Assembly (NCBI RefSeq): GCF_018977255.1
Contig: NW_024704760.1
Span: forward strand, 1,922,001-1,986,000
DNA: 64,000 bases
Direction of reading: 5' to 3'
Source: Callorhinchus milii
Taxonomy: Eukaryota
Shown: piece by piece, positions 1-64,000 of the stretch
How positions within the stretch are numbered: position 1 is the first letter of the stretch
How the letters are laid out: every line of letters starts with the position of its first letter
Translations under genes and position numbers: made by a program
The notes under the pieces: model-generated
Seen by the model: only the letters and a program-made list of their open reading frames with translations
The model's database searches: none
Told to the model about the DNA's origin: nothing

Positions 1-869
1 TGGGACGTCCTCCCGACGTGAAAAGCGCTATATCAAATGCGAGGAAAAAGAAAAGGAGATGTCTGGATCAAGGATGTCCTTTGGCCGATTGATCAAAAGA
101 CGGACAGAAAATCCAAACAACCAGCTCCCCATTTCAGCATCAAGTGGTTTCTTAAATGAGTTCAAGTGTCCTACCGTCTGTCAGGGAACCCATCCCAGCT
201 GTCAGTTACCGCTATATACTCCCTGACGACTGTCCAATATTCCCCTTCACATCCCTGAGCCCTGTCAGGCTGCTGCCTTCGTAAAACAATCGGAAGCACT
301 GTTGTGGATTGAAACTTTCTAGTCCACCAAACACTTTAATGACCTTTATTTGGTCGTGGAAACAAAGCAACCACTAAAAGCTCAACGGATTCCATGTGCA
401 GCTACACAAACGCGCTCCTTAAAACCACAAAAGCATCACTTCTCTTTTTTTGGAGTCAACAGTTTGCAAACGTTTGTACTTAAGGAAGTTGTAATATTGC
501 TATTTCGAGTGAGATTGCTCAATTAGTGGAATCGGACGTGGAGACGTGTTCTGGTAATGGCGACCGTGCGGGTCACAGAGCAGGGGGCAAGGTGGGGAGA
601 GGGAGGTGATGGGGGCAGGGAGGGAGGGGGAGAGGGAGAGGGCATTTACAGTGGGAGTTCTAGAGGGTGGGGACAGGGACAGTGTCTGAAAGTTCGGTTG
701 CCTGGGGTGGGGTGAGGACTGTGGAGCTGGTCCAGGTGTGTGGAGCGAAGGGGGAAGAGCAGGAGGACAGGCTGCAGGTCACAGAGGGAGGCAGATTCCT
801 TAAATAATGGAGATATTTTGGTTCGAAAATGGCACAGAAAATGGGTCGAATCGCTCTGTTTATTCTAAC

Positions 870-1100
870 TTCAATATCGGGGAAGCCCCATTTAAATGAC
901 CCTTTGATTTTATTAGGTAAGCGTTTACAGTCACGCAAACTGCCCTCACATGTAGCCTGGGGTCACTTTGTTCTCTTTCCACAACTGTACACGTAGACTT
1001 CCTCCATTGAACTTCCCTTTAGTTATTGGTTTGAAAACTGAGCTTTTTGGCTTGTGAAGCAACGATTCCTCACTTTGTGTTGCACATTTCCTGAAACTTC
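870..1100 (+). promoter_or_regulatory. Candidate leukocyte-type promoter motifs
   Basis: GGGGAAGCCCC at 879-889 (reverse strand fits NF-kB GGGRNWYYCC) and TTCCTC Ets/PU.1 core at 1066-1071. These short motifs are suggestive only. Confidence 0.3.
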
Positions 1101-1181
1101 TGATCAGAAAGCACTTCGACAGTGTATATACATACTGTCGTTTCTCGCGAAGACTGAATGTGGATCTCATCACTGGAAACT

Positions 1182-1221
1182 ATGAAGTTACTGGCTTTGC
1201 TGCTCCTCACTTTTATATCAG
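1182..1221 (+). CDS. Receptor exon 1 (signal peptide)
   Basis: ATG with A at -3, hydrophobic leader, donor G|GTAAGA, phase 1. Confidence 0.85.
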
Positions 1222-4200
1222 GTAAGAACATCCAAACCAAAATGTGCAATAGCTCCACCTTGCTCTCTATACTTGTGCGTTGTGTCCCTTCCAAATTAAC
1301 ATCAAGCGGCACCTCAGTGGCTCAGGGTGGAAATATTTTGTCTGCTCTGGCATTAAATTGTGAGACCCGAAGTCACAGGTTTCTGTCCAGGTCTTTGCTG
1401 AGCTGATCTCACTGGAGATGCTCCTGATCATTGCTCACAGGCTCCTTCTAGAAAATGTTCATGTTGGAATTGGGCTGAACTCGGCCTTCCGCCAGTTAAA
1501 TGACTGCCAACACTCTCACATGAACACTGAGCTATCAGCTATCCCACAGGTGCTGGCACAGGTGGATGGTTCACTGGAACTGTTCCACAGACTGACTGAT
1601 CAAGGCTTTGTTTATTTGTGTTTATCCAAACTTTTTCATGTTACGTTTAATCAACAGGTTCATCAGGACGAATCGAATCAAAAGTGCTAATGGCTAAGCT
1701 GGGAGAAAACATCATTATAAAGTGTCAATACCCGAAACTAACCAGGAAATCAAGGAATTGTTTGTGTAAACAAACCAAAGATAATTACTGCAATTATCTT
1801 GTATGTACTGATGGAGATTTCAACACAGTATATGATGAGAGAGCTTCAATGACTGGGAGCAATGATGGTCCAATTTCTGCTGCCGTGAAGACACTTGAAG
1901 AGAAAGACACTGGGATATACTGGTGTGGAAAAGATAATGGTAAAACTATAGAAATTTCAGAGGTTGTGCTGCTGAAAGTGTTCAAAGGTAAGAATGCCTT
2001 TACATTGACTGATACATTGCAAACCAAATTGTGCTGGAAAGTGCAAACTATACTGTGCTGAGTAGACAGGGTCCAACTTAAACACATCAGCGTTTACATC
2101 GCACTTTACCCAAAGGACTGTCCGAGTATAAACCTATTTACACTTCAATAGAGCCTGACACAAGATGGTCAGATACTTGTCAACAAACATCGCATCAGAT
2201 TGGACAATGAGTAGAAGCAAAATGTTCTCTCTTTTTAATGTCCTATTTTGTTCACCAACAGGTACAGAGAAACCAATGAAAAGACTGGTCGCTGCTGAAC
2301 TGGGAGAGCGAATCTCTGTGACGTGCCAATACAGCAAGAAACTGAGCGATTATAGCAAGTTCTTTTGTAAAGTAATCTCCAATAACGAGTGTACTCGTAT
2401 AGCAGATTCTAATGGGGCTGTGAATGAACCGTATAAAAGAAGAGTTTCCATTACTCATAAAGGGAAAAGTCAGGTCATTTCCATTATCTCAGCAAAGGAG
2501 GAAGATGCTGGGGAGTACTGGTGTGGAGCAGCAAGTGGGAATAAAGTAGAGTTCACACAGGTTAAGATACTACAGATCTCTCATGGTAAGAATCAAGAAC
2601 ATGTAGTACAAGATTATAATAAAAATGTGTTGAAAGTGAGTATTGTTTCCCTGAGGAATGAATATCAGGTGAGAGCTCTAAGAGCTCCAGGACTCTACCC
2701 CATGTGAAGGGCGCTATATAAATGCAAGTTGTTGTTATTGTTGCTACCAAGTGAACCCAGCTTATAACTATCCTGTCCCACTGAAGATTCGGGCAGTTAA
2801 TTTTTCCCCCATTTATTTCACATTCTCTTGGGGATGACGAGGGGCTGGTGATTATGAATTATCATCTGTGCTGCTGTATTTACTTTGATGTATCTCGCAG
2901 GATCAACCGCCTCATCGTTCATTGACACAACGTTCACCACAGCTATCACCAGACCTATCAACAGTTTTGCAGGAAGGTAAGATTTAATTATCAGTGCATC
3001 AATCGATCTATATAACTCTGTCTGAAGGCACACCTAAGACAGGTTACTATTAATGAGACAATGTGGGCAATCACAATTGGAGCAAGCATTTGGCAAACGG
3101 TTGAATTAAGCATCAACTTTCAAGTTGTATTTTTTTTAGTCGTTTTGAAAAGAAAACGTACAGAAAACTGGATTCAAAATTATGGCTGCATTTGTGAATA
3201 TAGGCCAAGTTCTGGGCATTTTGAGGTGCTCGATAAAGAGTGTAAATTTAGACCCAGGTGGAATCACCAAGGTGGTTTGTGTGGAACTGCAATAAGGATG
3301 ACTAAATACTCTAATAAAAGTGGTACCGAGTTATCTTTAGTGTCAGTGGTCAGATGCTTCGGTTTGGAAGGAATGTTTGGGCAGGTCAAATTGGCCCTTT
3401 CGCATGATATGCCCTCAAGTTCTTGACCAGGCCTTGGTCAGCTCGTCCACTTTAATCTTACAGGAGTTTTCCAAACGTGACAAAGTACGTGGTCATCGCA
3501 GTTGTGTTGGGATTTTCTTCTGTGGCCCTGTTTGCTGCCATATGTATATGGAAAAGCAGAAGTAAAACCAGAAAGAACGGTAAGCCACATTTAACTGACG
3601 GTTAATTTAATAGTAAGCCTTGGAACGAGATTGTGAAGAACACTTGGTTTTTAAATAGAGGACACATGTTCCTTCATGAGATTTCAAACAATGTGAGGAG
3701 TACAGTACTGTATTTCTTCGAGATTATAAACACTGGAGCTCTGATAGGCAGCAACTTATTTTCAACATTGAACACCCAAGTGAAATAATAGTGATAAAGC
3801 CCGTCTCCAGGTTTAACCAATTCTAAAAGCATCAGAACTGAAGATCAACGGCAGTAGAATATACTCAAACTGCCTTGTGTTGGATATGGCAATATCTTCA
3901 ATCCATGACTGTTTGTGGGGACGCTGCTGTGCGCAATTGGCTGCCGCGTTTCGCCCACAAATATACAGTCAATTCACTTTACAGTATATTCTGTGAAGCG
4001 CTTTGAGACGTCTAGAAGACGTGAAAAGCGCTTCATCAAATGCAAGGATTAATATTATTATGGCTTGAAGGAAATGGCTGCTCTTTCTGTGTGAGAGGAG
4101 ATGTGTAATATGGATACTCGGATCCTGTTTTGCACAATTCTGGCAGGCAGTGCCTTGGTAGAAACAGGAAGGGAGCTAAGTGATTGCTCATGTTCCCCAT

Positions 4201-5492
4201 GAAATATTCTTCGCATTTTTGTTTGGGTCAGCTAGATGTGGAAATCCATCACCATGCTTAAGAGTATCCAAACCAGAGATCCACATGTATATATCACCTA
4301 CACATGGGAACGTGCACTCTCTCTGAAATGGTGTACCCTGCTAACCTAATTTGAGAGTGTTATAGGTGCAGGTTGGTGAGAGCCAAGGCTTGGAGACCCC
4401 AGAGTGTACATTGGGGTAACTGTTAGAGCTTAACCAGCTAAACTCACCTAGCTTACCACTGAGAGTGCTGGATATCAAGCTAGGACCACAGTACCAGTTA
4501 GGGCTTTGACTTGCAGGTTAACAGGTGCCTAATGGGAAAATTTTCCTGCTCCCACTGACCAGTTTGCGTCTCTAAGCCCCGCTAATGAGCCTGAATGGCT
4601 CGTCTGTCACTAGGATTGCCTTGGGAATACCGTGGACTTGACTGGACCAACACAAAGGGTTGACTTGATTCTTAGCGATAAATGAGCGATCCGTTAATTG
4701 TTCTTTTTAAAAAAACAGAGCAGACTGTGCCAGACGATACAGAAAATCCCGCACCTCCCACAAAGGTAAAATGAATTTAACATATGTCTCCCCTTCTTCG
4801 ATGTTTTTGGTTTGCAGTACGTTTCACCCACAAAATATAGCCAATTCACTTTACAGTATATTTTGTGAAGCGCTTTGAGACATCTCAACGACGTGATAAA
4901 GAGCTCTATCAAATACAAGGATTATTATTAAATTTCCTATTAATTTTGTTCAGGATCTACAACTTCCCTAAAGCATTAACTAAAGTTGGCATCGACGTAA
5001 CTAACCACAGTGGTTTTAACATATCTGCAACTTCTTCCCACAAGGCGAAGCAGATTGCTGGAAACAATATTGGAATTGTGAAGTCATACTTTACCATTGG
5101 GTGCTTAGTTCTGTCGTGTCAAATTCTGTCCTTCTATGTTTCACGTTCTGGATAACTGCTGAAATTGAATCAGAAACAGCATTCCAGCACGAGACACTAG
5201 TTTTACCTACAAAATACAGTCACTCCATTTTACGGTAACTCCTGTGAAGCACTTTGAGACCTTGACAAAGTGAGGAGGCACTATATCAAATGCAAGGCTT
5301 ATACCTGTTACCGTTTCAAGCGAATAACCGAGTACTTGATTTTAGATTCACGGAGGAGATGAAACGATTATCTACGCCACTCTGAAGATTCAACCATCCA
5401 CTGTGCCTGTTGAAAGTGCTGCCAACTTGAGTGATGTTTCGGAATCCGTGGAGTATTCTGCCATTGTGTTCCCATCCTACCACGGTTACTAA
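1182..5492 (+). CDS. pIgR/CD300 (CMRF35)-family inhibitory receptor with two Ig V domains; join(1182..1221,1658..1987,2262..2585,2901..2976,3464..3579,4719..4765,5346..5492), 359 aa
   Basis: All introns are GT-AG with matching phases (1,1,1,2,1,0). The product has a signal peptide MKLLALLLLTFISG, two V domains with C-x7-C and D-x-G-x-YWCG, an S/T-rich stalk, an uncharged TM YVVIAVVLGFSSVALFAAICIW followed by KSRSKTRK, and tail motifs IIYATL and VEYSAI. The in-frame ATG at 1158 has weaker Kozak context than 1182. Confidence 0.88.
1658..1987 (+). CDS. Receptor exon 2 (Ig V domain 1)
   Basis: caacag| acceptor; GENIIIKCQY...LCKQTKDNYC...DTGIYWCG; donor AAAG|GTAAGA. Confidence 0.92.
2262..2585 (+). 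CDS. Receptor exon 3 (Ig V domain 2)
   Basis: caacag| acceptor; GERISVTCQY...KFFCKVISNNEC...DAGEYWCG; donor CATG|GTAAGA. Confidence 0.92.
2901..2976 (+). CDS. Receptor exon 4 (Ser/Thr-rich stalk)
   Basis: tctcgcag| acceptor; STASSFIDTTFTTAITRPINSFAG; AG|GTAAGA, phase 2. Confidence 0.85.
3464..3579 (+). CDS. Receptor exon 5 (transmembrane)
   Basis: ttacag| acceptor; SFPNVTKYVVIAVVLGFSSVALFAAICIWKSRSKTRKN; G|GTAAGC. Confidence 0.9.
3907..4060 (+). mobile_element. 5'-truncated SINE (core plus tail)
   Basis: Matches family core and tail. Further plus-strand copies at about 4820-4930, 5201-5300 and 5715-5775. Confidence 0.8.
4220..4490. repeat. Unclassified old dispersed repeat, copy 1
   Basis: Collinear similarity to 42550-42862. 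Confidence 0.7.
4719..4765 (+). CDS. Receptor exon 6 (cytoplasmic linker)
   Basis: aaacag| acceptor and AAG|GTAAAA donor; phase 1 to 0 bridges exon 5 to the ITIM exon exactly; EQTVPDDTENPAPPTK. Confidence 0.7.
5346..5492 (+). CDS. Receptor exon 7 (ITIM-bearing tail)
   Basis: tttag| acceptor; IHGGDETIIYATLKIQ...ESVEYSAIVFPSYHGY-TAA. Confidence 0.85.
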   Translation: MHGGDETIIYATLKIQPSTVPVESAANLSDVSESVEYSAIVFPSYHGY

Positions 5493-5686
5493 AAACTGTT
5501 CCAGAGAAGTCAAGCAGGAATTCAACAGCTTCTTTTGAGTTTCGCGAAGAATTCATTTGAGGGGGAACGGGTGTTATTACAGTGTAGGTTTACTTATTAA
5601 TTTCTTTTTAAAACATTGGGAGCGGACTGTAGAGGTCTTTTCAGTTCCTGTAGATTCCTACCTTGCCAAGTTTTACTGCTAGTAAT

Positions 5687-5692
5687 AATAAA
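5687..5692 (+). terminator. Candidate poly(A) signal of the receptor gene
   Basis: AATAAA about 195 nt after the stop codon. Confidence 0.45.
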
Positions 5693-8619
5693 ACTTAAGA
5701 TACAAACTATGTTTTAAGATGTCTCGAAGACATGATAAAGCACTATAACAAATGCAAGGATTATTATTATTATTATGTGCCATTTCTACATATCAGCTCA
5801 GTGCTTTAACAATGCCCATATCAAGTTATTTAAATCAGGTAACAATTGTGTCAGAGGTGTGTGTACAGCACAATTTTCAGCAGAGCATATGAAATGCATT
5901 GCGATTGCACTTTAATTACTCTTTGCGTTATTTACCTTTCTCTGCCAGAATTATACAGAATTATGTCTAACAACAGAATCAAGCCAACTAGCCTGTGCCA
6001 CTGTTTAGACTCCACATGAGCCTTCATCTTTCCATAAACCTTATTTTTATAAAAAGTGAAACTTGTTTGGAGGATGAGGAAAGACAAGGAAACATTTAGA
6101 CGTGCTTGTGCTCATTTAGGAGACCTTTATTAAGATTTAAAGACATTTTTCATCTTCTGCTCTCCATAGTACAGCAATTAGAAAGGTTGTATGCAATAGA
6201 AAACTTCCAAATAATATGCATAACAATAAAATGTAGTTTGAATACAACAATAAAAGTACTTCTCGATTATCTAAATCTGAAATTTTGTGAGGCTCCTCTT
6301 TACTGTTGATATACTCATTCACCGTCTCGTAATTTGAAGGCGTTACCCTATCCCACAATACTATTTGGGAGGTGTGACTGATGATGTTGAGGGAGTGGGG
6401 GGGTGTTGCTGCTTTTGAAACAGTACGAATGGTAAAGATTGTGAATGCGCGTCTACTTTGAAACCTTGAAGGCAATTCATCACCAACTTGACCAACTTGA
6501 CTCCTACGGTTGCAGAATGCCTCCTTATGAATGCATTAAAACAAGATAGTTTTCGTTCAAACACTCTGATGCATTCTACCCCCCCACCCCCTCCACCACC
6601 ACCACCATTTCTCCGTTGCTTCCAGTGGTCAAAGTTTTAAGTTTCATCTGAAACACGACATGCACAATACCACTCGTGTGTTGGACTTGCAACAGGGTAG
6701 CGTCCAAGTGCTCTGGGGCGCTATCCTGCGTGAGGGGTGCTATATAAATGCAAGTTGTTGTTACAATATAGTTGGGAGCCACCAAGTTGGATGACTGTGG
6801 TACTGTGGGTGTTTAGGAGTTGTGTTTGGAGGATATTGCACTATCCCTGCACTGTTGGGTTTATTTCACAAGTTACGTATATCGCAAATGGAAGTACATC
6901 AGAAGTGTTGTAATCCAAACCCATGACGCACAAATAATAAAATGGGGGAGGGGCAGTTGACCAGAATCCATCCATTATGAGGATAATTTAGTTCCTTATG
7001 TTTTCATTGCAAAATATTAGGCAACTTCTCTTTAGTCACACTCATGTGTTAGGCTACGAACAGAATTTGTTCCTACTTTTTTTGAACTCCACACTGAACG
7101 GAGTTGCTCTAAGTTTTTGCAAGGACTTTGGAAACAGTAAAACACGCAGGGTACAACATATGGCACATTTTCATCAAAACGATGCACTCACTTTGAAAAC
7201 AACCGTGAATGGATATAAAAACAAACAACACCCAGTGTTTCTGGTCGGCAATGGGCTTTATCGATTCCACTCTTAAAACAGCAGAGAGCATAAGGTAATG
7301 GATTTCAGTGGCATATAATGTACATCATTTCAATCTCTACCTGTTGAAAGTATTTCATACAACTGTTTATTTGACCTGGGCCAGGAAACCGGTCTGATAC
7401 TATCCGCTAAAGTGGATCCCACCCACCTACACTGGATCATTACCATAGCACTTGCTTTTCTGTTGTACACTGATTCACGCAGGACAATAATGTACTTGGT
7501 AATTATCGAAATGCTACAAATTATCTCAAACATATTTCGCCCATGGATTCACACCCATTCTCCAGATGAGTATTTAATCTAGATTTCCGTAACTCACCAT
7601 CAGAGGAGTGTGCCACGTTCTCGCTGCTTGGACTCAGTTGAGATGAAAGTGGAATTCTCTCCCCTCTCTAATCAAATACGCTAAAAGAAGTGAAGTGTAA
7701 CATCACTCACGTGGATTTCAGATTGCATTTTAGAGAACAACAGATACTGGTTGCCTGAAGACACAAAAGACAGGAAAATGCGTCAGATCCACTGAATATG
7801 GATGAATGATTCGCCTGGGAAGAATCGTGTTTATTATAATCAGCTCCAAATACCTCCCTCCCACCCAACAATTGGTTGAAACAAATCGGCTGTCCAGTTA
7901 TCTCCAACAATGGTTGGCCCTACTAAGGCATGTGTATTATCAGGATTATTTAGTTAAAATACCTTTAACTTCCTGGTTTTGCAAGCTGCAATTAACTTTT
8001 CAGGCTGTGGAAACCTTGCAAAGGGACATTTTCCTCCTCTTTCCAACCTTTTATCAAATGAACAAAGGATTATGGAAAATCAGATTTCGATTGTGAATTG
8101 GGATCTCTCTTATTCAAGTGTGTATTGGTGCTGTGAATTTAGTCATTGGAAATGAAAGAGTCAAATGTACCCATGTCCATTTACTCACCTAGAGTACCTT
8201 TCTCAAATGTATTCTCGCAATAGTTTCCTGGTGGCAATTCACAAAAAACCATGAGAGAAGTCAGCCATCGTGATGTATACTGGACATAGAGTTATCACAT
8301 CTGATAGGCACCTTTCTTTAGCAAATAGTTAATTTGTCTCCTCTGATGTTCTGCACCTTGAAATGAAAGACTCTTCTGACTTTTAATTCTAAATTCTATC
8401 CACGGTTAAAAAACAGGACTTGAAATTTGTGGACCTAAAATGCAAACTTGAGAACACTGCCTACAAAAGGCTTGGGCTACCTTCTTTCATGCCACCCCTG
8501 TTAAGAGATTAATTATTTAATGAGTTTCTAACCTCTGAGCTCTTTATCTCAGGTAGGTCATAGGGGCAAAAGGAAGGGAAAACAACATCAACAAATTACA
8601 TTTACACAGCACCTTTCAA

Positions 8620-8750
8620 GTCGAGAGGATGTCCCAAGATGCTGGACGGACATGAAGGAGGCTGGAGCTGCTGAGCGGAGGGAGTGGACAGGTCGATATG
8701 GCGTTAGCAGGTCATAGAGATGGAAGGGAGACGTGGGCAAAGAGGGATAA
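8620..8750 (-). mobile_element. L2 ORF2 remnant
   Basis: LYDLLTPYRPVHSLRS motif. A more decayed L2-like remnant lies at about 560-830 on the minus strand. Confidence 0.55.
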
Positions 8751-9137
8751 AAACAAAACACAAAACAAAAAAAATTCTCACAAGTTTCTGCGAGTTTGAC
8801 CATATGCCGCCAAACTTAAAGAGTTTTATATAAAAAAAAAGCTGTTTTCGTTTGGCCAAACAGCTGTCTCAAACTGCTCTGGAAGAAATGCGGAAGCAGA
8901 TAAAAATTTAGAAAGACCACAAAATGGAGCGATTTGCATACAATGTACCTTTTGCAAGGAGGAATATTAAATACCATTTTAATTGCCGTTAGCCTTCAAA
9001 AGTGCAATCACAGGAACAAAGGAGGGCTGTGCCAAACAAAAGGTGCCAACTGAAATCTGCCATGAAACCTTAATATTTTGAACACAGTAAATCCTTTACA
9101 AAAACCATAAAGAAAAAAAAAAGCAACTCGCATTGAA

Positions 9138-9143
9138 TTTATT
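9138..9143 (-). terminator. Candidate AHCYL1 poly(A) signal
   Basis: AATAAA on the minus strand about 1.95 kb past the stop, with a U-rich tract 16-25 nt downstream. Other AATAAA candidates exist. Confidence 0.35.
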
Positions 9144-9526
9144 TGAGGCACACGGGCTCAAATTACAATTATTTTCTATAAACAGGTGAGTTACCCAGCA
9201 AACATTAAAACTACATATTTCAGTGGTTCCTTTTTGCCTCGACACCTTGCAACAGGTTGCTACCGTTCACCATTCTGGTGGTACAAGACGAAAAGATAAC
9301 TGGCTGATTATTTTTTCATTACTCTCAATTAAAACCATCTTGTTGCAATTGGCACAGCCTCCTCCCCATGTTAGGAGCATGTTTCGATTGAACAAACCTT
9401 TTGTGTTTCCACAACTCATTCTTTTCATTCTTTATTTTTTTAAAAATATATATTTTTCACGGAATTGGAGTGAAAGTATTTTCTAGTCACGTGGTTCAGG
9501 TTCAGAAGGCATACATCCCACTGTGT

Positions 9527-9792
9527 TAATAATAATAATAAACCTTGCATTTGATATAGCGCCTTGTCACATCGAGACCTCTCAAAGCGCTTCACAGCAT
9601 GTACTGAAAAGTGAATTGACTGTATGTTTTGTGGGAGACACTCAGCCGCCAATTGGGCACAGCAGAGTCCCACAAACAGCCGTGACCAAATCATTAAAAA
9701 AAACCTGACCCAACGTTTCGTACTGCCCAGGAATCAAACCCAGGTCCTCTCGTTGCGAGTTGACCGCTCTAACCACTAAACTACAGGACTCC
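9527..9792 (-). mobile_element. SINE with head, in the probable AHCYL1 3' UTR
   Basis: (AAT)n tail, core, and head ending CTACAGGACTCC. Confidence 0.8.
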
Positions 9793-10186
9793 CATTAGTA
9801 CAGATCAGCAGAATCCATGCTTCTTCCCCTCCGCACCCACCCACCCCCACACCCCCATCTGGATAAAGTGTTAGCCGCAGAAATAACCACTTTACAAACA
9901 AAACACAGTATCTACAGTATGAATTGGACGTGCTTGGATACAAAAGAATATCTGTGGAATGTGAACCCATCAGGATGTAAAAATCAGACATCACTGTGGA
10001 TGGCAAGTACTGTTTGGCACGTTCTTATCCTGATCTAATATGGTTTTGTCCAAACGTAACCAACTACAATTAGAATTGACACAGATTTTTGAAAAAAAAA
10101 CTTGAAAAAATATTTATTTTCCTGTTAAACCCTGGGACTTTAGCTTCTACTGTCCTTTGTCTAAATGATTAGCGCCTGAAGTGTAA

Positions 10187-10345
10187 TAATAATACTTGCA
10201 TTTGATATAGCATGTTATCTCGTCTTTGAGACGCCTCAAAGAGTTTCACAGAATACACTGTAAAGTGAATTGACTGTATATTTTGTGGGCGAAAGGTGGC
10301 AGCCAATTGCGCTCAGCAGCGTCCCCACAAACAGTGGTGGCTTGA
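10187..10345 (-). mobile_element. 5'-truncated SINE
   Basis: Family core and tail. Confidence 0.75.
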
Positions 10346-11092
10346 GTCACCAAATTATTATTATTATTACTTTTTTTGAGCCGATTATTCCCCTTCTAGT
10401 GTCTAGTGGTGTCAATCTAGAATATGTATGAATAAGGCTGAGCATTGCATTGCATGAAGGTGACATGATCTGAGCTGCCTCGTCACAAGAACATTCACAT
10501 TCTTTTGGCGACACAACTGTATTCACAGCTGCTTCAGTGCTGAATTGGGTTGACTTAAAAGGTGATACGATTGGCCATGGATTCTGAAAACCCAAGTATC
10601 ACAAAACTCTGCCACCCAAGAGCAGACTTTTTTTTTTTAAAAAAAAGACACATACAAAAGAATCCTTTGGAATAGTTTGAATTGAGCCTAAAACTCCCAA
10701 TTTTGCGGCTAAAATAAACCCCAAAAGGTAAAAATTCTTAAATTACAGTACTATTGGATTTCACAACATCGATCATCGGACAGCCTCAAATGGTTTGATG
10801 GAGACTGCTTTGTCACATTGTAATGGGACAGTTGCATCTTTCAGCAGTACATTGGAAGTTAAATGCTCTAGTTTAGGATCATAATCACAGAATGGTAAGA
10901 GAAATAAAGTTATATGATAAAGTTACAAGCAAAGGCTAGGCCGTTAAAGAAATAAGATGCCTAGGAGTGCAGAAGTGCTCTTCAAATACATTTAGTGAGC
11001 AGTCAAACAGCTAGGCTGGTGCCTACTATACATTCTTCTACTGAGGTTTCATACAACTTGGTCCTTCTTTCATTCATTTTGAAGTTGTGCAC

Positions 11093-41154
<30,062 letters not shown>

Positions 41155-41509
41155 GTTATAACGCTTCTCAAAAGGAGGGGATGTGGGGTGGTGGGGGGGG
41201 AGGGCTCGGAATGAGGAAGGAAGGAAGGAAGGGATGTGCGCGCGGAGAGGAACTCTCTTCTTTTTGTGTGTGTGTGTGTGTGTTTTGCCCTTTCTCCCTC
41301 CGACCTTTCTTCTACTCGCGTTCGACGTTACGAGCGAACGGTGCGGGCGGCGGAGCGCGGAGTCAGGAGTAGAGAGCGAGAGAGAGAGAGAGAGGAGTCT
41401 GCGGCTCTGTTTACGTTGGACGCTCAAAGCGCCGCCTTCTCTCCTCCCTCCCGATTCCTCCTCACCGCTGGGCGTACGGCGTAATACGCGTGCACGTTTT
41501 CTCCGGCGC

Positions 41510-41601
41510 CGCTGCCAGCGCTCGACGTCAGCCGCCCGCTGCCAGCACTCTGACGTCAGACGTCGCTGCCAGCACTCTGACGTCAGACGCCCGCTGCCAG
41601 C
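41510..41601. promoter_or_regulatory. 27-28 bp tandem repeat (3.3 units) carrying CRE sites
   Basis: Unit CGCTGCCAGCACTCTGACGTCAGACG(T/CC); perfect TGACGTCA at 41551-41558 and 41578-41585, CGACGTCA at 41523-41530. Confidence 0.75.
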
Positions 41602-41633
41602 CCACTGGACCAGTTGGAAGCATTGACATCTGA

Positions 41634-41956
41634 AATAATAATAATAATAATCCTCGCATTTTGATATAGCGCTTTTCACGTCGGGAGGACGTCCCAAAGC
41701 GCTTCACAGAACACACTGTAAAGTGAATTGACTGTATATTTGTGGGCGAACGCGGCAGCCAATTGCGCACAGCAATGTCCACAAACAGTCGTAGATTGAA
41801 AATGACCAATTTATTATTGTTTTTGGTTTTGGAGGATTATTATTAGGCTCTGTGTGGAGTAAGGAAACTTGCCCGAGGTTTCGCCCTCTGCCTGGAATTG
41901 AACTCAGGTCTCTCACTTGCAAAGCGAGTGCTCTAACCAATGAGCTACAGGACTCC
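41634..41956 (-). mobile_element. Full-length SINE, same family, directly upstream of the AHCYL1 promoter
   Basis: Head, Deu-like core and (ATT)n tail all present. Confidence 0.85.
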
Positions 41957-42549
41957 ATGGGACGGGTGGTGGTTCTGGAAGGGTGAGATCAGATGGGTCA
42001 AAGGACCTTCTTTAACGAAATCAATCGTAGGATCGTGTGACGTATATTAGGGTCACTCAGTTTTTCTACTCAAGGCAAAAGTCATGCCTGAAAATCAAGC
42101 TGTTTTTCTTTTCAGATGCAGATTGACCTGTTGTGGATTTCCAGCATATCTAGCTTTATTAAATATATTTTCATAACAAAATGTACTGCATTAAATAATT
42201 ATCTAAGATACCACATCTGATATTAAAACTGTATTAGGGCAAACCGTGCAGAATGAGGCCATTCAGCCCCCTCAGGTCTGGGCCGGCTCCCAGAGCCACA
42301 AGAAAACATTGGCCCCCACCCTCGCTGGCAACCCTCCCTCTTTCGCATTGAATAAAATGGGCCCTGCGCCTCCTGGCCGTTTGCGGGGACGTACTGCGGG
42401 CAAACTGGCTTGTCAAGTCTCACCCACCAAGTACACAGTCACTCCACTTTCCCCTGAAGCGGTCTGCTGTGAAAGGTGTTCTTTTCACCATTCTACTTCC
42501 AAGTGTCATCGCCACTACCATGTGCGAGAGGTCACCTCGCCATCTATTC

Positions 42550-42862
42550 GTTTGGTTAGCCGGGCGTTCTGGAAGCCCATCACCATTGCTTAAGAGCATC
42601 CAAGCCAGACAAGAGTTTCACATCTGTTTACCACCTACATACTGTACATGGAGATTTCCCCAACTCCCGAATGGAATGCACATTCCCTGGAGGGATGCAC
42701 CCGGAGTCCAGAAAGTATTGGGTGCAGGTTGGCAAGAGCCAAGGCTTGGGGGGGGGGGGGGGGAGCCCAGAGTGCGTGTTGGAGTAGCTGCAGGAGTCTG
42801 TCCAGGTAAAACGGCATAGCTTGCCATTGAAAGCTTTCTTGCTGCTTGTTCAGCTAAGACCA
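42550..42862. repeat. Unclassified old dispersed repeat, copy 2
   Basis: Shares CCATCACCAT(T)GCTTAAGAG.ATCCAA.CCAGA and GGTGCAGGTTGG..AGAGCCAAGGCTTGG with copy 1. Confidence 0.7.
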
Positions 42863-44044
42863 TGTAATCGGTTCGTAGAGGGATAACTTGCTCCTCTTCT
42901 CTCCCCTCTTACTGCTTTTGAAGCAGTCACCAACTGGTTTAATTGATGCTGATTCTAACTATATTGCCACCAGGTGTACTTGTTGTTTTACAAAAACCTC
43001 AAGTTACTCGGGTATCAAATTGATCAATTTTTTGTGAAACATTTCAGCAGTCCTCCCCACATCAAAGATGCAATGTCAAATGCAGGGATTAGTTGTTATC
43101 TAAAACTGACGAGATATTGCTAGTTTACCCGTACGTTACTGGGCATCAAAGGTAGAAATTTTAAAGTGCGCGTTGGAAGCAGAAAAGCAGCGATCTAAAG
43201 CGTCTGCTCGGAAAAGTTTTGCGGCACTTTTGTGGCACAGCCTCACGCATTCTCATGTGCCTCAAAAGCCATTGCATTTTTAAAAACTTTCACAATATTG
43301 ACCTCCAGTGGTCAAACATGAATAGGCAGCCAACCTCACCTCCGCGGCGCGAGCCCGACATTAATTCAGAACCCGGAGGGAAATGTTCCACACAGGTTCC
43401 AGATCACCCAGAACACTGAGGCTGTGCATTGTGTGTCTCCCTGAGACCTCCCTGCGAAAATGTGCTACGACGCAAGTGCCTGTTGTAAAAATTAGTTGCA
43501 GCTGTGGAACGAAAGGCACTAAATCCATTTCATACCCACGTATTGAGTGAGATGGTAAATTCCGCATTTTGTGCGATCACATTTAAGTTTCAACTTCTAG
43601 TTTGAGTGGCGATATTCACCTTTTCGAATGGTCCAGTTTGTCACTCTTCATTTGTCAGGAACGAGCTTCACTCGGACATTCTCAGCCTTGTGACACCATT
43701 CTGTAGACTCCAGCTTCTTCATGCTGTTTAGTTTCTGCTTCAGGGCTAGTTTACACCAGTTATGTACTGACTACCACACTGGAACATTTAAACTGCAACA
43801 ACGAGCAATGATTGAACCGGGTATCATCTCATTATTGCACTGAGCACGCACTGTTCCTATGATGCATTCTTACTCAGAAACAATTCTAACCTTATTTAGT
43901 TGACCCGCCACTTTCTTCACCCCTCCCCTCTGAGAGATTGGATTCATTCACTCACATTGAGACCACTTATTTGCCCTCTGAATAAAATAGACAGATTTGA
44001 AAACAAAAAAAAACCACACGACACATTCTAAAGATAACTGAAAT

Positions 44045-44050
44045 TTTATT
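44045..44050 (-). terminator. GSTM poly(A) signal
   Basis: AATAAA on the minus strand about 80 nt after the stop. Confidence 0.6.
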
Positions 44051-44129
44051 CTCATTTGTTTGAAGCTTTGCTAACAAATTCTGGTTTCAAACCTACCAGG
44101 TACATTTGGAAACACGACTGGTGCTTTCA

Positions 44130-44222
44130 TTACTTGGTATTGCCCCACTTGGCAATCTTGTTATTGATTGGACCTTTCATGAAACGATCCGATTTCATGT
44201 AGGCAGAAATCTTCTCCAAAGC
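44130..44222 (-). CDS. GSTM: GSTM exon 8
   Basis: [33 protein letters not shown]. Confidence 0.95.
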   Translation of the reverse strand, partial: ALEKISAYMKSDRFMKGPINNKIAKWGNTK

Positions 44223-47200
44223 CTGCAACAGAGATTAGAATTTGAGAGCTTTAATGGGATCATTAATTCAACGACAATGGAAGAAACTGAATGGCTGAAA
44301 AGCTAAACAAAGAGCGTCGAGTTAACATGCTCCCAGGTCTCTGCCAATCCTACCACCACCAAAGCAAAAGCTGGCGTACATGGAGCTGAGGCCTATGGTG
44401 ACTGCAGTAAATTTTCTTCTTCTTCCGAGAGAAAGTAATTAAGTGTTTGCTCAAAGGTTGTTGCTACGACTGGGGACCCAGTATGAAAAATATTGGCAAA
44501 GGAGCACACATTTTTAAAATTCACCTTGCGTAACTATGTCATCAGTCGGATCGGGAGGATTTTTATTCCTACAATGTACCAGTTTGAATTCATCTCGTCT
44601 TGCAGTCACCTCTGCCACGTAACCAGCTCACCGCGGATCCACCCCAACACAAGTGGGTATTGAGCTACCAAAATCCAAGGTAACTGAAATTGTGAATTAC
44701 TCCATGCTGCGGCCAAATTAGCTGCTCTTTCGGCTTCAAAACTGTCCCAGAGATTGTGGGAGAGCAGTTAAGTCTACTTACCTCAAAGCGCTTGAGAAAA
44801 GCTTGCAAGTTTTTGAATTCATCCAACGACTTGGCTTCAAAGATAAGATGTTCATCCAACACTTCATACAGCAAAAAGTCCACAAATGTGATCTAAAATT
44901 TTTTTTTGGGGGGGGGGGGGGGGAGAAGAAAAGTGCATCAACAACGACGTGGGCTTATATAGCGCCCTCCGCACAGAGCAGCGCCTCAGAGCGCTTAAGA
45001 ATAAAGAAGCATAAAGAAATTAATCCAGAACTCTGCCGGGTGTAGCACTTCAGGACAATAAGATGCCCGTGTGAACAATAATTTTAGGAGCCAAGAGAAG
45101 CTATTTGAGCCAGCAAACCCGTCTGGTTTTGATTCAAGCTGCACCGCATGTCATCACAACATTCCCAAAGTCGGGTGGTTTATATTACTTCTCGCGCAGA
45201 AACTACGATGCTCAAGAAATGCCGTATTACACATCCTTCGCACACTTGATCCAAGCTTCACTGGAAGTCCTGCAAGTGTTCGGATTTTCTCAAGCTGCTC
45301 ACAAGGATGTGTTGTAAAGGTAATAATGGGTCAATGAGGCAAGGAGCAGCCTACCTCTCGCTGCAAAGTTATGCAATCACTCAAGGCAATACTATCAGAT
45401 TAGTAATAATAATAATCCTGGCATTTGATATAGCGCCCGATCACGCCTTCAAGAGGTCTCAAAGCGCTTCACAGTACACTGTAAAGTGTATATTTTGCGG
45501 GCGAAAGGCAGCAGTCAGTTGCACATGGCAGTGGCCCACAAACAATACTGTGTATCAAGCAATTTTGTTTCCAGATGATTGCATTCGTTCCTAGTCGAGC
45601 CACATAGGAAGCGCAAAAAGATAAGGTTTCTAATCTGCAGTAATAAGAACCCTTGCATTTGATATAGCGCCTTATCATGTCGTTGAGACGTCTCAAAGCG
45701 CTTCACAGAATCTATTGTAAAGTGGAATGATCGTAATTTGCAGGCGAAACCTCTTGGCCTAAGAACTCACCTTCTCACCAGCAAACCAGGGCTTTTCCGA
45801 AAGAAATGTTGAAAACTGCTTCAGCAAATCTGGCAGCTTCTCCACATAACCGGGCTTCAGTTTAACCTACCACGAGGCAGAGAATAAACAAAAAGGCTCA
45901 GGAATGCTTTCCTAGTTTTAAATTATACCAGAAATAAATAGTGTACAACTCACACATTCAACACTTATTCCTTTAAGTCCTAGTTTGTTCAGAGTACAGG
46001 GGTTAGACGCCAGAGGTTAAGTCTGTCCTCCCTTCACTCAGCATCACAGGAAAAAGGCAATTATAGCAAAAATAAATACAAATCCTGAGGTCAAAAATAC
46101 CATTTAAATAGCTTTAAATCTACAAGACGTAGGGTAAGTGTGACTTATGTTCAGGTCACAACTTTTATCAATCTACTAGCAGAACCCCACCGCAGCAGGG
46201 CCTTAGTCGCCAGGTTTTGTGACAAAGCAACATACATTAATTCACTTATTTCCTAACACTGGAGCATTCAGACTTTAACCCTTTTCCAAAAGGAAATGAA
46301 CACGCATACAAAAAAAAATAGCTTTGAGCAGGCAGCTGCTACTGCGAAACTCACAAAGTCGGGGCTGTAACAGACGCGGAAAAATTCCATGCGAAAGTCC
46401 ATACATTGGTTCTCGATAACATCAACACGGATTTTTTCATCCTCTACCTCCCCACCTGCAGAGAAGAGTTTAAGAAGACTACTGTGAAGTGTTCAAAACC
46501 AACTATAATAAACCAAATTCTGTGACTTCCATGTCACACTTTGTGCTTCACTGGGCAAGTCACTGAAATTTTGGGATGAACCATACAGTGGGAGGTCATG
46601 TGGGGAATATTCACCATTTTATCACAACTCTCCTGAGGTACTTAAGGGAATTATTATTCCCTGACCGCTTTTCCGGAGGTAATAATTCCTTCAAAAAAAT
46701 AATAGTAAATTGGTCATTCATTTCCTGACTGTGTGTGGGACACTGCTGTGCGCAATTGGCTGCTGTGTTTCGCCCACAAAATGCAGTCAATTCACTTTAC
46801 AGTATATTCTGTGAACCACTTTTAAGACGTCTCAAAGACATGGTAAGGCGCTATGTCAAATGCAAGGATTATTTTTTTTATTGGAAGTACTGCAAAGAAG
46901 CACTTCTCAAAACAGCATCTTTAACCGCTCTTATCAATCTGTATTTGTAACCAATGGAACGTAGAAATGAAATAAAAACTCACAAAGGCCGTGCTTCCTG
47001 GCTATGTAGCGCATGATTGCGTTGCTCTGGACAATTTTCACATCGCCGTCAATCAAATAAGGAAGCTGGAAAGAACCATTACAAATAATTACCAAAAAAA
47101 AACCCAGCCTCAGCTAAACAAAGGCTGCTCATTAACGTTCAGCTACCTTTGCTGGAAGCGAAGGGACACGTTTGATTTAATTTCCAGCACATTCAAGTAC

Positions 47201-50200
47201 TTAACCATCGTTGCGTAAAGCAAGTGCAAACTTAAAACTTCTGCTGCAACAGCCTAGTGTCAGATAAAGGACCACATCGCTGAAGAACATTGAGCCAAAT
47301 CTCTATGATAAAACCTGCCTCCGAACAAACAGTGTGGGGGGGAGTGGGGGGAAGAGAACGGGGGTTAAAGACCTCACCTTCGAAAGGTTTATTAAATACC
47401 TACATTTGGGAAATCCAGTCCAAGGGTGAACTTCTCTTTAAGCCAGGAGCCTCTGTCATATTCTGGGGCTGCAACAGAATAAAAAAGTTTTTCCCCCCCT
47501 CTCAAATATTGTACCAGTGCAAAGCTCCATTATTAAATCGTTCAAAACCTTAATACATAATATATTAATGTTCACGTCCAAATAAGTCACGTTACTTACA
47601 GTGGCCACATTAACTTAATAAATGTTAAGACGCCATATCACTCTTTGCTTTCCCTTAAACCGGGGGTCTGGTCGATTGCCACCGGGTACGATTTTTCAAC
47701 CACAAAACAACCACTTTACAGTATATCCTGTGAAGCGCTTTGAGACGTCTAAAGACGTGATAAGGCACTGTGTCAAATGCAAGGATTATTATTACTATAT
47801 GATCAAAAAGGCCTAAAGGAAGGAGTGGTAGAACTGGGTAGTTATTTAGTCCAATTGAAAACAAAGCCAGTTGTAGAAAGTGTTTCATGCATATCGAAAT
47901 AAAAATATAAACTCTGGAAATCTGTATGTAAGTGCTAGTTCCAATTCTATTTGCACCCAGAGGGCAATGTGTGGAATGGCGAAAGCCTCATTTTCTCTAC
48001 CTAGCTACCAACTACCAGGAGACTTTGGACTGTAGTTAAATATTTATTATTAGGCAAGAGGCATTTGGCAGCAGCTTGAAAAAACATCAGACACTTTTTA
48101 ATACGCTGAACATTTATATGCTTCCAGTCAGTTGGGTGAAGCTCTTCTGAGATATCCTCCCAATGTGAAAAGCACTAAATAATGTAAATTACAAATATGC
48201 ATAGCGTCACTGCTTCATGCTGCGCGCCTTTCATCACAGAGCACGAAGGGAAAGCAAGAGAAGTGATTCTCTACGTGTGCTGCTGTATTTGTACGAAAAG
48301 GATGTGAATCTCCAAAGTACTACCGACAACCCATTTGTCGTATCACCGCGACTCAATTCTGTTGCCGCTCAGCAGACATTTTTCCCTTCACAGTTTGAAT
48401 TCAGAAGAAATTTCACCTTCGCCAACGGAATACAGCTTCTCTTCGTACGGAGTTTCTGTGTATTCTAACAGCAGGCGGATCGGCTGAGCCAGCTGCAAAA
48501 CAGAAAGCCTCAGTCAGATATTTTTTGGTCAACAACAACTTGGATTTATACTCACTCAGAATAGCGTCCCAGAGCGCTTGATCAGCTGGCCGTCCGGCAC
48601 AAGCGGAAACCCCTCGCCGTCCCACTGATCCTCGGTTCAGTTAGGAATCGAGATGATTAAAAAAAAATATTCAAACTGCAACGTCGCCAAATTTAGAACT
48701 ATTTTTAATCCATTTCCTATAAACTGCTGTTCTGGTTTTTTTTAAAAAAAAGGTTGCAAATAACATTTCCTAAATTCACTTGCGTTTCTGGATGTTCTGA
48801 ATTGCACTTCTGTAAATTCAAAGTCGTTGGGGAGAGAGAAAGAGGGAGAGAAAGAGAGACGTTAAAGAATCCCAGGTGCAGGTTATCAGAATAGGCAGAA
48901 GCCAATGAGGTCAAGTAATTTACTGGTTTAATAGCTGTGCAGTAAATTAGCACTTTGAATAATCAGGTCACCCACTCAGTGTGCAACCACAAAGCATCTT
49001 CCCACCGGCAACAAACAAGTCTTAAACAGTTATAAGTTCTGTAAATAAGTCCAGATAAAAGCAGAAATCGCAGATTCTGTGTTTGAAACCTTTCCACCGG
49101 CATCATCTGAACTGATCTGATTTTTCCCTTTAGAAAAGCGTCTAATTTTTAATCGTAGTAAACCACGTCACGAAAGCAGAAGTGATTCACAACGCTCACT
49201 TGATGATAATAATCCTAAAGCAGAGAGCAACATCTCCCTGGGATGAAACTTGGCTCCAAACACGAGACACCTGGCAGAGATGCAACAAAAGCAAGGCTGT
49301 GCATTTAGAAATGTCATACTCTGGCAGGGAATGTGGGCTGATGAACTTTATGTATTGGGAGACAAAGGAGAGTTGTTTTTTAATTCTACTCTAATTCCGC
49401 CATTCTGGGATGGCAACAGCGCAAAAAACAACAGGTAAATTCATCCTAAGGTGGACATTGCCGCAAAAAACTGATCAGATCTTGGGAGTCCCTGTAAAAA
49501 AGGGTGACTATACTTCCCCGAATCAGGGATTGCCAAATTTGCCCCCTCTTGAGTTCAGCAACAAACTACAAACCAGAACAATAAAACTCTAAAAACACTC
49601 ATCAGAGAAACACAACCATTAATCCAACACCCTTTTCCAGCAACAGCCGGCATCAGGAATAATAATACCATTTGATACAACATCCTATCATGTCTTCTAC
49701 GTATCTCAAAAGAGCTTCACAGAATGTACTGACTGCATTTTGCGAGTGAAATGCAGCGGTGAATTGCACACAGCAGCGACCCACAAACAGTCATGGATCG
49801 AGGGACCGAATCACTTTTATTTTACTTCACGGTTTTTTTTGAAGGAAGGGACTCATTTTCTTTGAAGGGATTATCGCTCCCGGACATGCGATCCACCAAT
49901 CGACTAAACTGCCAAGGAAACACAGGCGTGTGGCGTAAGGAAAGTTTTCGCCCCGGCCCGGGAATCGCACCCAGGCGAGTGCTCTAACCACAGCACGTAC
50001 GGACTTCCACGTGGTCCTGCGGTATACCGCCAGGATTTGTGGCGAGTTAAATGTTTTAATATATACGTGTGTGTATATGCGCACACGCACACGCACGCGC
50101 GCACACGATGTGTCCCCGGATTTGGTTTACAAAGTACGGTCACCCTAAAGCCTCGCGATCCGTTCTACCGGCGGCTGTTCTCTCAAACTCTGCTCCTGGG

Positions 50201-51153
50201 AATTCTGAACTACAGACTCTGCGGAAAGATCCGCACAGGTTTAGGTACAAACTCCACAGCAATAATTAGAATAATCTCCACTGCCCCCCACCCCCACCCT
50301 CCTTCATGTCACAGGAAGCAATACACTCTCTTAAGATTAGCCAACGTGCAAAATAAACTCTGGTGCAGAGATCTGCAATTCCCAGTCACAGACAAAGGGG
50401 GAATGGAACAAAAGAACTCTTGTTCCAAAGCAAAACTATGTACACACACAGACACACAAATATATATATATATAGATAGATACACACAGTATATTTGTAG
50501 CCACAAAACACTGTTCCTCCAGATACAGGAAAGGAGCCTTTTACTGAACCGGATTTGATTTAAAAATATATGATTGAGCCAAAAGTGCATTTTATATGGG
50601 GTTGGAATGCAGTGGCTTTCGAGTTTCTGTGNNNNNNNNNNNNNNNNNNNNNNNNNNNNNNNNNNNNNNNNNNNNNNNNNNNNNNNNNNNNNNNNNNNNN
50701 NNNNNNNNNNNNNNNNNNNNNNNNNNNNNNNNNNNNNNNNNNNNNNNNNNNNNNNNNNNNNNNNNNNNNNNNNNNNNNNNNNNNNNNNNNNNNAGAGACA
50801 GAGACCGACAGAGAGACATACAGACAGACAGAGAGATACAGACCCAGAGACAGACCCAGAGACATACAGACAGACAGACAGACAGACAGAGAGACAGAGA
50901 GATACAGACCCAGAGACAGACAGACAGACAGAAAGAAAAACAAGACAGAAAGGAAGGAAAGATAGAAAGACAAAGGAAAGGAAGACAGAAAGAAAATAAA
51001 TTAGAGAGACAGAGAGAGAGAGAGAGACAGAGAACGAAAAGCCATTTTTTATTTTACTTTTCTTTCCCACACACTCCACACACGAACATGAAGCGCAAAT
51101 GCAAAACGCACACTCACCCCTCGAATATCCCAGTAACCCAACTTCATGACCAT
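44130..51153 (-). CDS. GSTM: Glutathione S-transferase mu class, 8 exons, 660 nt, 219 aa
   Basis: [12 protein letters not shown] (catalytic Tyr), mu-loop [17 protein letters not shown] and C-terminal [16 protein letters not shown]. Exon sizes 36/76/65/82/101/96/111/93 join in frame. Confidence 0.96.
44782..44892 (-). CDS. GSTM: GSTM exon 7
   Basis: [37 protein letters not shown]. Confidence 0.95.
45402..45750 (-). mobile_element. Two 5'-truncated SINEs in GSTM intron 6
   Basis: Family tails at about 45402-45560 and 45640-45750. Confidence 0.7.
45771..45866 (-). CDS. GSTM: GSTM exon 6
   Basis: [32 protein letters not shown]. Confidence 0.95.
46355..46455 (-). CDS. GSTM: GSTM exon 5
   Basis: [34 protein letters not shown]. 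Confidence 0.95.
46728..46875 (+). mobile_element. 5'-truncated SINE, GSTM intron 4
   Basis: Family core and tail. Another copy at about 47690-47795. Confidence 0.75.
46984..47065 (-). CDS. GSTM: GSTM exon 4
   Basis: [27 protein letters not shown]. Confidence 0.95.
47404..47468 (-). CDS. GSTM: GSTM exon 3
   Basis: [22 protein letters not shown]. Confidence 0.95.
48417..48492 (-). CDS. GSTM: GSTM exon 2
   Basis: [25 protein letters not shown]. Confidence 0.95.
49660..50000 (-). mobile_element. SINE with head in GSTM intron 1
   Basis: Tail, core and GGGAATCGCACCCAGG B-box remnant. Confidence 0.75.
50632..50793. other. Assembly gap (162 N) in GSTM intron 1
   Basis: Run of N. Confidence 1.
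50794..51030. repeat. (GACA/GAGA)n compound microsatellite
   Basis: Direct reading; it abuts the gap. Confidence 0.9.
51118..51153 (-). CDS. GSTM: GSTM exon 1
   Basis: ggccATGG Kozak; [12 protein letters not shown]|GTGAGT. Confidence 0.95.
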
Positions 51154-51454
51154 GGCCGGGAAACACCGAGCAGAGTGGGGGGGACAGACAGACAGAGGGA
51201 CAGACAGAGGGACGTCTGGAGCTCAGACACAGACAGAGACACAGACACAGACAGCACTGCCTTTATTGCGCAGCTCAGTGTCTGAAGGTCGCGCAGCGCC
51301 TCTCTTGGCGTTTCCTGCGCTCAGCAGTTTCGTTTGGCGTTGGACATCTCTGGACAGTACTTCTGATTCCCTTTCTTCCCCCTTCACACACACACACACA
51401 CACACACACACGCGAGGAGGTCAACAAATGCATAAATCGATATGTTACATCGCC

Positions 51455-52110
51455 CACAAACACACCGCCCATTCGCTTTACGGTCTGTTCCGCGAAGCGC
51501 TTTGAGACGTCTCGAAGACGCGATGGGTGGGGGGGGCGTTGCGTTCCAACGCGAAGGTTGTTCGTAACACCACCGCGATAAGGCGCTACGTCAAACCTCG
51601 GGGGATCATTATTTATTACCACGTGTTGTTGCAAAACCATATTGATGACATGAAGGTAATAAACTAATATCACTCGTGTTTGACGCGGCCGTTGAGACGT
51701 CTGTAAAGCTCTTCGCGGAATGTACTCTGAAGTGGATCGACTATTAATTCGTTGTGGATTAATTAATATATCGTTGACTGTGAATTGAACGCACGGCGCC
51801 ATTATTTTTTTATTTCACGGAAATGATTCCGAATTGTTTTTGAAATGTTATTCTTGTGTGTGTGTGTGTGTGTAAAACATAAAAGAGTAGTAACTGTGGG
51901 AGGCACACGCACCGCTTATCTAATTCCGGAGAGTATTAAGCGTTGGTGAATAATAATACTAATAATCCTTGCATACGATACAGCGCCTTATCGCGTGGAC
52001 GAGACGTCTCAAAGCGCTTCACGGGATTTTTTAGCGTAAGGTGCAGCGACTGCGTATTTTGTGGGCGACACGCAGCAGCCCAACCACATCCCGCAAACAG
52101 CCGCGGAGCG
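51455..52110. mobile_element. Inverted SINE pair upstream of GSTM (about 51455-51615 plus, 51950-52110 minus)
   Basis: CpG-rich family tails in opposite orientation. Confidence 0.7.
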
Positions 52111-54486
52111 AGCGAGCGAGCGATCTTATTTCACGCGACCTTTCTCGGCGGAAACAGCATGGCAGGCCAAGAACTTTTGAACAATTCTTTATTGCAATAC
52201 TTCAGCTTCATTACATTGTCTCAGCAATCTCACACGAACGGAATTAACAAGCAGGTACGTTACGGTGCAAAACTAGCAGTTCGAACAATCGGTGGTTTCC
52301 AGTAGATCTACGGAAGTCCTCAGTTACCACATTCCTACCACAAGAGCCAGGCCAACGTGAGTCCGTGGTTATGTTTCAAAAGTCATGACATAAATTAAAT
52401 GATTGAGCTAACGGACAACATGCCATTAACACAGATCAACGCCTTCGCTCAATGGACCACCACAAAATATATATACAATTTTATGAAAGGTCAATAAAGT
52501 TTGCCCACTGTTTTAGTAGTTCAAACTTGGTGCTCTCACGTGCTTTTTTTTTAAAACAGAGAACAGGTAGTGGACACTTGTGTTAAAGACACGTGTCAGA
52601 TTTAGGCGCTGAACATTAAAGGGAGTGGCGGGGGGGGGGGGATAAACACCAGTCAACAACAATTGTTGGGAGAACTTTGTTAAGGTAAAAAAAAAGTGAA
52701 GTAAGGAGAAACTGGTGGTATATATATTATATGTATATGTATATATATAATGTAAGGCAGACATGTTATCTTCAACATTTTCTGCAAACATCACCCTTAC
52801 AGAAGCGTTCATTGTATAAGCAATTAGTCATAAGAAATGATGGTAAATCTAGAATTTAAAAAAAAACACACCCGTGATTCACTTGGCATTTGTTCTGAAT
52901 AATTTGCACGTCAAACAGCATTTTTACCCGTCCGAATTAAGGATCAAACATGTAGCGACAAGTTACAGCAACCACACTGTGGGCAGCAACCAAGAAAGGG
53001 GCAGAAAAAACACTCGACAGCGAAAGCACAATTGGAGTAGGAACTCTCAATATTCCTAGAGCAGCATTCCTCAAGTACTGTACAGTATTGTAACTCTTCC
53101 GGGTTACGTGTAGTTAAGTTTCATGTCGCCGTAAAACACCCAGGAAAGGGAAATGGGAATAAAGATGGGGAGTGTCAACTTCCCCCACAATAAAATGCTT
53201 TCCCCCCCAATTAGCCCAACCAGCTCATGATAGGAAGTATTTAACCACCATATATATGATTGTACCCCAAGCGAGACTTTCAAGCAGGTTTATACCGACT
53301 GCTATTATCAGGTGTGTGGAACGGTATCAAATGGAGATCCACATGTCAGTAAACAAAGTACAGTACCTAACCACCAACCTCGAGGCCTTGAGTGTTCGAG
53401 AACACAGCATTTAACACATGACAATATTTTACTGTAATATTCCCAAAGTACAGGAGGTAGTTAAGCTCAGTCCTGGTAACACTGAATAGAGTACTGTATA
53501 AAATGTTCAATGGCTGTAGCCCAGGACGACTCCCATTGGTGTGGCCGAGGAGATCAGCTACAGTGAGAGACTGGCTCATTAAAAAGACAGATGGGGGACT
53601 ATTCTTCTGATGATTGTGTTGACAACCATTTAGTGAAGAATGGCAGCAGTGTTGGGAAAATCACTGAGCCAACATTACTAACTGTGCGATAAAACTCTGG
53701 CCCAATACTTACCACAGACAGTGGCACTGAAAAAGACTTTAGCTTCAGTTGCGATGAGTTTTATTCTATTTTATTTAGCAACTTTATTCCGCCTGTGACT
53801 CGTCGCAGTGTCTATTTACAGTCCAATTCTCAACAGGAAATTGGGGGAGGGGAGAATGAATAAAGTTTGAACTCAGGGTTCCAACTAATAAAGCTTTCTC
53901 TTGCGATTCAAAACAAAAGTTGTGGGACGTAACATTTGACACGGCCAGAAAAATACAAGCCAAACCCCTCGACAATCTTAAATCACTCCAGGTCCTTAAG
54001 ATCGTAGTCTGAAAATGTCAGGTCAGGCAGAATTTTGGAAAACTCTCAAACTCTTAGAAGCTGGATCTCAAAAACAATTGCAGGAGATCCATCGGCCTCC
54101 AAATTTAGCCTAAACTGAAGGTTTTTTTCTCTCTACAAAACGTCTGTACAAATCTTAAACCTTAAGAATCGCTTGAGAGATACTTTGGGTGTATTGTTGT
54201 GTACATAACAGCTCAATTACTGGTTTTACATTCTGAACGAGTGTGCGTAGACTGGGCTGAATAAAATGGCATCAAAGGTGCTATAATTTTCTCACCACTG
54301 TATGAAAATGTCATCAATTGTAACATGCAGCTCATTTTTTTGTACATAAACATTTGCCGTTTGGTGATGGATTCACTAAATGAAATTTCTGGTTCTGCAG
54401 GTTAAACAGACATTCGTGCATGTTATCAGCAAATCGCAAGAGTTTCAGTTGCCCCAGTGCAACACGCCACAACTCACTGGGTAGTG

Positions 54487-54540
54487 GTCAGTCAGTCAGT
54501 CAATCAATCAATCAATTAATCAATCAATCAATCAATCAAC
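54487..54540. repeat. (GTCA/ATCA)n microsatellite
   Basis: Direct reading. Confidence 0.85.
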
Positions 54541-54554
54541 TGGGTTATAATAAA

Positions 54555-54950
54555 ATATTGATAATATGCCTTGTATTTGATAGAGCGTCTTGTCACGTCT
54601 TCGAGACGTCTCAAAGCCCTTTACAGTTCCATTGGGAACAGCCTTAATGTTCCCAAAGTGGCATTTAGTCTTCAAGACTTGGATTAAAAATTAAATTGGG
54701 CAAATTGGAGTTTCAACCTGCAATTGGGTTTCAGATAGATGGACAGAAACCATTTCTGAATACCCACGGGGCTGCGGATTGGATTACAAACTCCAAATTA
54801 AATAGTCTCAGCCCAATAATTGTTCCTACAGAGTCAGTTCATCTTCTATTACACTGTAAAGTGGATTGACTGTGTGTGTTTTGGGGGGTGAAACGCGGTA
54901 GCCAGTTCCGCACAGCAGTGTCCCACAAACAGTCATGCAGTGAGTCACCA
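54555..54950 (-). mobile_element. SINE fragments (about 54555-54620 and 54845-54950)
   Basis: Family tail and core. Confidence 0.65.
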
Positions 54951-57696
54951 ATTCAGCAATAAGGCATTTTCTGGTTAGGGTTTTTCCCAGTACACTGGGT
55001 TTTCCAGCTTTGTCACTGGGTTTTCCAGCTATTGGTGGCAATAGCTTCACACCAAAGCTTCAATTACTGGCACCAATCTCGCTCGAGGTGTACGGAATGA
55101 CGCTCGATCACAGAACCAACGAACGGAACCCAATGAAACAGTCCACGTTCGAAACAAAGCACTATTTAAAAATAAGCAGCAGAGTCACAGTGTGGCATCA
55201 AAAAACCCAAATAAATCAATAAATACAAGTCCACAAAAAAGATTGCACTCTCCATGCAACGATAATCATTCCAAATGAACAAAGAAAGCTTCTCTCACCA
55301 TTGTCAAAACGTTTCTCTACCCTTATTTTCCCGTTTGTACCAGCACATGCAAGCAATCTGCATTTCACTTCAAATACCCCAATATTCCCGCAATACAGTA
55401 CATTGTTCGTCTGGCATCAATACCAGCTTGTGACATTGACAACTAAGCCAGTATGTGCTAAAACAGCTTTATAGATGTACTCCCTGTACCAGAAAGGAAT
55501 CTTTCGCTCGACAATATGAACTTACTTTCAGTTTAATCTAAATTTCTACAAGAATGAAAGGTTGGGATGAGGAATTGATTTCATCCTGCCAGAAAACTGA
55601 CCCTGATATCTTCCCGTTCATGCTTGTATATTGGGACACGGTGTGATGTGATGACCGGCTATTTGGTGGTAGATACACAAAGTGATATTTTGTGTACGTT
55701 CAAGGTCGCATCACAAAATAGGAGTTTCGGTTGTACCATGAGAATTAAAGCAATGTACATCTTAAACACATTTAGGATAATTACTCAATGTCACTTATAA
55801 ACAAGGTCCGATTGGATTTTAAAAAAAATGCTCAAACAAGCCTGGATATAATGTCTCAAGCCTTTATCCAGGTTTCTATAGAAAAGCAAAGGGTTTAGCC
55901 TCGGAGGGTGTGCTGTCTTGGAGATTGTCTTAGGCTTCCGCACATGTCCTGTAACCCTTGGATCCTCCAACGACAAATGCGACAACTCAAATTCTGCATC
56001 AACCTTCTCTCCACAAAGACATGAATTGGAGATAGTGTCCAACACAGCAACGGGCAGGCCTAATAAAGATCTGGCTTCCCCCCCAAAAAGGGAGGGCTTC
56101 CTTCCAAGCAACACATCTTGGTCGTTCAAAGGAAAGGTGCAAACGTTCATCAACAGAGAAGGCTGTGGGCTTGGTGGCATCTCGTAACGGACAAAAGAAA
56201 AAGTTAGTGGTTCGGGAGAACCCTTCAGACGGCAAGCTCCGAGGTTCATTTTCTTTTTAAGAAATAAAGAAATGTGCTGCGTTTCCGTCATTAATTATCG
56301 TCAGCTGCATTCGGAGCAAATGGTATCACCTAACCTCGCGCAGTACCGTTCACCCACCGGAGGAAGGAATGCCGGACACACTCGCTGTACAAATGCAGGT
56401 CCGACCAACAAGTCTGGTCAAGAATACTAAGAGCTTTCCACCAGATAATAGCAAGCCGAAAAAGAACCCAATGTTATAGGGTTATTCTTCCCCACAGACG
56501 CGCACACACACTCACGCGCATGCCCGCACGTCTCAATTGGGGGAGGAGAGACGAGGAGAAAGAATTCATTCTACAAACTCATAGAAAACACAAGAGCTCG
56601 ATTTAAGAATAAGTGACTGTGTTGTATCAAGACGTTACCCAGTTGTGTTTTCGTATGGAAGAGATTCAGAGCAACGGGTTGTGCGTTCTACAGGTTGAAG
56701 GTCGCCTTGTGCATAGGAAACCCATAGTGTTCACCTTGGCCCCAAAACAAGTGCACACAGTCTATTTCGTCACTTAAAAAGTTTTTTTTTATATATATAT
56801 ATATAAATAAGCTTTTTTTTTGTTGTTAAAAGTTACATGTTTGGAGGGCTGGTAGGTGGTGGTGGTGGTGGTGGGAAAGGAACAGGTTCAAACTTTAAAA
56901 AAAGTACCACTAGGATGATTGAATAAAACTCCTCCCCTCCAAAAAAAAAACTTTTAAAATGATTCCGAGCCAAGGCAGGACAGGATCGACCTCTTACAAT
57001 GCAAGGATCTCCCCGCCTTCTGTTTAGCAAGAGAAGCGAACGCGAGGCGTGTGTTGGAACCTGCCCGATTCCTCAACTGACTTTTCACATGATGCTTGAG
57101 GGAGTGTCTTCACAGAGTCCGCAGTTGCCAGGCTCAGTGGCCTTCACTCTCCTCTCTACAAGGACAGCAAACCCGGAGTGTTGGATGTTTCTCGGTTGCT
57201 TGAGGTAGCCAATCGCTGGGGTACAGATGAAGGGCAGCCACAGTCACAGCGCCTCGGGGAACGCAACGGTAGCTCTCGAGAACAGGTCAACCGGTCGTAT
57301 GATACGCCACAGGTAGGTATCCAACCTCGCAACCTTCCTATTCTCCCCTCACTCCCCCCCCCTCCCCCCCCACCCCACCACCAGACGGTCTGTCACCTCG
57401 ACCGAAAAGTCGCCCCCCCCCCCCCTCCCCAAGAGAGGCGGCCACCACTTTGCAAATAAGTTACACGTCACCGGAAAAAAAAAAAGCAAGGACGGACGCC
57501 GAGAGCAGATGCCGCGGTCTGTGCGCGCAATAGAAAGGGGTGAAGACTTGAGAGGCTATCTGCGTCTAACGCCTAATAAAGACAATGTGGTTAACGCTGG
57601 CAGGTACTCTAGCATTCTACGGGCGTCCAGTTCTATTAAAACTCAGACCTCCTGCAGGGCGAAGATTTTCATCCGCTGTTAAAAAAAAAGGCAGCT

Positions 57697-63397
<5,701 letters not shown>

Positions 63398-63529
63398 CTG
63401 GAATGGAGAATAACGCAACAAAACACCAAACATACATACGTCAGTGCCACAGGGGGACCCGGGTTGCAAATACCCAGGGGAGCCACGTACGTTTATACCA
63501 TAAAGCGGAACCGTTAAGAGGGTTCCCTG

Positions 63530-63670
63530 CGTCCTGGTGGATAAAACGTTTCGCACCGCAAAAAGTACGGTCGATTCGCTTTACGCTGTACACTGTGAAG
63601 CGCTTTGAGACGTCTCGAAGACGTGATGAGGCGCTGTATCAAATGCAAGGATTATTATTATTATTATTAT
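63530..63670 (+). mobile_element. 5'-truncated SINE
   Basis: GTGAAGCGCTTTGAGACGTCTCGAAGACGTGATGAGGCGC...(ATT)n. Confidence 0.75.
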
Positions 63671-64000
63671 TAAGTGCATACCTCCCACTCCACACACATC
63701 CACACACACACACACACGCACAGATGATTAAATGTGCTCTGTAGATACAGACGAACGTACAAACTGCTGACCCCGCAGCCTCTAAACCCTTGTCATTTCG
63801 AAGGAGGAACATCCAACAACAGCAGCCACAGCAACTTGCACTTATATAGCGCCCCCTCATGCAGAGTAGCGTCCCAGAGCGATCCCGTTGGGGGTCAGTC
63901 CTATGAATACTAACTGCTGTACTCGCCCTTAGATGTGACTCAGGTTATTATTTTTGTTTGGTGAACACTGACCCTGTGACAAGGCTTCCCCAAAGAGCTC

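Follow-up and report, generated by a model that had tools for sequence, protein, structure and literature searches.

A two-V-domain, ITIM-bearing receptor gene beside AHCYL1 in the elephant shark and its place in the pIgR/CD300/TREM superfamily

Sharks, the elephant shark (Callorhinchus milii) included, lack a pIgR homologue according to a published survey (PMC4016189), a statement that is repeated in a 2026 review (PMC13337447). They do possess J chain and secretory IgM. The initial annotation of a 64-kb elephant-shark window (the whole stretch of DNA analysed here) described a receptor gene with two V domains and an ITIM tail and, while remarking that no bona fide pIgR had been established in cartilaginous fish, with which the literature concurs, suggested that the gene may descend from the pIgR/FCMR/FCAMR group rather than from CD300. 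Is this gene a pIgR, a forerunner of pIgR, or a member of another branch of the same V-domain superfamily?

A seven-exon gene for a type I receptor with two V domains

The coding sequence spans exactly 1182-5492 on the forward strand and is divided into seven exons separated by GT-AG introns throughout. Exon 1 (1182-1221, donor CAG/GTAAG) carries the start codon and the signal peptide MKLLALLLLTFIS, and exons 2 (1658-1987) and 3 (2262-2585), both phase 1-1, encode V-set domains 1 and 2 (D1 and D2). These are followed by a Ser/Thr-rich stalk (exon 4, 2901-2976; pLDDT <50 in the AlphaFold model), by an exon that combines an NVT N-glycosylation site, the transmembrane (TM) helix (residues 270-299 of the P0001 model) and the basic stop-transfer sequence KSRSKTRK (exon 5, 3464-3579), and by a short cytoplasmic exon that agrees with the public model XP_007897679.1 (exon 6, 4719-4765). 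Exon 7 (5346-5492) encodes the cytoplasmic tail with ITIM 1 (IIYATL, 5367-5384) and ITIM 2 (VEYSAI, 5448-5465), and closes with a TAA stop at 5490-5492. The first AATAAA past the stop (5687-5692, forward strand) is, as a consensus match, a candidate polyadenylation signal. The product is a type I protein of 359 amino acids, or of 367 if translation starts at the in-frame upstream ATG at 1158, which the NCBI models take as the start.

The receptor is already present in public automatic models, under the name 'CMRF35-like molecule 9' (the older NCBI name) or 'polymeric immunoglobulin receptor'. We consider it very improbable that the gene is non-functional or a product of mis-assembly. Three SINE copies do lie within its last two introns (4-5.3 kb), and the terminal exons of NCBI isoform X2 are missing from the window, the C-terminal 54 amino acids of that isoform finding no real match there by tblastn or by six-frame 5-mers. 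However, the frame is complete, all seven exons are canonically spliced, the product is 98% identical over its full length to the independently derived XP_007897679.1, and orthologues across Chondrichthyes keep the same exon-domain plan; the gene is thus complete and intact, as first annotated. An Rfam scan of 1-12 kb found nothing.

Pfam V-set matches two stretches of the product (E=1.1e-16), and the cysteines fit the double-disulfide pattern that had been noted for both domains. D1 has cysteines at 36, 48, 50, 58, 63 and 103, comprising the canonical C36-C103 pair, the extra C50-x7-C58 pair and a further C48/C63 pair that is specific to Callorhinchus; D2 has cysteines at 145, 159, 167 and 211 (C145-C211 and C159-x7-C167). 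The TM segment YVVIAVVLGFSSVALFAAICIW contains no charged residue, in agreement with the uncharged TM and two ITIM-type motifs of the initial annotation. The AlphaFold model has a pLDDT of 71, with the ectodomain mostly at 73-93. The best PDB sequence matches of the V domains are pIgR, CD300/CLM, TLT-1, NKp44 and FCMR, which, together with the Pfam result, places the protein in the pIgR/CD300/TREM-type group.

An orthologue family with a conserved ITIM tail and Arg-TM partner forms

One-to-one orthologues were found in at least 10 sharks and rays, the little skate (P0049) among them, so that the two-V receptor is kept in all three chondrichthyan lineages: sharks, rays and chimaeras. The window gene and its orthologues have two V domains, and the Mustelus receptor has three. 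In our domain tree D1 and D2 of the window gene are each basal to a chondrichthyan clade. The starred D2 clade (98/82) follows the order of the species tree, with the chimaera first and then sharks and rays. The D1 clade (89/74) is compatible with the species tree, though unresolved in part, and sits within a starred set of 15 rows that includes three domains of coelacanth H3BGP7 (95/88). The two clades, with D2 matching the species tree, point to one orthologue family. There is one copy in the elephant-shark window, and no other elephant-shark gene was among the top 150 matches listed in a deep search; the catshark has at least two tandem copies and probably three.

The tail follows a conserved layout, (D/E)xI(I/T)Y(A/S)T(V/L), then IQP, then SESVEYS(T/A)(L/I), which is seen in Callorhinchus, Pristiophorus, Scyliorhinus, Pristis and Hemiscyllium as well as in the coelacanth 'CMRF35-like molecule 1'. 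Both ITIMs and their spacing are kept in the shark, ray and coelacanth relatives, and relatives from sturgeon and loach share the same two-ITIM plan. Tail motifs are ITYSTV, VIYSNL and VEYSTL in Pristis and IKYATL, VIYSNL and VEYSTL in the coelacanth. A lone sequence may contain ITIM-like hexamers by chance, but conservation across roughly the whole chondrichthyan radiation argues against this here. Since several elasmobranch members (P0014 and P0160 among them) have no ITIMs, not every copy is inhibitory. Partner forms have an arginine in the TM segment, within the motif W..(I/L/F)RW(I/L/V), and were found in Callorhinchus (isoform X2), Mustelus, Hypanus, the coelacanth and sturgeon.

A conserved double-ITIM tail combined with Arg-TM partners is indicative of a paired inhibitory/activating receptor of leukocyte type and not of a transcytosis receptor. 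The family follows the paired activating/inhibitory pattern of skate MDIR, zebrafish PIGRL, CD300 and chicken TREM-B1. We conclude that the product of the window gene is probably an inhibitory immune receptor within the pIgR/CD300/TREM V-domain superfamily, and that the gene is the elephant-shark orthologue of a two-V receptor common to all chondrichthyan lineages. Its closer affinity may lie with the pIgR, CD300, TREM or MDIR lineage.

Domain scores, phylogeny and neighbours

Were the gene a cartilaginous-fish pIgR orthologue, or the direct pre-duplication ancestor of pIgR, we would expect its product to carry polymeric IgM/J chain after binding it, or at least to serve as an Fc-type receptor for it. 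We regard this as improbable, even though pIgR tops the PDB rankings by sequence and by fold, J chain occurs in sharks where no pIgR is known, and the NCBI pipeline uses the name of pIgR. The high pIgR scores are sums over four to five domains. Taken domain by domain, pIgR scores no better than CD300 or TLT-1: D1 gives 30 bits with TLT-1, 28.7 with pIgR D1 and 27-28 with CD300, and D2 gives 39-41.5 bits with CD300 and 30.6 with human pIgR D1, the score of 45.9 against teleost pIgR chain 5f1s being one against a two-domain chain. In a Foldseek search with the AlphaFold model pIgR came first and scFvs next, a ranking that reflects only the presence of two tandem V domains and therefore does not discriminate between families.

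The reference set of the domain tree consisted of tetrapod pIgR domains and a single CD300LF (sloth, P0196), with TREM, FCMR, FCAMR and MDIR unrepresented. Word-index homologue searches with the protein itself, with a 36-sequence alignment and with the coelacanth relative returned no mammalian, avian or frog CD300, TREM, FCMR or FCAMR and no skate MDIR, except for this sloth protein. Across a branch with 96/84 support, both shark domains fall on the side of tetrapod pIgR D1/D3/D4 and away from CD300LF. To this extent the tree bears out the proposed descent from the pIgR group; however, AU tests leave standing both a grouping of CD300LF with the receptor family (p=0.11) and a tree in which tetrapod pIgR is monophyletic without the family (p=0.099), and the 64-kb window holds no 1q32-type marker (FCAMR/FCMR/IL10 block). 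Furthermore, no shark domain groups with pIgR D5 in the tree, whereas descriptions of teleost pIgR give it D1 and D5.

The neighbours inside the window are of another type. The terminal coding exon of an AHCYL gene lies on the reverse strand at 11093-11099 (G TAT TAG, ..R-Y-stop, with the stop at 11095-11093), and Pfam AdoHcyase matches fall on the reverse-strand exons of this neighbour; the two genes are arranged tail-to-tail, 5.6 kb from stop to stop. Two exons compared with human structures 3MTG and 3GVP show mixed residues at the positions diagnostic for AHCYL1 and AHCYL2 and so do not discriminate between the two, and we call the neighbour AHCYL1, as the initial annotation had done, because GST-mu and AMPD adjoin. 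AHCYL1, GST-mu and AMPD, the only neighbours present in the window, are 1p13.3-type and not 1q32-type, and neither 6p21.1-type (TREM) nor 17q25-type (CD300) neighbours are found in its 64 kb. A scan of 42-57 kb detected no G-alpha motifs (GNAI3/GNAT2), and a partial ORF and Pfam look of a general kind at the same interval gave no match to CSF1. No AHCYL exon occurs within 10 kb of the Scyliorhinus (L001, L004) or Pristis (L002) orthologues, but flanks of that length are too short to be informative in such large genomes.

Synteny with chicken had been brought forward in favour of pIgR. Both AHCYL1 (PMC3492294) and PIGR (PMC4016189) are indeed on chicken chromosome 26, but so is the TREM cluster including TREM-B1 (PMC4788293), so the linkage of AHCYL1 and PIGR does not point to pIgR in particular. 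Nor does the tail fit: a pIgR-type tail serves sorting and transcytosis, with no ITIMs and no charged-TM partners, and the elephant-shark receptor has a conserved ITIM tail and Arg-TM activating relatives. Descent from pIgR is unproven, a pIgR-type transport function is unlikely, and the automatic name 'polymeric immunoglobulin receptor' should not be taken as evidence of a shark pIgR.

Membership of the CD300 (CMRF35-like) lineage, the second V domain then being a lineage-specific duplicate, appears unlikely, if less so than a pIgR. It would suit the older NCBI name of the elephant-shark gene, the name 'CMRF35-like molecule 1' of the coelacanth relative, the CD300/CLM proteins that head the single-domain PDB scores of D2, the comparably multi-ITIM tail of sloth CD300LF (ISYASL, TEYSTI), the pairing of ITIM-bearing with charged-TM members in the receptor family, and the AU test that the CD300LF grouping survives. 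On the other hand, the best tree sets CD300LF apart from the receptor family, a single V domain is the rule in CD300 proteins where the window gene has two, and the window offers no 17q25-type neighbour.

A tentative case, the least weak of the three, can be made for the TREM/TLT lineage, in which the receptor would be the counterpart of the two-V, ITIM-bearing TREM-B1/B2 of chicken thrombocytes and myeloid cells. TREM-B1 as described in PMC4788293 corresponds in every point, with its pair of V-set domains, its uncharged TM and its long ITIM tail bearing the motifs TIYAAI, VMYVNI and VEYATL, to be compared with those of Pristis and the coelacanth. Chicken TREM genes share chromosome 26 with AHCYL1, and TLT-1 is the top single-domain PDB match for D1, by a margin that is within noise. 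This case draws on the resemblance of motifs and on TREM-B1 as described in print, the domain tree having no TREM; D2 matches CD300 with a higher score than NKp44, no TREM/TLT chain is among the 60 best D2 matches listed, and the window contains no 6p21.1-type marker.

Proposed signalling and comparison with known receptors

Whichever label applies, we propose that the product works as the inhibitory arm of a paired system, probably on leukocyte-type cells. Its two membrane-distal V domains would bind a ligand, perhaps a phospholipid or some other non-Ig molecule if CD300 and zebrafish PIGRL are a guide. The tyrosines of the two conserved ITIMs would then become phosphorylated and could recruit SHP-1/SHP-2-type phosphatases, and these are predicted to damp signalling by ITAM-coupled receptors, including partner forms of the same family in which a short tail and an Arg-containing TM take the place of the uncharged TM and the ITIM tail.

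As this locus shows, Chondrichthyes have clear members of the pIgR/CD300/TREM domain family, and these are conserved throughout the class. The conservation of both the ITIM tail and the Arg-TM partner further suggests that the paired inhibitory/activating design was already in place in the common ancestor of jawed vertebrates. The gene is a real, ordinary-looking inhibitory receptor, and it provides a concrete single-copy gene in a compact genome for the study of Ig binding, lipid binding and SHP recruitment. A bolder conjecture, to which we give little credence, is that this AHCYL1-linked two-V gene, kept as an orthologue across all cartilaginous fishes and with close relatives in the coelacanth, stands for the pIgR lineage in its undivided, ancestral form, with an ectodomain that already binds J-chain-containing IgM. 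If that were true, the inhibitory tail of an ITIM-bearing leukocyte Fc-type receptor would have been lost on the way to the transcytosis receptor of bony vertebrates.

Among known systems, pIgR shares with the elephant-shark receptor the tandem V-set domains with an extra C-C' disulfide and one exon per domain, is its best overall sequence and fold match and, in teleosts, likewise has two domains; it differs by having neither an ITIM tail nor an Arg-TM partner. CD300A and CD300LF resemble it in the V domain with two disulfides, the multi-ITIM inhibitory tail and the paired activating relatives, but they have a single V domain and belong to a 17q25-type block, and the sloth CD300LF domain lies on the other side of the best tree. 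Chicken TREM-B1 and TREM-B2 correspond, by description, in the two V-set domains, the uncharged TM and the long ITIM tail ending in VEY(A/S)T-L, and their family likewise includes a charged-TM activating relative. TREM-B1 differs in having an extra ITSM, the elephant-shark protein keeping only two of the three tyrosine motifs, and the flanking genes on which the placement of the chicken genes in the TREM cluster is based do not appear in the elephant-shark window. In experiments TREM-B1 became phosphorylated on tyrosine, recruited SHP-2 and inhibited the degranulation of thrombocytes (PMC4788293). Skate MDIRs (cloned sequences such as ABC86796.1, ABC86797.1 and ABC86799.1; Cannon et al. 2006, as described in PMC3031540) and zebrafish PIGRL (Kortum et al. 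2014, as cited in PMC4664633), the latter a pIgR-like family that binds phospholipids, are multigene families, unlike the single copy in the elephant-shark window. As far as their published descriptions go, they are nevertheless fish families of CD300/TREM/pIgR-type V domains with both activating and inhibitory members, and the elephant-shark receptor family has the traits described for the cartilaginous-fish MDIRs.

Receptor gene and its product

Reading of window positions 1-7000, with splicing by eye and by script, gives a gene of seven exons on the + strand, encoding the signal peptide (1182-1221), two V domains (D1, 1658-1987; D2, 2262-2585), a stalk (2901-2976), the transmembrane (TM) segment (3464-3579) and a cytoplasmic tail (4719-4765 and 5346-5492, the latter with the stop codon). 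All introns are GT-AG, and the V exons show the 1-1 phase typical of Ig-superfamily genes. Translation yields 359 aa, or 367 aa if an in-frame upstream ATG at 1158 is used. It matches the Pfam V-set in two stretches (E=1.1e-16); in addition to their canonical B-F cysteines, D1 and D2 have a C-x7-C pair each (C50/C58 and C159/C167, respectively), the TM contains no charged residue, and the last exon encodes two ITIMs, IIYATL and VEYSAI, both matching (I/V/L/S)xYxx(I/V/L). The gene is real and intact, and the description given in the initial annotation (two V domains with C-x7-C pairs, an uncharged TM and two ITIM-type motifs) is borne out on every point.

In the AlphaFold model, computed from a 14-sequence alignment, both V domains are confident (block means mostly 73-93), the TM segment forms a helix, and the stalk and the tail are disordered. 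Foldseek ranks human and mouse pIgR as its top matches and scFvs next, a ranking that says no more than 'two tandem V domains'. D1 (exon 1658-1987) holds two cysteines beyond the usual four, C48 and C63, missing from the shark, coelacanth and ray-finned-fish relatives that made up the alignment; they may form a third, lineage-specific disulfide or be free thiols. A G-rich low-complexity tract of the GGGA/GGGGT type is found at 560-790, about 400-600 bp upstream of the start codon.

A word-index search returned the Callorhinchus milii entries XP_007897679.1 ('CMRF35-like molecule 9'), 98% identical to the receptor over its full length, and P0002 ('polymeric immunoglobulin receptor isoform X2'). 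Since these public models match the receptor, the gene already exists as an automatic model in the public genome; our literature search found no paper describing it. Akula et al. 2014 reported a PIGR homologue to be absent from elephant shark and ten other sharks (PMC4016189), which a 2026 review restates for sharks (PMC13337447). Exons 1-4 are common to P0002 and the window gene, with 2 aa differences; P0002 then closes with a 54-aa end (residues 266-319) with an Arg-containing TM (..WDILRWIFFGV..). Neither tblastn nor a six-frame 5-mer search matched an exon for this end anywhere in the 64 kb: the explanation is either exons located beyond the window or a difference between assemblies or haplotypes.

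Genomic neighbourhood

An AHCYL gene (11093-41154, − strand) lies tail to tail with the receptor gene, the CDS ends being 5.6 kb apart. Its AdoHcyase exons are spread between about 24 kb and 11.2 kb, and its last coding exon is tiny (11099-11093, − strand), encoding only R-Y-stop. The putative start codon at 41154 lies within a CpG island (GC 0.62, CpG o/e 0.94), and exon 1, with a donor near 40858, encodes a long stretch of low complexity that includes a poly-Gly run. At positions that distinguish human AHCYL1 (3MTG) from AHCYL2 (3GVP), the shark protein has a mixture of residues, so that the sequence by itself leaves the assignment ambiguous. Further along, also on the − strand, are a glutathione S-transferase mu-like gene (about 44668-47529; Pfam GST_N and GST_C on exon ORFs 46937-47113 and 44668-44892, and a further GST exon, YDRGSW..FPN, at 47395-47529) and, in GC-rich sequence, an AMPD2-like AMP deaminase gene (about 58389-63580, with AMP-deaminase exons at 58.4-63.6 kb) that extends past the right end of the window and is matched by Pfam AMP_deaminase in three exon ORFs (E 8e-35 to 2e-24). 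In human, AMPD2, the GSTM cluster, CSF1, AHCYL1 and STRIP1 lie together at 1p13.3, and we know of no GSTM or AMPD genes in the AHCYL2 region at 7q32. Because the GST and AMPD neighbours fit this map, we take the AHCYL gene to be AHCYL1. The proposed tail-to-tail arrangement is thus confirmed by the − strand AdoHcyase exons, its AHCYL1 label coming through the human map.

Between the GST and AMPD genes, low-complexity sequence rich in CT/GA holds a 162-N run (assembly gap or mask) at 50632-50793. An interspersed, SINE-like repeat with the core GAAGCGCTTTGAGACGTC, followed by ..GCGCTATATCAAATGCAAG.., is present in 27 copies on both strands of the 64-kb window, against 0.04 expected by chance (examples at 3995-4012, 4867-4884, 5246-5263, 13363-13380, 41688-41705 and 63597-63614); the receptor gene has three of them in its last two introns.

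No gene of the 1q32 type, the human PIGR block, is found within the 64-kb window, and the 10-kb flanks of the elasmobranch orthologues, short for such large genomes, contain no AHCYL exon. The argument for descent from the pIgR linkage group had invoked chicken chromosome 26. Published maps do place both PIGR (PMC4016189) and AHCYL1 (PMC3492294) there, but the same chromosome also carries the TREM cluster (PMC4788293), so the AHCYL1-PIGR co-location fits pIgR descent, TREM descent or a common precursor.

Orthologues and domain phylogeny

An exhaustive phmmer search with the receptor gave 895 matches, of which the closest labelled ones are described here. These include two-V-domain homologues in Pristiophorus, Heterodontus, Scyliorhinus, Hemiscyllium, Pristis, Narcine, Hypanus and Leucoraja, and a Mustelus homologue with three V domains, of which the first two are duplicates of the D1 type; their automatic names are 'pIgR-like', 'CMRF35-like' or 'uncharacterized'. 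Next closest are three coelacanth genes, followed by 'pIgR-like/CMRF35-like' genes of sturgeon, paddlefish and teleosts and by tetrapod pIgR. In Scyliorhinus torazame (CM105038.1, 11.67-11.79 Mb; loci L001, 10001-39422, and L004, 10001-45961), at least two, and probably three, genes of the family stand in tandem on one strand, among them P0163 with an ITIM tail and P0014 with a divergent tail.

The domain tree (IQ-TREE, LG+C20+F+G4 by PMSF, unrooted) was built from 81 V domains of 35 labelled proteins, excised by HMM (111 columns), with sloth CD300LF as the one CD300 and TREM, FCMR, FCAMR and MDIR absent. Window D2 branches at the base of a chondrichthyan D2 clade (98/82) whose branching matches the species tree, the chimaera first and rays and sharks after. 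D1 is likewise basal in a chondrichthyan D1 clade (89/74), whose order is compatible with the species tree and in part unresolved, and which is nested in a 15-row set, starred in the tree, also containing three coelacanth H3BGP7 domains (95/88). Together, these placements indicate one orthologue family older than the chimaera-elasmobranch split. Rays also have a second, distinct two-V-domain family (P0190, Hemitrygon akajei). In the tree, both of its domains are remote from those of the window family and stand next to a Hyla protein, and the larger group to which this pair belongs has the CD300LF branch as its next neighbour outwards. More than one lineage of the pIgR/CD300/TREM receptor group is therefore present in cartilaginous fishes.

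The initial annotation had favoured the pIgR/FCMR/FCAMR linkage group over the CD300 cluster, and one branch (96/84) leans that way: it unites tetrapod pIgR D1, D3 and D4 (with the long branch of rabbit D2), the two shark clades and the coelacanth domains, against tetrapod pIgR D5, actinopterygian pIgR-like D1/D2, CD300LF, the Hyla protein and the Hemitrygon family. This support is weak, because the tree is unrooted, its references comprise one CD300 and none of the four families named above, and AU tests reject neither 'family + coelacanth + CD300LF' (delta lnL 9.3, p=0.11) nor monophyly of all tetrapod pIgR domains (p=0.099). Single-domain PDB scores are just as undecided between families: D1 scores 30 bits with TLT-1, 28.7 with pIgR D1, 28.3 with NKp44, about 27.5 with CD300 and 22.6 with FCMR, and D2 scores 39-41.5 with CD300, 30.6 with pIgR D1 and 45.9 with the two-domain teleost pIgR chain 5f1s. 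The very low E-values against full-length pIgR arise because scores are summed over four or five domains. CD300 as the closest modern lineage, favoured by the D2 scores and set apart by the 96/84 branch, is a doubtful reading.

Cytoplasmic tail and paired receptor forms

The tail and TM are the most informative part of the comparison. Over its whole length the window tail can be aligned with those of Pristiophorus, Scyliorhinus-b, Pristis, Hemiscyllium and coelacanth 'CMRF35-like molecule 1', in a common layout of an acidic patch, I(I/T)Y(A/S)T(V/L), IQP, in some species VIYSNL, and SESVEYS(T/A)(L/I)xF at the C-terminus; the two-ITIM plan is also kept in sturgeon and loach relatives. Callorhinchus isoform X2, Mustelus, Hypanus, coelacanth P0127, sturgeon P0166, P0175 and P0177 and two unlabelled matches instead have a short tail and a TM with W..(I/L/F)RW(I/L/V). 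The coexistence of ITIM-tail and Arg-TM forms is the signature of a paired inhibitory/activating receptor family.

With good confidence, the best explanation is an inhibitory receptor of the pIgR/CD300/TREM superfamily that bears ITIMs, and transport of the pIgR kind is an unlikely function. That it is a pIgR orthologue or direct ancestor binding polymeric Ig, as the 96/84 branch might suggest, is improbable. The remaining probability, once TREM-B and CD300 have had their shares, goes to an MDIR-type branch, either pre-split or chondrichthyan-specific, with descent from the pIgR side but no Ig binding counted here too. With this gene, the question whether Ig binding in the pIgR/CD300/TREM group predates bony vertebrates can be put to a clean test.

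In architecture and tail, the receptor matches paired receptors of the skate MDIR, zebrafish PIGRL and chicken TREM-B type. TREM-B as its closest modern lineage, which the TLT-1 score and the chromosome 26 TREM cluster would fit, is possible at rather long odds. Compared through its published description, chicken TREM-B1 is the closest characterised functional analogue we found: its two V-set domains and uncharged TM are accompanied by the motifs TIYAAI, VMYVNI and VEYATL, and experiments have demonstrated its phosphorylation, its recruitment of SHP-2 and its inhibition of thrombocyte degranulation (PMC4788293).
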